64,000 bases of DNA from a virus: positions 1 to 64,000 of the IMG/VR virus record IMGVR_UViG_3300032282_006516; one strand, given 5' to 3'. The notes below the pieces were generated by a model. The model ran no database searches and was not told where the DNA came from. It saw only the letters and a list, made by a program, of their open reading frames with translations. A program made the translations under genes and the position numbers. This document shows positions 1-64,000 of the stretch, piece after piece. Numbering within the stretch: position 1 is the first letter of the stretch; each line of letters begins with the position of its first letter.

Positions 1-6
1 ACCCCC

Positions 7-117
7 CGAACATTCATGATGTTCGCTACGAGACGCACGCCACTTCGGTGCCCGCCGAGGCGTGCGTCTCGTCCTTTTTAGGGGCTACAAAACAGCGAAG
101 CCGCCCCGAAGGGCGGC
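7..117. terminator. Cluster of three stem-loops; the 100-117 hairpin plus TTTTGTAGCCCC is a likely minus-strand terminator
   Basis: Inverted repeats at 7-13/19-25, 29-41/59-71 (13-bp stem) and 100-106/111-117 (TTCG loop on the minus strand), just downstream of the 139..345 gene. Confidence 0.55.
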
Positions 118-138
118 CCCACGCACGCGCTCGATTAC

Positions 139-345
139 TCAGCGACCGTAGTTCCCGGTCTCCAGAGCAGCCTGCGCAGCTTCTTCCGTCTTGTAGTACC
201 CCGATTCTCGGGAGTACGGACCACAGTCACAGCGCGTACCGATGTAGTACCCGCCGCCCGAGTGGTGGACCTCCAGCACAAGGTGCACGTCGCAATCCTC
301 GCACACTCGGGGTGCTCCCGACGCGAGGGTCTCACCGTGCATCAT
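139..345 (-). CDS. Small phage hypothetical protein (CxxC, YYIG..C.CGPYSRESGYY)
   Basis: 68-aa ORF overlapping the end of the upstream gene; followed by a terminator. Confidence 0.6.
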   Translation of the reverse strand: MMHGETLASGAPRVCEDCDVHLVLEVHHSGGGYYIGTRCDCGPYSRESGYYKTEEAAQAALETGNYGR

Positions 346-604
346 CGGTGACCTCCTCCGACTCTTCCTTCATCCCCGTGTAGAGGATGAGTTGTCCGTC
401 GTTGTCGAAACCCCAGTCCCAGCCGTGCATGCTGGCCAGGGCCTTGAGCTGCTCGACGTTTTCGGGGAGCACGAAGGCCCGCTTGATGTTCTCGCCGACG
501 CAGGGGTTGTACCCCTCGCCGTCGCTCTCGACCAAGACGGCCTCACTGGCGAGCGTGTACGTCGGGTCGTTTTGGCTGTCACTGAATGCGATGTAGAGGG
601 GCAT
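332..604 (-). CDS. Hypothetical protein
   Basis: 90-aa ORF; ATG 3 nt after the upstream stop. Confidence 0.6.
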   Translation of the reverse strand: MPLYIAFSDSQNDPTYTLASEAVLVESDGEGYNPCVGENIKRAFVLPENVEQLKALASMHGWDWGFDNDGQLILYTGMKEESEEVTDDAR

Positions 605-607
605 GAT

Positions 608-1003
608 TTACCTCGGCCAGATGTACGGAACGTCGGATGGAACGGTCGGGAAGAACTGCCGGTAGTGCTCTGGCAGCTTCCGAACCAAGTTGGATTGGTG
701 CGCCAGATGAAAGGCGGAGTCGCCTAGCCAATCCGGCTTTTGCGTGCAGGAGAAGCGCGCCGCCTCGACACGAATCTTGTCGAGGCAGCTGTCCTTGTAG
801 CCCCGAGCTACCCACTCACGGCACACGGCGATGCCGTACTCCGCGAGCTGAAACTCGAAACCCCGCCACATGCGTGAAGCGGGGTGATTGAGCCACTGGC
901 CTCGGAGAAGCTGCAGGACTTCAACCCGCTGCTTCCCGAGGCGTTGTCGGTCGAGAACTTTCGCCGACGTGGCGAAGTCCTCGTAGGGGAGAAACGTATT
1001 TAT
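608..1003 (-). CDS. Pyrimidine-dimer DNA glycosylase-like protein (DenV/MSMEG_6728 type); apparent ATA start
   Basis: The frame reads NTFLPYEDFATSAKVLDRQRLGKQRVEVLQLL..HPASRMWRG..HQSNLVRK..Y..WP upstream of the tracked ATG at 871. The codon at 1003-1001 is ATA and overlaps the upstream TAA. Confidence 0.8.
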   Translation of the reverse strand: MNTFLPYEDFATSAKVLDRQRLGKQRVEVLQLLRGQWLNHPASRMWRGFEFQLAEYGIAVCREWVARGYKDSCLDKIRVEAARFSCTQKPDWLGDSAFHLAHQSNLVRKLPEHYRQFFPTVPSDVPYIWPR

Positions 1004-1518
1004 TCGGCCCCCATGAGCGCCGCGTAGTCGAACTGAGTTCCCAGCGCATCCTTGATTGAGATGTCTGGGCCTTCGTGACCGAGAGCGACGCTGTTGTAGA
1101 TGAAGACGTAACGCGGCACGGTCAGCTTCTGCGCCACGAAGTCACGACCTTTCGGCGTAATCTTGTAGAGCCCCGAACGTGCCGAGTCGTCTTCGCGTGC
1201 CTCTGACTTGGGTTGAATGAGTTCCCAGTAAACGAGCTTCGCCCAGTCGCCACCGCGCACGACCGCAGACCGAGCGACCGCAGACCAAGTGCGCGAGGAC
1301 AGGTAGGAGGGAACGTGAAGCCACTCTTCCGTGGGCTTATCGCGGAAATACTGGTCGATGCAGCAGAGAGCTACCGCCATGCTGGCGGTCATGGGTCGCC
1401 GGTAGGTCTTCGCGAACTGTCCGCAGCACGGGCACTTGACGCCCGTGCTGCGATGCCGCCGAACCCACTCTCGCGCCTCAAGCAAGCTCCGCCACAGCTC
1501 GGGCGGCCTCTCACTCAC
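1000..1518 (-). CDS. Hypothetical protein with CPCCGQ Zn-ribbon and possible winged helix
   Basis: 172-aa ORF; GTGA overlap with the upstream gene. Confidence 0.7.
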   Translation of the reverse strand: MSERPPELWRSLLEAREWVRRHRSTGVKCPCCGQFAKTYRRPMTASMAVALCCIDQYFRDKPTEEWLHVPSYLSSRTWSAVARSAVVRGGDWAKLVYWELIQPKSEAREDDSARSGLYKITPKGRDFVAQKLTVPRYVFIYNSVALGHEGPDISIKDALGTQFDYAALMGAE

Positions 1519-2222
1519 GGCGTCTGCGCGCCCTGCGCGAGAAACTGCCGACGCAGTTCGATGTACTGCAGCAGTTTCTCGCGCGTCCAGCTAGGGTCCA
1601 CCCACTCCTCACGAACCACGATGTCGTCCCCCGTGACTTCGAAGAATAGTTCAATCGCTTGTCTGTACTCTTGTCGTTCGAGTGAATCGAGGATGTCTTG
1701 CGGTACGAGCGTGTTGGCGTATCCGGCATCGACTGCGTAGTCGACACGCTCGAAGCGCGCCAGGATATAGAGGCCCGCTCTAATGAGAGCGTCCCTCTCG
1801 GTCGGGTAAGCCGAGTAGGTCCTCACATCCTCGCCGGACACCTCGAAGATCCAGATTACCGGCGCCGCCTCTTCCGAGCTTCCGGCTCCATCTTCAGCGA
1901 CCGCTCCTCCTCCTTCGAGAGGCGGAACGTGATGCTCTCCGTCTCCGGATGAAGCACCAGCCACTGATACGCGAGCACCTGCAGCTGGTACGAGAGAATC
2001 GCTTCCTGGTCCACGAGGCGAGCTTACCACCTTATCCGGATTATCCTCGATGTAGGCTTCCGCACGCAGCGAATGGCTGTTCAGGTCGGCGCTGCTCACG
2101 ATCTTGATTTTCATATCGGTCTCCAGTGCGGCTGCAATCCGCTCCAGTGCTCGGGCGATTCGAGGAACCGTCCCGTCGAAGAACTGCTTCCCAGCTATCG
2201 TCTGGAAAAAAGCGATGCTCAT
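1515..2222 (-). CDS. Composite hypothetical ORF (probably several fused small genes)
   Basis: ATGA overlap start at 2222; segments MSIAFFQT..ERIAAALE, MKIKIVSSADL..RAEAYI and VIWIFEV.. joined by a shadow-like linker. Confidence 0.45.
   Translation of the reverse strand: MSIAFFQTIAGKQFFDGTVPRIARALERIAAALETDMKIKIVSSADLNSHSLRAEAYIEDNPDKVVSSPRGPGSDSLVPAAGARVSVAGASSGDGEHHVPPLEGGGAVAEDGAGSSEEAAPVIWIFEVSGEDVRTYSAYPTERDALIRAGLYILARFERVDYAVDAGYANTLVPQDILDSLERQEYRQAIELFFEVTGDDIVVREEWVDPSWTREKLLQYIELRRQFLAQGAQTP
1856..2014 (-). CDS. Nested alternative-frame 52-aa ORF (MDQEAILSYQLQVLAYQWLVLHPETESITFRLSKEEERSLKMEPEARKRRRR)
   Basis: Translated by hand: GTG at 2014, TAA at 1858-1856; reads more protein-like than the overlapping linker. 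Confidence 0.3.
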   Translation of the reverse strand: MDQEAILSYQLQVLAYQWLVLHPETESITFRLSKEEERSLKMEPEARKRRRR

Positions 2223-2668
2223 GGCCGGAACTCCTCCCGCTGAAGGCGGAGCCATTCCGTGTCGCTCATGAACTTGGCGCCTTTTGCCGTAACGAACACT
2301 GCGCCTCCTCCGAACTCCCCGACACGAGGGGACGAACACGTCGCCGCCCAGGAGAGCTGGAAGAAGTTGTCGGGCCGAAACTTGGCGAGGAACTCCTGCA
2401 CAACGACGGCTATGTCGTCGATGCTTCCGTCCTCTTCGGAAACAATGAAGAACATGCGCCCTTCACCCTTGCCCCCGAAGTGCCAGTCGAACATCGGAAA
2501 GTTGTCTTCGTACGCCACGTGGTGGCTGTACTGCTCCAGGAGCTTCTTTCGAACTTCCGAAGTTTCCTCCCCCGGCTCGGGCACGGTGCAGGCTTCCTTC
2601 AGCCAAGTCTCTTCTTCTGGGGTGACGCCGTCGATGACTTGTGAGAACAGAGTGTAGTTGTTGGCCAT
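2219..2668 (-). CDS. Hypothetical protein (MANNYTLFS..)
   Basis: 149-aa ORF coupled to the downstream gene. Confidence 0.7.
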   Translation of the reverse strand: MANNYTLFSQVIDGVTPEEETWLKEACTVPEPGEETSEVRKKLLEQYSHHVAYEDNFPMFDWHFGGKGEGRMFFIVSEEDGSIDDIAVVVQEFLAKFRPDNFFQLSWAATCSSPRVGEFGGGAVFVTAKGAKFMSDTEWLRLQREEFRP

Positions 2669-2686
2669 GGCTTTGGTGGTGAAGAG

Positions 2687-3130
2687 TTAACGAATGGCTT
2701 GTTCGTGACAGGGTGCGTGCCACATCTCTCCGCGACTCCACGTCGCAAAAGAGCCGCGGCGAAGACGTTGCCCACAGCCCGCACACCAGGCCGGCAGGAC
2801 AACTGGGATATGTTTCGCCTCCGGGTCCTTCTTCCGCTTTGGAGCGGAGTTGTGGACTCGGGGTTGTGGAGGCGGGGGCCGTACCTGCGCCTTGACGTAG
2901 TCACTCGGCGCACGCGGTTGGTAGGACGAGAACAACTCGTCCAGGTAGTCGTCCATCATCGCCCCGGCGTCCACCCAAGTGCGGGAAGGGGCGGATGATT
3001 CGAGGAGACCTTGTTCGTGAATGAGGCGACACGCCTGCATCGCTGCGACGTGTGCCTCATTCGGGTTGGTCGACGGGTCAGCCGCAAGAGCAGCGAGATC
3101 CCGCGCCCTCTTGCGGCTATCTCGGCTCAC
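2687..3130 (-). CDS. DUF2786-like N-terminal domain protein
   Basis: ARDLAALAADPSTNPNEAHVAAMQACRLI pattern; GTG at 3130 overlaps the upstream TGA. Confidence 0.55.
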   Translation of the reverse strand: MSRDSRKRARDLAALAADPSTNPNEAHVAAMQACRLIHEQGLLESSAPSRTWVDAGAMMDDYLDELFSSYQPRAPSDYVKAQVRPPPPQPRVHNSAPKRKKDPEAKHIPVVLPAWCAGCGQRLRRGSFATWSRGEMWHAPCHEQAIR

Positions 3131-3612
3131 TGGAAGTACTGCCTCGCCCGTCGAATGCAGTCTTTCACCGAGCGCAGCGCTGCGCTGAAATCGCACTTCG
3201 AGACGGGATGGACCAGCTCGTGCAGTGCGATCTCCGCCTCAAGCTGGTCCGAGGCCGTGTTGAGTTCGAGCAGGCTGTACTGCTTCACCGTCTTCTCGAA
3301 CTGGTCGTCCGGCTGCCCGTCCGCGACGAACTGGAGCAGCACCTCCGTGATTTCTCGGCTCTTCGCGTCGAGAACGAGCGGACCCTGCTCCTGTGCCTGA
3401 GAGAGTGCCTCAATCGTCAACGGGTCCGCCGACAAGCCCGCCTGCTTGGTCTCAGACCGTCGACGCCCGATGATGAGCACCTCGTTTTGCGCGTTGAATA
3501 ACTCCAGGGTGTACGCCCCGGAGAGTTCGTTGAGCTTCTCTTCGAGTGCCGCCGCGTAGGCTTCGACCGACCGGTCGCGGCGGGGCACACCCACAACACG
3601 AAACTTCTTCAT
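3127..3612 (-). CDS. Hypothetical protein
   Basis: ATG at 3612, downstream of the promoter motif at 3647-3673. Confidence 0.65.
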   Translation of the reverse strand: MKKFRVVGVPRRDRSVEAYAAALEEKLNELSGAYTLELFNAQNEVLIIGRRRSETKQAGLSADPLTIEALSQAQEQGPLVLDAKSREITEVLLQFVADGQPDDQFEKTVKQYSLLELNTASDQLEAEIALHELVHPVSKCDFSAALRSVKDCIRRARQYFQ

Positions 3613-3646
3613 GTTCTTTCCACGCCAAAAGTGGCGCTCCACTCGC

Positions 3647-3673
3647 CTTATTCCGCAATGCGCGTGGGTTTTT
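3647..3673 (-). promoter_or_regulatory. AAACCC-N11-GGAATAAG phage promoter motif
   Basis: Minus strand reads AAAAACCCACGCGCATTGCGGAATAAG, matching the copies at 27811, 28018 and 29824. Confidence 0.6.
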
Positions 3674-4263
3674 CAGAAATCGCTGCCGTCGTCGAACTCG
3701 TCGAAGTGGATAAGGCCGCCGGGAAGGGCGTACACATCATCGTCCCCCGCAGAGAAGACATCACGGCGACGATACTCGGCGGGGCGACCAACACTCATCA
3801 CATTCTTCGGCGTAAGTCGACGAACGTGACGGCGTACAGTCTCGGGGTCGAGGTCGAGGCTCTCGCAGATGGAGAGAAAGCTCATCATGTGCTTTCCCTC
3901 CTGCTCGCGCTCATTCCACTCGGGAGAGCCGGGTGCCTCCACGAAGAGCCACACGTATGCCTGCTCCGCCAGTGTGCGCTGAACTAGCCGCGTGCTCGTC
4001 CGGTACAAAACCCAGTCGTACGCGGCTCGGCGTACGACTTCGAGAAGCAAGGTCTTGCAGCCGTTGATTTCCTGGAGCGCGGTCTCCTCATCCCACACGT
4101 CGTCTCGCCGCGTATTGGCGACCGCGAGCTGCGCCCTCAGAACCGTGACGCTACCCGGCACGTGAATCTCTCGCGTTATGGGAGGTGGCGGCGGAGGAAC
4201 CAGGCGGAGTCGTGCTGCCCGGGCTGCACGTCGTAGAATCAAGGGCAGCACCCATCCAAGCAT
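3673..4263 (-). CDS. Conserved phage hypothetical (LLEVVRRAAYDW..SFLSICESLDLDP)
   Basis: ATG at 4263 in a TAATG overlap with the upstream stop. Confidence 0.7.
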   Translation of the reverse strand: MLGWVLPLILRRAARAARLRLVPPPPPPITREIHVPGSVTVLRAQLAVANTRRDDVWDEETALQEINGCKTLLLEVVRRAAYDWVLYRTSTRLVQRTLAEQAYVWLFVEAPGSPEWNEREQEGKHMMSFLSICESLDLDPETVRRHVRRLTPKNVMSVGRPAEYRRRDVFSAGDDDVYALPGGLIHFDEFDDGSDF

Positions 4264-5159
4264 TACGGGCGAACAGTCACTACAAGCGGCTGTCCCTGAA
4301 TCCCAGCATCCGGGATGTGGACGATGCTCTGGTCGGTGCGGGTGACCTGAAGCGCGGCGGTTCCGGGTGCTACGCCGATGAGGGTCAGGGCCACAGGGGA
4401 ACACGTATAGCTCAACACATCGGGGTTGCTGCTGGCGTACATGACGTCCCCCCGACCCGTGCCGAGATTCTGCCCGTCGCTCGCCAAAACCTGTACCGCA
4501 ACCGTAAGTTCTTGACCAACACGAATCGTGTACGGACCCGGCGGATTCAGAACGATTTTCTCTACGACAGGGAAGATGAGGTCGGCCAGGTTCACGTTCG
4601 GCGCGTCCGGCACGCTGATGGTCCGAAGCACGTCCTCCTCACCCTGAATCGTCACGCTGTACTGGCCGTTTCGGATGAGGTTGACCTGGGCGTAGCCCTT
4701 CTCGTCCGTACGGATGATGACGCGCTCTTTGAGCACCGCCGCCCCGTCGAGCCACACCGGGTTGAACTGGGCGATGAAGTGAATGTCGACGTTTGACTGC
4801 GGAGCGCCCGTGATGTCCCGGAAGTAGCCGTACGCCGTACAGAGCCGCGCATCGAGTGGCGTAGGCGGCACCAACACCTCCGCTTTCACATCAAAGACGT
4901 TGCTCTGTCCCGGCGGAAGCGGCGCAGGCAGCACCGTGAAGAACTGGGGATTCGTGAACCCCACCTGAAACTTGTAGAAGCGCGTCTGGTAGGTGATTCC
5001 CGACTGAAGCAGAAACCCTACATGCCCATCGGCGTCCGTCGTGCTCTGCGCGTAGACCAGTCGGCCATCTTGCGAGAACACCTTGACGACCACCCCGGCC
5101 AAGGGGCTTCGCGAAGGCGTCGTATCCTTGATGTAGAAGTCGACCGCCTCGTAGCTCAC
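4263..5159 (-). CDS. Putative virion protein with carboxypeptidase-regulatory/Ig-like beta domains
   Basis: PLAGVVVKV..TTDADG motif; C-terminal Ig-like segment; shares a domain with 5156..6178. Confidence 0.55.
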   Translation of the reverse strand: MSYEAVDFYIKDTTPSRSPLAGVVVKVFSQDGRLVYAQSTTDADGHVGFLLQSGITYQTRFYKFQVGFTNPQFFTVLPAPLPPGQSNVFDVKAEVLVPPTPLDARLCTAYGYFRDITGAPQSNVDIHFIAQFNPVWLDGAAVLKERVIIRTDEKGYAQVNLIRNGQYSVTIQGEEDVLRTISVPDAPNVNLADLIFPVVEKIVLNPPGPYTIRVGQELTVAVQVLASDGQNLGTGRGDVMYASSNPDVLSYTCSPVALTLIGVAPGTAALQVTRTDQSIVHIPDAGIQGQPLVVTVRP

Positions 5160-6178
5160 AGCGTCCTCCGCACAGCGTAGGGAATGTTGGGAATCTGTAC
5201 GGTGAACAGCTCGTTCTGCCCGTTACCGGCCGTCAGCAGATTCAGCGTCTGCACCGCCGGGTCGGTCGGAATCTCAATCTCCCGGGCCAGCGTCGTACCG
5301 CCCACCGCAACGGTCACCAGAGCACCACGGGCCAGCAACAACTCAACTCGACCCGCGGCATCCGTGAGAAGGTGCTGCGTTCCTCCCACAACAACACGAC
5401 CTCCGACCTGGAGCCCGTTGAAGTTGTTGTAGATGAGCACCTCCTGGTTCTCGATGGGCGCCCCTGTCACATCGACGAGGTTCACATAGCCAAGAACCAG
5501 GCTCGACATATCGAGACCCGCATTCTGTGTGCCCTGGAAAGGCGCAGAGAACTGGCTCACCGTGCGGTTGAAGCTGTCGTAGAACCGCGCCTTATAGAAA
5601 TACGCGGGAGACCCGTTGGGGTCGATGACGCTGTACTGGGGCACACCCCGACGCAGAACAACCCGAGCGTCTCTTCCAAAGGCTAAAGAACCGGGTTCGG
5701 TCGTCGCGAAGCCGAGAAGCGGAGCCGCGTCACCGCCCACACAGCGAAGCGAGGCTTTGAGACCCGGCTCCACCGTCTGAACGATGAGAACTGCGTTGCT
5801 AACAAAAGCGGTCAGGAGCCCGTTGCTGCCGGCCTGTATCTGGGCCGCAGCTGCGCCAAAGCTAACGGGGTCCGGCCCCGCGAACGTGATGTTCACGGGG
5901 ATGTACTCGTTGATGAGGAACTGAATCGTCTTGTCTGCGAGTGGGATGCTCGGCCCCGTTTGAGGCGGAGCCGGCGGGTCATCCGGAGTGTTCAGCGGAA
6001 GACGCGCCGGCAGCCACGCGTCATCATGCAATGCTTCGTACGGCCCCATGTCCGTGCCGCGGGAACGCCAGACCTCAAAACGGTCGAAGTACCCTTCCCA
6101 GGCTCCCGGCTCGAAAAAGAAGTCGAGCTGGAAACGCTCCTGAGTAGCCGCAGTAGGGGCCGCACGAAGAATACGCAT
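5156..6178 (-). CDS. Putative virion structural protein
   Basis: 340 aa, beta-rich; paralogous C-terminal domain (DVTGAP..N..LTDAAG..REIEIP). Confidence 0.5.
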   Translation of the reverse strand: MRILRAAPTAATQERFQLDFFFEPGAWEGYFDRFEVWRSRGTDMGPYEALHDDAWLPARLPLNTPDDPPAPPQTGPSIPLADKTIQFLINEYIPVNITFAGPDPVSFGAAAAQIQAGSNGLLTAFVSNAVLIVQTVEPGLKASLRCVGGDAAPLLGFATTEPGSLAFGRDARVVLRRGVPQYSVIDPNGSPAYFYKARFYDSFNRTVSQFSAPFQGTQNAGLDMSSLVLGYVNLVDVTGAPIENQEVLIYNNFNGLQVGGRVVVGGTQHLLTDAAGRVELLLARGALVTVAVGGTTLAREIEIPTDPAVQTLNLLTAGNGQNELFTVQIPNIPYAVRRTL

Positions 6179-6183
6179 GATTA

Positions 6184-6420
6184 CTAACCCTCGACGATGG
6201 TGCCGTCCGGCTTCACAGTCGTCCGGCTGATGTCGACGCCGTACTTCTCACTCAGCTCGGCGCGCTTCTTCTCCATCTCTTGCTGAAGAAGGCGCATGCC
6301 ATCGACGACCTGCGCCTTGGCGGCGTCGAGCTGCTGGACCTGAAGCTGCCCGTTCTGCAACTTCAGATAGATGTTCTCGATGCTCAGGCGCTCTTCTTCG
6401 GTGAGCTTCTTCTCGCTCAT
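6184..6420 (-). CDS. Small coiled-coil hypothetical protein
   Basis: 78-aa ORF with GGAG RBS. Confidence 0.65.
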   Translation of the reverse strand: MSEKKLTEEERLSIENIYLKLQNGQLQVQQLDAAKAQVVDGMRLLQQEMEKKRAELSEKYGVDISRTTVKPDGTIVEG

Positions 6421-6433
6421 GTTCTCTCCATTC

Positions 6434-6664
6434 TCACGGGCCTACAAGGAATGAGTCAATCTCTGAGACCACAAGGTCCGACGCGGCGTCTACGCCTTTC
6501 TGCGCGAGCCGGTCAGACCCTGTGCGTCCCTGGAGAATCTTTTTCAACGAAGCCACCTGATTATTCAGGGTCTTCGTTCTGCTGTCGGCCCACTCCTGCA
6601 CCGCAGAGGAGAGCGTCTCTAGTCGTTGAACGCGTTCTTCCATGGCGCAGGCAGTGTACCGCAC
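6434..6664 (-). CDS. Hypothetical protein
   Basis: 76-aa helical ORF; true start may be the internal ATG (MEERVQ). Confidence 0.55.
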   Translation of the reverse strand: MRYTACAMEERVQRLETLSSAVQEWADSRTKTLNNQVASLKKILQGRTGSDRLAQKGVDAASDLVVSEIDSFLVGP

Positions 6665-6700
6665 TTCTACTCTTGAACCACGACTGGTGAAAAGACCTCT

Positions 6701-7867
6701 TCAGGCTTTTTCCAGTGCCTCCATGAGCAGCTTCCCGGCCTCACGTTGCAGGTCGAGCCGGCGGTCCGGGTCTTCGGCCTGCTTGGCGAGGTGGCCGAGC
6801 GCACCAGCGGCCCAGTAGAGGTTGGGCATGCGCGACCCATCCGGGGCAAACGAGACCGGAGGCAGGTCGATGACCGTGTCCTCCTTCTGGTCGAGAACGC
6901 TCTGCAGCCACTTCGCATCCGTGTCCCCAACGGCGCTGCGGATGCGAGCGCGAAGCTGCGACCACGGAATCTGCTCATCGCGTGCCGCACGGATAGCCGT
7001 GAGCAGGCGCTCGATGTTGCTCTCCGCCAGGTACTGCCCCACATAGTCGCGAACCGCGCTTTGCTGCGCCGCGACTTCCTTTTGCGCTGTCTCGTTCGAG
7101 ATTTCGAGGTCTTGGTCCTCGATGATGGAACCGATGTGCCGACCACGGATGGAATCCGGGTCGAGAACACTCGATGTGCCCGCCCCAATCCGCCACACGG
7201 ACTGCAGCACCTGAAGCCGTCCGCTGCCGAAGTCCGAGTTCGACCACTCGACCCCGATGCAGATGTACTCACCCGGGAAGGCCTCGAACACGAGCGGAAT
7301 GAAGCACTTCAGCGCGCTCCGAACGGCAGAAGACGTGGCTTCCACCGGCTGCGCCCCCGCCGCCTGGCATGCGTCGATGAACGAGCTGAGAAGGGGTGCG
7401 CTTGCCATGTGGCGGTTGAACCGCCGGCTGAGAAAGCCCCGGAGTTCGTTGCCGACGATGCGGTGAAGGAAGCGCGGCGGCTGACCGCTACGTTCCGCCC
7501 AGTTCGGCTGGTGGTACAGCTCGTTCAGATTGTGCGCGAGCAGCTCACGGGACCACGGCCCGCCCTCGGCCAATCGGTCGAGGTAAGCCATGGGGAACTT
7601 GATGCGCTCGTGCTTGCACAACTGGTTCAGCGCGTGCCGGTGCACACGCAGCGGAACGTCGTCGCCATACGCCAGCCGCACCGCGTTCTTGTCCGTCGGG
7701 TCGGCGATGAAACGCATCGCCTTCGGCGGGACGAGCTTGTCGATGATCACCGTGTTCATGACGCTGTTGAGGAGCGCCCGCTGCTGCGCCTCACCAAGAG
7801 AAAAGCGGTGCTCCATCTTGTGCTGCGCCACGGTGAAGGGGTCGAACATGTCGAGTTGCTGATTCAT
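6701..7867 (-). CDS. DUF932/DUF945-like phage protein
   Basis: HALNQL..PMAYLDRL..LAHNLNEL..RGFLSRRF..GVEWSNSDFG pattern; strong AGGAG RBS. Confidence 0.5.
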   Translation of the reverse strand: MNQQLDMFDPFTVAQHKMEHRFSLGEAQQRALLNSVMNTVIIDKLVPPKAMRFIADPTDKNAVRLAYGDDVPLRVHRHALNQLCKHERIKFPMAYLDRLAEGGPWSRELLAHNLNELYHQPNWAERSGQPPRFLHRIVGNELRGFLSRRFNRHMASAPLLSSFIDACQAAGAQPVEATSSAVRSALKCFIPLVFEAFPGEYICIGVEWSNSDFGSGRLQVLQSVWRIGAGTSSVLDPDSIRGRHIGSIIEDQDLEISNETAQKEVAAQQSAVRDYVGQYLAESNIERLLTAIRAARDEQIPWSQLRARIRSAVGDTDAKWLQSVLDQKEDTVIDLPPVSFAPDGSRMPNLYWAAGALGHLAKQAEDPDRRLDLQREAGKLLMEALEKA

Positions 7868-7879
7868 GTGAACTCCTGG

Positions 7880-7915
7880 AAATGAAAACGGGGCCGAGCG
7901 TTTGCTCGACCCCGT
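7880..7915 (-). terminator. Intrinsic terminator after the sigma factor gene
   Basis: Stem ACGGGGTCGAGC/GCTCGGCCCCGT followed by TTTCATTT. Confidence 0.7.
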
Positions 7916-7939
7916 GGGTTGTTGGTCGGAGGAAGTAAG

Positions 7940-8737
7940 TTACTCGTCGAGACCCATGTGCTGCCGCAGCGTGTTACCCATCTGGGTTTTCATGCGGCTC
8001 ACCTGGGACTGGCTCTTGTTCAGACGCTTGGCGAGGTCGCCGGTCGATTGAATCTGCGGATACCCGTTCGTGCCGAACGTGTAGTGGAAAAGGTCGTGCA
8101 TGTGCGGCTGATTCGGGAAGATGGTCGGCAGGATGTGCTGCGCCACCGCAATCTGCTGCTCCTCGAAGCCGCGCCCGGTACGGTCGGCCCCGGCGGAGTA
8201 GTCGAACGCCTCCTCACCTGCCGACCGGCCCATCGGTACGTCCCGCTTGACCGACTTCAAGATGGTGTCGATGCGCCGAGGCGTCATCCCCAAGTGGTCA
8301 CCAAGCTCATCCGTTGTCGGCGGACGGCCCAGTTCGTCGGTCAGCTGATTCTGCGCCCGCTGAATCTTGCCGATGTGCCCCGACTGGCCTTCGGGGATGT
8401 AGGCGAGATTCTGGTAGCGGTTGTTGTACCGCATCGCCTTCGGCAAGCGTGCCTCAACATGCGTGTTCAGTGCAGCACCCCGAGAGGGGTCGTACGTCTG
8501 AAGCGCCTTGATGAGATGCGTCTGCAACTCGGCGCGGAAGGCGCTCTCCGGAACTTGCGGCGCCTTCCACTTGCGAATCTTCTGCGCCACGACCGGCTCG
8601 TAGAGCTTCAGAAGTGGCTGAAGGTGTTCCGGCTGCTCGCCGTTACTCTTCCACTGGTGCCAGAGGTCGAGTTCTTGCTGCTTCCGCTTTGAAACCGAGG
8701 CGGCCTTCTCGGCCATGTACTCGTCAAAAGGATTCAT
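7940..8737 (-). CDS. Phage sigma-70-family factor (FliA/SigF-like)
   Basis: Region 2 YDPSRGAALNTHVEARL; region 3 RPPTTDELGDHLG; region 4 HTH STGDLAKRLNKSQSQVSRMK. Confidence 0.85.
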   Translation of the reverse strand: MNPFDEYMAEKAASVSKRKQQELDLWHQWKSNGEQPEHLQPLLKLYEPVVAQKIRKWKAPQVPESAFRAELQTHLIKALQTYDPSRGAALNTHVEARLPKAMRYNNRYQNLAYIPEGQSGHIGKIQRAQNQLTDELGRPPTTDELGDHLGMTPRRIDTILKSVKRDVPMGRSAGEEAFDYSAGADRTGRGFEEQQIAVAQHILPTIFPNQPHMHDLFHYTFGTNGYPQIQSTGDLAKRLNKSQSQVSRMKTQMGNTLRQHMGLDE

Positions 8738-8775
8738 GGTCCTCCGGTTTAGTGCGGACGCCGGAGGAACCGGCG

Positions 8776-9189
8776 TCAGCGAAATCCAATCACGCGCATG
8801 ACCTGGTCGGTCAGCGTTTCATCAGCGTGCGCCACCTTGAGCGGCAGCCGACCGCGCTGGAGCATCGGAGAGTGCGGAGCGCCTTCGCGTGCATTCTCGA
8901 AATGCTCGCTCATCAGGGCCTGCTCCGCCGGAGACGACGTACGGGGGCTATCGAAAAGGCGCTCAAGCAGGTTTGCGCGCCCGTCCTTGGCCTCCCGCAT
9001 CACGGCCGAGCTGTAGACATCCGGGTAATCGTTCACACCGCTGGGGCTGGGGTCACCCCACTTGGCGTCGAGCGTTCCCGGCCGACGACCTGCATGCGAC
9101 GGCCAGAGGTTGTTGACACTGAGTTGCGTCGAATCCTCGTTGGTCTCCGCAGCATCGGCGACCTTACCCAGAAGTCCTTTTGCGCTCAT
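8776..9189 (-). CDS. Hypothetical protein with K-x-A motifs (GKVAD, LKVAH)
   Basis: ATG at 9189; the tracked upstream extension overlaps 9225..9590. Confidence 0.6.
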   Translation of the reverse strand: MSAKGLLGKVADAAETNEDSTQLSVNNLWPSHAGRRPGTLDAKWGDPSPSGVNDYPDVYSSAVMREAKDGRANLLERLFDSPRTSSPAEQALMSEHFENAREGAPHSPMLQRGRLPLKVAHADETLTDQVMRVIGFR

Positions 9190-9224
9190 GCACTGAGCGT
9201 AACGCCGCTGACGGTAGAAAGGAA

Positions 9225-9590
9225 CTACCGTCGCAGCGCCTGACCTAGACGGCTGAGTGGCTCTCGATACCGCTCCAGCTCTTTCTCCGCCTGCGCTCGG
9301 GCGTCCTTCTCCCGCAGCAAAGTTCGCCGTTCTTCGGCCAGCGTCTCTTCGAGAGCGCGAATCTTGTCGCGCATGCTGCCCATGACCTCCATGTGGAAGT
9401 CGTCCACGGTAAAGACGCGAAAGCCTTCCGTGAACTTCGCTTCGACGGCGTTCCAGACCTCGATGTCGTGGACAACGCCCGTGACCTTCAACTCGACATA
9501 GAATGTCCGCGTCTTGGCCGGGAACGAAACAGAAGAGCCTTTCAGCCACAGTGTGACGCCGGGGACTTTTTCATCGTGCTCGTCACTCAC
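9225..9590 (-). CDS. Hypothetical protein with C-terminal coiled coil
   Basis: 121-aa ORF coupled to the upstream gene. Confidence 0.65.
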   Translation of the reverse strand: MSDEHDEKVPGVTLWLKGSSVSFPAKTRTFYVELKVTGVVHDIEVWNAVEAKFTEGFRVFTVDDFHMEVMGSMRDKIRALEETLAEERRTLLREKDARAQAEKELERYREPLSRLGQALRR

Positions 9591-10173
9591 TCTTCACCAA
9601 CCTTTCAAAGAGAGTAGTCAGCGCATCGCGTGAGCTGCTGAACGCGAAAAACACGCCGAACAACAACTCACCCACACGACCGGGATTCGACGCGCCGCGG
9701 CGAACCTCGTCGATTAGTTGGACGTAAACGTCGGCAGCTCGCCGAAAACGCGGCAAGTCGTTGAGGTAGTGCAGGTCATCTGCACGACCCTTCGCCCCAC
9801 CGGACAGGCGGTACTCTGTCGACGAGATGATTGTAGACTCTCGTAGCGCCTTCGCGCCCTCTTCGAGCTTGTCTAGCTGTGCTGCTGTCAGCGGACTAAA
9901 GTCTTTTGCCGGCGGACGTGGCAGACACAACGCTTCCAACAGACGGTGGGTAACCGTGTGTACCGACCACGACACACGGCGCGAGGTCAGTGCTTCTTCA
10001 GGCTGCCCTGCTTGCTGTCGCGCTTGGTCTACGCGTTCTCGAAATCGCGCATCCGCGGTATATCCCGCCCCCGACTTGTCAATTTCGTACACCACGTTGT
10101 ACGCGGCGAGATACCCGCGAACTACGGGCTCTAGTTCTTCATCCGACACAAGCCTCCTGGAGAAGACAAACAT
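9583..10173 (-). CDS. Hypothetical protein
   Basis: 196-aa ORF with GGAGGAG RBS. Confidence 0.65.
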   Translation of the reverse strand: MFVFSRRLVSDEELEPVVRGYLAAYNVVYEIDKSGAGYTADARFRERVDQARQQAGQPEEALTSRRVSWSVHTVTHRLLEALCLPRPPAKDFSPLTAAQLDKLEEGAKALRESTIISSTEYRLSGGAKGRADDLHYLNDLPRFRRAADVYVQLIDEVRRGASNPGRVGELLFGVFFAFSSSRDALTTLFERLVKSE

Positions 10174-10202
10174 CTCCTCCAGGTTCTTGTTCCGCGTAAG
10201 CC

Positions 10203-11015
10203 TTAGATTTTACCTTTGAACGCGCCTGGAATCCCGATGCCGAAGTGCTCTCCCTTCGGCTTGGCGATGTCCGCAATCGAAGGGCCGGGCGGAGCCGTTA
10301 CCTTTGGCGCGCCAATGTGCTGTGTCTTGCTGAGTTGGCCACGCGGGGAAGAGACGTTTGCGTGTTTCTGAACTGCGCGGCTCAGGATTGGAGCACGAAA
10401 CGCCGGTATGTCGCTCTGTTGCCGGTGCGCGCCGCCAAACTGGCCATTCCAAGAAACGGCGGGCGACACGTCAGCTTGCTTTCGTAGTTCTTCGACAAAG
10501 ACCGCTAGTTGCTCCGTGGAGGTATCACGAAGTGCTTGCGCCTTCTTCTCTATCGCGCGCAGCTTCTCGTAGTACTGCGGGTCTTCGGTGAGGTGGTCCA
10601 TGGCGATGGAACGAGCAAGCGCATGTCGGCTCGTGTGCTCGTGCTCGATCTTCTCACCCGCATTGAGTTTCTTGGCGGGGAAATCACTTTCGGTCTTGTG
10701 CGCCTTCGACGCCAGGCCGCCAGGGAGGGCGGTAATCCCTCCCGCATTTTTCTGCACGGCGGTATCCAGGCGCGGCTGGCGCCAACCCGGTAGGTCGCTC
10801 GCCATCATGAAGTTGCCGCGTGTTGGAGCACTCGCAGCTTCTTTCACTGCGAACGAGCCGGTTTTCTGAACCGGAGCGCGCAGTGAAGGCACACGCATCG
10901 GAGGCAAGTCGCTCGCCCCGCTCAGAATGACCGGATTGAGAGGCGTTGAGTACTGCGACGTGGTGAACGCCGTCTTCGTCAACGCGCCTAGCGAGGCAAA
11001 AAGCTCAGAGCGCAT
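10203..11015 (-). CDS. Putative head internal protein with DUF5661-like domain
   Basis: GEKIEHEHT..IAMDHLTEDPQYYEKL; linkers TKTAF, VKEAA, EKKAQ, FVEELRKQAD, QKHAN. Confidence 0.6.
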   Translation of the reverse strand: MRSELFASLGALTKTAFTTSQYSTPLNPVILSGASDLPPMRVPSLRAPVQKTGSFAVKEAASAPTRGNFMMASDLPGWRQPRLDTAVQKNAGGITALPGGLASKAHKTESDFPAKKLNAGEKIEHEHTSRHALARSIAMDHLTEDPQYYEKLRAIEKKAQALRDTSTEQLAVFVEELRKQADVSPAVSWNGQFGGAHRQQSDIPAFRAPILSRAVQKHANVSSPRGQLSKTQHIGAPKVTAPPGPSIADIAKPKGEHFGIGIPGAFKGKI

Positions 11016-11017
11016 GG

Positions 11018-12475
11018 CTACTCCTGGAAAAAGCGCAGAAGCTCGTCCGAAAAACCGCCAAATTGCGCAGCTTCTTTCGACTTACCGAGAAGACTACGTC
11101 CCTTTGCGGCAAGACGCGCGGCGTCCTCCCGATTGTGCGGTGTGGGTTCGCCCCAAGCCTGCGCCGAGAGCGCAAGACGCGTCGGACGGCCCTTCTCGTC
11201 CTCCATCGGCCCGCGAGGGTTCGTGAAGAAGCGCGTGAGGAAGCTCCCCTTGCGCTTTGCTTTCTCGCCCGTTGGATTTTTCTCCTTCACGCCCGGCTTG
11301 AGGTGCGCACCCTCTTCACGAGCGAAGTGTGCCCGACCTGCCGCCGTCAACCCGCCGGTCGCCGCGTGCTGCTTGTCCGCGCCCACGGGGTTGCGCTCCA
11401 GCTCCGCAATCTTTTGAACTTCGTGTACGAAAGCCGCGTACGTCGCCGAAGAAATCTTGCTCTTGAGCGGCATCCCCTGAAGCGCTTCGTGCGAGCGGGG
11501 CTCGATGTAGGAGTGAACCTGAGACAGGTTCTCGTGCGCCGAGGTGATGTGGTCGCTCACCCAAGGCGGCAGGTGGTCGTTCGGGTGAATCGCCCGAAGC
11601 ATGTCGCCGGACATGTCCATCAAGTGGTGAAGACGCGAAAGCGTCATCCCGCCTTCCGGTTGCGGCTCCGTCGCCGAAGGGTCGTGCTGAAACTCCAGGT
11701 GTTCGGCGGCGCTTTTAACGCGCGCGGCAGTAGTATTCGGCACGATTTCCTTACCCTTCCGGTCGCCTTCGACCTTCTTCTTGTCCGTAGCGAGTTGCTC
11801 TTTCTTCGTGAGCGACTCCCACTTGTCCTTGGGAAGATACCGGTGCGTCACGCCACCACGCTCCGCCTTTTCGGGCGTACCGGGGCGCGTCTGCCAGTCC
11901 TGCTTCGTCCATTTGGCGAGGCTGTTCTTGGACGCGGACGGCTTCTTGCCAACGTACTTACCGCCCTCGGACTTGTACTTCTGTACCGCGAGCTGCGCAG
12001 CGCGGGCCGACCATTTACCGCCCAACTGCGCCTTGGCCTCGCTCTTGGCCTTCGACCACAGCTCGGGATTCTTCTTCGTCGCGACATCGGGCCCTTCGGC
12101 GGAAGCCGTGACCAGCTTGCCGCCCAACGGAGCAAGGCGGTCGATTCCCTTTTCCAGCCCCTTTTTCGCTGCCAGGTACGCTGCCGAGATGCCCGGAACC
12201 GGCACGGCCGTCATCGGAATCATCTCGGGATTTTCAATCAGCGCATGCGCCCCGCTCTGGAGCGCGCCACGAATCTTCGGGTTGGCGACTCGTGAGAGAA
12301 GATTCGTCGCCTTTGCCTTGAGCGGCTCCTGAACGCGCTGAAACGCCCCCTCTACACCCTGTTGGAGAGCCGCAAGTTCCTCTGGCCCGCGCTCACGCAT
12401 CAGAAGACGCGGCGTGTTGGGGATGTCTGTGGCGCCGAGGCGCACAAGACGCTCAAGAAGGGCCTGCTTGTCCAT
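11018..12475 (-). CDS. Modular putative head protein (DUF5872-like, EGGM..WVSDHIT and DUF6321-like modules)
   Basis: KWSARAAQLAVQKYKSEGGKY and RYLP; GGLTAAGR..LKPGV..RKGSFLTRF; ATG at 12475 in a TAATG overlap. Confidence 0.6.
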   Translation of the reverse strand: MDKQALLERLVRLGATDIPNTPRLLMRERGPEELAALQQGVEGAFQRVQEPLKAKATNLLSRVANPKIRGALQSGAHALIENPEMIPMTAVPVPGISAAYLAAKKGLEKGIDRLAPLGGKLVTASAEGPDVATKKNPELWSKAKSEAKAQLGGKWSARAAQLAVQKYKSEGGKYVGKKPSASKNSLAKWTKQDWQTRPGTPEKAERGGVTHRYLPKDKWESLTKKEQLATDKKKVEGDRKGKEIVPNTTAARVKSAAEHLEFQHDPSATEPQPEGGMTLSRLHHLMDMSGDMLRAIHPNDHLPPWVSDHITSAHENLSQVHSYIEPRSHEALQGMPLKSKISSATYAAFVHEVQKIAELERNPVGADKQHAATGGLTAAGRAHFAREEGAHLKPGVKEKNPTGEKAKRKGSFLTRFFTNPRGPMEDEKGRPTRLALSAQAWGEPTPHNREDAARLAAKGRSLLGKSKEAAQFGGFSDELLRFFQE

Positions 12476-14826
12476 TACCAACCCTTCCCGCTTGAATCCT
12501 TAGGAGGTTCAGGAGTCGCGACTTCAGGTGTGGGATTTTTCTTCCAACCATCACCCTCCACCTTCGTCTCCAGTTGCGCAATCTGGCGGCGCATGCGCTT
12601 CAACTTTTCCGCGTCGCGTAGTTCGTTGTGCGCTCGCACATTTTCAAGCTCATTGAGCGCAATCATGCGGCGGTACTTATCCAAGTAACCCGTACCAAGA
12701 GCGCCAAGCGCATGTGCGCCCGCCGTAGCTGCAGCTAGTCCAAGCGCCCTTTTGTTTCCCAGCAAGAGCGACTCCGCCATTGGCATCGCGCTCACACCTG
12801 TCCGTAGTGCGATGGATTTGCCGATAGTCTTCCAGTCCAGATTTTCCGCACCTTCGCGGAGTGCATTTTCTTTGGCCGGGGTCTTGAGTGCTTGTCGGGC
12901 CAAATCACGCCCTTCTGCCATAAGGTTAGACTGTCGGCCCTTTGCTATAAGATGACCGATTGCACCACCGGCAAGCCCACTGACCGCCGCCGCCGCGGGG
13001 TGCACTTGTTGCATCAAACCGGCACCAATTGCCACGCCTGGAAGCGTGTAGGCCAGCTCTGCCGCAACGCGCGGTTTCCACGAAGAGGAAAGCTCCTTCG
13101 AGGCCTCCGTCGTAGCAATCGCAGCCTTTTTCTCTTGATTAGGCAACAGCGCACGGAACTGGTTAATGAGGTCTTCCTTGCTCTTCGACATTTGAGCGAG
13201 GTACTCATCAACCGACTTATCCGGCTCACGCCCGACGAGTTTGTTACCTAGCCTCGTAAGCGTCCCTTCCGGGCGAGAGGCCAAGTAGTTCTCAATCAAC
13301 AACTTACGCTTTTCGGGCGGCAAGTCGGCATGGCTCATGTACCGCGCGCCACGCCCTTCCACCTGCTTGAGTTTCTCCGCATTCCAGTGCGGCTCCAGAA
13401 TCTGCATGAGGCGCGTGCCCTTGAGGTCTAGGCCCTCTCCTCCAGCTGAAGACAAGAGCAAGGTACGCAGCTTCCCTGCATTGTAGTCTTTGACGAGCTG
13501 TTCCCGCTTCTTGGAGGGCATGCTCCCGGTGAACTCACCGTAGGGAATCTTCGCCTCGTCGAGCCGGCGCTTGTAGGGGTCAATCCCCGCCGGCAGGTAG
13601 TTAGAGTAGACGACGGCACGCGACGTAGGGTCCTGCGCCAGAGTCGCCTGAAGGCTCTCAAACGCCTTTTGAATCTTCGGGTCTTCGGCCTTCGTTCCCG
13701 CTGGCACAAACGGCGCCGTGGTATTCGTCGCCTGTCGCGCCGCGCCCAAAAACGCGTTCAACTGTTGTGACTCCTGCTTACTCGGCGGGAGTCCACGCTT
13801 GACCTTGGCGGCAACCCAGGCAGGGGCTTGCCCCATAAGCGTGTCGTACACCTTGAGCTGGTCCGGCGTCATCGGCACGCGCACATCTCGGCGCTCGACT
13901 TCGGGAAAGTTTTCCGTACTTCCGGGGTGGAAATCTACCCACTTCTTGAAAACGTCTCGAAGCTCAGGTGCGGTCTTTTGGTAGAGAACCGGAACTACAC
14001 CCGGCTTGACCTTATTTTCATCGGAACGCACCAGGTTGGCGGCCCGCTGGAATAGACTCGGGTTTACCGCCTTCTCCGTGATGTATCGGCGCGTGAACTC
14101 GTCCTTGTCGTAGGGCAGGACTTTCGCGTCCGCGGCCAAGTCGATAAGCGGCGCGATGTCCGAAGGATGGTTGTAAAAAGGGCTGCCCGTAAGAAGAAGG
14201 CGCTTCTGACTGGTGTTTCCTTTGAGCGTCTGGAACGTCGCGGAACCCGGATCACGCGCACGGTGTGCTTCGTCCACAACCAAGAGGGGCGCCGTAGGAG
14301 AGACCCCTTTCGTCGCCATGTTCTGCATGGACATGAGCGACGCGGGAGGTGTCTTCCCCTTCAAATGCTTCGCTCGTTCTTTTTCGTAGTTTCCCAGAAG
14401 GGCCGCGGGCGCGATGACCTGCGACGGCTGACCCAGTGCATCCTGCGCGGCGATGCTGGTTAGCGTCTTTCCGGAACCAAGGCCGTGAACTACAAGAAGT
14501 CCAGGCTGATTCTCTTGCTGGATGCGGTCAACGACGCGTTGCTGGTGCGGCAGCAACGCCGTTGAGACTGCGGCAATTTTGCCTAGTTCATCCGTAAACC
14601 CGGCCAGCGACGCGCGCTTGCTGTCGGGGTTCGCCGTGTGTTCGTCGTCTTTAGGAGTGTCGTACTTGGCCTTTGCCGCACGACGCCCCTCTACGGTGCC
14701 GTAACTTTTTGGTGTCTTCCCGAGAGAGTGGCTCTGCTGCGTTGCGATAGCCCAAGCCTGGGACTCCGACATTTTCGGGTTACGCGCCATCAGATGCTGT
14801 GCACGGTCGTGAATCCACTTGGGCAT
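12475..14826 (-). CDS. SF2 (SNF2/D6-D11-like) helicase with N-terminal tag and C-terminal hydrophobic domain
   Basis: HGLGSGKT, VVDEAH, LLLTGSP, SSAGGEGLDLKG, ILEPHWN..QVEGRGARYMSH. Confidence 0.9.
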   Translation of the reverse strand: MPKWIHDRAQHLMARNPKMSESQAWAIATQQSHSLGKTPKSYGTVEGRRAAKAKYDTPKDDEHTANPDSKRASLAGFTDELGKIAAVSTALLPHQQRVVDRIQQENQPGLLVVHGLGSGKTLTSIAAQDALGQPSQVIAPAALLGNYEKERAKHLKGKTPPASLMSMQNMATKGVSPTAPLLVVDEAHRARDPGSATFQTLKGNTSQKRLLLTGSPFYNHPSDIAPLIDLAADAKVLPYDKDEFTRRYITEKAVNPSLFQRAANLVRSDENKVKPGVVPVLYQKTAPELRDVFKKWVDFHPGSTENFPEVERRDVRVPMTPDQLKVYDTLMGQAPAWVAAKVKRGLPPSKQESQQLNAFLGAARQATNTTAPFVPAGTKAEDPKIQKAFESLQATLAQDPTSRAVVYSNYLPAGIDPYKRRLDEAKIPYGEFTGSMPSKKREQLVKDYNAGKLRTLLLSSAGGEGLDLKGTRLMQILEPHWNAEKLKQVEGRGARYMSHADLPPEKRKLLIENYLASRPEGTLTRLGNKLVGREPDKSVDEYLAQMSKSKEDLINQFRALLPNQEKKAAIATTEASKELSSSWKPRVAAELAYTLPGVAIGAGLMQQVHPAAAAVSGLAGGAIGHLIAKGRQSNLMAEGRDLARQALKTPAKENALREGAENLDWKTIGKSIALRTGVSAMPMAESLLLGNKRALGLAAATAGAHALGALGTGYLDKYRRMIALNELENVRAHNELRDAEKLKRMRRQIAQLETKVEGDGWKKNPTPEVATPEPPKDSSGKGW

Positions 14827-14830
14827 GACA

Positions 14831-15193
14831 CTACTCTTGCGGGTGTTGGCGCATGTAGTCGCGCAGGTTATTCATCTCGACGTGCCGGTCCAGTGCCGTG
14901 CGCGCGATAGGAATCACGCTTGCACCGAGCGCACCCTTCGTCGCCGATGCCGCAATCGTGCGAAGACGCCGTCCCGGCCCACCCAAAACCCGAGACGGGC
15001 CGCCCTCAACCAAATCGGCAACCCCGCCGATTATCGGAGACGCCACCGCGCCAATTGCGGCGTAGCGCCCCAACTGCCCGAGCGTCGGCTTGCTTTTCTC
15101 CAACGACTCTAGGCGGTCCAGGGACGACCTAGCCTCTTCGTGGGAAACAGCCCCAAGTTTCTGCAGTTCATCGAGACAGGCGCGTACGTCCAC
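14831..15193 (-). CDS. Small glycine-zipper/membrane-type protein with LDELQKLG tag
   Basis: 120 aa; two hydrophobic Gly/Ala segments. Confidence 0.65.
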   Translation of the reverse strand: MDVRACLDELQKLGAVSHEEARSSLDRLESLEKSKPTLGQLGRYAAIGAVASPIIGGVADLVEGGPSRVLGGPGRRLRTIAASATKGALGASVIPIARTALDRHVEMNNLRDYMRQHPQE

Positions 15194-15196
15194 AAC

Positions 15197-16357
15197 TCAC
15201 CCCTTGTGCGTGAGGAGTTTATGAAGTTCGGGTGCAGCCAAAATACCAAGGCCGCCAACATCAAGCGCCGCGTGGGCACCCTCACCGAGCAGGCGTTTCT
15301 TTTCCCAACCGTGTGGGTCTTGGTCATGGCGAGAACGAAGTTTGGCCTGTAGCGTATCCAGCCCCGGAACCGCGAGGACACCAAGACCCGCCAACTCAAC
15401 CGCGTGTTCTCCCTTGGGAGAGGTGAGAGCCTGGCGGACGTTTTGTAGAACACCCGCCTCCTTTGCCCGCGCCTTCACAGCCGGCACATCACTACGCGCC
15501 GCCAGCTCGGGAAACTTCTTCGCGACGTCCTTGTAGACCTCGCGCTTCTCCGCCGGAGAACCGAACTGTTTCACCCGTGCGAGCGCGTTCGCAGCGTGCG
15601 CCTTGTCGTGAATCGGATAGGCCGGCTTGCCCGTATCCGACTGCTTGGCGCTGAGTGCGAAGTTCTTCGCCTTGATGTGTTCACGTCCGGTTTCGGTGAG
15701 TTCAGCGGCGGTCTTTTCAGGGTCTTCCCCCTCAGACAGCCTCTTCTTCTTGTTATTGACCGAACGCGCAGCCGCGTACAAGAGCCCACCTGCCGTAGTA
15801 ACGCCCGCTGTACCGCGGGCAGCGGTCACGGCGCTACGCTCCGCGGTGAGGTTTTTTTGTGTTTTATGTAGGGCCTCATTCATATGGCTGGCGGCCTCTA
15901 TGACGCGGTTAAAATTCTTGGGGTCTTTCTGATACGCATTTTGCGCAGCGCGTGCCACGGCTTCATCTCGCGTCGTATTCAGATGTGTAAGGCGCTGTCC
16001 CAGATTCTTCGCGCGTTCGCCCGTAAAAAGCTGCTTTACCCGTCCCAGCCCCTTTTCCTTTGCGAACGAGACAGCGGCCGCGGACTTCTCCGGCTCAACC
16101 GCCTTGTTGCCGTAAGTACGTGCGTGCCCAGCACGAAAACTATCAACCACAGAACTATTCCGAATTTTATGCGCCAGGTTCTCAACCGCACGATGCCCGT
16201 GTCCGGCCACTTGTCCCACCTCTTCGGCCAAGTTGAACGGACGCGATTGCGACAGGCGTTCTTTCACTTTTTGGGCAAGAGGCGCGTGATTCTCATTTGC
16301 CTCGGCAATCTTGTTCAACTCGTCGAGAAACGACGCCTGCACGATTTCGTAATCCAT
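15197..16357 (-). CDS. Putative head protein with FLDELNKIA tag and DUF6582-like domain
   Basis: ATG at 16357; REHIKAKNFAL..YPIHDKAHAANALARVKQFGS. Confidence 0.65.
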   Translation of the reverse strand: MDYEIVQASFLDELNKIAEANENHAPLAQKVKERLSQSRPFNLAEEVGQVAGHGHRAVENLAHKIRNSSVVDSFRAGHARTYGNKAVEPEKSAAAVSFAKEKGLGRVKQLFTGERAKNLGQRLTHLNTTRDEAVARAAQNAYQKDPKNFNRVIEAASHMNEALHKTQKNLTAERSAVTAARGTAGVTTAGGLLYAAARSVNNKKKRLSEGEDPEKTAAELTETGREHIKAKNFALSAKQSDTGKPAYPIHDKAHAANALARVKQFGSPAEKREVYKDVAKKFPELAARSDVPAVKARAKEAGVLQNVRQALTSPKGEHAVELAGLGVLAVPGLDTLQAKLRSRHDQDPHGWEKKRLLGEGAHAALDVGGLGILAAPELHKLLTHKG

Positions 16358-16371
16358 CGCCCGCACTCCTT

Positions 16372-17217
16372 TCAGGGCTGCGCGTTCAAAAACGCCGCAA
16401 CAGTATTCGCTACTTGAGAGTTGTAGGTCTGCCGAATCGACAAATCCTGCTCGATTTGAATGCCCCAAGAAGAGGCGCAACGGTTCGTGATGTTCGACGG
16501 AGAGTTTCCTTCGTACCCGCTCGCCGCCGACGCCAGGGCCACGGTCTTACCGGGCACGACGGGAATAAGCGCCGCTTGAAGCGCTGTTTTCACTGCGAGA
16601 GGTGCCGACCCACCAATCAAGATGCCAGACTGGGAGAAACCGTGAAAAGAAACGGCGTACTTCGCCTTTCCTCGTTCCACGTTCCAGTTGTGAAGTAGAG
16701 GCCAGGAGTTGATGTCGATGTCCGTGCTCGTGATGTGGTAGCGGTTGTACGCCCCACCACCAATTCGACGACCGACGCAGTACCAGTAGTTGCAGTTCAG
16801 CGCGAGGGCCGCCGTCAGCGCCTGCGTATCCACACCAACTTCAATCGCCCCGCCATGCGGAGCGATAATCATGTACTTGTTGGACTGCCCCTGGGTTGCG
16901 TACTCAATGATGTCGTCGTTCGGGTCTACCCCCGGCGCCGACAAACGGTTTGGTGCTGGGAATGTAATCGAGCCCGCCGCGGGGGCGGTCAGTGCAGCAA
17001 AACGCGACACCGCCGAGGCGTCGATGTAAAGCGAGTCATCCTTCGACGCCTCCGAGACGGTGAACAGAACGAAATCGGCGGGCGTCGTAGAGCCGCCCGT
17101 GTTTACACGGACTTGCTTGCCCAGCGCCGACGCGGGTCCTGCGCACCGTTCCTTCTTGCCGACAATCGTAGGGTACGTGCCGTTCGACACGCGGATTGTA
17201 GTTGCCACGCCCGCCAT
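16372..17217 (-). CDS. Poly-gamma-glutamate hydrolase-like protein (PghP/DUF867 family)
   Basis: IIAPHGGAIE, YHITSTDID, AVSFHGF, ILIGG, EGNSPSNITNR, GIQIE motifs. Confidence 0.8.
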   Translation of the reverse strand: MAGVATTIRVSNGTYPTIVGKKERCAGPASALGKQVRVNTGGSTTPADFVLFTVSEASKDDSLYIDASAVSRFAALTAPAAGSITFPAPNRLSAPGVDPNDDIIEYATQGQSNKYMIIAPHGGAIEVGVDTQALTAALALNCNYWYCVGRRIGGGAYNRYHITSTDIDINSWPLLHNWNVERGKAKYAVSFHGFSQSGILIGGSAPLAVKTALQAALIPVVPGKTVALASAASGYEGNSPSNITNRCASSWGIQIEQDLSIRQTYNSQVANTVAAFLNAQP

Positions 17218-17243
17218 CTGCTCGCTCCTTCCACGTCCTCAGA

Positions 17244-17753
17244 CTAGGTGTGCTCGGCGGGCGAGTTGAACGCCCCGATACCCGTCGACTGCTGCCCAAG
17301 CCCCGTCACCGTCGTTGCGTTGTCACGCTGGTCGTAGCGGTCAACGACGTTCGAGTCGTCCTTGCTCGGAACGTCTCCCTTGCGCCGGGGCTTCTTCGCC
17401 TCCTGATAGGCGAACGGCGACTCCCCCGTTGGGATGGGAGGAACGTCACCGTAGATGTAGCCGAGCTTCTGCCCGACCGCGATGTTGTCGACCGTGCGCG
17501 TCGGCACCTCACCGGGGCGCTTCGGGAGCTGCGCAGCACCTGGGTCATCTGAGCTATCGCCGCGGACGTTTTGAGGATTGCCCTGGCTGTCGGCCTGCTT
17601 CCAAAGCGTGCCGTCCTTCTCCTTACGAAGAAGCGTGTCGACGCTCATCGGACGAATCCCCGAACGCGCCTTCGGGATGTTCATCGCTCCGTGAGAGGCC
17701 GCGATCTTCGTCAGCTCATCGACAAAGCTCGCAAACATCAGAGACTGTTTCAT
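17244..17753 (-). CDS. Putative head internal protein with FVDELTKIA tag
   Basis: ATGA overlap at 17750-17753; low-complexity body. Confidence 0.65.
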   Translation of the reverse strand: MKQSLMFASFVDELTKIAASHGAMNIPKARSGIRPMSVDTLLRKEKDGTLWKQADSQGNPQNVRGDSSDDPGAAQLPKRPGEVPTRTVDNIAVGQKLGYIYGDVPPIPTGESPFAYQEAKKPRRKGDVPSKDDSNVVDRYDQRDNATTVTGLGQQSTGIGAFNSPAEHT

Positions 17754-18337
17754 CGGACGCTCCCGACAGTTTTGGTCATGGATGACCGCTGCAAGTCTAC
17801 AGGGCGCGTGTTCCCCACAAAACGATTCTTGGCAAACGGAACCGAGGGGTACGCATTCGCCACAAGCTGAGAGCAGAAGAAACGGTCGACGTCCTGACGC
17901 TTGTTCTCGTGCTTTTCGTTCCAAACAGGAAGAGCTTGTCGTGCGACTCCCAAGTAGTCGTACTCTTTACCCACTTGGCTCTTTGCGTACTGCACGGCGT
18001 CTTTACGCGCCGCATCGGGCGCTTTGACACGCAGCGCCTTGAACCGGTACTCCGCGCCAAAGTCCTCTAGGGGCTTCCGCGTGACACCTGTCTCGGGATG
18101 GATGTCGACCACCTGCCCATCGCCGACATAAAGCGCCGCGTGGTAGTTTTTTGTCCCACCTTGGAACACAGAAAGGGCACGCCCCAGTACCGATGGGTCG
18201 CGCCGTCCCCCAACAAGAATGTCCCCCGGCTCTAGTTTCGACTGTAGGCGGGGTAGGCCGCGTGGGGCAGTCGCTGCCGCGGCAATTTTCGCGAGTTCAT
18301 CCGAAAAAGCCGCGAGGGTGTCCGAATGGAGGCGCAC
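17750..18337 (-). CDS. Permuted papain-like amidase (YiiX/YebB-like NlpC/P60) with FSDELAKIA tag
   Basis: LEPGDIL, YHAALYVG (His), VGKEYDY, FFCSQLV (Cys after His = permuted). Confidence 0.85.
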   Translation of the reverse strand: MRLHSDTLAAFSDELAKIAAAATAPRGLPRLQSKLEPGDILVGGRRDPSVLGRALSVFQGGTKNYHAALYVGDGQVVDIHPETGVTRKPLEDFGAEYRFKALRVKAPDAARKDAVQYAKSQVGKEYDYLGVARQALPVWNEKHENKRQDVDRFFCSQLVANAYPSVPFAKNRFVGNTRPVDLQRSSMTKTVGSVR

Positions 18338-18378
18338 CGTCCTTTTTTATCAGACGAAACGCCTCGTCGGAAGCCGGG

Positions 18379-21300
18379 TCAGCCCAAGATGGCGCGAGCG
18401 AACTGAAGAGCGGCGACGTATTCCTGCACCGCGAGCTGCTTACGCTTCCGCACGTCACCCTTCTGGGCCGCCGTGCTGCCTCGTTGAAGTCCGATAACCG
18501 ATTCGATGTCGTTGGTGACGAGGCCGAACAGGTCGTCGTAGGGACCGAAGGCGCGTGAGTGGAAACCCTCCACGCCTTGCAGGACTTCCTTGCCGTCAGA
18601 CGAGAAGACCAGGTCACCCGACCCGAACATGTCGAAGATGTTCGCCACGGGACGCCACGTGTACGACCGGATGAACTCGTCCACATCAAGACCCTGCTGC
18701 TTGATGTACGAGTACGTCTGCACCAAGAAGGCAACCGCCGCTTGGATGCTGGAGTTCTTGTCGAGCGCCAGAAGCCCCGGTGAAATTGCCCGAGGGTCGT
18801 CGGCACTGGTGGCCTTTGCCGCGTCGGCAAGAGCCTTCTCGGCCAACTCCAGGGGAGTGCCCACCGAAGCGGTGTCGCCAATCTCTACTTGCTGCTCGTC
18901 GGTGATGGCGCCCGTGCGGAAGAACTTTTGGTAGGCCTTGCCGATGAGCGCGGGATGCCAGATGTCTCCGTACCAGCCTGGGCGGATGTATTCCTCGGCC
19001 GGAAGGTCGACAACTTCCTGACGATACCTCGGAACTGTCTCCGTCACCTTGTAGGCGCGGAAGCGCACTAGCGTGTCGGAGGACCCGATGAGCGACACCA
19101 CATCTTGCCCGTAGTCGCTCGCCGGAAGCGTGAGACCAATGGGCACGTTGACGCGGGCGTTGTTAGTTCCGGCCTGTGTCGGTCCTTGGTACACCGGCAG
19201 CTTCTGGCCGGTTTTGATGTCCTGCGCCTGATACGCCTGCGTCACATCCTCAACCGCCGTAATCTCACCCTGGTTCGGGCCAAGCGCGGGAATCGTCGGG
19301 GGAAAGACAGCGGCCACAACCGTCTGGCGCACGGCGTCCGAGCCAAGACGCCGCTGCACCGTTTGGTCCGCGCGAATAACGCCAAGGAACTCCGTGCTCT
19401 CATCCGGCTGCCGGGCGTACGTTCCGTTGACCTGAGTCATACCCTGGTGCTGGTCAACGACATGAACCACTTCCGTGAGGTTGCACAGGAAGTGCGTACC
19501 CAGGAGCTTGTTCATGTCCGGAGTCGTGACGCCACCGTTCTGGGCGATGAGCTGCTGACGAAGCTCAAGCTGCGCGGGGTTCACATACTTGTCGATGACC
19601 AAGGCAGGGAATCCCGAAGCCAAGAACGGATTGAACTTCCCTGCGATTTGAAGCTGCCGCGCCGCGAAACGATACTTGAAGTAGAGGAAGTTCGCCGAAC
19701 GCTGGGCGAGGCCAATCTTCGGCTGTTTGCCGTTTACCGCACCCGACCGCGCAGCAAAGATGTTCAGCTCGCCCATCTTCTCGAAGACCGGCAAGATGCC
19801 GGTGAAGAGTTCGTGGTCGAGAATGTCGTTGCTCAAAATCGCTTGGAGGTCACGCTGCCCCTTCTTGAGCGTGAAGCCCTTTGGAGCAAAGTAAAACTGG
19901 TCGAAGAGTTCGTCCTCTCCGAAGAACTCGTCGTTGGTCTTGAGTAGAAGCCGCGTCGGCTCCTTCAAGAACTCCCGCTGGTAGGTCAGGGAGTGGTAGT
20001 GCTCCGGGAAGATGACGTTGCAGCGTGGAGGAGCGCTGAACCAAACGTCGGGTCGGAAGATGTGCTGGTTCAGGCGCGCAGGAACCACTGTCGTCGTGCC
20101 CGACACCACTTCGAACTCTGCCGCCCGCTGAAGCTGGGCCCGAGCTTCTTCCAGCGGCGCCGTGATGTTCTTCACAATCTGCTTGTTCGCTCCCGGCTTC
20201 CAGGCCTTGAGCTTGGCCTGCGCCTGCGAAAGAGAACGCAGTGCGCTGGAGTAGAACGACCGCGCGCCCGCCATCGTCTTGTCCGTGATTTTACTAACGG
20301 TCTGGCGACAGAGAGTGCACATCTGCGCCAACGAAGCGAGCACGCTGAAGCGCGCATCCGCCGACGAGCCAAAATCCTGCTGAATCGCAAGCTGAAGAAC
20401 GGCCTCGACTTGGTCAATCGACTGAAGAAGGCCATCGGCAGTTGTTGCGATGAAAGCGTTGTTGGGGTCTTTGCGGACACTTTTGCGAGTCCGTCCCCCG
20501 GGGTCACCAGTCGAACTCGGGAAGTAGCACGGAGCGCACTGTGCGTACGTCTCGTGAAAAATGATGCCCGACAAGGCGCTGATGGCCTGCCGGATGGATA
20601 CCTGCTGCCCGAGACCGTTGAGGGTACGCCCCAGAAGAGAATCGTACCCTGCGTTAATGAGGCGACTCGACGTAGGGTCGTCCTCATACGCCGTAATCAT
20701 CTGCGTAATGTGCAGGCGTAGCTCGGCGATGGAGAAGAAAATGTTCTGACCCGCAAACTTCTTGTCCTGATAGTAGCAGCCCCCAATCGCCTCCAGCAGA
20801 TGGACGATACCGCCCAGTAGTCCCTTGAGTTTCGGGTACTGAACGCTCGGCGTCTGGATGATGCGCAGAATGACGCTTCCTTCCTCCTCCAAGAAGTCCG
20901 TGAAGAGGTTGGTCGCGCCACCGCTAAATATAGCTTTGTAGCCCGGCCCAAAAAGGTCGGTGTTGTTCCACTGGTAGGCGTAGTCCCAGTAGTTACTCCA
21001 GTCCTGGCACTGAAGAACCAGGGAACGGCTGTCCTGGTTCTTCGTCCACTGGAATCCGATGATTTCACCGCCAAAGAGCAGCTTGTAGCGGGACAAGTCC
21101 GTGTCGTGCGCGTCGCCGACAAACGACTTGGGAATCAAAACATCGCCACCCGGCCCTTCGACGTCTTCATACTCGGTCGGGCTGCGTAGGTTTTTCGTGG
21201 TCGCGAACGGCGCCTGCGCCTCGTAGAAATCGAGGAAGAACAGGTGCACCAAGGACCGAGGAAGAATCTGTGTCCCCTCGGCCAGCGGTGGAATCTGAAT

Positions 21301-21411
21301 GCTGCAGGCTGCAGGTGCGTTTGGTGCTGTTTGCACCTGCGCCGCGATGACAGGAACCTCGACGCCCTCGACGAAAAGGCGCAACCGCAGCCGCTGTCCG
21401 TAGCCTGCCAT
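18379..21411 (-). CDS. Baseplate hub protein (large)
   Basis: LRLFVEGVEVPVI N-terminus, RSLVLQCQDWSNYW, PPRCNVIFP; located after the tape measure and initiator genes. Confidence 0.55.
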   Translation of the reverse strand: MAGYGQRLRLRLFVEGVEVPVIAAQVQTAPNAPAACSIQIPPLAEGTQILPRSLVHLFFLDFYEAQAPFATTKNLRSPTEYEDVEGPGGDVLIPKSFVGDAHDTDLSRYKLLFGGEIIGFQWTKNQDSRSLVLQCQDWSNYWDYAYQWNNTDLFGPGYKAIFSGGATNLFTDFLEEEGSVILRIIQTPSVQYPKLKGLLGGIVHLLEAIGGCYYQDKKFAGQNIFFSIAELRLHITQMITAYEDDPTSSRLINAGYDSLLGRTLNGLGQQVSIRQAISALSGIIFHETYAQCAPCYFPSSTGDPGGRTRKSVRKDPNNAFIATTADGLLQSIDQVEAVLQLAIQQDFGSSADARFSVLASLAQMCTLCRQTVSKITDKTMAGARSFYSSALRSLSQAQAKLKAWKPGANKQIVKNITAPLEEARAQLQRAAEFEVVSGTTTVVPARLNQHIFRPDVWFSAPPRCNVIFPEHYHSLTYQREFLKEPTRLLLKTNDEFFGEDELFDQFYFAPKGFTLKKGQRDLQAILSNDILDHELFTGILPVFEKMGELNIFAARSGAVNGKQPKIGLAQRSANFLYFKYRFAARQLQIAGKFNPFLASGFPALVIDKYVNPAQLELRQQLIAQNGGVTTPDMNKLLGTHFLCNLTEVVHVVDQHQGMTQVNGTYARQPDESTEFLGVIRADQTVQRRLGSDAVRQTVVAAVFPPTIPALGPNQGEITAVEDVTQAYQAQDIKTGQKLPVYQGPTQAGTNNARVNVPIGLTLPASDYGQDVVSLIGSSDTLVRFRAYKVTETVPRYRQEVVDLPAEEYIRPGWYGDIWHPALIGKAYQKFFRTGAITDEQQVEIGDTASVGTPLELAEKALADAAKATSADDPRAISPGLLALDKNSSIQAAVAFLVQTYSYIKQQGLDVDEFIRSYTWRPVANIFDMFGSGDLVFSSDGKEVLQGVEGFHSRAFGPYDDLFGLVTNDIESVIGLQRGSTAAQKGDVRKRKQLAVQEYVAALQFARAILG

Positions 21412-23054
21412 TACGCGAAGATGCCCGTATTTTTCGAAGAAGTCGAGGTGCCGTTCGGCCCGAAAGACCAGCTGTTCTTCGAGCTACCGGACGGGTCATA
21501 CGCGCCCGGAACCGCCGCCGTAGAGAATGCACTCGGCGCACCCCCGACGTTCACCGACGACCCACTTCCCGACAACCCGTTCCCGTAGCCGTTTCCAGCG
21601 TTCGAACCCGAACCGAAGGCAGGCCCCCCGGTGGACGGTGTGAGGCTGCCTCCGTTACCCGCAACGCCTCCAGGAATTCCGCCGCCAATACCCGTTCCTT
21701 GAGAGACGCCGCCCTGTACCGGGACGCCGTTGCCGTAAACCGCCTTGGTGCTGGTCGACGTGCCCGTACCCGCAGATGCAGAAGCACCGGCAGAAGCCTT
21801 CAAGCTGGCCGAAGCAGTATACGCCCCCGTAAATCCGAGACCCCCTCCGATACCGGTAGGACCCGACGAAGCCGTGGGTTTCGGGCCGAAACTTGGGGTG
21901 GGCGTTGCGCTCGACCCAAAGCCAGAAAGCCCGCCAGGACGACCGGCGGACCCGAAGTTCGGTCCCAGCCCTAGACCATTAAGTGCTTGCGGGCTATTGG
22001 CGTCACCGCCAAAGCGGCCCACCTGGTCCGCCACCACCGTTTGCAAGTCGCCAGCTTCAGGCTTGCCATCTTCGTCTTGCGTCGGGTCACCGTCGGGGAC
22101 GACGACATGCGGCGGAGCGGTGAACTCATCCGTGTTGTCCGCGATGAGGCTGCGCAGAGGACGCGTGCGTCCTTCACTCTGCGCAATCTTCAGGGCCTGC
22201 CGCGCGTTCGACAGAATCGCGTCGACATCGGGCGTACCCGTCGCGTCCAGGCCCGAACGCAACGCGTCGGACAGGTTCTGCGCGCCACCAAAGCCGCTGC
22301 TCTGCTGCGCCGCACCGATGGTCGCTTGGTTAATGGTCGCATCGAGAAGCGCTGCATCCGACGCAGCCGTAATCGCAGCGTTCCCCACCGTAGTCACGTC
22401 GGCTGACGTCAGGCTAACGGAAGGTGGGAGATTCACGCTGGAACGCACCGGAAAGTGCGGGTCACCAACGAACGAGACATTGGAATAGTTGGTGAGGTAG
22501 AGGCGAAAGGTGAGCTGAATCAGAAACGGGGTATCGGCTGAGTTTCGTGCCTGCGCATTCAGCATGTACCCCTCGACGATGTTGTCGTCGTAGAAAAGAT
22601 AGGTGCGTGCGCCTTCTTCAACCAGCCGCGTGCCGCGTAGGTGGGCATCGTAGTTTGCCCAGAACTCTGCCTGCCAGTTGAAGTCGTTTGAACTAATCAG
22701 CAGGGCCACCACATCGAGAAAACGCGGACTCTCGCCGAAGAAGAAGATGTAGGGCTCGCCGAACGTGTCAACGATTTGATGCTTCTCCATGCGGGCTTCT
22801 TGAACTGACTGAATCAAGAAGTTCGTGTAGCTCGTCGAAGTTCCCGTCGAAGAGCCCGAGTCCAGGAGAGGAATCTCCGAGCCATCGGCGCGGATGACCT
22901 TGAGGATGGCGTACGTGTCCTCCTTGATTTCAAGGCCCCGCATCGGCCGCCGTGCGCTGTCTGTGCCGGCACGACGGACCTTTTGAGCAGCGCTACGCCG
23001 CTTCGCAAACTCTTTCGCGAATGCTTCCGTGGTCAGCTCGATGAAGACGGGCAT
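21411..23054 (-). CDS. Baseplate/tail-tube initiator-like protein with Gly/Ser-rich C-terminus
   Basis: FLIQSVQEARMEKHQIVDTFGEPYIFFFGESP pattern; gene position. Confidence 0.45.
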   Translation of the reverse strand: MPVFIELTTEAFAKEFAKRRSAAQKVRRAGTDSARRPMRGLEIKEDTYAILKVIRADGSEIPLLDSGSSTGTSTSYTNFLIQSVQEARMEKHQIVDTFGEPYIFFFGESPRFLDVVALLISSNDFNWQAEFWANYDAHLRGTRLVEEGARTYLFYDDNIVEGYMLNAQARNSADTPFLIQLTFRLYLTNYSNVSFVGDPHFPVRSSVNLPPSVSLTSADVTTVGNAAITAASDAALLDATINQATIGAAQQSSGFGGAQNLSDALRSGLDATGTPDVDAILSNARQALKIAQSEGRTRPLRSLIADNTDEFTAPPHVVVPDGDPTQDEDGKPEAGDLQTVVADQVGRFGGDANSPQALNGLGLGPNFGSAGRPGGLSGFGSSATPTPSFGPKPTASSGPTGIGGGLGFTGAYTASASLKASAGASASAGTGTSTSTKAVYGNGVPVQGGVSQGTGIGGGIPGGVAGNGGSLTPSTGGPAFGSGSNAGNGYGNGLSGSGSSVNVGGAPSAFSTAAVPGAYDPSGSSKNSWSFGPNGTSTSSKNTGIFA

Positions 23055-23094
23055 GCGGACGGCCTCCACCGCGCATCATACCCGGTCCCTGCGC

Positions 23095-23124
23095 AAAACT
23101 CACGGGGTACGCAGAATAAGAAGA
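23095..23124 (+). promoter_or_regulatory. Phage promoter motif AAACTC-N11-AGAATAAG
   Basis: Immediately upstream of the plus-strand ATG at 23125. Confidence 0.55.
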
Positions 23125-23253
23125 ATGATGGACAACAACACAGTAACCGTAACGAGGGCCGAACTCCAAACGCTTCGCTTCACGGCCGGAATTGCCTTCA
23201 TCGGGGGTCTCGCGACCCTCGTGATGATGGTATTCGGCGGGCGTAAGCGCTGA
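23125..23253 (+). CDS. 42-aa membrane peptide inserted against operon direction
   Basis: MMDNNTVTVTRAELQTLRFTAGIAFIGGLATLVMMVFGGRKR; has its own promoter motif and terminator. Confidence 0.65.
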   Translation: MMDNNTVTVTRAELQTLRFTAGIAFIGGLATLVMMVFGGRKR

Positions 23254-23256
23254 AAA

Positions 23257-23303
23257 GAGCGCCCGAAGGGCGCTCGAAGCGCCATCAGGCGCTTTTCTTA
23301 GCC
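23257..23303 (+). terminator. Double hairpin plus TTTTCTTAGCC
   Basis: GAGCGCCC-gaa-GGGCGCTC; AAGCGCC-atca-GGCGCTT; then TTCTTAGCC. Confidence 0.7.
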
Positions 23304-23305
23304 TC

Positions 23306-23569
23306 TCAAATCACGACGTTCGACTTGATGAGGTAATCGCGCACCGTGCGGTCGGGCGTAACCCCTGCAAACGGCTCACCCTGCTGAATGGCGAACGCCT
23401 CGGCTTTCACCAAAACAAGATACGGGTCTTCCACCGCGATCTTGTCGCGAATCTTCAGCTGGTAAAGACGCCCGAACTTGCGAACGGCAACCGTCGTTTC
23501 CTGACGGCAAGGAGAGCAGCCCGGAGGCACGCCGAAAGGAAGCGTGCCGGTGAAAAGAAGGGACTTCAT
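23306..23569 (-). CDS. Hypothetical protein
   Basis: 87-aa ORF 2 nt after the tape measure stop. Confidence 0.6.
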   Translation of the reverse strand: MKSLLFTGTLPFGVPPGCSPCRQETTVAVRKFGRLYQLKIRDKIAVEDPYLVLVKAEAFAIQQGEPFAGVTPDRTVRDYLIKSNVVI

Positions 23570-23571
23570 GG

Positions 23572-26500
23572 CTAGGGCTTGAAGAGCGTAACTTGAAGAG
23601 GTTTGTTGAGGGAGCCGTTCAGCACATCAAGTTTTCCGCCGAGCAGATTTGCCGTCTTCTCGTTCGCCTCCTTGATGGCTTTCGCCACCGGATTGTTTGC
23701 TTCCTCTTTCTTCTCCTTGTCCTGCTTCGACTTGGACTCTGCCGTCTCAGAAACGCGACGAATAGCTTCCGAAAGGTCGGCTTGCTTGCCCGACTTCGCC
23801 GCCTTCACAATCTCGTCGCTCATCCCCTTATCGGTGATGCCCTTCTGCGAGAGGAGTTTGGCGACGTCATCCGCGTTCTTGAGGTCAAGCCCCTTCATGT
23901 CAACGCCGAGCAGCTGTGCGGCTGCGTCGCCCGCACCGCGACGACGTGAGAGTTTCGTGAAGCGCTCTTGGAAGCTGGCCGAGCGCCCAAGCTCTGCGCC
24001 TTCCTCCGTACCGGCCATTTCACGCGAAAGTTTCCGACGCTCCTGCACGCTCATACCCGACACAAGAGCTGCACGGTCTTGCGCCGCGGATTGCATCTTG
24101 GCGAACAAGGCTTGATTGGTTTCATCCGACGCTTCCGTCGTACCCAGGCCCTGTTGGTATTCCAGAATGCGTGCGGAGTACTGGGCGTATTTCTGCGCCG
24201 CAGTCGTACCGCCCTCGCCGGTCTTACCAATCTTTCCGAGCTTCGCCATGCCCGCTTCGGAAATTTGACCGTTAGCGTCCATGAGGCCCAGCGCGGTAAA
24301 CTTCTCCCGCTGTTCACCCGCCCCTTCACGGACACGTCTCGCTGTTTCCGTGCGGTCCGTCTTGTTACGCGCGTCGATAACTTGAAGCATTCCGCCGAGC
24401 TTCTTCTCGGCCTCCTCGACCGAAAGTGGAATGTCGTTCGCTTTTAGGAAGGCTTCCTTCTCTTCAGCGGTCGCGTTCGGCTTCGTCGTCAAGAACGTCG
24501 CGTACTGCGATGCCCCGAGCATCTGCTGCTTCACTTCGTTTTCAGGCGAAGACAAGTTTTCGCCTGCCGAACCGAGCTGTTTCCTCAGCGCATCTTGCGC
24601 TGATTTCGCCGTTGCCGGGTCCGAGCTAAGGAGGTCCGAAGCTAGAGTTCGGAACTGTTCGCTCTTGATAAAGCGGCCTGCGGCCTGTTCGCGCTCTGCC
24701 GTACCGGTCATGCGCCCAAACAAACCCTCACTGAACTCTTGAATCTTTCCCGCGCCAACCACGGAAAGCGCAAGGCCTTGAGTGCCAAACAGCGCCTGCA
24801 TTCCGGATGAAATGGCGACACTCATTCCGGCCGCTCCGGCTTTCTCCAAAGCCGATTTTTCGTGGGCGACACCGAAAGCCTCGGCAAAAGCCTTATTCGC
24901 CGCACCTTCAGAGCCGAACCCGCCAGTGCCTTGTTTCGCCAGAAGTGCGCCCATACCTCCGGGTGGCAAGCCGTAACGTGCGGCAAGGCTGCCCTCTCCC
25001 GTAATGCCTTGGGCGCGCTCGTAGTTTCCAATAAGACCAGCCTTTTCAGCCGTCGACAGCTTTGGGTTACTGAGCTGGGCTTCCATCGCCTTTGCCGCGA
25101 TGGTGTTGGGGTCCTTCGGGTCGCCCTTCGCCTTTTCACCGATGAGGCTCTCGATGTTCTTCATCCGAACATCACCCTCGCCCTCGATGGAACCCATGGC
25201 GTAGGCCTGCGCCAAGAAGTCACCGCCGCCCGCCGTCAACGTCGCGGTCTTGTCAAACCCCGTAGCCGCTGCAAGGCGCGTGGCTTCAATGCTCTGGAGC
25301 TTGCTTTGAATCTCATGGTCGCTCATGCCCGAGATGTCGAAGCCGGCCTTACGCAACTTGCTCGCACCGGACTCGCCGAAAATGGCGTACTTAAGTCCTT
25401 CCAAGTGGGCGGCTCCGATGCCTCCACTCAACGCAACCCGCCGGTCGGACTCGGTCAAGCGGTCGAAGTCAGCACCTCGATTCAGCGCTTCCCCCAAGCC
25501 AAGAGCCGAAGCGCCACCCAGATTGGGACGACCTCCGAGCAGGCTTTCAAAACCCTTGCCCTTCTGCGCCAGGGCTCCGGTGTTAAGTTTCGGACCTCCA
25601 ACACCAAACGCCACGCGACCCGCGCGAGCGCCCGCCGCGCCACCACTCATCATGGTGCGGAACTGGTCGTCGATGTCCTTAGAGTACGTCTGGACATACG
25701 TACCGAACAGGTCGTTCAGGAAACTGTCCACCATTTCCGAACCCTGATTGAACACGTCCTGCCCGACCTTTTGCAGCGAGCTGTTGACCTGCTCCTTTGC
25801 ATGCTCAAAACGCTGCTTCACACCACTAAGACCTTGTTGCTTTCGCTGCAAAGAAAGGTTTTTGAAATAAGTGTCGCTTTTCTCATCCCGACGCTGCTGC
25901 TCAAGAATCTGCGGCATGTTCTGCGCCATCTTGATGGCCTGGTCGACTTCATCGCGACCCATGTGAAGTTGCCGCTGCGCAAACAACATGGAACGGTCGT
26001 CCATGTCGTTGATGTCGATGCCCTTTGATGCCGCCCACTCTTGCAGCTGCATTGCAGGCAAAAAGCCGCCGAGGCGTTCCATCGCCGCGCCGCGAAGACG
26101 ACCTTCGTTGCGAATGAAATTCGCGCGACCGACCTTCGCTAAGTTTTGCTTATCCAGGCGCATCGTCTCGCTGATGGACATGCCGCCCGTGAGAAGTTGT
26201 TGAACAGAAGCCTCATCGAGCGTGCCATTTTTACCAGCCATCGAAGCGAGCAATCGGCGACCTCGGCCCGTCTGAAGAAAGCCCGCAGAACTCTGCATGG
26301 CGCTCGCGGCATACGCCTGGCGACCTTCCGCTCCCGTAAGCCCCGTCACGTTGTAGATGTCTTCTTCCGAAAGAACGCCCATCTGCTGCGCGGTGCCGAT
26401 TTGGCCAATCGTGCGCATCCCCGCTACGGCGCCTTGACGCCCAAGTCCGCCGATAGAGCGAGAAATCTGCGAACCGATGCTCGCTGCTCCCGTCACTTCA

Positions 26501-27291
26501 CTGAGCGCCAATCCTCCGGACACGGACGTGGCGCGTGCCATCGAAGTAAACGCCGCGGCATTCTTCATTCCAAAGATGCCGGAGTTCTTTGCCGAGGCGG
26601 CTAGTTCCATCGCTCCTTCGAGCGTCGTACCGAGGTCCGTCGCCATCGTCTTCAAGGTCTTGACCATCTCCTTGAAGCGACTGGAAAACTCCTTCACGTC
26701 TTTGACGCCCTGGGCAAAGCCCATCTGGCCCATCTTCCCGGCGAGTCCCGTCAGCTCGCGGAACGACGTCATCTCGCCGCCAGGACCGAGGTCGTGTGAC
26801 ATCTCGCGGACCATCGTTCCGATGGACGACATGTCGGAACGAGCAAAGCCCTGCCCGCCGTATTGATTTCGGAAGGAGTACGACTGTCGCAGCTGCTGGT
26901 TTAGGTCCATCTGCTGCTGCGCGCCGGTGTACATCTGGTTTCCGGCGTAGTTGGCTGCCGCTCCAGCCGCCATGAGCGGAAGCGCTACCGCGCCGCCTGC
27001 GAGAGCAGCCCCGCCAAACCCCGCACCAGCGCCAAACGCCCCCATACCCGCCCGGAGTCCAAGGCTCATAGGGTCGAGCCCAAGCAGGCTCATTGCACCT
27101 GTAGCCAGAGGGGCACCAACCGACGCGGCCGTGCTCATCATGCCGCCCATCATGCGGTCTCCGGCTCCGCCGCTGGTCCCGCCGTACACGCCGCCGCCCT
27201 GACCAATCATTCCAGAGTAGGCCATGTTGTTCATGGCCATGCCCTGGTAGCCCCCGTTCATCGCGGCGATTTCAGTCGAAGAAAGCGGCAT
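23572..27291 (-). CDS. Tape measure protein
   Basis: 1239 aa, Ala/Gly/Met/Gln-rich and helical, upstream of the baseplate genes. Confidence 0.7.
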   Translation of the reverse strand: MPLSSTEIAAMNGGYQGMAMNNMAYSGMIGQGGGVYGGTSGGAGDRMMGGMMSTAASVGAPLATGAMSLLGLDPMSLGLRAGMGAFGAGAGFGGAALAGGAVALPLMAAGAAANYAGNQMYTGAQQQMDLNQQLRQSYSFRNQYGGQGFARSDMSSIGTMVREMSHDLGPGGEMTSFRELTGLAGKMGQMGFAQGVKDVKEFSSRFKEMVKTLKTMATDLGTTLEGAMELAASAKNSGIFGMKNAAAFTSMARATSVSGGLALSEVTGAASIGSQISRSIGGLGRQGAVAGMRTIGQIGTAQQMGVLSEEDIYNVTGLTGAEGRQAYAASAMQSSAGFLQTGRGRRLLASMAGKNGTLDEASVQQLLTGGMSISETMRLDKQNLAKVGRANFIRNEGRLRGAAMERLGGFLPAMQLQEWAASKGIDINDMDDRSMLFAQRQLHMGRDEVDQAIKMAQNMPQILEQQRRDEKSDTYFKNLSLQRKQQGLSGVKQRFEHAKEQVNSSLQKVGQDVFNQGSEMVDSFLNDLFGTYVQTYSKDIDDQFRTMMSGGAAGARAGRVAFGVGGPKLNTGALAQKGKGFESLLGGRPNLGGASALGLGEALNRGADFDRLTESDRRVALSGGIGAAHLEGLKYAIFGESGASKLRKAGFDISGMSDHEIQSKLQSIEATRLAAATGFDKTATLTAGGGDFLAQAYAMGSIEGEGDVRMKNIESLIGEKAKGDPKDPNTIAAKAMEAQLSNPKLSTAEKAGLIGNYERAQGITGEGSLAARYGLPPGGMGALLAKQGTGGFGSEGAANKAFAEAFGVAHEKSALEKAGAAGMSVAISSGMQALFGTQGLALSVVGAGKIQEFSEGLFGRMTGTAEREQAAGRFIKSEQFRTLASDLLSSDPATAKSAQDALRKQLGSAGENLSSPENEVKQQMLGASQYATFLTTKPNATAEEKEAFLKANDIPLSVEEAEKKLGGMLQVIDARNKTDRTETARRVREGAGEQREKFTALGLMDANGQISEAGMAKLGKIGKTGEGGTTAAQKYAQYSARILEYQQGLGTTEASDETNQALFAKMQSAAQDRAALVSGMSVQERRKLSREMAGTEEGAELGRSASFQERFTKLSRRRGAGDAAAQLLGVDMKGLDLKNADDVAKLLSQKGITDKGMSDEIVKAAKSGKQADLSEAIRRVSETAESKSKQDKEKKEEANNPVAKAIKEANEKTANLLGGKLDVLNGSLNKPLQVTLFKP

Positions 27292-27373
27292 GCGGGCACT
27301 TTACCACGCCGATGTGCCCGAAGAAACGGAGGTCCATACGCCCTCTAAACAAGGCAAAAAAGCCAGAATAGTG

Positions 27374-27733
27374 ATGGACAACATTCAGAACCCCGAAGTT
27401 GCCACGGGAGTTGGCAACATTTCCCTCCGAATGCAGAACGCCCTTGGTCAGTTCCGCAGGGCGACCGAAAAAGCCACCGAAGCACAGCAGGCACTTCTCA
27501 GCGGGGCGCAAGCCCTGCTGCTGGAGTACTCGCGACCGAGCGCGAGAGCGCTCGACGCGCTCGTGGTGATGATCGAAGTATCGGCCACCGTGGTAGAAGA
27601 GTACTCGGACAACATCCGAGACCTCGCAGCGGGTTTCGCGTCGGCCGCACAAACGACCAGAGTGGCGCGAGACGTCCGGGGGGCGTGGACGATGGAACAA
27701 GTCGCGCAGCTCGGCGCGCAGCTCGGCAAGTGA
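27374..27733 (+). CDS. Hypothetical helical protein (accessory cassette)
   Basis: ATG at 27374 following AGAATAGTG. Confidence 0.65.
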   Translation: MDNIQNPEVATGVGNISLRMQNALGQFRRATEKATEAQQALLSGAQALLLEYSRPSARALDALVVMIEVSATVVEEYSDNIRDLAAGFASAAQTTRVARDVRGAWTMEQVAQLGAQLGK

Positions 27734-27739
27734 CGAAAC

Positions 27740-27792
27740 GGGGGTCGTGCGGCATCCGCCGCGCGGCCCCCGGCGCACCTCTTTTCTTAGCC
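27740..27792 (+). terminator. Hairpin plus TTTTCTTAGCC
   Basis: GC-rich stem at 27740-27771; motif at 27782-27792. Confidence 0.6.
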
Positions 27793-27810
27793 GTCGATAT
27801 GTGTGGGCAA

Positions 27811-27841
27811 TAAACCCCCACAATGCGGAATAAGAATAGTG
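27811..27841 (+). promoter_or_regulatory. Phage promoter motif TAAACCC-N9-GGAATAAGAATAGTG
   Basis: Direct match to the other copies; ATG follows immediately. Confidence 0.65.
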
Positions 27842-27955
27842 ATGGAACTACACCTTTGGGGCGAAGCCTTGACCGAAGTGTTTGGTACGGCAATCGGAAC
27901 CTTTTCGCCGTTTTTGCTCGGAGCCCTCTGGGTCTGGGCAAGGGGCGAGAAGTGA
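27842..27955 (+). CDS. 37-aa hydrophobic peptide (MELHLWGEALTEVFGTAIGTFSPFLLGALWVWARGEK)
   Basis: Translated by hand; bracketed by promoter motif and terminator. Confidence 0.55.
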   Translation: MELHLWGEALTEVFGTAIGTFSPFLLGALWVWARGEK

Positions 27956-27959
27956 CGAG

Positions 27960-28003
27960 AAACGGGCTCTCCCTTCGGGGATTGAGCCCGTTTTTCTAGC
28001 CCC
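27960..28003 (+). terminator. Hairpin plus TTTTTCTAGCCCC
   Basis: AACGGGCTC..TTCG..GAGCCCGTT stem. Confidence 0.75.
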
Positions 28004-28017
28004 TACCTCCCGCGCAA

Positions 28018-28048
28018 TAAACCCGGTTTACCGGGAATAAGAAGAGTG
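28018..28048 (+). promoter_or_regulatory. Phage promoter motif TAAACCC-N9-GGAATAAGAAGAGTG
   Basis: Shares the GCAATAAACCC 11-mer with 27807-27817. Confidence 0.65.
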
Positions 28049-28059
28049 GAGGGAACACC

Positions 28060-28287
28060 ATGCTCGCAACCCTGGCAATGAAGGCCGCGACGTCGGTCAT
28101 TCACGGAGCCGAAAGCGTGTTGGGGAAGATTTCTACCGCCACCAGCCTGTGGGCCGGGGTGGACGAGGAGAAGAACCTCGTCTCTATAGACCTGCTCGTC
28201 AACGATGACGAGCTGGAGGAGATCCTCAAAGACCCCAAAATCGTGCGCGCCTGGAAGGCCGCACAAGCCGTAAAGGAAGTGTTGTGA
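28060..28287 (+). CDS. Hypothetical protein
   Basis: 75 aa; GGAGGG RBS. Confidence 0.65.
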   Translation: MLATLAMKAATSVIHGAESVLGKISTATSLWAGVDEEKNLVSIDLLVNDDELEEILKDPKIVRAWKAAQAVKEVL

Positions 28288-28329
28288 GCGAAGAAGAGGA
28301 GCTTCGGCTCCTGGGTTTGGAGCTTGTGC

Positions 28330-28357
28330 AAAAACGCACCGATTCCGGGAATAAGAA
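28330..28357 (+). promoter_or_regulatory. Phage promoter motif AAACGC-N10-GGAATAAGAA
   Basis: Upstream of the ATG at 28395. Confidence 0.6.
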
Positions 28358-28394
28358 CATTGAAGGGGCAGACCGCCCCCAGAAGGAGACCACC

Positions 28395-28637
28395 ATGAGC
28401 CACGACAGTGTCAACGTCAACAACAACAACAACAACAAGCACGCCACCCTGGACCAGAAGCTGGATTTCATCGCGGAGGACATCGCCGCCCTCCGGGCGG
28501 CGCTGGTGAAGGAAAAGAGGGCACTGACCCGAAACCAGAAGATCGCCGCGGCGGCGGCCGCGACCACCGTCGCGGTGGTCGCGGTCGCGACGGTGGTCTA
28601 CCACCGTCGCAAGGCGACGCCCCCCACCCAGGGGTGA
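28395..28637 (+). CDS. Small protein with poly-Asn, coiled coil and C-terminal TM anchor
   Basis: AAGGAG RBS; ATG at 28395. Confidence 0.7.
   Translation: MSHDSVNVNNNNNNKHATLDQKLDFIAEDIAALRAALVKEKRALTRNQKIAAAAAATTVAVVAVATVVYHRRKATPPTQG
28419..28436 (+). repeat. (AAC)6 trinucleotide repeat
   Basis: Read directly; encodes NNNNNN. Confidence 0.9.
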
Positions 28638-28643
28638 CTGGGT

Positions 28644-28686
28644 GAACGCGCGGCCCCTTCGGGGGTGACGCGCGTTCGTTAGCCCC
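28644..28686 (+). terminator. Hairpin plus GTTAGCCCC
   Basis: GAACGCGCG..TTCG..CGCGCGTTC stem. Confidence 0.6.
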
Positions 28687-28697
28687 TCATACCGACT

Positions 28698-28982
28698 ATG
28701 TGGTTCGTCTACCTACTCTTCAGCAAAACTCTCAATCGCTACTACACGGGAATCACAACGAGACCCGAACAACGACTGCGCGCACACAACGGCAAAGGCG
28801 GCGCCAAAGCCACACGCGGAGGACGCCCCTGGTCAATGTGCGTTCTGTCGGCCCTCGACTCAAAAGGAGATGCGCTGCGAGAGGAGTACCGCCTCAAGCG
28901 GCTAAGTCATGCAGAGAAGGCACGTCTCTACGAAGCGAAGAAATCTCAAGATTTACGTGAACAACCACTTGCAGGCCGCTGA
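28698..28982 (+). CDS. GIY-YIG nuclease (short YhbQ/UPF0213-like)
   Basis: FVYLL..YYTGIT..EQRL..HN..GGAK.T..RPW..ALREEYRLK. Confidence 0.85.
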   Translation: MWFVYLLFSKTLNRYYTGITTRPEQRLRAHNGKGGAKATRGGRPWSMCVLSALDSKGDALREEYRLKRLSHAEKARLYEAKKSQDLREQPLAGR

Positions 28983-29018
28983 AGTAGCTTCTACAACTAC
29001 TTATGAAAGGAGGACGCC

Positions 29019-29261
29019 ATGACTGAGCCGATTCTGTTCACCAACACGATGTTTGAAACCGCCAACGAGGCGTTCCTCTTCTGCAAGGACGACTTGGAGA
29101 AGAAGGGGCACGTCTTCGCCGCAACACATCTTGAAAGCTGCGGACCTGTCTACAACGCCGTGACAGGGCGCTTGGCGCTCGATGCGCTGCACGCCGTGCA
29201 GCCCGTTTGCGCGTACGCCGACATCGCCATCAACGCGGTCGAACGCGCACTGCGGTTCTGA
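29019..29261 (+). CDS. Hypothetical protein
   Basis: 80 aa; AAGGAGG RBS. Confidence 0.7.
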   Translation: MTEPILFTNTMFETANEAFLFCKDDLEKKGHVFAATHLESCGPVYNAVTGRLALDALHAVQPVCAYADIAINAVERALRF

Positions 29262-29329
29262 CAAGTTCAGCTCCTAACGCGGGATAAGAGTCATGGGGAC
29301 GCCCATGCGCTCTCCCAGTTAGGAGCTGT

Positions 29330-29848
29330 ATGTTTTTGTTCGAGATGTTTGACGAAGCGCGGCGCGGATTCTCCACGACCGACCTGCCCCCGCGGGTGTT
29401 CGTGGCCAAAGAGATTGGAAACCGGATCATCGAGGAACTGCACAAGAACCGAGAGACGCGGCTCGTGCGCGCTGAGGGCGCGATTGTGCGCGACGAACAG
29501 GGAGTGTGCGCGATTTTGAGTCCGCCAGTGTTCACGGTGGCCGAAAACATCGCGCTGATCTGGGTGCGCACGGCGCCCGAAATCGAAGGCGGAAAGATTC
29601 GCCTTACCGCAGCACTCAGAGAGAACAACGTCTGGCAGCCGTTGCGCCGAAGCGGCTGCGCGATGTTCCATGGGAACGAAAATGACGCGGAGGACGCACT
29701 CGTGATCGTACCCGCGCGTGGCACGTTCCGAATCGAGCGCCCCGCGCAAAGCGTGTCTCCCGAGCTATTCGTCCGATGGGACGGATGCGGGGGCCTGGAA
29801 ATCGGCGTACCCCGCCGGTACGCAAAACCCGAAGAAATTCGGGCATAA
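29330..29848 (+). CDS. Hypothetical protein
   Basis: 172 aa; AGGAG RBS; preceded by the GGGATAAGAG variant motif at 29281. Confidence 0.65.
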   Translation: MFLFEMFDEARRGFSTTDLPPRVFVAKEIGNRIIEELHKNRETRLVRAEGAIVRDEQGVCAILSPPVFTVAENIALIWVRTAPEIEGGKIRLTAALRENNVWQPLRRSGCAMFHGNENDAEDALVIVPARGTFRIERPAQSVSPELFVRWDGCGGLEIGVPRRYAKPEEIRA

Positions 29849-29856
29849 GAATAGTG
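29824..29856 (+). promoter_or_regulatory. Phage promoter motif AAACCC-N11-GGCATAAGAATAGTG
   Basis: Overlaps the stop codon of 29330..29848. Confidence 0.6.
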
Positions 29857-30300
29857 ATGCGAAATACCGCAGCCCCCACGCGCACCGGGGGAGTCGTGCG
29901 CAACCTTGTCCGCGGATGCGGACACCTGGCCGTGCAGGGTTACACGGAGATCAACCGAAGGGTGGAAGAGCATCTTGACTTAACGTCAAAGATGTACCCC
30001 TTCTTTCAAGCGCACGTGGTCCCGCGCTGCCCAGAAGCGGCGCAGGATCTGCTGTGCGAGCTGTACGCGCGAGCTGAGGCCGCACGGCAGCCGGAGTTGC
30101 GGGACGCGGTGTACGCCGCGTACGACCGCGCGCTCCGAGGCGTGGTCGACTGCGCCCTCGGGCTCAAGTCGACGGAGGAGGTCCGTGCGCTCCTAGAGAG
30201 AGCGCGCGACCTCAACTTGCAGTGGACGGGGCTCTCGCGCGCTCTTGCGGAGATGCAGCTGACGGCTGCGCTCGGCGGGGCCGCTCCGGCGCAAGCCTGA
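29857..30300 (+). CDS. Hypothetical helical protein
   Basis: ATG at 29857 directly after AGAATAGTG. Confidence 0.65.
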   Translation: MRNTAAPTRTGGVVRNLVRGCGHLAVQGYTEINRRVEEHLDLTSKMYPFFQAHVVPRCPEAAQDLLCELYARAEAARQPELRDAVYAAYDRALRGVVDCALGLKSTEEVRALLERARDLNLQWTGLSRALAEMQLTAALGGAAPAQA

Positions 30301-30318
30301 GCTAAGCGCACGCAAGAA

Positions 30319-30362
30319 ATCCGCTCCCTCCCACGCGGAGGTTGAGCGGTTTTTCTTAGCCC
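30319..30362 (+). terminator. Hairpin plus TTTTTCTTAGCCC (convergent gene boundary)
   Basis: CCGCTC..GAGCGG stem; motif at 30350-30362. Confidence 0.7.
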
Positions 30363-30532
30363 TCGGTTGATACGCGCGTCTTGAAGAACAAGTACGTCTT
30401 CAGAATGGCGACCTCAGAACGGACAAGCGGGTCGTTCCCCTGCGTCTGAAACCACGCCTCAAAGCGCCGGATGTCTTTCTCGACAGCGCTCTCCAGCGAT
30501 TCCCCATTCAGCTCTGTGTCGACCTTCACCAT
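30356..30532 (-). CDS. 58-aa hypothetical (MVKVDTELNGESLESAVEKDIRRFEAWFQTQGNDPLVRSEVAILKTYLFFKTRVSTEG)
   Basis: Translated by hand; below the ORF-track cutoff; clean ATG to TAA. Confidence 0.6.
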   Translation of the reverse strand: MVKVDTELNGESLESAVEKDIRRFEAWFQTQGNDPLVRSEVAILKTYLFFKTRVSTEG

Positions 30533-30581
30533 GTCAAATCTCTTCTACAACAAGGGACAAGAAGAGTGAAGGAGATACTCA

Positions 30582-30779
30582 ATGTACCCGATGCAGGTGT
30601 GGAGTCTCGTAGAGTTGGTCGACCTGCTCACGCAGGTCACGATGCAAGTAGCAATCGCGCAAAACACCGCCGTGGCGATCGACACGGCCAGAAAGGAAAT
30701 CGACATGATGGTGGCGTGCGTGCGCGCCACCCCGGTGCGGCAGCAGATCATCACGATTGTGGAAGGGGGTGATGCGTGA
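30582..30779 (+). CDS. Hypothetical protein
   Basis: AAGGAG RBS; GGGACAAGAAGAGTG variant motif at 30554-30568. Confidence 0.65.
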   Translation: MYPMQVWSLVELVDLLTQVTMQVAIAQNTAVAIDTARKEIDMMVACVRATPVRQQIITIVEGGDA

Positions 30780-31027
30780 AGCCCTGCGCGGCCTGCGGCA
30801 CGCAGGAGACGGCGCTCGTGCGCACAGACCACAAGGGGCTTCAGCCCTTCTGCGGTCCGTGCCGTGCGCGAGTCGCACGGAGGGTCGACCGGCAGTACCC
30901 CGAGCTGCCCATTGTGGGCGCGCGGGTGGCCGCAACGCGAGCGGCTTACACGGCCGAAGACTTCTGCGCGCACGAGCGCGCCGAGCGACGAGCGGGCAAC
31001 CGCTTCGTCGAGCCGGAAGGAAAATAA
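30776..31027 (+). CDS. Small Zn-finger protein (CAAC..CGPC)
   Basis: GTGA overlap; followed by a terminator. Confidence 0.65.
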   Translation: MKPCAACGTQETALVRTDHKGLQPFCGPCRARVARRVDRQYPELPIVGARVAATRAAYTAEDFCAHERAERRAGNRFVEPEGK

Positions 31028-31029
31028 GT

Positions 31030-31075
31030 CCTCCCTTTCGGGGGAGGCACGCGGCTTCGGCCGCGTTTCTTAGCC
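31030..31075 (+). terminator. Double hairpin plus TTTCTTAGCC
   Basis: CCTCCC..GGGAGG; ACGCGGC-ttcg-GCCGCGT. Confidence 0.7.
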
Positions 31076-31080
31076 TCTAG

Positions 31081-32106
31081 TTAGTGCCCCGTGCGAATAA
31101 AACGATTTAGAGACAAGGCTTTAGACGCAGCCTCCCGCCCGGCCCGGAGCTTATTCATCAGGCCGTTTTCGGCACCGACATTCTGGATTGCACTCGACGC
31201 TTCTTGAATGCTCGGCAGACCTTTTGGAAGATAAGGAACTACGTTGCCCCGGAGTTGAGCTAGGAGAGCATTCGTGCGCGCCTGCGGGCTCAGCTTCGCG
31301 ACGGACGAATCGAGCATCCGTTCAACAGCGCGTTGCTGCCGACCGCCGAGCGCGAGAGGGGCGTCAGCCGTGCCACCCGCACGACGAATGAGCTTTTGAA
31401 CCAGAGCATCGTCAGGGTGCGCCTGCCGCGCTCGACTCATGATACGGGCTGCTTCGGGATCACCTTGCACGCCCAACTGCTCACGCAGGATAGGCGCCAC
31501 TCCGGCGTGGCTGGCGTGAGGCCGCCACACATTACGTGCCATCTCTTCTGCCTCACCAAGCTCGTGCTGCCCTACCGCCTGGTTAATCGTCGCGTCCACC
31601 GGTTTCTTAGGGCCGAGCGCGGCATGCAAAAGTTTGTTACCGGTTTCATTGGGAATACTGGCTCCCATACTCGCGCCCAACAAACGTGCACGCCCCAGCG
31701 GGCCGCCTTCGCCCACGGTGCGCATGAGAGCGCCCGATTCTTCCGGTGCGTGCACGTGGTACTGGCCTAGACCACCATGCGTACCCGCCAGCATGCCCGG
31801 CATGATTTCCGTCGAACCTACCGCACCCGGTACGTAAGAACTCGCCGCTGCCATTTGCGCGGGGAGCTGGCGCTCTTTAAGAACACGAAGCGCCGCAACA
31901 GATTCCGGTGAGCGCGCTGCTGGCGCGGCCAGCTGTCCCCGTGTCATCTTGCGCGAGGCCGCGGAGAACGCCCCAGGCAGCTCTACGACGCCAGGAGAAA
32001 CATCACTGCGCGTGATGGCACCTTCCTGAATTGCGCGCTCGTACCGGGGAAGAGCGATCTTAACCAGCTCATCGGACATCGCCTGTAGTGCTGTAATCGG
32101 CAGCAT
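31081..32106 (-). CDS. Putative head-packaged protein with AMSDELVKIA tag
   Basis: ATG at 32106; N-terminus MLPITALQAMSDELVKIAL. Confidence 0.6.
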   Translation of the reverse strand: MLPITALQAMSDELVKIALPRYERAIQEGAITRSDVSPGVVELPGAFSAASRKMTRGQLAAPAARSPESVAALRVLKERQLPAQMAAASSYVPGAVGSTEIMPGMLAGTHGGLGQYHVHAPEESGALMRTVGEGGPLGRARLLGASMGASIPNETGNKLLHAALGPKKPVDATINQAVGQHELGEAEEMARNVWRPHASHAGVAPILREQLGVQGDPEAARIMSRARQAHPDDALVQKLIRRAGGTADAPLALGGRQQRAVERMLDSSVAKLSPQARTNALLAQLRGNVVPYLPKGLPSIQEASSAIQNVGAENGLMNKLRAGREAASKALSLNRFIRTGH

Positions 32107-32166
32107 GCGCCCACAGTACCACGCCACTTCACTCGAAGAATAGATGCTGCCTTCGGCTACCCGGCT

Positions 32167-32631
32167 ATGCTGCACAATGTGATTCGTCCACTCGTCTCCG
32201 AAGACCTTCACGCGGTGCTCTGTTTAGAGCAGGCTCTTTTCGACAACGCGCTAAGTGAGACGGCGTTGCGACGAGAGCTAGACGCAGGGTGGGGGCTCGT
32301 TCTGTGTGAGAACGAGGTCGTTCTCGCTTACGCCCTTTTGCGCCCCGATGCGGAAGTGCTCGACCTGACGCGCCTTGCCGTAGCGCCCAACGCGCAGCGA
32401 CATGGGTACGGGCAGCAACTCCTGCGCTACATCCTAGACGAGCCAAAGCCGATTGTGCTGACCGTTCTCAAACACAACCGGCGGGCCTTGCAGTTGTACC
32501 TAAAGCACGGCTTTAGGATTGTCGGACACTTCAGCCCGGAGTGCGCCTGGGTACTACGCCGGGAGCCGGGGCCTTGGGACGGTCCATGGCCGAACTCGTG
32601 TAGTTCGCCCCGCACCCACCGCACTGCGTAA
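32167..32631 (+). CDS. RimI-like GNAT acetyltransferase
   Basis: IRPL..EDL..V..LE; RLAVAPNAQRHGYGQQLL; LTV..HN..ALQLY.KHGF. Confidence 0.85.
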   Translation: MLHNVIRPLVSEDLHAVLCLEQALFDNALSETALRRELDAGWGLVLCENEVVLAYALLRPDAEVLDLTRLAVAPNAQRHGYGQQLLRYILDEPKPIVLTVLKHNRRALQLYLKHGFRIVGHFSPECAWVLRREPGPWDGPWPNSCSSPRTHRTA

Positions 32632-32767
32632 CGGCCTGGCCGTTCGCAAGCGTCTGGGCCGTACAGACCATCTGGCACTTCGGGCACCGCGTCTGTCCAA
32701 TGCCGCCTTCAGGCATCTTCTGGATGACGTTTCCCTTCGTATCCCGAACGCTACGGATAATCTTCAC
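32531..32767 (-). CDS. Small Zn-ribbon protein (CPKC..CGGC)
   Basis: ATGA overlap; convergent ~100-nt overlap with the GNAT gene. Confidence 0.55.
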   Translation of the reverse strand: MKIIRSVRDTKGNVIQKMPEGGIGQTRCPKCQMVCTAQTLANGQAVTQCGGCGANYTSSAMDRPKAPAPGVVPRRTPG

Positions 32768-33162
32768 GCGTTTCCTCCGAAGATGATGGGGCTGTCCTCG
32801 TCCGCCGAAACGATAGAACTCGTCGACCCGTCCGCAGCCTCGGCATCCGCGAGTGCTTGAACGTATTGCCGAAGGTACTTCGTGAAGTCGATGTAACGGT
32901 TGTCCGCCGTGGTCTGCACGGGGTCATCCGGCGTGCGCACACCCTTCGTCACCAACGTATAGAGGTCCTGCGCGACACGGCGCAGGATAGCGTTCTCCGC
33001 CTCTAGCATCTGCATCCCGTCGCTGAAGACCTTGGTGTTCGTGTTGAACGCGTCTTCGAGCTGCAGGAGACGCTGCTCCAGCGCGGACAGAACCACGTGA
33101 ACGGGGGGCTTACCGCCGCCGGGGTTTGCGAGCTGGTTTTGGGGCGGGGGCTTGTTGCTCAT
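32764..33162 (-). CDS. Coiled-coil hypothetical protein
   Basis: 132-aa ORF in a coupled operon. Confidence 0.65.
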   Translation of the reverse strand: MSNKPPPQNQLANPGGGKPPVHVVLSALEQRLLQLEDAFNTNTKVFSDGMQMLEAENAILRRVAQDLYTLVTKGVRTPDDPVQTTADNRYIDFTKYLRQYVQALADAEAADGSTSSIVSADEDSPIIFGGNA

Positions 33163-33451
33163 TTTTCTTAGGCTCAGGGGCAGGCGTGTCTTGGTCAGGG
33201 AACGGAAGGTCCGACACGCGGACCATCCGGAACTCGTTCATCTTCTGGCGCTCGACGTTCTCCCAGAGCTGGAGCTTCGTCAGGATGCGCAGAAGAACGT
33301 ACTGCGGGATTTCGCTCTCGAAACGCGGAACTTCCTCGCAGACCATCGTCTCCTTCGGCGGGGTGTCCGACTGAAGGAAGCGGTCGAGCAGGATACGCTG
33401 AATCGTTGCAACAGCGGAGCGCTCGTAAGCGTGGTCTTTGTACTCGCTCAT
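33110..33451 (-). CDS. Hypothetical protein
   Basis: 113-aa ORF; ATGA overlap. Confidence 0.6.
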   Translation of the reverse strand: MSEYKDHAYERSAVATIQRILLDRFLQSDTPPKETMVCEEVPRFESEIPQYVLLRILTKLQLWENVERQKMNEFRMVRVSDLPFPDQDTPAPEPKKNEQQAPAPKPARKPRRR

Positions 33452-34107
33452 GCGGATAGCAGCGCGCGGAAGCGCCCCAAGAGGTCAGCGCCTGCCGACG
33501 TGTCCTTGATGATGTGCTTCAGTGGATAGATATACACGTCGCGGCGCGTTCGTGCACTAGCCAGCGTTTCACCCATCAGTTGGCGCGCTTGTTCTTGCTC
33601 CGCGGCACGGCGGATGTCCGCACGAGGCAGCTTCACATAGATGTCGGCGTTGTGGCCCATGCGGGCAAAGTACTTGTAGACCAAGCGCGCCCAGTCATCC
33701 GTCGTGAGGCGAGCAAAGACTTCACCATGCACTTGGTCACCTTTCCAGACCGCCTTGCAGTCCGGGCAGACCAAGAAGCCGTAGCCCTGCGATGCGTCCG
33801 GAATGAGGCCGTTGCAGTCGCTCTTGCCCAGGGCACGAGCAGGGCACTCGTACATCTTCGTGTCCCCGCCGCCGTGGAGCTTGTTGCCGCTTTCCCAGAG
33901 AGAAAGCGCACCCGCGTAAGGCACGCGACCACTACGACGGCTGGAGAACAGCAGCTCAATCTTGTACTTCGCCTTCTGCTGGTCCGCGAGGAGCTTGTCC
34001 ATCGCGGCCATGCGCTTGCGAAGAGTATCCTCTTCTTCCTCCGTGAGCTGCGGAGCCGCATCCAGCGAGTTGTCCTCGCCCCACTTCACTTCACCAATCA
34101 GGGGCAC
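33448..34107 (-). CDS. Conserved hypothetical with Cys motifs (CP..C..CPDC)
   Basis: 219 aa; GGAGG RBS. Confidence 0.7.
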   Translation of the reverse strand: MPLIGEVKWGEDNSLDAAPQLTEEEEDTLRKRMAAMDKLLADQQKAKYKIELLFSSRRSGRVPYAGALSLWESGNKLHGGGDTKMYECPARALGKSDCNGLIPDASQGYGFLVCPDCKAVWKGDQVHGEVFARLTTDDWARLVYKYFARMGHNADIYVKLPRADIRRAAEQEQARQLMGETLASARTRRDVYIYPLKHIIKDTSAGADLLGRFRALLSA

Positions 34108-34110
34108 GTC

Positions 34111-34581
34111 TCAGCCTCCCATCGCTTTGGTTTGAAACGCCCCGGGACCAACGGGCACCGTACCGACAGGGCCAGCGCCGCGCCGACCACCTGCGGTGTT
34201 GTTCCGGTCGCCTCCGGCAGCCAAAGGAATCTCCAGCACCTCGGCCCGCGCTGACGGTGACGTCTCGATGATGTTGATGACGTCGGCGTAGTGCTGGGCG
34301 ACGTTCTCACCTTGCAGCAGCACGCGCCATGCGAACACCATCTTCTGCGTCTCTTTCCGGATGAAGTACGACTTGGAGAGGTCCACCTTCCAAGGACGGT
34401 CCTCCATCGCGAGCAGCAGCCGGTACTTCACAATCTTCCAGTTGTTCCCGTTGAGCCCAAGGGCGTCTTCCGGGATACGACCGAGAATGCGCAGCTGATT
34501 CGGGGTCTCGGTGTGTGACACCACCTCAAGACCCACACGCTTACGAAGGGCAGCGAAAAGCTGATTAGCCGTTGTGGACAT
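34111..34581 (-). CDS. Hypothetical protein
   Basis: 156-aa ORF. Confidence 0.7.
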   Translation of the reverse strand: MSTTANQLFAALRKRVGLEVVSHTETPNQLRILGRIPEDALGLNGNNWKIVKYRLLLAMEDRPWKVDLSKSYFIRKETQKMVFAWRVLLQGENVAQHYADVINIIETSPSARAEVLEIPLAAGGDRNNTAGGRRGAGPVGTVPVGPGAFQTKAMGG

Positions 34582-35053
34582 CCGGCGACTCCGTCATCGA
34601 AGGAACACAGACCATGAACGCCTTGTGGGTTCCGTAGTGCAGCTCGCGTACGTCATGGAAGAACACGCGCTGTGCGGTTGCGGTCACGAGGTACGTCAAG
34701 CCGTTCGTCATCAGCTCTTTGATGCTCTCGCTCTTCCACGGCACGATGAACTCACCAATCGGCGTACGTCCGTACACCACGGGCACATCAACCGTCTCCG
34801 AGTCGGTCTCGACATGCAGTACGCCTGACTCCGTCGTCATCGCGTACTGATGCAGAACTTCCAGGTCCGTCTCACGGATGAAGACGTACTGCTCGCTCTG
34901 CAGCGCAAGCTCGACCAAACGGGCTGCCGTTTCGAGGTCGGCCGGGGCGTCCGTCTCGGCTTCGTCCAGCACCGGGCTGAACCGGCGCATCTCACGAAGC
35001 ATCTCTGGCGAAACGAGCCCAGCCTTCAAGACCGCTTCTGTTATAGGGTTCAT
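34565..35053 (-). CDS. Hypothetical protein
   Basis: ATG at 35053 in an ATGA overlap. Confidence 0.65.
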   Translation of the reverse strand: MNPITEAVLKAGLVSPEMLREMRRFSPVLDEAETDAPADLETAARLVELALQSEQYVFIRETDLEVLHQYAMTTESGVLHVETDSETVDVPVVYGRTPIGEFIVPWKSESIKELMTNGLTYLVTATAQRVFFHDVRELHYGTHKAFMVCVPSMTESPDVHNG

Positions 35054-35595
35054 GGAGTCACCTGCGGGATGACGAGCTTGTAGCTTCGTTGGGTGTCGAC
35101 CAAGGCGCTTGAACGGGTGTAAGCCGCGCACAGCACGACGACGTGGTCTTCCAGAAGGCGGTCGCGCAAGAACGGAACGCCGTACATCTGGTCCTGCGTT
35201 GCCGGTGTCACTCCGGTGGACGTGGCGTACCAAGACCAGAACTGCGTATTTGCGCCCCCGACCAACGCCACCGGAAACAGATGGTCCACAGCGGCCATGT
35301 TGAAGAGCTGGCACAGCGCGACGGCGGCGTTCGGGCTTGCCCCCGACAGTTCGGCAACGCGACTGTTGCGGATGACGGCGTAGGGCAAAAGAGACTCAAA
35401 GTCCGTAGCGACCGGACGGGACGATTCACCTTCCCGAAGAAAGTGGCGGTACTCCACGTTGCCCCGAGAGTCGATGTGGATGCTCTGCACACGGGGCAGT
35501 TTGAGAATGTCCTCAATCACCTTGAGGAATCCTCGAATCCCCGCGTTCTTCGGTACTTCTACCGACCCCGATACGTCCTCGTACTCTGCCATCAC
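35050..35595 (-). CDS. Hypothetical protein
   Basis: 181-aa ORF in a coupled operon. Confidence 0.7.
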   Translation of the reverse strand: MMAEYEDVSGSVEVPKNAGIRGFLKVIEDILKLPRVQSIHIDSRGNVEYRHFLREGESSRPVATDFESLLPYAVIRNSRVAELSGASPNAAVALCQLFNMAAVDHLFPVALVGGANTQFWSWYATSTGVTPATQDQMYGVPFLRDRLLEDHVVVLCAAYTRSSALVDTQRSYKLVIPQVTP

Positions 35596-35777
35596 ACTTG
35601 CTCCACGTCGTCGCCGTGCGCCGCAGCGGCACGCTGTTCGACTAGGTCTGCATCCACCAGTCGTTGAAGGAAATGAGTCACCAACGCGGACAACGTCGTC
35701 TGCCGCCGCTGCGCAACTTCCGTAGCTTGTTTTTTCAGCAACGGCGCGACGCGCAGCTGCAGCCGGTCATCCTTCAT
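35592..35777 (-). CDS. Ribbon-helix-helix DNA-binding protein
   Basis: RLQLRV..LKKQATEVA..TTLSALV RHH pattern. Confidence 0.65.
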   Translation of the reverse strand: MKDDRLQLRVAPLLKKQATEVAQRRQTTLSALVTHFLQRLVDADLVEQRAAAAHGDDVEQV

Positions 35778-36031
35778 TTGGGTCCGTGAACGAACTTCAA
35801 CGCATCGAGGTAGTCGCGCAGCCCCTCGACAGGAAACCTCTGCGCAAGGAAGTCGAGCACCTGGTCGTGCGCGAAATCAAGGACCTGCTCCGTCAGCTCG
35901 ACACCCACGAGTTTCTCTTTCAAGTGCGCCTGCAACTCAGTCGCCATGGCGCTGTTCATTCCGATGAACGTCGGCAGCCACATGAAGTTGAGTTCCAAGA
36001 CACCCGGGCGTGTCGCGACGACGGCTCTCAT
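35774..36031 (-). CDS. Hypothetical protein
   Basis: 85 aa; ATGA overlaps at both ends. Confidence 0.65.
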   Translation of the reverse strand: MRAVVATRPGVLELNFMWLPTFIGMNSAMATELQAHLKEKLVGVELTEQVLDFAHDQVLDFLAQRFPVEGLRDYLDALKFVHGPK

Positions 36032-36360
36032 GTACCCGGCTCCACGACATAAAGAATGTCGTTTGCGCGGATGAGGCCCGTATCTTCCTCGACTTGCTGA
36101 AGAATACGAACCAGCTCCTTACCCTGCTGGTGCTCCAGGTTTTCGCGGAAGAACGCCACGCGGTCGCCCGGAACAACGCCCGTGGGCTGAATCGCGCCAC
36201 TCTTTCCTACCGGGCGCCCAGGACCCGTCTTGAGCACCGTGCCGTAACGCACGCGCTCCTGCCCGCTGGTTGTCGCCGGAAGGAAGATGCCGCCCGAAGA
36301 GCTTTCAGGCAGCGGCTCCAGCTTCACCAGAATCCAGTCGAGGAGAGGACGAAACGACAT
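36028..36360 (-). CDS. groES: GroES-like co-chaperonin
   Basis: FRPLLDWILV..SSGGIFLP..GTVLKTGPG..VVPGDRV..LIRANDIL. Confidence 0.85.
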   Translation of the reverse strand: MSFRPLLDWILVKLEPLPESSSGGIFLPATTSGQERVRYGTVLKTGPGRPVGKSGAIQPTGVVPGDRVAFFRENLEHQQGKELVRILQQVEEDTGLIRANDILYVVEPGT

Positions 36361-36361
36361 C

Positions 36362-36706
36362 TCACTCCTCGCCGCCCAGGACGTCCACCGCGTCTTCCTT
36401 CGGAAGCGTTGCGGTCGTCGTCTCCCCCAAGAAGCGGTCCTCCAGCGTCTTGGCGAGCTTCGAGTCCGTCGCAAGCGGGCGAAGAGTCGCCGCATAGTTC
36501 TCGCCGTTCGGAGCGATGTGCCAGACACCGCCGATACGGTGCATGAGCGTCGTGCGCACGCGCCCGTCCGAATCGGCGTAACGAACCGCGTACGTCTTCG
36601 CTTCGACGAAGTTCACGACCGTGCCGGGCTGCGCATCCGCCACCGACCGCTGTCCCTCCGGAATTCCAACACTCGTGGGGCGACCGCCCGTTACCGTTCC
36701 GAACAT
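36362..36706 (-). CDS. Hypothetical protein
   Basis: 114 aa; AGGAG RBS. Confidence 0.65.
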   Translation of the reverse strand: MFGTVTGGRPTSVGIPEGQRSVADAQPGTVVNFVEAKTYAVRYADSDGRVRTTLMHRIGGVWHIAPNGENYAATLRPLATDSKLAKTLEDRFLGETTTATLPKEDAVDVLGGEE

Positions 36707-37410
36707 ACGACGTTCTCCTTCTCGGCCTTGTAGGCGCTGTACTTCTGTTCAAGCATTCCGCGGCTTACCCACGGACGACCTTCATTCCACGCACGCGGGA
36801 AGTAGAACGCAGGCAGCGTTCCTTCCAAGAGGTGGTCCACCCGGACGTAGCCCCACTGACGAAGGCACGTGACGGCGAAACGCTCTTTGCACTTCTTCGG
36901 GCAGACAAAGACCGTGCGGAAAACAGCACCCTCACGGTCAACGCTGTCGAGTAGCCCAGGAGAGGTGTACATCCCCCAGAACCCACATCCCGGGCATTCC
37001 AGCTCGTGACCCCGCACGCGAAAGTAAACAACGTCCCCAAACGAGTCCGCGAGGGCATCGTGCCCAGCGGGAATGGGTCGGGGCGGTTCAGTCGCCTCTG
37101 CCGCACGCTGCGCGGTCAGTGAGGGGCTCTGCGATGAAAACTCCATCGACTCGATTGCCGCTTCCGGATTCGTGCGGAGCAGCTGCACCAGAGCAGCGTC
37201 GAGCTTGTAGGGAAGAAGCCCGGGGCGGTCTGTACGCTGCAGGATGACTTCCGTCTCGTCAGAGCCTGGCTCCAACACGCGCGCGAGCATCTGCATCATC
37301 TCGCGAAACTCGACGGCTACGAACTCCTGCTGCGTGCCTTCTTGTTGAATCGACCCTGTGGACGTGAACGCGCCTGGGTCACGTCGGTACTCCAATCGCA
37401 CCTGCATCAC
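36691..37410 (-). CDS. Hypothetical protein with Zn-ribbon (CPGC..CPKKC)
   Basis: 239-aa ORF. Confidence 0.65.
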   Translation of the reverse strand: MMQVRLEYRRDPGAFTSTGSIQQEGTQQEFVAVEFREMMQMLARVLEPGSDETEVILQRTDRPGLLPYKLDAALVQLLRTNPEAAIESMEFSSQSPSLTAQRAAEATEPPRPIPAGHDALADSFGDVVYFRVRGHELECPGCGFWGMYTSPGLLDSVDREGAVFRTVFVCPKKCKERFAVTCLRQWGYVRVDHLLEGTLPAFYFPRAWNEGRPWVSRGMLEQKYSAYKAEKENVVCSER

Positions 37411-37901
37411 GTAACCTCCGCCAGCACTCGACGTGCGTACGAGCTGGGGCGGGACACGCGGTACACCACAGCACCATCGGAGCTTGCGCCGAAGTACACG
37501 CGCGACCCGTCCCAGAGTTCCAGTGCGTCGACAAGCACACGCTTGGCGCCTGCAACCGTCTTCCCAATGACCGAACGAACCGGCTGCTCCCGCAAAAGCG
37601 ACTGCACCGCTTCGAGGTCACACTGCTGCTCGGCCGGAAAGCCGAGGCCGTTGAACGCCGCAAAAGCCTCCTGCGGAGTCAGGTCGTGCAGCTCCAGCAC
37701 CTGAAGCGCCTGCGCGTCCGCCTGGTTTTCCAAAAGTCCCGTGCAGCGTTTGCTGCAAATGGGACACGGAAACTGGTCGGGCCAGAATTCGCTCGTAGTT
37801 CCGACGAGTTGGTCGACCTCCATCACGCTCTCGGTATCCGAAACGCGCTGAGGCATCACGCGCACGACCAGCCCGCAGGGGAGGCAAGGGACCACAATCA
37901 T
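37407..37901 (-). CDS. Hypothetical protein with CxxC pairs
   Basis: 164 aa; ATGA overlap. Confidence 0.65.
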   Translation of the reverse strand: MIVVPCLPCGLVVRVMPQRVSDTESVMEVDQLVGTTSEFWPDQFPCPICSKRCTGLLENQADAQALQVLELHDLTPQEAFAAFNGLGFPAEQQCDLEAVQSLLREQPVRSVIGKTVAGAKRVLVDALELWDGSRVYFGASSDGAVVYRVSRPSSYARRVLAEVT

Positions 37902-38407
37902 ACGGACCCGACTCCGTCTTCATCGGGGTCACGGCTGCCCGTGATGTCGGCCGTGTTGATGCCCGCGTTCGGCACCAGCGGGTAGCCGTACTCGTCCTTC
38001 GGAACCGACCGAGAGCCGACCACCATCTTGCCGTTCGGAAGCCGCTGAACCACCGACCCCTTGAGTGCCGGCGGCGTCGGAACCGGAGCGGGAGCGGGTG
38101 CCTCCGCAACCGGCATCGACGGCTCCGGTTCGTGTCCGCCAAAGACGTGCACGACGTCTCCCGTCTCCTCGGGCGCGGAGTAGGCGACAGGTGCAACCGG
38201 ACGAGGGGCGGGAGCCGGTGGCTGAATCGCGGCCTGCGGCGGGCCGTTCTCGCCGACATGAGCTTCCATGATTTCCGTCACGGCGCTGTCGTCCACGGCG
38301 GCACGAACCACCGCTCCGCTCGGCAGCCGCAGAATGAGGTACGTCAGTGTTGTGTTCTGCTCCAGGTCCATCTCCTGGGCGATTCCCGAGATTACGCAGA
38401 GCATCAC
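37898..38407 (-). CDS. Pro-rich hypothetical protein
   Basis: 169-aa ORF. Confidence 0.65.
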   Translation of the reverse strand: MMLCVISGIAQEMDLEQNTTLTYLILRLPSGAVVRAAVDDSAVTEIMEAHVGENGPPQAAIQPPAPAPRPVAPVAYSAPEETGDVVHVFGGHEPEPSMPVAEAPAPAPVPTPPALKGSVVQRLPNGKMVVGSRSVPKDEYGYPLVPNAGINTADITGSRDPDEDGVGSV

Positions 38408-38709
38408 TTCACCACCGGAGGCGGCGGGAACCCCGCACGCACCCGGTCCGCAGCCGCGTTCTTCGCCTGCTTAGTCAGCTCGGAGCCAACCGAAGCGAGC
38501 ACCACCAAGTGCTTGCCCGCCCGATGCGCGTTGACGAGCAGCATGCAGTTCGCCCACTGCTGGTCTTGGTAGTCAGGACCATCTGGGCGGGTGATGTACG
38601 CCATGCAATCCGCCGCGCAGGGGCGGTCATTGCTCAGAAAGCAGATGAGGCCTTCCGGCTCTTTGAGCGTGGGGTGGTGCGGCGCCGGGTCAGTCACGGG
38701 GCGGTGCAT
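38404..38709 (-). CDS. Cys-containing hypothetical protein
   Basis: 101-aa ORF. Confidence 0.65.
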   Translation of the reverse strand: MHRPVTDPAPHHPTLKEPEGLICFLSNDRPCAADCMAYITRPDGPDYQDQQWANCMLLVNAHRAGKHLVVLASVGSELTKQAKNAAADRVRAGFPPPPVVK

Positions 38710-39109
38710 GCTGTTCTTTCTCCAACTCGGCGCGGGTGGTCACAATGCTGGCAGCGAGTGCCTTGGCGATGGTGGCGATGTAACGAGCCAGAATCTGCTG
38801 TGTCTTCTTGGCGTTCTTCGGGGTGGGCGCTTCGAGAAAGCCCCACTTGATGAGCATGCGCCCGACATCCTGTGCGAACTGCTGGGAGAGCAGGCGTCGA
38901 ATGTCGGAGAAGAACTGCTGAAACACAGCGTCCGGAGAACCCAAGTCGTGCGCGAAGGGCAGCGCAGCAAGCTCTTCTTTTTTGCCCTGCCAAGAGCACA
39001 CGTTGCACTTGGCAGCGCCGCCTGCGAGAGCCGAAACCGACACATCGGCCGCCCCGCATTGCGCGCAGAACCACGCCACGTCGGTTGTCTGTGCGTTCGT
39101 CGGTGTCAT
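38690..39109 (-). CDS. Zn-ribbon hypothetical (CAQC..CNVC)
   Basis: ATG at 39109 in an ATGA overlap. Confidence 0.65.
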   Translation of the reverse strand: MTPTNAQTTDVAWFCAQCGAADVSVSALAGGAAKCNVCSWQGKKEELAALPFAHDLGSPDAVFQQFFSDIRRLLSQQFAQDVGRMLIKWGFLEAPTPKNAKKTQQILARYIATIAKALAASIVTTRAELEKEQHAPPRD

Positions 39110-39558
39110 ACAGGAATGCTCTTCCCCAGTTTGGCGTAGAGGGCGTTCATCGCCTCGCGAGACCGTCCGGTTTCCGGCTTCTCGTTTTCCTTTTCGACAA
39201 TCTTCGTCTTCATGCGGCTGCGCATCTGGGACTCCTGCCAAAGCGGCTTGATTCCAAGAGCGCCCTTCTCGACTTCGTGCATGAGGATTTTGATGTGGTC
39301 CTCTTTGTCGCGACTCTTCTGTGTCTCGACCCAGGGAAACGCGATCTTCATGTAGTCGTCGAAGACTTCTTTCGCCTTGTCCTTCGCGATGATTGCCTGC
39401 GCGAGCGCTCGTAGCCGGGCGTGCTCAACTTGTTCTTTCTTGAGCACGTACAGCATGAGGATAGACTCCCGAAGAGACCCCTTTTGGGGCGGCTCACGCA
39501 GGGACTCGAACAACAAAGTTGCACGAGCCCAGCCCTCGGGTGTCTCTAGCCATTTCCC
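39106..39558 (-). CDS. Tail assembly chaperone frameshift extension (GT-like; -1 frame)
   Basis: Frame open from GGG-AAA-TGG (KWLETPEGWARATLLFES..) with no convincing start or RBS of its own. Confidence 0.7.
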   Translation of the reverse strand, partial: GKWLETPEGWARATLLFESLREPPQKGSLRESILMLYVLKKEQVEHARLRALAQAIIAKDKAKEVFDDYMKIAFPWVETQKSRDKEDHIKILMHEVEKGALGIKPLWQESQMRSRMKTKIVEKENEKPETGRSREAMNALYAKLGKSIPV

Positions 39559-40739
39559 AGTTTTTCGGCCACGAAGAGCTTGCGGACTCGAATGTCGAAC
39601 CAGAAGTAGTTCACACCAAGAGACGCGAGCATGTGGAAGGGATAGCGCGTGACGAAGTCGAACTTCCGCCAGAACAGGTCTTCGTCAAAACGACCATCCT
39701 TGTCCTGGTGACTCGGGATGACGTTGTTGTTGATGGAGCGAAGACCAATCGTCACGGCCATGAGCGAGAACTTGTCGAGAAGGTAGCGGTCGCTCACCTC
39801 GACACCCTTTGACTCCGCCATGACGAGGCGCTTGATGGCGAGGTCCTCGCCACCGGTCATTGACTGGAACTCGGGCTCGAACTTTCCAGGAATGACGGGA
39901 ACCCGCTGCGTCACGAATCCCCGCATGATGAGGTCGGTGATGTCGAGCGGCACACAGCGCTTCTCGATGATTTCGCGCTGTTCCTCGTTGTTGATGATGT
40001 CCTTCATCATCATCTCGCGGAACGTATTGAAGTCGAAATCGTCGAGCTTCTTAACGGCCTCGGTCGCGTTCTTCTGCGCCGTAGCAGTATCGGCTTGAGG
40101 TCCGTTCTCTGGCGAGTTGCCGAGACGTCCCGCCGAACCAGCAACACCCTGAGCGGCTTCGCGTTCGATGCGCGCGTCTTCGCTCTCCGCTTGCTGCCGC
40201 TGCTGCTGGGCTTCCTGCACCGCCTTGAGGCCTTCCAGCGTCTTCTGGCTCAACCCCTTGTTCGCCTGCCCGAGCTGTTGAGGCGAGATGCGGTTGCCGT
40301 TACGGATGACACCGTACTTGTACGCCAGCATCGGCTGCGCCGTGGCGTACATCGAGCCCTGACCCTCTCGAAAGTCGGGGTCGCTACGGGCCTCATTCGG
40401 CAGAATGTCGATGGGCAGCAGGTTGGTGGGCGGACGACTCATCGCAGGGTTCTGGCTCGGGGCTTCTTGAAACACGGCTCCTGTGGGTCCGGTGAAGATG
40501 TTCGACGGTGTCATGGCCACGCGCTGCATCTCCGCCTGGTCGGCCATCGTCAGGTTTTCCCCTGCCGGCAAATCCAAGCGGGGAATCGACGGCGTGGGGC
40601 CGCCTGCCACCGGCTGCGTGTACTTGGGTGGACCGCTCTTACGCTCAGCAAAGCCCGCCGCGTACTTGAGTGCCTGCGGGTCGGTAATCCCCGGGGCCAC
40701 CACTGGCCCTCCAAACTGCATCGGGTCGTCTCGCTTCAA
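39546..40739 (-). CDS. Tail assembly chaperone (G-like) with long low-complexity N-terminus
   Basis: C-terminal VIPGKFEPEFQSMTGGE..NYFWFDIRVRKLF; ends in the slippery site. Confidence 0.6.
   Translation of the reverse strand: MKRDDPMQFGGPVVAPGITDPQALKYAAGFAERKSGPPKYTQPVAGGPTPSIPRLDLPAGENLTMADQAEMQRVAMTPSNIFTGPTGAVFQEAPSQNPAMSRPPTNLLPIDILPNEARSDPDFREGQGSMYATAQPMLAYKYGVIRNGNRISPQQLGQANKGLSQKTLEGLKAVQEAQQQRQQAESEDARIEREAAQGVAGSAGRLGNSPENGPQADTATAQKNATEAVKKLDDFDFNTFREMMMKDIINNEEQREIIEKRCVPLDITDLIMRGFVTQRVPVIPGKFEPEFQSMTGGEDLAIKRLVMAESKGVEVSDRYLLDKFSLMAVTIGLRSINNNVIPSHQDKDGRFDEDLFWRKFDFVTRYPFHMLASLGVNYFWFDIRVRKLFVAEKLGNG
39552..39558 (-). other. -1 programmed ribosomal frameshift heptamer G GGA AAT
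   Basis: In-frame CTG GGA AAT GGC TAG is an X XXY YYZ heptamer one codon before the stop. Confidence 0.75.
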
Positions 40740-40767
40740 GCCGTCATCCTTCCTTCCACCCGTTCTG

Positions 40768-40800
40768 TACTCACGACGTACTCCTCATGTCAATGAGGAG
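40768..40800 (-). promoter_or_regulatory. Sigma70-like promoter (TTGACA-N18-TACAGA) overlapped by an 8-bp inverted repeat
   Basis: CTCCTCAT-GTCA-ATGAGGAG at 40781-40800 spans the TTGACA. Confidence 0.45.
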
Positions 40801-40835
40801 CTAGAAAAAAGGCGCCGGTCAATCGACCGACGCCT
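40800..40835 (-). terminator. Hairpin plus TTTTTTCTAGC
   Basis: AGGCGTCGGTC-gatt-GACCGGCGCCT followed by a U-tract. Confidence 0.75.
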
Positions 40836-40840
40836 CGTAC

Positions 40841-41221
40841 TCACTCGCTCACCGCTCCCAGCAGCAGAGCCTGTAACTGCTCCTGTGCCATGTCTCCTGG
40901 GAAGGTCAGCACTTTGGCGAGGGTGACACTGATGAGACGCAGTGGAACGTCCCAAGGGTCCGAGAGCCTCGCCCGCAAAAGAAGAAAGGGGCCCTGAGCG
41001 GCCACTGTACGTTCGGGATTAGTGAAAACAAGCTGCACGTCCGGAGGAAAAAAGTGCTGCAGTAGCATTCCCTGCAGCACCAGGATTCCCGCCGCAGGCG
41101 AGTACGTCAGTGACGGAAGGTCGAGACGCTCAAACTCCACACCGCCTGCGCACATGCGTTTTCGCGAGATGCGCGGACCGTATGCGATTGTTCCGGCCCA
41201 ACCTCCACCGCACAACTCTAC
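40841..41221 (-). CDS. Hypothetical protein (start uncertain: GTA 41221, TTG 41215 or ATG ~41158)
   Basis: Open frame between 41218..41472 and the terminator. Confidence 0.5.
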   Translation of the reverse strand, partial: VELCGGGWAGTIAYGPRISRKRMCAGGVEFERLDLPSLTYSPAAGILVLQGMLLQHFFPPDVQLVFTNPERTVAAQGPFLLLRARLSDPWDVPLRLISVTLAKVLTFPGDMAQEQLQALLLGAVSE

Positions 41222-41472
41222 TCCGAAGGAATCTTCGTCCACCCCACGGGAAGTTGGAGCTTCTTCGGGGGCGGTTCGTTCATCACCTTCATCTTGTGCC
41301 GCTTGCATACGGGACACCTACCTACGTCAGGGTTTGTCGGGTCCTCCGGAATGACACTTCCCAGAGTCCACCCGGCACTCATGGCTTGTTCGAGGGCTGC
41401 TTTCCCGAAGCATCCGGGATGCGAGCACACGAGTTTGTACTCGAAGAACAGAGGGTTGACCATTTTGGGCAT
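41218..41472 (-). CDS. Small Cys-containing protein
   Basis: 84 aa; CSHPGC..CPVC. Confidence 0.6.
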   Translation of the reverse strand: MPKMVNPLFFEYKLVCSHPGCFGKAALEQAMSAGWTLGSVIPEDPTNPDVGRCPVCKRHKMKVMNEPPPKKLQLPVGWTKIPSE

Positions 41473-41887
41473 GGTAGTTCTTCACCGCTTCCTTGATGGC
41501 CGCGAGGTACTCACGGCTCCCAGGATTGTACATGCGGACCCAGCCAAGCCTCTTGCAGTCCTTCTTGCAAAGAGACCGCATCAAACTGAGAAGGCGACCA
41601 ACACGATGAAGGTTGTACTGGGGGTTGAGCAGAGGCTGAACCGACGCCTCATCACAACGCGTATTGACCTGCCCCAGTCCGACTGAGCACGAGCCATTGT
41701 TTTCGTGCCGAACCGACCCCGAGCGCCAGTGTGTCTCTCGGTGGACGATGGCTTGAATCAACCAAGGGTCGAGCTTGTTCGTGTGCGCCTCGTGGAAAAC
41801 CCACTCAGCGTACTGCGCTGCCCGCGCTTCGGACAATCCCGGATTGCTCTGCCGAATGGCTTGCGCCAGGGCGAGTTCGATGAGCAT
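41327..41887 (-). CDS. Lytic transglycosylase (SLT domain)
   Basis: LDPWLIQAIVHRETHW (catalytic E), SVGLGQVN, LLNPQYN, YNPG. Confidence 0.8.
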   Translation of the reverse strand: MLIELALAQAIRQSNPGLSEARAAQYAEWVFHEAHTNKLDPWLIQAIVHRETHWRSGSVRHENNGSCSVGLGQVNTRCDEASVQPLLNPQYNLHRVGRLLSLMRSLCKKDCKRLGWVRMYNPGSREYLAAIKEAVKNYHAQNGQPSVLRVQTRVLASRMLRESSPRTSHECRVDSGKCHSGGPDKP

Positions 41888-42158
41888 CTGCTTTCTCCGC
41901 TAGTTGGATGACTTGTTCTAGGACTTCTTTTTTCGTGAGGTCGCGTGTGGGTTCCGCCGGACCAAGCGTCAGACGGCGCTCCAACAGCGCAACCCGAATC
42001 GCTTCACGTTGAATCGTGAGCAGCGATTTCAGCTCCTCGGTGGCTCGCGCCTCCAGGCGTTCCGCCACCGAAAAGCACATGGGGCAAACAAACACAGCGG
42101 CGAAGATTTTCGCCTCGTTCGGGTCAACCGGATTCTGGCAGTTGGTACAGGGGAGCAT
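41805..42158 (-). CDS. Zn-ribbon hypothetical (CTNC..CPMC)
   Basis: 117-aa ORF. Confidence 0.65.
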   Translation of the reverse strand: MLPCTNCQNPVDPNEAKIFAAVFVCPMCFSVAERLEARATEELKSLLTIQREAIRVALLERRLTLGPAEPTRDLTKKEVLEQVIQLAEKADAHRTRPGASHSAEQSGIVRSAGSAVR

Positions 42159-42384
42159 CTCCCCACTTTACCTCACCGTCGTACTCAACACACTTCACAA
42201 GTCGCGCCTCAAGCGAGAGAACCGCGGCGCTGACGTTTACCAGAACAAGGTGTCCGCTCGACTTCCACACCGCGCCCTTGATGACATTATCGAGAGCGTG
42301 GCGCGGCATATCCGGAAAGACATACTTCGCGCCAAGGTGCGTCTCTACAGTCACTGTGACCAGGTCATGCCCCATCGCCGACAT
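42124..42384 (-). CDS. Hypothetical protein
   Basis: 86-aa ORF. Confidence 0.6.
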   Translation of the reverse strand: MSAMGHDLVTVTVETHLGAKYVFPDMPRHALDNVIKGAVWKSSGHLVLVNVSAAVLSLEARLVKCVEYDGEVKWGDAPLYQLPESG

Positions 42385-42907
42385 CGTCCGTCCCCGTCTT
42401 CACCGCGAACACGCGGATGGTAGTAGGCGCCTTGCGCATGATGCGCTTCTGCGTTTCCGTGAGACTCTCCGCAACGCACTTGAGAAGCGCCTCCTGCTCG
42501 AAGCCAGCTGCGTCAGCCGCAACCTTGGCGTTGAGCGCCGAGTACTCGCTGCGGATGCGGAAGATGAACTGGTCCATCATCGCGTCTGCAACGTGAGCGT
42601 GCGCCTCGCAGAAAACTGGCTGCTGCATCATGTCCACCACGCGCTTGTAGCGCGGAGGCGCCGCAAAGTAGCTGCGTAGCCAGTCCCACCCACCACGCGA
42701 CCGTTGTAGCAGCGGCGCCGGATAACGAGCGACCTCGCCGCAAACACATTTGGGGGCGGCGTCGTAATCGGCTCGCGCACGGTCTTCGAACTTCTGTTGT
42801 TCTTCCCGCCGCGTCGGCTTGTGGAAATGCGTCATTAGGGCGCGAACCATCACCGCGCCCATGATGCCAGCACAAAGCACAAGGAAAACTCCCTGCGTGG
42901 TATCCAT
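42365..42907 (-). CDS. Membrane-anchored protein with Cys/His motif
   Basis: AAGGAG RBS; N-terminal TM segment; CVCG..FCEAH. Confidence 0.7.
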   Translation of the reverse strand: MDTTQGVFLVLCAGIMGAVMVRALMTHFHKPTRREEQQKFEDRARADYDAAPKCVCGEVARYPAPLLQRSRGGWDWLRSYFAAPPRYKRVVDMMQQPVFCEAHAHVADAMMDQFIFRIRSEYSALNAKVAADAAGFEQEALLKCVAESLTETQKRIMRKAPTTIRVFAVKTGTDDVGDGA

Positions 42908-42932
42908 TCGCGTACTCCTTGAACTTGTTTTA

Positions 42933-43253
42933 CTACAACGCCAACAAGGCGTCGCGGTCCCGACGCAAATGCTCTTCGCGCTCAATCTTTTGCAAGAGAG
43001 CCTGAAGGCCGAGAAGATGCTGCACCAACTCCGCGCGCAGATATTCCGTCTGCACGGTCAGCGCTTCCAACGCGCGCTCGGCGTGCTGTTCTGCACGCCG
43101 AAGCTCAAGAAGCGCGTAGAACTGCCCGTCGTCCAAGAGTTGTTGGATGACGGGGTCTACCTGATTTCGCCGAAGTACTTCTTCCGGCAACGTGCGGGTG
43201 AAGTGACCGATGTCGAGCAGCCGCGCGACGAACTCCAGCTCCGTCAGTGTCAC
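42933..43253 (-). CDS. Helical hypothetical protein
   Basis: GTG at 43253 in a GTGA overlap. Confidence 0.6.
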   Translation of the reverse strand: MTLTELEFVARLLDIGHFTRTLPEEVLRRNQVDPVIQQLLDDGQFYALLELRRAEQHAERALEALTVQTEYLRAELVQHLLGLQALLQKIEREEHLRRDRDALLAL

Positions 43254-43648
43254 GGCTGCACGAAGTAGTCGTCCACCGGTGTCCACCCCAGCAACGCCCC
43301 AGGGTCCGGCGTCACCAGGATGTTCACGGCGTTCTTCGTTTTCTGCCGCACCACACCCAAGACATCCGCCTTGGAAACGGGACGGGTCAGAAACTGGATG
43401 AAGTACCGAAGCTCCGGCGGCCACGTCTTAGGAAAACTCACGCCTGGGGGGAGAGGTGCGTTCGGGTCCTGCCACTGAACCCACAGGCTGTAGCGCTTTA
43501 CGCCGTTCGCCTTCTCGATGTCCTGAAGCGCCGTTTCCAAGACAAGCGCCTTGTCCTGGTTGACGCTGCCGTCCGAGTTCAGCGTGCCCTGCTGCGCCAG
43601 GGAGATGAGCGCTTCGTACTGTTCCTGCGTAAGCGTGAACGTGGCCAT
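43250..43648 (-). CDS. Hypothetical protein
   Basis: 132-aa ORF. Confidence 0.7.
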   Translation of the reverse strand: MATFTLTQEQYEALISLAQQGTLNSDGSVNQDKALVLETALQDIEKANGVKRYSLWVQWQDPNAPLPPGVSFPKTWPPELRYFIQFLTRPVSKADVLGVVRQKTKNAVNILVTPDPGALLGWTPVDDYFVQP

Positions 43649-43660
43649 GCCGAGAGCCTA

Positions 43661-44344
43661 CTACTCCTTGCCCTGAGCGAGAAAGCGCCGGAGAAGGCCC
43701 CTGGCCCGCTCCTTCAGTTCAGCAACTGTGCCGTCGTTCAGCAACACCGCGTCAAAAAGACTCGGGTCGATGCTTTCTTGCTCGGTTTCGCTCGCATGTT
43801 GCCCCGCCACGCCGCGGAGCCCCGCAGACGGTCGCTCCAAGCGCCAAACAATGCCGCCACCGCGTCGAATCGCATCGACTTCATTCTTGAAACGAACGTC
43901 CGGAATGATGACGCCCTTCGGCGCCAGCCACGCCGGCTGGATACCCGTCTGGGCGGTGTAGTTCAGCGTCCGCGCGGTGCCTGCAGAATCTAGGAGCGTG
44001 GTTGCCGCGCGCAGAGCGTAGTCAATCCACACGTTCTCGTAGCACGCCCTTCCCCACTCTGTACCGAGCTGCTGGAGGGCGTACCGCGGTGTCAGAAAGC
44101 CCTGGAAGTCATGCGCGCCACTGCCTTCCGGTGCTCGACTCCACTCCGATGGATAGCGCGTATCGGGCGCGTTTCGCTTCTCACTCGGCCCCCAAAGCTG
44201 TTCGTCGGTAAAGGCGAACACATCTTTGCAGAACCGCTTGAGCGGGTCGGCCAGGGAGACTTTCGTAAAACCGAAGTCTTTGACCAGGGCGTCCGCTGCG
44301 GTGTCCTTGCCGCTTCCGGCGAGGCCGCACAGACCCAAAATCAC
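43661..44344 (-). CDS. Deoxynucleoside monophosphate kinase
   Basis: GLAGSGKDT, SLADPLK, TPRYALQQLGTEWGR, IPDVRFKNE, HASE. Confidence 0.92.
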   Translation of the reverse strand: MILGLCGLAGSGKDTAADALVKDFGFTKVSLADPLKRFCKDVFAFTDEQLWGPSEKRNAPDTRYPSEWSRAPEGSGAHDFQGFLTPRYALQQLGTEWGRACYENVWIDYALRAATTLLDSAGTARTLNYTAQTGIQPAWLAPKGVIIPDVRFKNEVDAIRRGGGIVWRLERPSAGLRGVAGQHASETEQESIDPSLFDAVLLNDGTVAELKERARGLLRRFLAQGKE

Positions 44345-44649
44345 AGGAGCACCTCGATACCGGCCACCCGCGCACGGCGAAGCAGCACGTCCCGACGACC
44401 GCCCTGACGCCACACGCGGCCGTCCGAGATGTCGAGGAAATGCGTACCGTCCTGCGTGCGCAGGCGCCCCGTCAACGGACCTTCGGACACCGGCTGTTCA
44501 GCCGGAGCGGTCACAACAATCTGCGAACCCAGAAGGTTCAGCATGTCCTGCGCGGCCGTTTGAATTGCAATCTTAACGTACGCTTCCAGGTCATCGACGA
44601 AACGAAGAACGTGCGGCGCGATGGACTGGTTCAGTTGCTCGTGTGTCAT
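44341..44649 (-). CDS. Hypothetical protein
   Basis: 102 aa; overlaps both neighbours by 4 nt. Confidence 0.65.
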   Translation of the reverse strand: MTHEQLNQSIAPHVLRFVDDLEAYVKIAIQTAAQDMLNLLGSQIVVTAPAEQPVSEGPLTGRLRTQDGTHFLDISDGRVWRQGGRRDVLLRRARVAGIEVLL

Positions 44650-46004
44650 GTGAACTCCTTGTGGTCGGAAGATTGCAGCCGGGACACGATAATGCCCACG
44701 CGCTCAAGAAGTTCAAGCGATTCTTTTCGCCGGTAATCTTGGGCGTACCAAACGCGCACGACTCCACCGAGATTGATGAGACGTTTCGCACACATCAAGC
44801 AGGGCAGGTGCGTGCAGAAAACAATCTTCGGCGTGTCGCGGGGCACGTCGCAGTTGATGACCGCGTTCTCTTCTGCGTGAAGGCAGTTTTGCGCTACCAT
44901 GCCTGCATTCCCGGCGGCGTACCACCCCGACCGGGTCTGAAGGTTGTACACATGGCCCGCCCACTCCTTGCGCTCGATGAGCCGGACCTTGTTCGACGCT
45001 ACCTTGAGGGGGACACTGTTCTGTCCCTGGCAGCGCGGTACAAGGTCTCGCACACGACCATCCAAAACCGCCTGCGCAAACACGGCGTCCTTCGCCAAAT
45101 GGCCGAGGACCTGCGCCGGCATAAGAGCGCCTCGCGGCTGCGCCTCCCCATCGAAGACCTCGTGCGCCGCTACAACGCCGGAGAATCCGCCAACGGCCTC
45201 GCGGCTGTATTCCACGTAAGCCGTGGTGCTATCGAACGCCGTCTTCAAGAGGCGGGAGTTCTCGACATCGAGCGGCGAACTACGCGCCGCTCCCGACGGG
45301 CGCGCGAAGTCGATGGCCGAGTGCGCCGGGCCTTGAACGCCGAGAAGCGGGGGACGCTCCAGGGCAGCGGGGAGGCTTGGTTGGTCGAAGAGACACAGAA
45401 AGCCGGACTCTTCGTAGAACCTCAGAAAGCAGTCGGAGGATACAACCTCGACCTCCTGGTCGAGCACACCGTCGCCGTGGAACTGATGACGGGCGCCAGC
45501 ATGCCGTACCAACCGGCCCGCTATGGCGAGCGACTCAAATACCTGCTCGACAGGCACACGCTTTTGGTCGTGTGGAGCTGCGGACGACACACCCTCGTCC
45601 CAGCAGGCGTGCAAAAGCTCGTCGCCCTCTTGAAGAGTCTCTGCAGCAACCCAACCCCGCCCAAGCACCAGTACTGGGTGATTCGGGGTGACGGTGAAGT
45701 CGTCGTACGCGGTGACCAGCCGTACGACCGTGCCCTCGTACCAGCGGCGGTACGCGCGTTCGACCGACAGTGCCGTCGTAAGCGTACCTGACACAAAACA
45801 GCCACAGTTTCCTACCGCGGCTTCACCGTGCACGTCGCAGTCGTTGTCGCACCCTGCCGCGTTGCCGTTGTACCCGACAGCCAGCACCTTTCTGAAATCG
45901 GGCGTAACAATCGCGCAACCCACACGCAGGCGACGACACGTCGAACGCTCGCTCATGCTGGAAGCGAGACGCATGTAAATGTCTTGAAACGAAGGACGCA
46001 TCAA
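44646..46004 (-). CDS. dCMP deaminase interrupted by an intein
   Basis: N-extein STCRRLRVGCAIV..GYNG..GNCG; C-extein CLHAEENAV..HLPCLMCAKRLINLG. Confidence 0.92.
   Translation of the reverse strand: MMRPSFQDIYMRLASSMSERSTCRRLRVGCAIVTPDFRKVLAVGYNGNAAGCDNDCDVHGEAAVGNCGCFVSGTLTTALSVERAYRRWYEGTVVRLVTAYDDFTVTPNHPVLVLGRGWVAAETLQEGDELLHACWDEGVSSAAPHDQKRVPVEQVFESLAIAGRLVRHAGARHQFHGDGVLDQEVEVVSSDCFLRFYEESGFLCLFDQPSLPAALERPPLLGVQGPAHSAIDFARPSGAARSSPLDVENSRLLKTAFDSTTAYVEYSREAVGGFSGVVAAHEVFDGEAQPRGALMPAQVLGHLAKDAVFAQAVLDGRVRDLVPRCQGQNSVPLKVASNKVRLIERKEWAGHVYNLQTRSGWYAAGNAGMVAQNCLHAEENAVINCDVPRDTPKIVFCTHLPCLMCAKRLINLGGVVRVWYAQDYRRKESLELLERVGIIVSRLQSSDHKEFT
44886..45800 (-). mobile_element. Intein, 305 aa (CFVSGT...VAQN, +1 Cys)
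   Basis: Block A CFVSGT, block B TVTPNHP, WVAAETLQEGD, block F HVYNLQT, terminal QN followed by C. Removing it restores GNCG-CLHAE. Confidence 0.92.
44952..45791 (+). CDS. Antisense-encoded tandem-HTH plus Vsr/DUF559-like endonuclease nested in the intein
   Basis: GAAGG RBS and ATG; two DLVRRY..L.A...VS...I..RL...GV repeats; GSGEAWL..EPQKAVGGYNLDLLV..VAVE. Confidence 0.8.
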   Translation: MARPLLALDEPDLVRRYLEGDTVLSLAARYKVSHTTIQNRLRKHGVLRQMAEDLRRHKSASRLRLPIEDLVRRYNAGESANGLAAVFHVSRGAIERRLQEAGVLDIERRTTRRSRRAREVDGRVRRALNAEKRGTLQGSGEAWLVEETQKAGLFVEPQKAVGGYNLDLLVEHTVAVELMTGASMPYQPARYGERLKYLLDRHTLLVVWSCGRHTLVPAGVQKLVALLKSLCSNPTPPKHQYWVIRGDGEVVVRGDQPYDRALVPAAVRAFDRQCRRKRT

Positions 46005-46309
46005 AGGGCTCCTCGGGCGGCTAAAACTTCGCGCATCACATCCCGTGCGTAGTCACAAGCGCGGCGCTGTACGCGCCACGCAAGCGGGCTACCGGCGTAG
46101 GACACCCCAAAAACTTCGGGGCGTGTGAACTCCTTGTCGTAGTGCTGCGGTCCGTCTTCACGCGACGGCCACACCACACGCAGCGTGAACTCCCCGTCCT
46201 TGCCGGGAAGAAAGTCTACGGACGTAGCGTAGGTTGCGCGCCGGATAGGGTCGGCCCACCCACGCAGCTGCCCGCAAAGAGTTTGAAGAAGTACCGTACC
46301 TCGGTCCAT
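46001..46309 (-). CDS. Hypothetical protein
   Basis: 102 aa; ATGA overlap with the deaminase. Confidence 0.65.
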   Translation of the reverse strand: MDRGTVLLQTLCGQLRGWADPIRRATYATSVDFLPGKDGEFTLRVVWPSREDGPQHYDKEFTRPEVFGVSYAGSPLAWRVQRRACDYARDVMREVLAARGAL

Positions 46310-46318
46310 ACTGCCTCC

Positions 46319-46771
46319 GTGGCGCGCGACCTACGGTACATCACGAGCGAACGCTTTATCCACGATGACCTCGCGGCACGCGCGGCTGACATGGCGAAGG
46401 AAGCTCTACAGCAGTGGCGAAAAGAACGCCGCATCGAGAGCTTCGCCATCAGCTGGCCCAGCGAGCACATCGTTGGAGACGACGGTTCGACCATCACGCA
46501 CGCGGTGCTTATGCCGCTGCGCGGTGACTTAGACGAAGGGGCGAAGCACGCAGCGCTGACGCGGATGGTCGAGAAGACCAAAGCGTACGGACTCGTCGTG
46601 ATTGAGCGTCGTCAGAACGAAATCCGCGTGCTCTTTGAAACGCACCATGGCGCCCGAGCCTGGATTACTCCGCTCAAGCGCCATGGGGACCTCCTTGTTC
46701 CTGGGAGGACGCAGGTGCGCGATAACGCCGAGTGTCTGGGATTTCTCTGGCGTCCGCAGCTCGTCAGCTAG
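46319..46771 (+). CDS. Hypothetical protein (start GTG 46319 or ATG 46391)
   Basis: Protein-like composition; TTGAAG-N18-CATACT at 46283-46312 upstream. Confidence 0.6.
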   Translation: MARDLRYITSERFIHDDLAARAADMAKEALQQWRKERRIESFAISWPSEHIVGDDGSTITHAVLMPLRGDLDEGAKHAALTRMVEKTKAYGLVVIERRQNEIRVLFETHHGARAWITPLKRHGDLLVPGRTQVRDNAECLGFLWRPQLVS

Positions 46772-46772
46772 T

Positions 46773-47426
46773 TCAGCTCGCGCCGGGAATCGGGAAGCCG
46801 ACCGCGATGGCTGCCTTCTTGAGACGCTCGTGCTGCGCACGCTCCTCCGCCGAAAGCGTGGTCTCGTCGATGAGACCGTTGCCGCTACGCGCCTGAATCT
46901 CCTCGACCACGCCGGTCTCGGGCGTATCCAGGGTCACGCGCGTTGCCGCATCACGCGCCACGGTGCGCGCATTCAGGTAGTACTCCGCCGTCGCCGCCGC
47001 GTACGCGCGCTGCTCCATCTCGTTGAGCGAACCGGCGTTGCGGTACGCCGAGATGACCGTCGCCGCGGCGTGCTGGCGAACCGTCGACGGGTCATTCGTC
47101 GCGTCGTCCTGCGCAGCCGCCGTCGCCCGACCCGCCTTGACCGCCTTGACCGCCTTCTTCGCGGCCTTGGCCGGCTTCACCGCCTTGGCAGGCTTCGTGG
47201 CCTTAGCGGGCTTCTTTTCCGCCTTGTCAGCCTTGGCCGCCTTGACGGCCTTCTTCACCGCCGGCGCTCCGCCGAAGTGCTTCTCCGCCGTGGTGCGGGC
47301 CTTCTCCTTGTCCGCATCCGACCAATCCGACTTGCCGATGGCACGACGCGCGCCGACGAGACCGGCGTACTTCCCGGCCTTGAGGTTGATGGCGAACTTC
47401 TCCGGGCTGAGCTTCTCGTAGTTCAT
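46773..47426 (-). CDS. Lys/Ala-rich histone-H1-like protein (KPAKA repeats)
   Basis: AVKKAVKAAKADKAEKKPAKATKPAKAVKPAKAAKKAVKAVKA. Confidence 0.7.
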   Translation of the reverse strand: MNYEKLSPEKFAINLKAGKYAGLVGARRAIGKSDWSDADKEKARTTAEKHFGGAPAVKKAVKAAKADKAEKKPAKATKPAKAVKPAKAAKKAVKAVKAGRATAAAQDDATNDPSTVRQHAAATVISAYRNAGSLNEMEQRAYAAATAEYYLNARTVARDAATRVTLDTPETGVVEEIQARSGNGLIDETTLSAEERAQHERLKKAAIAVGFPIPGAS

Positions 47427-47494
47427 GTCTGAAAGTCTCCTGCGTGAGCACCGTTAGTGGCGGCTCAATACTCCATTGTGGAGGGCTTGTAGAA

Positions 47495-47572
47495 ATACTA
47501 CCGCCTGCAACGATGTCAACCTCTCTTCTGAAAGAAGAGAGGGCTCGACAGCCTTGTACCGCAAGTAGTACG
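47495..47572. promoter_or_regulatory. Divergent sigma70-like promoter pair around a hairpin
   Basis: Minus strand TTGACA (47519-47514)..GTAGTAT; plus strand TCGACA (47545)..GTAGTAC; hairpin CCTCTCTTCT-gaa-AGAAGAGAGG between them. Confidence 0.4.
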
Positions 47573-47603
47573 ACATTTTGGGTACAAGAACCGTGGAGGT
47601 CGT

Positions 47604-47807
47604 ATGGCCAAGAAAATGGTGTTCATCTGTGATGGTTCGTCGTGCGGTGCAATTCTCGTCAACCCGAGCGACGGGTTCGTTCTCCGGGGCAGCATTCGTG
47701 CAACCGCTCTGGAAGAGGCGGGAGCGCTCGCGCCCCTCGTAACTACGGGGGAAAACGAAGAAACCGCACTCTGCCGGGAGTGCATGATGAAGGCGCTGAA
47801 GCTCTAG
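47604..47807 (+). CDS. Small Zn-finger protein
   Basis: GGAGG RBS; CDGSSC..CREC. Confidence 0.7.
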   Translation: MAKKMVFICDGSSCGAILVNPSDGFVLRGSIRATALEEAGALAPLVTTGENEETALCRECMMKALKL

Positions 47808-47815
47808 GTGCAGCC

Positions 47816-48679
47816 ATGATGGATTATGGAAGGGCCATCGCCTGGCTCAACGCACCGCGAAGGAAAGACCGTACGCGCATCGGGCACGAGACATACCTCT
47901 CCCGGACTCAAGAGGGTGTTGCCCTAGAGTATCGAGAGAGTTTCATCGTGACGTACCGCCCAAATGGGGACCTGTGGTTCCACAACCGCGGCTACCAGAC
48001 ACGGACGACTAAGGACCGGTACAACCGATTCTTGCCGCCAAACTTCTGGGTGTACGAACACGACAAGTTGTGGTTTCTGCAAACGCCCGCGGGAACGCGG
48101 CCGTTTCGGAACGGGATGGTCGTGAAGCCCTCAGGGCGGGTCGAAGGGTTTCCGGCGCCATTCTATGAGATTGACGCGCGAGACCTCTACGACCGCACCC
48201 GGCGGTACGCTCGCGACTACACCGACGTACTTACCCGTGGTCTTATCAACCGACCGCGCGGCGAAGGGGATTGCCCCAAATGCTACGACGTTCTCTTTGA
48301 GCTTACTGGCGGAAACACAATCCACGACGAGGCGGCCGTCCAACGGCACCTGTTGGAACATGTGCAAGAGCAGAGCACACCCGGCTCATTGATAGCGCTC
48401 GCCGCAGCGCGACACGCCGTGCGCGGTTACCCAACCAGCACTGGAGGGCTGTTCCGGTACTCGCCGTCGTTCGCGGCGGTTGTTGAAGTCTGCTGGCCAG
48501 ATTCGCAAAAGCTGCGAAAGAAGCCACGGACGAAAGCAGAGAAAATCGAGCAGGTTGAACTACGTATGCTGCGAAATAGCGACGTAGCCCTGCCGAACAT
48601 CCAACCACGGTACTGGCGAAGAGAAATCGCCAGCGTTCTAAAGCACTTCTTGCTGGAGAAGTTCGAGTTCAGCGTATGA
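47816..48679 (+). CDS. Phage hypothetical protein
   Basis: ATG at 47816; GYQTRTTKDRYNRFL motif, CPKC. Confidence 0.7.
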   Translation: MMDYGRAIAWLNAPRRKDRTRIGHETYLSRTQEGVALEYRESFIVTYRPNGDLWFHNRGYQTRTTKDRYNRFLPPNFWVYEHDKLWFLQTPAGTRPFRNGMVVKPSGRVEGFPAPFYEIDARDLYDRTRRYARDYTDVLTRGLINRPRGEGDCPKCYDVLFELTGGNTIHDEAAVQRHLLEHVQEQSTPGSLIALAAARHAVRGYPTSTGGLFRYSPSFAAVVEVCWPDSQKLRKKPRTKAEKIEQVELRMLRNSDVALPNIQPRYWRREIASVLKHFLLEKFEFSV

Positions 48680-49077
48680 AACGCGTTTACGAGCGTACCG
48701 TACGAGCCTGGCTCGTCTTAGAAGACGACGCTGCGGTGTTGTTTGAGCTGCTGCGCAGTGCCGTACGGCGCGCCCGTAAAGACAAGGCCCCGACTACCCA
48801 GAGTGAGGTAGTCGGGGCCATCGTAACGGCGTATTGTCTTAGCCACCGGATGGACATCCTGGAGCACTTACCCAATGAGTTCGAACGGCAGCGCTTTGAA
48901 GAGGCTCTTCAATCCCACCGCGTCGTCACCCGACTACCTCGCTCCCATCGCGCCAACCGTCTTCGACCAAGAGGTGACGTTCCCTCGGTTCCCGACGCTG
49001 CAGGAGCAACTGGCGCACCTGAACGGAACAGCGCCCCATCCGTTGATGGAAGTGGGCGTGGCACCCCCACCTCCTGA
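48676..49077 (+). CDS. Hypothetical protein
   Basis: ATGA overlap; 3' part overlaps the next ORF. Confidence 0.5.
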   Translation: MKRVYERTVRAWLVLEDDAAVLFELLRSAVRRARKDKAPTTQSEVVGAIVTAYCLSHRMDILEHLPNEFERQRFEEALQSHRVVTRLPRSHRANRLRPRGDVPSVPDAAGATGAPERNSAPSVDGSGRGTPTS

Positions 49078-49429
49078 CCGGTCCCTTTTCCAAGGCCTGC
49101 TCGGCGGGCGTCTCGACGTCTTGCAGCAAGACGTTCAGGAGAATCCAGACCGCTACGACGAGGCCACGCGTGCGGTGTTTGCCGAGCTAAGTTCCGGAGC
49201 GAAAACGGTCGAGAGTCTCGACCCGGTTGCCCGGAAGGCTCTCGACCGCGCCACACTGGATTTCGCTTCGTACCGCCCGCCGCGCACCGCGGCACGGTCG
49301 GAACCTTCCAAGCCGCCACCGGCGCCGAAAAAGCCCCGACTCCTTTATGATGGAGTACTGGAGGACGGCCGGGCACCGCAGGTCGAAGAACCCGGCGGGC
49401 CGATGACCGCCTACTGGTGGCTCACATGA
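48875..49429 (+). CDS. Hypothetical protein (start uncertain)
   Basis: 184-aa ORF ending in ..YWWLT. Confidence 0.55.
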   Translation: MSSNGSALKRLFNPTASSPDYLAPIAPTVFDQEVTFPRFPTLQEQLAHLNGTAPHPLMEVGVAPPPPDRSLFQGLLGGRLDVLQQDVQENPDRYDEATRAVFAELSSGAKTVESLDPVARKALDRATLDFASYRPPRTAARSEPSKPPPAPKKPRLLYDGVLEDGRAPQVEEPGGPMTAYWWLT

Positions 49430-50186
49430 AGGGCGTCCCGAGTGTGGGCTGTCCGTACTCGTTGACACCATACGGAAGCTGGTAGCCGACTCCACGGCGG
49501 GGTCCGCCATAAGGCGCGGGAGGACCTTGGGGCTCGCGATTCATCTCACGCGAAGCCGCCGAAATCCCCTTACTGCCAAGCGCCAGGCCACCAGCCGCCA
49601 GTCCCGTAAGTGCGAGATTACCCTTCCAGCCAAGTCCGAGTTTTCCCTTGAGTTGGTCTTTGGCTTCAGAAACCAGAGACGTCAGGTCACCCTCTGGTGC
49701 TGGGGGTTTCGGGATAGGCGGGGCCTTGAACGGCTTGACCGCGTTTACGGCCTTCGTGCCAAACTGTTTGATGGTCGGTACGATTTTCGAACCGAAGGAT
49801 TTTGCCGTGGCGACAAAGTCACCAATTCCGGCTTCCTTCGCCATATCTGCGCCTGTTTCGGCGGCAATTGACGCCAACCGAACCATGCCCTCATCCCAGC
49901 CCGCCGGAAGGTCGCTTCCTGCCGGAATGATGAGTGGAACCCGTGTATGTCGCAGGTTTTGGTTAACCTGCCGAATCTTAGCTAGTTCGTACTCACGGCG
50001 AGCTTCGTACCGAAGCCGATCCTCAAGTTGCTGGTCAGCAACTTCTTGTCGCATCTTTTCGGCCAAACGGTAGCTGAGAACCCGCGCGGCAAGACCCATC
50101 GCAAGAGGAGCTTCTCCGGCGAGTTTCGCCAAGAAAACGTCCTCCGTACCATAGTGCTGCATCAACGCAGGAATCGGAGTATCCAT
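49422..50186 (-). CDS. Putative head-packaged protein with K-x-A motifs and hydrophobic Gly segment
   Basis: VFLAKLAG, MAKEAG; LALTGLAAGGLALG. Confidence 0.6.
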   Translation of the reverse strand: MDTPIPALMQHYGTEDVFLAKLAGEAPLAMGLAARVLSYRLAEKMRQEVADQQLEDRLRYEARREYELAKIRQVNQNLRHTRVPLIIPAGSDLPAGWDEGMVRLASIAAETGADMAKEAGIGDFVATAKSFGSKIVPTIKQFGTKAVNAVKPFKAPPIPKPPAPEGDLTSLVSEAKDQLKGKLGLGWKGNLALTGLAAGGLALGSKGISAASREMNREPQGPPAPYGGPRRGVGYQLPYGVNEYGQPTLGTPFM

Positions 50187-50362
50187 CAGGCTGCCGTAAC
50201 ACGCTTTCGCGCGAGAAGCTGTGTGATGTCGGAAGCACGCCGAAACGCGTCGACCTGGACGCGGCGCAACGAAGCAATCGCTTCGTGCACCACGGGGTCG
50301 GTCGGTGCCGGAAGGTCTTCGTCAGGAGCCGACGACCGTTCGCGAATCTCTGGCCGACTCAC
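50186..50362 (-). CDS. Small hypothetical protein
   Basis: GTG at 50362 in a GTGA overlap. Confidence 0.45.
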   Translation of the reverse strand: MSRPEIRERSSAPDEDLPAPTDPVVHEAIASLRRVQVDAFRRASDITQLLARKRVTAA

Positions 50363-50775
50363 TTCAGCATACCTTCCAGGCGCCCGAGCGTTCTCGCCAT
50401 TTCCTTCCATTGGTCCTCCTGCGACTTCGTGAACGACGCAAATGCATCACTACGAACGTAGCGAGACCCTCGTTCTTTTAGCTTCTCGATGTCCTGGTGC
50501 ATTTGCGCCAGTTCCTTGGCGCGCATATCCACGAGCTGCTGCTGATGTTGCAGCTCGCGTCGAATGTCGGCACGAAACGCATCGAGTTCGGCCCGCCAAC
50601 CCGCAGCCGCAATCTCGTACTGTCGCCGCAGACGCGGAACCTCGTCCGAGAGCTTTGTCAGCGCGTCCTCGCACGCTTTGAGGCGCTGCTTGAAGCGGAA
50701 GAACGCGCCTAGAAACGATGCCCCACCGCTGGCCGCTGCCGTCAAGCCGTGGTCGAGAATGGTAGTCCAGTCCAA
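50359..50775 (-). CDS. N-terminal TM plus coiled-coil protein (holin-like?)
   Basis: AGGAGG RBS and TTG start; hydrophobic N-terminus then heptads. Confidence 0.5.
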   Translation of the reverse strand: MDWTTILDHGLTAAASGGASFLGAFFRFKQRLKACEDALTKLSDEVPRLRRQYEIAAAGWRAELDAFRADIRRELQHQQQLVDMRAKELAQMHQDIEKLKERGSRYVRSDAFASFTKSQEDQWKEMARTLGRLEGMLK

Positions 50776-50820
50776 GAGGCCTCCTGACACAAGCAAAGGG
50801 CAGGAGCGCCCCGGCCGGCA

Positions 50821-51207
50821 TCATCCGAGCACCCAGACGCGCAGCTGGCAGGACGAGGTGTAGATGATGCTGAGCGAAGTCGCTCCCGACGACGGCGTCG
50901 GGTTGAACCACACAAAGAAACCCCCAGCAGAGATTTCAAGTGGTTCCGTTCCCCCGTTGATTACGCACCGAACGACAGCGCCCGACTGCCCGCCGTCGTA
51001 TCGAATCAACAGCCCCTTGGCTCCGGGCGCCCCAACCGACCCAAAATCGAACGACTTCGTACCGGCGCCCACCAAGTTGAGCACCGACTCCTGCAGCGAA
51101 ACGAACTGCGAGGCGAAGTTGAACGGGATGGGGTCCTGCGGAAGCGACTGGTCGGCCGCCAGCTGCAAAGACCCCGCGAATGCAAACGGCTGAACAACCG
51201 GAGCCAT
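50821..51207 (-). CDS. Hypothetical (probable virion) protein
   Basis: 128 aa, beta-rich, directly after the tail tube gene. Confidence 0.55.
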   Translation of the reverse strand: MAPVVQPFAFAGSLQLAADQSLPQDPIPFNFASQFVSLQESVLNLVGAGTKSFDFGSVGAPGAKGLLIRYDGGQSGAVVRCVINGGTEPLEISAGGFFVWFNPTPSSGATSLSIIYTSSCQLRVWVLG

Positions 51208-51216
51208 GGGCTACTC

Positions 51217-51972
51217 CTACGAGTTCTGGATGCCGGGGAAGGTCCCGTTCGTACCGCCCGCGTTGGCGTTCGAGTTCGTGATGAGCGTAAGGGCAGCCAC
51301 CGCCACCGGCACGGCGCGCTCGAACTGCACCGCGACGGACTCCTGAATGAGCACGCCCTGCGCATCCGTGGCCCACGAATGGTTCGGCAGGTAGCAGGCC
51401 TCGAAGTACACAGCCGCCAGCGTGTCGAGATTGATGTCGCGGATGTACATCAGCATGCCGATGGGCTGCGCGAACAGGTCCGACGCCAGGTTGACGTAGA
51501 TGTTGTCGTAGCCCGGAGGAATGATGACGTCGTGCGGGTTCGACATGGCCTTGTTGCCCGCGTTCGGGAACATGGCCGGAACCGCCGTCGGAGGAATGAG
51601 GTCCTGGTAGTACGCGTACAGCGTCCGGAGCAGCGACGCGCCGTGGTAGTAGATGCGCCCGAGACCGAGCTGACCCACGGTACGACCCGCGATGAAGTAG
51701 CTCCGCTCAGAACCAATTTCGAAGATACGCGAGAACTGCCGCGTATGGCTGAGATTGAAGTTCTGGACGATGCCAATCGGGTAGACGATTTGATTCGCCG
51801 CCTGCCCGTTGCCCTTCACCGCGCCGGCTACGGCAGCAGCACCGCCGATGTTCGCAAGGCGGGGCGGACCCGCAGCGAGCATCGTGAAGCCGGCGTTTGC
51901 GTAACGCCCATCGACCATGCCGGCCTGGACGTAATTCGAGTACGGCGCCCAATCGGAGAAGTTGCCAGCCAT
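51217..51972 (-). CDS. Tail tube protein
   Basis: IGIVQNFNLSHTRQFSRIFEIGSERSYFIAGRTVG; follows the sheath. Confidence 0.75.
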   Translation of the reverse strand: MAGNFSDWAPYSNYVQAGMVDGRYANAGFTMLAAGPPRLANIGGAAAVAGAVKGNGQAANQIVYPIGIVQNFNLSHTRQFSRIFEIGSERSYFIAGRTVGQLGLGRIYYHGASLLRTLYAYYQDLIPPTAVPAMFPNAGNKAMSNPHDVIIPPGYDNIYVNLASDLFAQPIGMLMYIRDINLDTLAAVYFEACYLPNHSWATDAQGVLIQESVAVQFERAVPVAVAALTLITNSNANAGGTNGTFPGIQNS

Positions 51973-51976
51973 CGTC

Positions 51977-52201
51977 TTACTCCCTCACCTTGGAGGTGTA
52001 GTCTCCCCCGAGGTCTTCGTACACGTTCAGGGTCTTACCCGTGTCGAACGTCGCAGCGACGCGGAGGAGACCGACATCCGCTCGCGCAATCTTCTGAAGA
52101 AGAACCGCCTCCAACGAGGAAACGCGCGGCGAACCGAACCGCTCCTCCAGAGCGGCCCGGCCCACCACCTCAGCGGCAAGTTTTCGCAGTTCAGTACTCA
52201 T
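51977..52201 (-). CDS. Small protein with ELRKLAA/LQKIA motifs
   Basis: ATG at 52201; lies between sheath and tube. Confidence 0.55.
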   Translation of the reverse strand: MSTELRKLAAEVVGRAALEERFGSPRVSSLEAVLLQKIARADVGLLRVAATFDTGKTLNVYEDLGGDYTSKVRE

Positions 52202-52217
52202 TGAGCGCCCCGGCACA

Positions 52218-55200
52218 CTAGATGGTGAGGGTCAACCGAATGTAGTTGCAGGGGAACGGAACATCGAGCGTCACGTCGATCAGCACCGTGTCGGGCGCCG
52301 TCGTGTCCTGCACGATGTTGTTGAGCTGCGACCCAATGAGCACACCCGAATCCGCGAGGAAACCGAGCAGGCCTTGAATGACGTGCCCAAGGCTGTCGAG
52401 GAAGCCCTGCGTGATGTTGAACCGCCCGATGAAGTTCTTGAGGCCCTGCCGCAGGAACTTCGCCGTGAAGTCCACCACCTTCGTGATGGAGTCCGTGCGC
52501 GTCTCGATGCTGGTCATGTCCGTCGTCAGCGCCATGCGGCTGATGAGGGGCGTGCCCGTCGAGTCCTGCACGATGACGTAGTTGCCGCCCGCCGCCATGA
52601 CGTTGAGCTGCCGCTCGCCGAAACGGTCGTTCGACCCAATGACACGGGTGAACCCCGTCATCGGGAAGTTCGTGAACGACTGCTGCGGAGGCTGCTGACC
52701 AATCATGCCCGCCACCGCGGCGTTCATGTAGAAGCCCTCAACAATCTGCTCGATGCCCTGAAGGGTCGCCGCAGCCTTGTCCGGGAACGTCGACCACACG
52801 CGGCGGCTGGCGTAACCCTGCGCCATCTGCTGCACCGTGAGCGCCGTACCCTCAAGGTCCGGCGACCCATCGAGGAGCACCAGTGCCGCACCCCGAATGC
52901 GCACCGCGAACGGGTCGCTGATGAGGGGCGTCGGAAACGCGCTCGTCGCGTAGTAGCCGTCGTCGTTCTCGCCCGGGAGGAACCCAGACGTCTTGAGCAT
53001 AACGACGCTGCCGACGACGTTGACGATGTTGTACTTCTTGCCGTCGCCAATATCGAGGTAGATGCCCGCCGACGTAGCGTACGGACCCGAACTCGTCAGG
53101 CCCTGCGCCACGAGCAGCGCGCCGAGGTTGGACACGCCCGTATCAAACGTATCCGGCGTCGGCGTCGTGTTGCCGTTCGCGCCCGACGAGACGAGCGTGT
53201 CGAGCTTGTGGGTCGGCACCTCCGGATTGATGAGCACAATGCGTTCGCCCTTGTTGGCCGGCGCGCTCATCACCGAAACGTGCGTGCTGAACACCTGGAA
53301 GACGGTCGTGTCGTGCGTCAGAGGCGCAAGAGCGTAGACCTCGTAGCCTTCGAGGAACGTCGCTGCACGCGTGTACGCCTCCACCGTGCCGTACGGCGCA
53401 GCAGGCGTCGCCGAATCCACGCCAAGCGCCGTAACCTGCACGCCCGGGCTGTTGAGCAGCGCGAAGTACAGACCGAGGGCGAGCGGGTTGTCGACCGTGA
53501 TGGGCGACAGCTGGCTGGCAAGAGCCGTCGTGTCGCCGAAGCGGAGCAGGCCCGGATTCGTCGCACGGGGCGACACGTCGAGGCGCACCGCCTTGTACGC
53601 AAGGTAGAGCGTAGCGCGCGAGGGGTACGACGGATTACCGCGCGGATCGCGAACCACCTCAGGAACAATCCGACACGCACCCGTGCCAGAGTCCACAACG
53701 AGGTTCGGATACGGGCGCGAGATGCCAGTCGTCGCTGACGACGCCTTGAGCTTCTGCGCCTCGATGTACCAGGCCAGGCCCACGTTGCTGGAGATGGGAA
53801 CCTGCTTGTCGATCTTCAGGTAGCTGACGTTGCCGCCAGGAGCCACCTGAGTGACCGTCGCGTACGAGATCCCATCCACCCAAACGCGGTCACCCGGAAG
53901 CGGCTTGAACGGGTTACCGCGCACCGTCGTCCCAGCCGTAAGGCCGAGCGTCGCGCACGCCGTTCCGCTCACAACCTTCATGATGGAGGTGGCGCCGAGC
54001 GTGATGTTCGTGAGCGCGAGATTGCCGCCGCCCGTAAGCGTAGCAACCGTGCGCCCTTCCGACGCCGCGCCGAAGAGCGCGTTGATCTGCGTCAGCACCA
54101 GGGCAGGGCTCGACGCACCCGAGAACGTGAGCGTCTGCGGCTTGTCGCCGTCGTCCAGGGTTAGCGTCTCGCCGTCCGGAACGCCGCCACCCGGAACCGC
54201 AATCGTGCCGACAATCTGCCCAGCACCCGGAGACGCCGTGAAATCGGCGCCCGTGAACGCGAGAAGCGGGGTCACGGCGGTGCCGTTGCCGCTGTCGATG
54301 GCACGAACACCCGAAACGCCGTACGTCGTACCCGCAACCAGGCCGACCGTCAGGTTGGCCGTTCCCGCGCCAACCTCAATGCTGGACTCCGGGCCAAGCG
54401 CCAGCGTCGTGATGCGGAGGAAGTTGGTGGTGGCGTCGTAGGACGCCGTAGCCACCGCACCGATGACCGCATTGATTTCCGCAAGGGCAATCGCGGTGTT
54501 CGCCGGAGCGCCGAACGTCACCGTCAGCGGCGACGAAGCACCGTTGAACGTGAAGATGAGCGTCTTGCCGCCGAGGTCGAGCGGGAGAGTCAGCGTCGTC
54601 ACGTCGACCGTACCCACCACCGTCGCGGCCGTTCCGATGCCGTTGCGGAGGAAGGCTTCCGTCTGGAGAAGCTCCATGAGCGTCCCGCCCGTTCCACCCA
54701 TGAAGAGGAACGCGCGAACCGACGGAGGCTCCACGACGAGCTGCGAAAGGTTCGCGTTCGGGTCGGGGAAGCTGGCGAACGTGATGTCCGTGACGTGCTG
54801 GTCGTAGTACGTCGAGCCCGTATAGACCTTGTCTGCACCGAACCCAAACGCAGCCAGAACGACAGGCGAGCTGGCGGCCAGACCCGTTCCAACCACCTTG
54901 ATGGTCTGGAAGTCGTTTGCGGCGTACGAACGAATCCGCCAGGACATGCCGTCCGGGGACACCTCCGCCGTAAACGCCGTCACACCCTCGTCACTGAACG
55001 CCATGAGCACCTGCGCCACGACCTGCGCCGGCGTAAGGGGCTCACCGCTGAACGTGATGGTGATGTCCGGGCCATTGTTGAGCGACACGACGAGCGAGAG
55101 GCTGTCGAGGCCCGAGTACACCGGAGGCGTTCCCACGGCGTCCATCGCCTGCGCAATCGCGTTGAGCGACACCAGCGCTTGCGGATTGAGCACCGACGCA

Positions 55201-55346
55201 CCCGCGCTGTTTTGCACGAGAACGTCAACGACCTGCCGACACACCCCCACAATGCAGGGAACGAGAGTGGGCGTCACAACGGTCGGCGTGACCGTCTGGA
55301 AGACTTGAATGACCTCTACCCCCGGGCGGGGAAGCTCAGCAGCCAT
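52218..55346 (-). CDS. Contractile tail sheath protein
   Basis: N-terminal LPRPGVEVIQVF; C-terminal SITKVVDFTAKFLR..VLIDVTLDVPFPCNYIRLTL. Confidence 0.9.
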   Translation of the reverse strand: MAAELPRPGVEVIQVFQTVTPTVVTPTLVPCIVGVCRQVVDVLVQNSAGASVLNPQALVSLNAIAQAMDAVGTPPVYSGLDSLSLVVSLNNGPDITITFSGEPLTPAQVVAQVLMAFSDEGVTAFTAEVSPDGMSWRIRSYAANDFQTIKVVGTGLAASSPVVLAAFGFGADKVYTGSTYYDQHVTDITFASFPDPNANLSQLVVEPPSVRAFLFMGGTGGTLMELLQTEAFLRNGIGTAATVVGTVDVTTLTLPLDLGGKTLIFTFNGASSPLTVTFGAPANTAIALAEINAVIGAVATASYDATTNFLRITTLALGPESSIEVGAGTANLTVGLVAGTTYGVSGVRAIDSGNGTAVTPLLAFTGADFTASPGAGQIVGTIAVPGGGVPDGETLTLDDGDKPQTLTFSGASSPALVLTQINALFGAASEGRTVATLTGGGNLALTNITLGATSIMKVVSGTACATLGLTAGTTVRGNPFKPLPGDRVWVDGISYATVTQVAPGGNVSYLKIDKQVPISSNVGLAWYIEAQKLKASSATTGISRPYPNLVVDSGTGACRIVPEVVRDPRGNPSYPSRATLYLAYKAVRLDVSPRATNPGLLRFGDTTALASQLSPITVDNPLALGLYFALLNSPGVQVTALGVDSATPAAPYGTVEAYTRAATFLEGYEVYALAPLTHDTTVFQVFSTHVSVMSAPANKGERIVLINPEVPTHKLDTLVSSGANGNTTPTPDTFDTGVSNLGALLVAQGLTSSGPYATSAGIYLDIGDGKKYNIVNVVGSVVMLKTSGFLPGENDDGYYATSAFPTPLISDPFAVRIRGAALVLLDGSPDLEGTALTVQQMAQGYASRRVWSTFPDKAAATLQGIEQIVEGFYMNAAVAGMIGQQPPQQSFTNFPMTGFTRVIGSNDRFGERQLNVMAAGGNYVIVQDSTGTPLISRMALTTDMTSIETRTDSITKVVDFTAKFLRQGLKNFIGRFNITQGFLDSLGHVIQGLLGFLADSGVLIGSQLNNIVQDTTAPDTVLIDVTLDVPFPCNYIRLTLTI

Positions 55347-55361
55347 CAGCGGCTCCTTTCA

Positions 55362-56399
55362 TCACACCTTGACCGTGCTCGTGTCCGTGACGTGCGCATT
55401 TGCGTTGGTCACACACGATTCTTCCACAGTGGTTACGGCTATGGGAATAGTGCGCCCTCCAATCGAAGGCGGACGCACCGCGGGGCAGTTCGGCCGAGCA
55501 GCACGAACAATCACTTGTTGAGCGGGATTAAGCGGGTGCGGCATGAGCGGAAGTGTCGATGCGGCGCCTCCGGGACGGGGCGTTGCGCCGTAGACATCGC
55601 TGGCTTGAGGAGCAAACGCATCCGGCGGACAGGTGTGGATGTTTACGGGCACTCCGCCCGTTGGTCCGCCAGCAGGTCCGCAGTGCCCACCCTCTACCGA
55701 GTTATTCTCCGACGAACCTACCGGAGCGCCCGCCGGACCAATAAGCTGCTGGTTGACGGACTGAAGCTGCGCTCGAATCGACAGGCCCATGTTCCGGACA
55801 ATGGTTTTGCCCAACGGGCTGAACTGCGACGTGCGGTAGAACTGGTACGGGCAGTTGACTGTCGTGACGTACCACTCGTCTCCCGAATCGGCGGAAACCA
55901 CCGAACCAGCAGGGGACGGGGCACCAATCGCCGGTTGTCGCCCAATCTCGAAGAAGCCCGCTTGCATGAGAAGTTCGCGGTGCAGCCACAACTGCTCCGC
56001 GCAAATCCAGGCAATACGCTCCGACTCCAGCGCCGCGCGGGAGCTACAGTTGACGACCATTGTGCCAGGAACAAGAACCGATTTTTTCTTAGTTCCCGTC
56101 TGGAAGTCATACGTCAGCATGTCATCGAGGCCGAGCGAGTAAAACTGCACGGGGCCGCGCGTACATGAGATGGCTGGGCGCTGTCCTACCGTCTCCGCCT
56201 TGATGGGGTTTTCGTCGGAGATATAAATCTCCGCGTGCTCATCGTTCGGCTCCCAGTGGTAGGCGCCGTAAGGCGCCGCGTGGAAAAGACCCTGGAAGAA
56301 CCCGACGAAGAGCGAACGAACGTGCTCTAGCGGCGAATACTTGAAGCTGTCTTCGGGGAACGCGCCGTTAGGACTTGTTGTCGGGATTTTCGAGGGCAC
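55362..56399 (-). CDS. Tail completion/terminator-like protein
   Basis: Position before the sheath; RPAISCTRGP..VPGTMVVNC..ESERIAW. Confidence 0.5.
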   Translation of the reverse strand: MPSKIPTTSPNGAFPEDSFKYSPLEHVRSLFVGFFQGLFHAAPYGAYHWEPNDEHAEIYISDENPIKAETVGQRPAISCTRGPVQFYSLGLDDMLTYDFQTGTKKKSVLVPGTMVVNCSSRAALESERIAWICAEQLWLHRELLMQAGFFEIGRQPAIGAPSPAGSVVSADSGDEWYVTTVNCPYQFYRTSQFSPLGKTIVRNMGLSIRAQLQSVNQQLIGPAGAPVGSSENNSVEGGHCGPAGGPTGGVPVNIHTCPPDAFAPQASDVYGATPRPGGAASTLPLMPHPLNPAQQVIVRAARPNCPAVRPPSIGGRTIPIAVTTVEESCVTNANAHVTDTSTVKV

Positions 56400-56706
56400 G
56401 GCGCATCTCCTCTACTTGGTGGGCCTGCGCCAGATTGTACGCGAGACCGAGTCCAGCCCCCAAAATCGGGGCCGCCGTCATCAAATGACGGGCCGGAATA
56501 TCGTGACCCATGATGTGCTTGTACGCCTGGTTCGACAGGTGCGCTGCGCCGGCACCTGCCAGCGTACCAAGACCCATACCCGCCACACTTTTCAGAATGG
56601 GAGCAAGCGCACTCGGGCGGTCCTTCTTTGACTCTTCCGCGAGCTTGCAGAGGGCTGTTGCTGCGTCCACCGGCAGATAAGAAAACAACGTAGGAGCGCG
56701 CATCAC
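56368..56706 (-). CDS. Small glycine-zipper protein (LCKLAEE motif)
   Basis: Two GxxxG hydrophobic helices. Confidence 0.6.
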   Translation of the reverse strand: MMRAPTLFSYLPVDAATALCKLAEESKKDRPSALAPILKSVAGMGLGTLAGAGAAHLSNQAYKHIMGHDIPARHLMTAAPILGAGLGLAYNLAQAHQVEEMRRALENPDNKS

Positions 56707-57599
56707 TGCCTCGGATAAGTGGTGTAGAGACTGTAGATGGCCGGAATCTCGGAATCCATGAAGGATTCAAGATTCATCGGGTTTTCGTAGTTACGAGACG
56801 GGTTGAGCCACAAGTCCCGCAGCGCCTCCGACAAGTTCAGCGGCACGGCGAACTCAACATCCTTTGGCGGGATTTCATGCAGCTGAACTTCCTGATGAAC
56901 GGCCGCACGGCCCTGCTCCGTCTGGTTCACCTGAACAACGCGCCACCGCCGGTTTTCCGGTTCGATGATGAGGTCGCGGGGCTTGAGCGGCGGATACCAG
57001 GACAAGCGTGCAGTCGTGTTGGACTGCTGCTGCGCTCCGACGTTGGTGTTCTGTTCTGTCTTCGCCGAAGGGTCGATTTGAATCCACGACTCAATCGGGT
57101 GCAGGTAGCCCCGGACAAATCCCGTATCAAAACAGAGCTTACAGCCCGACGTGCGCTTTTGTTTTAGCGTCGCGTTGTAGCAACTGCAGCGCTGTCCGAA
57201 TGTCCTCGCTGGAAGAACCCAGCAGCGCCGAGCCGCAAACTCCCGAAACAAGAGCTGCATGTGCCGCCGCAGTTCCAGTGCGATGAGGTCAGGGTCGGGG
57301 TCTTTTGACACCGGACCAAAATCAAGAAACTCACCACTCGGAACGTGCGCTACACGCAACTGGTAGAAGTACTTCCGCCAACGGTGCCCAGTCGACAAGG
57401 TGTTGTCGACAAACGTAAAACGATCCTGAAAGGGCCGCCCGATAATGTCGAACGGCCCACTCGGAGATTCGCTGCGCTGAACGGCGAACGTGTAATCGAG
57501 AATGTCCTCGCTCGTATCAACCAGACGCCACGACAGTTCGTTGAAATCAATGTCCAACGAACGGACGCGAAAGTCTTTGACCTCAAGCGAGACACCCAT
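56703..57599 (-). CDS. Head closure/neck protein
   Basis: RTFGQRCSC..CKLCFDTGFVRGY; beta-barrel C-terminus RWRVVQVNQTE; gene position. Confidence 0.5.
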   Translation of the reverse strand: MGVSLEVKDFRVRSLDIDFNELSWRLVDTSEDILDYTFAVQRSESPSGPFDIIGRPFQDRFTFVDNTLSTGHRWRKYFYQLRVAHVPSGEFLDFGPVSKDPDPDLIALELRRHMQLLFREFAARRCWVLPARTFGQRCSCYNATLKQKRTSGCKLCFDTGFVRGYLHPIESWIQIDPSAKTEQNTNVGAQQQSNTTARLSWYPPLKPRDLIIEPENRRWRVVQVNQTEQGRAAVHQEVQLHEIPPKDVEFAVPLNLSEALRDLWLNPSRNYENPMNLESFMDSEIPAIYSLYTTYPRQ

Positions 57600-57601
57600 G
57601 A

Positions 57602-59443
57602 TTAGCTCGTTGCCGCCGGAAGAAGTTTTCCAGCCGAAGGCGAGGGAAGTTCACGTACTTGAATTTGAGGCTCTGGAATAAGGGTTTCAGCCGAATGCGC
57701 AGGAAGTTTCGGCGCTTGAGCTTTCGGCATGCCCTTAAACAGAGGTTCTCCTGAAACGCCACGACGAACCATGTTCACGCCAGACTGCGCGGTATTACCA
57801 ACCGCCTTTCGGAATGTCTGTCCAGCGTACATGCGACCCCCGATTCCGCCCGCGGCACCACCAAGCGCGGCTCCCGCAAGTCCGCCCTTCAGCGCACCAG
57901 AAAAACCATGCCCGGACTCTGCGCTTGCCGCTCCTCCAGCCGCACCGACGGCCGCACCACCGAGCGCGCCAGCCGTACCGGGGTTCTTCATCGCCCACGC
58001 ACCGAAACGCTGAAGTCCCTTGGTGACATCCACTGAGCCAAGTGCCTTCTTCTCCATCTGCGCACGCAGGGCCGCATGCTCTGCCATCGCCTGCTTAATC
58101 AAGCGCGCCGACCCCGTAACAATCTTTCCGAGCGAAGGGTCGCCTTGGTTGATAAGCTGCCCCCGCCAGTTCCTTTGAGCCGGCTGGTACAGCATGGCTT
58201 CGTTCGCGGCTGGGTCAAAAACCGGTGTTCGATGCGACATGCCATACTCCAGGTCAATCGGCGCTGCCGACCCCGGTGTATGCCCAAATGACGCCGGCGT
58301 TGCTGGCTCTTGCAGCGGTGCGCTAAATCGAGATTTTGTGGGTGACGGCGCATGCTCTGGGTCCACCAACATGTTGTGGACATCCACCAGATTCTTCTGG
58401 TTCTCCTTTGCCTCACGCACCTGCTCTGGCGTCAGCACGGCAGGACGAGGCGCAGGAGCGGCAGGAGCGGGGTGAGGTGCAGCGACGCCACCGGCAGGCG
58501 GCGCGGGTGCGCGCCCGACAGGCGCCGCCGGCACACCCGTTACCGATTGATGCTGAAGGTTTTTCAGGTCGGAAAGGCTCTCATCAATCACGCCCTTTGC
58601 CGCCGCACTGTTTGTGAGGTGCTGACTCATGCCGCCCGCGAGTCCACCGACGGCGGCGCCACCCAGACCCCCCTTCACTGCCCCCGAGAGACGATTCCCC
58701 GGACCTCCGGCCACCGCGCCGCCGACGGCACCCGCCGCACCGCCCACCAACGCGCCTGCGGCGGCACGATTCTTCATCGCCCATCCGCCAAAGTTTTTCA
58801 ACGCATCCGCTGCGGGCACCCCGCCCAAGGCAGTTTTCGCCATCATCGTGCCGGCCTGCGTCCCGTACGACGTCAGCGCCTGAACGTGGGCCGCTTTCTG
58901 CATGTCCTGCCGCGCCAGCATCCGACCGAAGTTGTCCGCAAACGCCACCTTTGCGACACCGCCGCCAAGCCCCTGCGCAGCATCTTGCGCTCCTTCAGCG
59001 GGCACCGGACCCGGAGCCCCCGCACCCTGGGCGGGCATGTCGGGCGCCTCGGGCATCGCAGGGGGCGCACCTTGCATTTTTGCAAGTTCAAGCTCCAACA
59101 TGCGCTTCTTGAGCTGGATCTTGCTGCGAAGCTCCCAAGGGTCCCCCGCCGCACGCTGCTCTTCGCGGCGCTGCTGGTCGAGGATGTCGGCCTGAAGCTC
59201 TTCCTGCTCCAGTCCGAGAGCCTGCTCAAAAAGCGGCGTACCCCGGAACCGCTCCAGGAACACCGAACCGCTCTCTTCCGGGTAGGCGAGCTTGAGGTGC
59301 CCGTACAAAGTCTCCACCGGAGTACCGCTCGCCAGAGCGCGCAGCTCATTTTCCGGAAGGCCGCTAAGAAGCGACGTCAGCTCGGCCTGTCCTTGCTTGG
59401 CCAACTCCGCGGTGTATGCGACTTTGAGGAATTCGTTGAGCAT
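57602..59443 (-). CDS. Large glycine-zipper protein with internal duplication (candidate ejection protein)
   Basis: Two FG.WAMKN..AGAL.G.A.GA.GG modules, each after a K-x-A site. Confidence 0.6.
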   Translation of the reverse strand: MLNEFLKVAYTAELAKQGQAELTSLLSGLPENELRALASGTPVETLYGHLKLAYPEESGSVFLERFRGTPLFEQALGLEQEELQADILDQQRREEQRAAGDPWELRSKIQLKKRMLELELAKMQGAPPAMPEAPDMPAQGAGAPGPVPAEGAQDAAQGLGGGVAKVAFADNFGRMLARQDMQKAAHVQALTSYGTQAGTMMAKTALGGVPAADALKNFGGWAMKNRAAAGALVGGAAGAVGGAVAGGPGNRLSGAVKGGLGGAAVGGLAGGMSQHLTNSAAAKGVIDESLSDLKNLQHQSVTGVPAAPVGRAPAPPAGGVAAPHPAPAAPAPRPAVLTPEQVREAKENQKNLVDVHNMLVDPEHAPSPTKSRFSAPLQEPATPASFGHTPGSAAPIDLEYGMSHRTPVFDPAANEAMLYQPAQRNWRGQLINQGDPSLGKIVTGSARLIKQAMAEHAALRAQMEKKALGSVDVTKGLQRFGAWAMKNPGTAGALGGAAVGAAGGAASAESGHGFSGALKGGLAGAALGGAAGGIGGRMYAGQTFRKAVGNTAQSGVNMVRRGVSGEPLFKGMPKAQAPKLPAHSAETLIPEPQIQVRELPSPSAGKLLPAATS

Positions 59444-61629
59444 CAGCCTGCCCTCTTGCTGAGAATGTCCTTGAGATTGCGAGCAATCGAACCGACGTGC
59501 TCACCTGACCGTTTCAGCGACCCCACAACTTGCGGGCCATTTGACGCACCAAGCAGCGCACCGCCGAGAGCCCCCATCCCTGCCGATACGCCGGGGTGTT
59601 CGTTCGCGAACTCACCCATCGTCAGTCGTGCACGCGACTGCGCGAGGTTAAGCGCATCGCGATAACCTCGGTCCGGCTTCGCCTCCAGCTCTTGGACCTT
59701 TTGCCGAAGCGGGTCGTAATCCGCACGAGATTCTAGGTAGCCGAGACCCCCACCCATGGCTGCACCAGCAGCGGCATGCGGAAGAACTGAAACGGCTTTT
59801 CCAGCCTGCATGGTGAGGTAGTTTTTGAGGGACGCCTGCTTACCGGCGACGCCAAAAGGGAGGAAGTGCGACAAGACCTCCTTGCCCGGCGTCTGCCCCT
59901 GCTGGTCCTTCTGGTTCATCGACGTCGCCGGATTCGCGTTCGCGAACATCGGTTCCGTGCCCGCAGCCGGTGCGTTGTTCTGGTCCTCTCCCATCGGGGC
60001 AACCGAGTTCGGTGCCGCACCGGGGCTCGCCGCCTGACCCGCAGGTCCCGAAGTCGGCTCGGGCGCACTGCTCGGCGCCGCAGCCTGGCTCGCCGCTTGG
60101 GCCGCGGCATCCATGCCCGTCAACGACGGAGGCTCTTGCGATGCCGCCTGAAGCAGCGTCCCACGAAGCTGCTGGTACGCCATGCGCATCGCAGCAGCGG
60201 CTTGCTGCTGCTGGAGAATCTGGTCTTGCGCTGCCATGGCTTTTTGCGTCGACGAGGCGACCTGCGCTTGGTACGCCGCCGTCTGCTGCTCGTTCAGCGC
60301 CTGTTGTTGCTGCGCCTGCTGAACTTGCTGCTGAAGCTGCTGTGCCTCTTGCTGCTGTTGCTCCTGAGCCTGCTGCGCCTGCTGGAGCTTCTGGCGGAGG
60401 AAGTCGATGTGATTGTTCTCCGCACCCTGCTGCGCCTGTTGCTGGAGGGCGAGGTACTGCTGAACCTCCGGGGCAAGCATGGGCTCAATCGGCGCGCCCG
60501 GCATGGGCTGCGGAGCCGCTTCCTGCTCCGGCTGCATGCCCATCTCGTCCAGAGCAAACTTGAACGCCGATGCCGCCTTTTGATATGCCGCCGCCGTCTT
60601 CCATTCCTCCGGCAGCGCGCCCGTTTGGTTAAAGTGGATAACACTCGGCGTAGACTGCTGCGCGTCTATATGGGCCGCAATGCCACGCGCAGCGCGTTCA
60701 CGCGCCAAAACACGGGCATGCTCCTGCGCGTATCGCTTACCCCCACGCACAGCACCACCCAGAGTGCCCAAAGTGGCGCCAGCTAGAGCACCACCAAAGG
60801 CTCCGTGACTGAGTGGCTTTTTCGCAAGATGTGCTAACAAGCTACCGCCGGCAGCGCCGCCCAAAGCACCAAGCAGTTGTCCGCCCCGCACGTTTTGACG
60901 GTACGTAGGGACTGCTTCTCTGTTTGCCGCTTGATGCGCCGCTACTTCGTTTGGGCTAACTACGTGCATCAGGAAGGCATTCCTGCGTGCGATGTCGCGG
61001 TCTAGTGGTTGACCGTTGTGCATCGTCGCGTAGGAATCCACCAACTGACGTAGCTGGTCATTCGCAGTCTTCTCGTGCCGATGACGGTCCATCGACCCGC
61101 CCACTTCACGGCCCGCCTTGCCACCCATGTGCTGACCGAGCCAAGCACCACCCAACGTCGCCATCGGGTTGCCCTTACCGTAGTGGTGCATGAGCGCTGC
61201 GCCGGCAGCGGCCCCAGCTCCACGCCCAGCCAGCTCACCGTGCCGCTCGCTGCGATGCGCGTGCTCTTTCGCGAACTCCGCACTGAGCGAAGCACGAGCG
61301 CGTTCGTGCCCCGTCTCTTCCGGCGACTTGGACGCCGCCGTTTTTGCAGGGGGCACAGCGTGCTGCCCTTGAGCAGCGGGAGGAAGGGACACAGGGGGCG
61401 CGGCCTGCATGTTCTGACCCTGCGCCGTAGGCGGCAGTGTCATGGGCGCGCCCATTCCCATCGCCTCGGCCTGCTTCAGCAGGGCGTACTGCTCCTGCAC
61501 GGAGAGTGACTCAAACGCCGCGTCTAGGTCCGCAACGGTGGCTTGCTTCTCCACACCGCGAACCTGGATGAAGAACGCAGCGGCCTCGGCTTGAGGGATG
61601 CCCTTGAGCAAAAAGTCGTCGAAGTTCAT
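59443..61629 (-). CDS. Large glycine-zipper/poly-Gln protein (candidate ejection protein)
   Basis: Several GxxxG modules, a Gln coiled coil; EKQAT, KTAA, EKTAN, WKTAA, GKQAS linkers. Confidence 0.6.
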   Translation of the reverse strand: MNFDDFLLKGIPQAEAAAFFIQVRGVEKQATVADLDAAFESLSVQEQYALLKQAEAMGMGAPMTLPPTAQGQNMQAAPPVSLPPAAQGQHAVPPAKTAASKSPEETGHERARASLSAEFAKEHAHRSERHGELAGRGAGAAAGAALMHHYGKGNPMATLGGAWLGQHMGGKAGREVGGSMDRHRHEKTANDQLRQLVDSYATMHNGQPLDRDIARRNAFLMHVVSPNEVAAHQAANREAVPTYRQNVRGGQLLGALGGAAGGSLLAHLAKKPLSHGAFGGALAGATLGTLGGAVRGGKRYAQEHARVLARERAARGIAAHIDAQQSTPSVIHFNQTGALPEEWKTAAAYQKAASAFKFALDEMGMQPEQEAAPQPMPGAPIEPMLAPEVQQYLALQQQAQQGAENNHIDFLRQKLQQAQQAQEQQQQEAQQLQQQVQQAQQQQALNEQQTAAYQAQVASSTQKAMAAQDQILQQQQAAAAMRMAYQQLRGTLLQAASQEPPSLTGMDAAAQAASQAAAPSSAPEPTSGPAGQAASPGAAPNSVAPMGEDQNNAPAAGTEPMFANANPATSMNQKDQQGQTPGKEVLSHFLPFGVAGKQASLKNYLTMQAGKAVSVLPHAAAGAAMGGGLGYLESRADYDPLRQKVQELEAKPDRGYRDALNLAQSRARLTMGEFANEHPGVSAGMGALGGALLGASNGPQVVGSLKRSGEHVGSIARNLKDILSKRAG

Positions 61630-61633
61630 CCCA

Positions 61634-62155
61634 TCACTCCCAGGTGTAGACGTTGTGCATGTTGTCGTTGCCGCTGTACGACCACGTCCAACACGGCGCG
61701 GTGTTGTTCACCGCCGAGGGCTTGTAGAGCTTTCCGACCGTGTCGCGGTCGTCATCAAACCCGAGCAGGCTGTTCGACGTGCCACTCTTCTCAACCGTCA
61801 CGCCGCTGCTCGGGGTAGCCTCAATGAGAACCAGACGCTGCTCCGCGTCCAGAAGGGCCAAGACAGAGGGCACTGCCGCCTCAATCTGTGCCTTGATGTC
61901 CTTGAAGAGCAGCGTGTATGGGTCTGGGTTGGTGCCCGGCGGCGTGGCGCTCGCTGCAACCCCAAACGTAACCGTGGCCACGACCGGCGACGTGAACTTA
62001 AGGGTGCGCCCCACCAGCCCGTTGATACCGGCGGTGAGATTTGCCGGCGTACCGCCGCCCTGCGCGCGGTTCACGCTTCCGCCCGTAACGCCCCCGTTGA
62101 GGAACGCGGTCACGTCTTCGATGCGACGGAATTTGTAGAGACGATTGACGGCCAT
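61634..62155 (-). CDS. Hypothetical virion protein
   Basis: 173 aa; has a VTFG..IKAQIEA segment like the sheath repeats. Confidence 0.55.
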   Translation of the reverse strand: MAVNRLYKFRRIEDVTAFLNGGVTGGSVNRAQGGGTPANLTAGINGLVGRTLKFTSPVVATVTFGVAASATPPGTNPDPYTLLFKDIKAQIEAAVPSVLALLDAEQRLVLIEATPSSGVTVEKSGTSNSLLGFDDDRDTVGKLYKPSAVNNTAPCWTWSYSGNDNMHNVYTWE

Positions 62156-62206
62156 TAGCCCTCTCCAGGTTCTTCTGAGACGAAAGAACGAGGCAACTCG
62201 TGCCTT

Positions 62207-62704
62207 TTAGTAGGCGGCGTACGTAGCGTTGACCGCCCAGAGTTCCGAGTGAACTCCGCTGTTGCTCGGACCAAGAATGCCTTGGATGTTGATGGCGACC
62301 TTCACCCGTTGCTTCATCTGGTCCGTGAACGCTTTGTAGTACTGGAGCCAGTTCATGAGCATCGGCGTCTTGTCGTTGACGCCGACGTTGATGCCGCCGT
62401 TTGAGTAGTTGATGTGGTTTCGCGTCTGCAGCAGGCCCACGGACTCGATGAGCGAGATGGTCGTCATCCGTAGTAGCAGCGCGTGCTGGTTCAACTGCAG
62501 CAAGTCTTCAAGACCAAGCGCGGTGAAGTGCGGCGTACCGTTGAAGTCGGCGAGCGCATCGTACACCGCCCACGCAATCTGCCGGTCGCTCGACTCTTCG
62601 CCCGAAACAATCCGGTTCAGCTCAGGGAAATCCCGATGATAGAGACGTACCATCTGGACAAAGTCCCGAAAGGTCGGACTCATCGTCGGGATTCCCTGCA
62701 GCAT
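62207..62704 (-). CDS. Neck/head-tail adaptor protein
   Basis: RLYHRDFPELN..DFNGTP..INYSNGGINV; position after the capsid gene. Confidence 0.55.
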   Translation of the reverse strand: MLQGIPTMSPTFRDFVQMVRLYHRDFPELNRIVSGEESSDRQIAWAVYDALADFNGTPHFTALGLEDLLQLNQHALLLRMTTISLIESVGLLQTRNHINYSNGGINVGVNDKTPMLMNWLQYYKAFTDQMKQRVKVAINIQGILGPSNSGVHSELWAVNATYAAY

Positions 62705-62707
62705 GAA

Positions 62708-62986
62708 TCAGCCGCCCTTCTTCTTCGACGGCGCAGCAGGAGCAGGAGCGCTTTGCGCCCGATCCTTCTGAAGCACGTACGAAGCCGGGGGCTGGTCACC
62801 GAGCGCCAGCGCACCCACCGAAACGAGCTGCTGAAGACCCGGGCGCAGCGCGCGAATCTGCTCCTCGCTGACTTCCTGGCTCGCGCCCGGCGCCAGAAGA
62901 AACGAACCCACCGCGATGGTGTGATTGCTGAGGCCGCGCTGCGCGAGCGCCGGCGTCTCCATATCCGTAAGGTTGAAAACCTTCAT
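62708..62986 (-). CDS. Hypothetical protein
   Basis: 92 aa; ATGA overlap. Confidence 0.65.
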   Translation of the reverse strand: MKVFNLTDMETPALAQRGLSNHTIAVGSFLLAPGASQEVSEEQIRALRPGLQQLVSVGALALGDQPPASYVLQKDRAQSAPAPAAPSKKKGG

Positions 62987-63570
62987 CGACGATTCCTCCT
63001 ACCCGAGCGGAAATCCTTACCCGAGGATACTGCGTCCGACGTCATAGGAGCAGAGGGGTCTGCGGAGTTTTGTGCTGCTTCAAGAGCCGCATCAAGTTCT
63101 GCATCCGCGTCCGGCGCCGCCGACGTCGCGACTTCTTCACCGTACTCCAGCGCCGCCTGCGCCAGAAGTGCGGGGCGCTGTCCGGGCGCCATCGTTTGCG
63201 GCATGACACCGTCGTCACCCGCGTAGGGCGGGATGTACTGACCGACCTGCACGTCGTCTGCGACCGAGTCCAAACGCGGACGAGGAAGCGGGGGAATCGG
63301 AGCACCGGGCAGTGCCTCGAACGTATCGAGGTTCACAAGACGGCCGTCTACCGTGCGCACTTCCAAAATGTGCTGCGCGGCCTTCTGTCGAATCTCTTCG
63401 AGGTTCTGCTTCAGCATGTCTTCGCTGATGAGCAGCCGGCGTTCCGGAACCAGGCGCAGCGTACCGTTGACCAGGTAGTGCTTCCGCGCCATGTGCTCCG
63501 GAAGACCTGCGCGGTGAAAGCGGAAATCCTTCTTCCGCACCACGCTGTGCAATGCGTAGTGAACAGTCAT
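62983..63570 (-). CDS. Hypothetical protein
   Basis: GGAGG RBS; ATG at 63570. Confidence 0.65.
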   Translation of the reverse strand: MTVHYALHSVVRKKDFRFHRAGLPEHMARKHYLVNGTLRLVPERRLLISEDMLKQNLEEIRQKAAQHILEVRTVDGRLVNLDTFEALPGAPIPPLPRPRLDSVADDVQVGQYIPPYAGDDGVMPQTMAPGQRPALLAQAALEYGEEVATSAAPDADAELDAALEAAQNSADPSAPMTSDAVSSGKDFRSGRRNRR

Positions 63571-63590
63571 TACAAATCCTCCAAACGCCA

Positions 63591-63632
63591 CGGGCGCCGG
63601 CACCTTTACCGGCACCGACGCCCGTTAGCCTC
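63591..63632. terminator. Hairpin after the capsid gene, flanked by GTTAGCCTC
   Basis: CGGGCGCCGG..CCGACGCCCG stem at 63591-63623; motif at 63624-63632. Confidence 0.5.
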
Positions 63633-63652
63633 GCAGATGCGAGAGCGTGTGG

Positions 63653-64000
63653 CTAGTACTGCTGGACGTTCGGGAACTTCAGGCCGGCGTCGACCTTGTT
63701 GTTCGGAGCGCCGAGCGCGTCCTCGGAGACCGGGACGAAGTTCGAGATGAGCGCGTCCGCGTTCGTCGTCGGGTTCGCGTCCGCCGAGTACAGCTCCAGC
63801 TTACGCACCGCGGCGATGTTGATGATCGCCATCGCGATGTCTTCCCAAGCCTGGAAGGTGATGACGTTCGCGATCTTGTCGATGTAGAACTTGGTGTTGT
63901 TCAGGACGTAGAACTTCCCGAAGAACTCCGGCTTGGTGAAGCAGTACACGTTGCCCGGACGGAGGATGTCCGACTTCACGGTACGGATGTACGAACGCCC
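63653..64000 (-). CDS. Major capsid protein, C-terminal part (truncated at window edge)
   Basis: Frame open to 64000; ILRPGNVYCFTKPEFFGKFYVL..ITFQAWEDIAMAIINIAAV..L; upstream of the neck genes. Confidence 0.75.
   Translation of the reverse strand, partial: GRSYIRTVKSDILRPGNVYCFTKPEFFGKFYVLNNTKFYIDKIANVITFQAWEDIAMAIINIAAVRKLELYSADANPTTNADALISNFVPVSEDALGAPNNKVDAGLKFPNVQQY

Follow-up and report, generated by a model that had tools for sequence, protein, structure and literature searches.

Inteins with an endonuclease encoded on the opposite strand have been known since 1998 for the LAGLIDADG family (Ssp DnaX and others; Gorbalenya 1998 and Gogarten et al. 2002, as summarized in bioRxiv 10.1101/2025.01.02.630785). 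Gosselin, Arsenault and Gogarten (2025; bioRxiv 10.1101/2025.01.02.630785, version of Oct 2025) described anti-sense VSR-like HEN inteins in actinobacteriophages, whose endonuclease matched Vsr across residues 144-267 and, by HHpred, the structure 3R3P; the non-canonical hosts were the genes for DNA polymerase, minor capsid, terminase and thymidylate synthase. A term search of that preprint found start codon, ribosome site, promoter and codon register unmentioned. In fractured genes, a free-standing Vsr-like endonuclease gene lies between the halves of split inteins (Dassa et al. 2009, PMC2677866). The locus studied here lies in a window of 64,000 nucleotides (the whole stretch of DNA that was analysed) of a 121-kb virus record with a completeness of 65% (CheckV). 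Its carrier is a large uncultured phage related to Virus Rctr197k, whereas those of the preprint are actinobacteriophages. It holds, very probably, a mobile class-1 intein in a dCMP deaminase gene, whose homing endonuclease is a separate gene written on the opposite strand in the same triplets. The original prediction implied that this layout was novel; it is already described in the preprint, and the architecture itself is no discovery. What is new is dCMP deaminase as a host gene, with two occupied sites (HAE and PCxxC) and one nuclease clade, along with measurements of how constraint shifts from strand to strand and with start signals that lie inside block F. The deaminase is outside both the 19 intein hosts and the four non-canonical hosts of the preprint, and an intein in a dCMP deaminase was not found in the literature searched, which is no proof of absence. 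Unlike in the VSR-like inteins of the preprint, the nuclease ORF in the window extends into splicing blocks A to N4 and F as well. As in the fractured genes, a Vsr-like endonuclease has its own gene in an intein locus of phage-like DNA, but here the intein is contiguous, the nuclease antisense and the overlap ~840 nt long. As far as the preprint's summary of them goes, the antisense LAGLIDADG inteins follow the same principle, an endonuclease opposite the intein, with a nuclease family different from that found here. The features of the locus are as follows.

44646-46001, minus strand: dCMP deaminase gene encoding the intein-containing precursor (PF00383 and phrog_174 matches, ORF list)
45801-46001, minus strand: N-extein, C-terminal ...AAVGNCG, whose joining to the C-extein gives GNCG-CLHAE
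44886-45800, minus strand: class-1 intein, 305 aa (motifs, phrog_15127 at E 9e-26, family profile A3)
45669-45698, minus strand: intein block B, FTVTPNHPVL, intein residues 35-44, antisense to nuclease QYWVIRGDGE
44646-44885, minus strand: C-extein, N-terminal CLHAEENA (catalytic HAE), with intact PCLMC zinc motif, stop codon included
44952-45791, plus strand: putative homing-endonuclease gene, 279 aa, sharing the triplet register of the intein (family, alignment, selection, fold)
44939-44954, plus strand: start signals of the nuclease, GAAGG (44939-44943), 8-nt spacer and ATG, antisense to the block F N-L and His283 codons
44979-45251, plus strand: two predicted HTH DNA-binding modules, nuclease residues ~10-43 and 67-100, antisense to the unconstrained middle of the intein
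45357-45713, plus strand: predicted Vsr-like PD-(D/E)xK domain (residues 136-254; D167 and E177 invariant)

The deaminase precursor is encoded by a single 452-codon ORF on the minus strand of 44646-46004, with a probable ATG at 46001-45999 that shares bases with the TGA ending the upstream ORF (TGATG). Its ends match PF00383 (E 3.5e-15, 56.2 bits for a cut-off of 25) and phrog_174 (E 4.8e-32), and both zinc-binding motifs of the deaminase, CLHAE and PCLMC, are present. Intein excision restores CGCLHAE, to be compared with the uninterrupted GACGCIHAE and GNCGCMHSE of the related deaminases L004 and L001, to which the exteins, spliced in silico, are 64-66% identical. The intein has the coordinates and motifs originally proposed for it, running from CFVSGT at 45800 to VAQN at 44886, followed by the +1 Cys of CLHAE; its catalytic residues comprise Cys1, T38-x-x-H41 of block B, His283 of block F (GHVYNLQT), the terminal Gln-Asn (N305) and the +1 Cys. 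Across 39 intein relatives C1, T38, N40, H41, P42 and N305 are invariant, and the first residue is Cys in 73 and Ala in 8 of 81 family members. A penultimate His in block G is usual in inteins, though not obligatory. The window intein has Gln instead, as do L085 and a few other members, the endings in 81 relatives being HN (57), GN (7), SN (6), RN (5), QN (4) and KN (1). Taken alone, the window intein sequence remains under the cut-offs of Pfam (PF14890, 20.1 vs 35.8 bits) and NCBIfam (TIGR01445, 15.1 vs 24.5), and its top single-sequence PDB match, at E 0.087, is the NrdJ-1 intein, which comes from the study of the fractured genes (Dassa et al. 2009, PMC2677866). Profile A3, built from 39 family members, matches only inteins among solved structures (Pho RadA 4.6e-9, MJ0781 1.3e-8, Mtu RecA 7e-8, PI-PkoII 4.3e-7). 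Because of the Gln-Asn ending and the single-sequence scores under the cut-offs, we rely on family conservation, together with the intact catalytic residues, to infer that the window intein is splicing-competent.

The plus-strand ORF at 44952-45791, likewise found as predicted, encodes 279 aa and ends in a TGA located 9 nt from the N-terminal splice junction. The two frames are in exact codon register and share their triplets, plus codon position 1 being minus position 3 and nuclease residue i lying opposite intein residue 284-i. Both ends of the nuclease overlap splicing blocks, over the ~10 first and ~60 last codons, where the intein frame is dominant, and the final ~35 residues of the nuclease domain lie opposite intein blocks N4 and B. 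Among 1.84 billion representatives, the plus-frame protein has 1,796 phmmer matches at E<=1e-3 and 479 at E<=1e-10. Two other searches were far less productive: a viral-contig search with the single nuclease sequence found no relatives, and a word-indexed protein search found one, presumably because the antisense ORF is rarely called by gene callers. The domain search that had been suggested for the protein did return matches. Against Pfam REase_MTES_1575/DUF559 the window nuclease scores 13.3 bits (gathering threshold 38.2); REase_MTES_1575 (PF18741) is matched at E<=0.01 by 24 of 41 relatives (best 2.5e-9) and DUF559 by 3 of 41, and the family profile matches the tandem-HTH structure 2lvs (1.3e-9) and the DUF559-like endonuclease 3hrl (2e-4). 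In an AF2 model on a 41-sequence alignment (pLDDT 87.4), a long helix and an alpha/beta domain accompany two HTH modules of three helices each; a single-sequence AF2 model was poor (pLDDT 51), and the alignment-based model was used instead. Plain Foldseek of the model gave no match at E<=1e-3, the Vsr-like fold being assigned via VIA-align on Foldseek candidates, and sequence identity to the I-Bth0305I and Vsr structures (3R3P, 1VSR, 1CW0) is 13-19%. By sequence, relatives of the window nuclease are closer to REase_MTES_1575 and DUF559 of Pfam than to I-Bth0305I or Vsr. I-Bth0305I, moreover, resides in a group I intron, not antisense within an intein. The Pfam and PDB matches and the modelled fold support the prediction of tandem HTH modules followed by a Vsr-like nuclease domain.

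The original prediction had assigned this core to the Vsr-like (EDxHD) nucleases, of which the Vsr-like fold stood and the motif did not: neither a literal EDxHD motif nor a conserved His is found in nuclease alignment A1, where D167 and E177 alone are invariant and E141 is nearly so. The window nuclease keeps all the invariant or nearly invariant residues of the family, including E141, Q158, N165, D167, E177, R194, P234, G246 and G248. Lacking EDxHD and any invariant His, the nuclease may use a catalytic mechanism other than those of I-Bth0305I and Vsr.

A long frame opposite a coding sequence is not in itself evidence of a gene. The plus frame might be open simply because a GC-rich sense frame seldom uses TTA, CTA and TCA, its homologues then being a mere mirror of a conserved in-frame intein domain. 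The window, with 61% GC, shows how readily this can happen, as many of its long ORFs have an in-register antisense frame open for 300-505 codons, and within the window alone the openness of the plus frame is not significantly above chance. Codon-position GC in the window has no power to separate the frames (intein-frame positions 1 and 3 are both ~0.72), and conserved motifs of the two proteins are antisense images of each other (QYWVIRGDGE and TVTPNHPVL; VAVE/YNLD and FHGDG..EVEVV). Given that long shadow frames are common in the window, significance rests on the relatives. With tblastn of the nuclease, 41 of the 50,697 phage records searched were matched, from phages of Gordonia, Pseudomonas, Rhodococcus, Mycobacterium, Escherichia, Vibrio and Idiomarinaceae. 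The features under these matches are host genes only, the nuclease being annotated in 0 of the 41 records, and the match lies opposite the annotated host gene in all three phage records checked. Homology extends to actinophage members that the preprint names, with antisense matches in the MuF genes of the Gordonia phages Fosterous, Affeca, Vivi2, Angelicage, Keitabear and Sedona (tblastn E 7e-14 to 8e-5).

A profile-seeded scan of IMG/VR gave 401 relatives, from which 80 loci with GC of 0.41-0.73 were kept; the scan was seeded on YRVIRGxGE, which is the antisense of block B, so the sample is skewed to intein-embedded members. The window and all 80 related viral loci have a complete antisense endonuclease ORF within a contiguous intein. 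Read in register, the minus strand is free of stops across the match in 80 of 80 loci and opens into a host ORF of 300-1,265 aa, while its two alternative frames contain 2-37 stops. Stops in the nuclease frame, which the original prediction had named as a refuting sign, are absent from the homologous inteins examined. The codons TTA, CTA and TCA, which would stop the plus frame, are absent from the 22,080 overlap codons of these loci vs 464 occurrences among 30,871 extein codons. At 41-55% GC, the probability of zero stops per locus is between 7e-2 and 5e-10; a GC-driven open frame is contradicted by relatives of 41-47% GC in which both frames are open.

Selection on the two frames was compared in a codon-by-codon alignment of 84 sequences, which gives the same result whether built on the plus or on the minus translation. 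Over nuclease residues 11-220, conservation in the plus frame is roughly double that in the minus (typical mean pairwise identity 0.36-0.46 vs 0.17-0.24), even on the alignment built on the minus frame. These residues correspond to intein residues 64-273, the usual slot of in-frame endonucleases, after block N4. The minus frame is the more conserved one at intein residues 15-54 and 275-293, and where the nuclease overlaps block B both frames are highly conserved (mean pairwise identity 0.65 in plus and 0.70 in minus). Silent differences counted in four close pairs (82-95% nt identity) follow the same partition. In the middle of the element, codon differences silent only in the plus frame outnumber those silent only in the minus frame by 69 to 17 in the HTH zone and by 53 to 9 in the nuclease core, whereas the balance is reversed on the block B/A side (9 vs 18) and on the block F side (1 vs 8). 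Likewise, comparing the window middle with that of L004 gives an identity of 48% for the nuclease frame and 31% for the intein frame. The nuclease frame is under purifying selection over residues 11-220, with the intein frame constrained only at the splicing blocks and dominant at blocks A to N4 and block F, a pattern of true dual coding with constraint split between the strands. As originally claimed, the endonuclease is a separate antisense gene and not an in-frame domain, a claim borne out by the 1,796 family matches, the fold and the purifying selection in its own frame.

The start signals point the same way. At the alignment column antisense to the block F His, the nuclease starts with ATG in 59 and GTG in 4 sequences (63 of 84, several of the remainder being only misaligned). 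A GGAGG-like motif lies 8-13 nt 5' of the start in relatives, antisense to the Asn-Leu-Gln codons of block F. The GAAGG that had been proposed as the RBS of the window nuclease is indeed placed 8 nt 5' of the ATG; the family norm is GGAGG. The block F His is encoded by CAT 65 times and by CAC 6 times, vs 497 and 718 elsewhere in the same ORFs (p 3.5e-18), and its Leu by CTC in 52 of 69 sequences vs 28% elsewhere (p 2e-15). The SD and ATG of the nuclease, which the block F codons for Asn-Leu and His spell in antisense, are maintained by codon choice, and this bias argues that the antisense ORF is translated. A frame without a gene would leave block F free of such a preference, and it would account neither for the excess of changes silent in plus nor for independent Pfam and PDB matches to HTH and nuclease domains with a confident fold. 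For the family, an accidental open frame is refuted by the open frames in 80 loci, the silent-change bias and the block F codon choice, and for the window we regard it as very improbable. A simple scan for a sigma-70-like promoter found none on either strand over 44400-46100, an outcome that tells little, as the consensus need not suit the host of this phage.

The genes that carry this nuclease help to define its function. Two HTH modules, and a transcript antisense to the whole intein that would pair with the deaminase mRNA, could mean that the locus serves mainly to control the deaminase, through a DNA-binding regulator or as a source of antisense RNA, and not as a homing nuclease; antisense control of the deaminase had been a secondary idea of the original prediction. 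Against such a role, the nuclease core with its acidic residues is the most conserved part of the plus frame, and the same gene is found in inteins of unrelated hosts: 69 host ORFs include Phage_Mu_F (36), VG15 (7), minor capsid protein 2 (5) and deaminase (1), portal being also among the hosts. A nuclease gene within unrelated host genes implies the function of a mobile element and not the regulation of one gene, and we hold regulation as its main role to be extremely improbable.

Within the deaminases, inteins of this kind are found at two positions. Site 1, before the Cys of C-x-HAE, is occupied in the window and in the relatives L085, L086 and L087, and site 2, before the second Cys of PCxxC, in L004 and in Virus Rctr197k. 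Site 1 is empty in L004 and L001; at site 2 the window, L085, L086 and L087 on one side and L004 and L001 on the other show the reverse, and in each deaminase group the insertion site of the other group is empty. This polymorphic occupancy of both sites is consistent with homing. The gene 003 of Virus Rctr197k that carries the site-2 intein is annotated as a head morphogenesis protein and is actually a deaminase, mislabelled because its intein resembles MuF inteins. A quick IQ-TREE maximum-likelihood tree of 78 nucleases groups the five from deaminases in a single clade (SH-aLRT 100), in which the site-2 pair (SH-aLRT 99) stands apart from the site-1 trio (SH-aLRT 85). This branching fits, without proving it, a single colonisation followed by a site switch. 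The nucleotide likeness of the two target sites is confined to the Cys codons, and we do not propose it as the cause of a switch. That one lineage entered the phage dCMP deaminase once and then moved between the HAE-adjacent Cys and the second Cys of PCxxC is a reading that we entertain seriously while placing it just short of probable. No nearly identical pair of intein-plus and intein-minus alleles was found.

Whether the nuclease of the window is still active is a separate matter. It could be a relic, once active and now unexpressed or non-cutting, in an intein carried as vertical baggage, with the ORF open by recent ancestry. Several VSR-like cases are apparently vertically inherited (bioRxiv 10.1101/2025.01.02.630785), no close intein-minus allele of the window deaminase was found, the SD departs from the usual GGAGG of the family, and the promoter scan had no match, all of which would suit such decay. 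A decaying gene, on the other hand, would not be expected to retain every invariant or nearly invariant family residue along with an intact ORF, ATG and SD. Recent ancestry also agrees poorly with the site-1 nuclease lineage (window, L085, L086), whose members are only ~50% identical and nevertheless have full-length ORFs, a divergence that needs long-term purifying selection. Decay is, in our judgement, unlikely, and an active homing nuclease is the reading we retain.

An active element of this kind would work as follows. Ribosomes making the deaminase precursor would read through the antisense image of the nuclease gene, which is free of stops, and the linker so produced would leave with the spliced intein; the nuclease gene avoids TTA, CTA and TCA because the host frame must stay stop-free through the middle. 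The nuclease would be made from its own plus-strand transcript, as suggested by the selection on its frame and by its start signals. By analogy with homing endonucleases, its HTH modules may recognise, in a relative infecting the same cell, the CGC-xHAE coding site without an intein, which the nuclease would cut, and recombinational repair would copy intein and nuclease together.

If so, ~840 nt of phage DNA would encode two functional proteins on opposite strands, a clean natural example of dual coding in which the strand that selection controls changes along the element. There is also a value for annotation, the nuclease having been overlooked in all 41 phage records and a deaminase mislabelled as a head morphogenesis protein. 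The deaminase cases extend the layout from actinophage structural and replication genes to nucleotide metabolism in large uncultured phages, and they are a possible natural retargeting pair. Should a single lineage indeed have moved between the two Cys codons, they would provide a natural pair of close HTH-Vsr nucleases with switched targets and, together with the start signals in block F, a tractable system for the retargeting of a dual-coded mobile element.

Several long genes in the window are shadowed by in-register antisense open frames of 424-505 codons, among them the following two examples:

52098-53735 (plus strand) versus 52221-55358 (minus strand), antisense open frame pair
10967-12292 (plus strand) versus 11021-12499 (minus strand), antisense open frame pair

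Given such frames, ORF length by itself is poor evidence in this genome. Three features were noted around the intein-containing dCMP deaminase gene and its antisense nuclease gene:

46142-46771, plus strand, ORF with a clear homologue in the matching position (3565-4383, plus strand) of L004, a related viral locus whose intein is also hosted by a deaminase
45999-46004, minus strand, TGATG overlap between an upstream ORF stop and the deaminase ATG
45800-45822, minus strand, predicted terminator-like hairpin, exactly at the N-extein/intein junction

Because of its syntenic homologue, the first is a real plus-strand gene, separated by ~350 nt from the nuclease gene upstream of it; its neighbouring genes lie on the minus strand, and it could share one common plus-strand transcript with the nuclease gene. 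The TGATG overlap suggests translational coupling of the upstream ORF (46001-46309, minus strand) and the deaminase. The hairpin probably reflects chance, with one terminator-like hairpin found versus 1.6 expected in shuffled sequences.

A homologous intein with its antisense nuclease, inserted at the PCxxC site, a second insertion site within the deaminase, is present in Virus Rctr197k:

616-2025, minus strand, Rctr197k_003 (KX853510.1, locus L001), labelled 'putative head morphogenesis protein'

Despite this label, which was probably carried over from the likeness of its intein to those of MuF proteins, the product is a dCMP deaminase.

The nuclease start signals, antisense to block F of the intein, are altered in some related viral loci. 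In L028, L035 and L047, ATA replaces ATG at the start column and the block F His of the intein is accordingly replaced by Tyr, while TAA occupies the expected Shine-Dalgarno position in L028, L035, L046 and L077. The nuclease genes of L028, L035, L046, L047 and L077 may use an alternative start or be decaying. Intein ends also vary, eight relatives having Ala instead of Cys as first residue (AE[LVI]xGN):

L006, L007, L012, L027, L032, L049, L051 and L054, Ala-starting inteins

All eight, which may represent a different splicing class, retain the antisense nuclease gene. Seven further related inteins end in GN with a +1 Thr.

The helix-turn-helix (HTH) region of the window nuclease has a counterpart in another related locus:

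L115, 259-957, plus strand, apparently free-standing ORF

It appears free-standing because the opposite in-register frame is open over 60 codons only. Its N-terminal HTH resembles that of the window nuclease (46% over residues 1-103), and its product carries HNH-like motifs at the C-terminus, a combination suggesting that the DNA-binding module has been shuffled among nuclease types.
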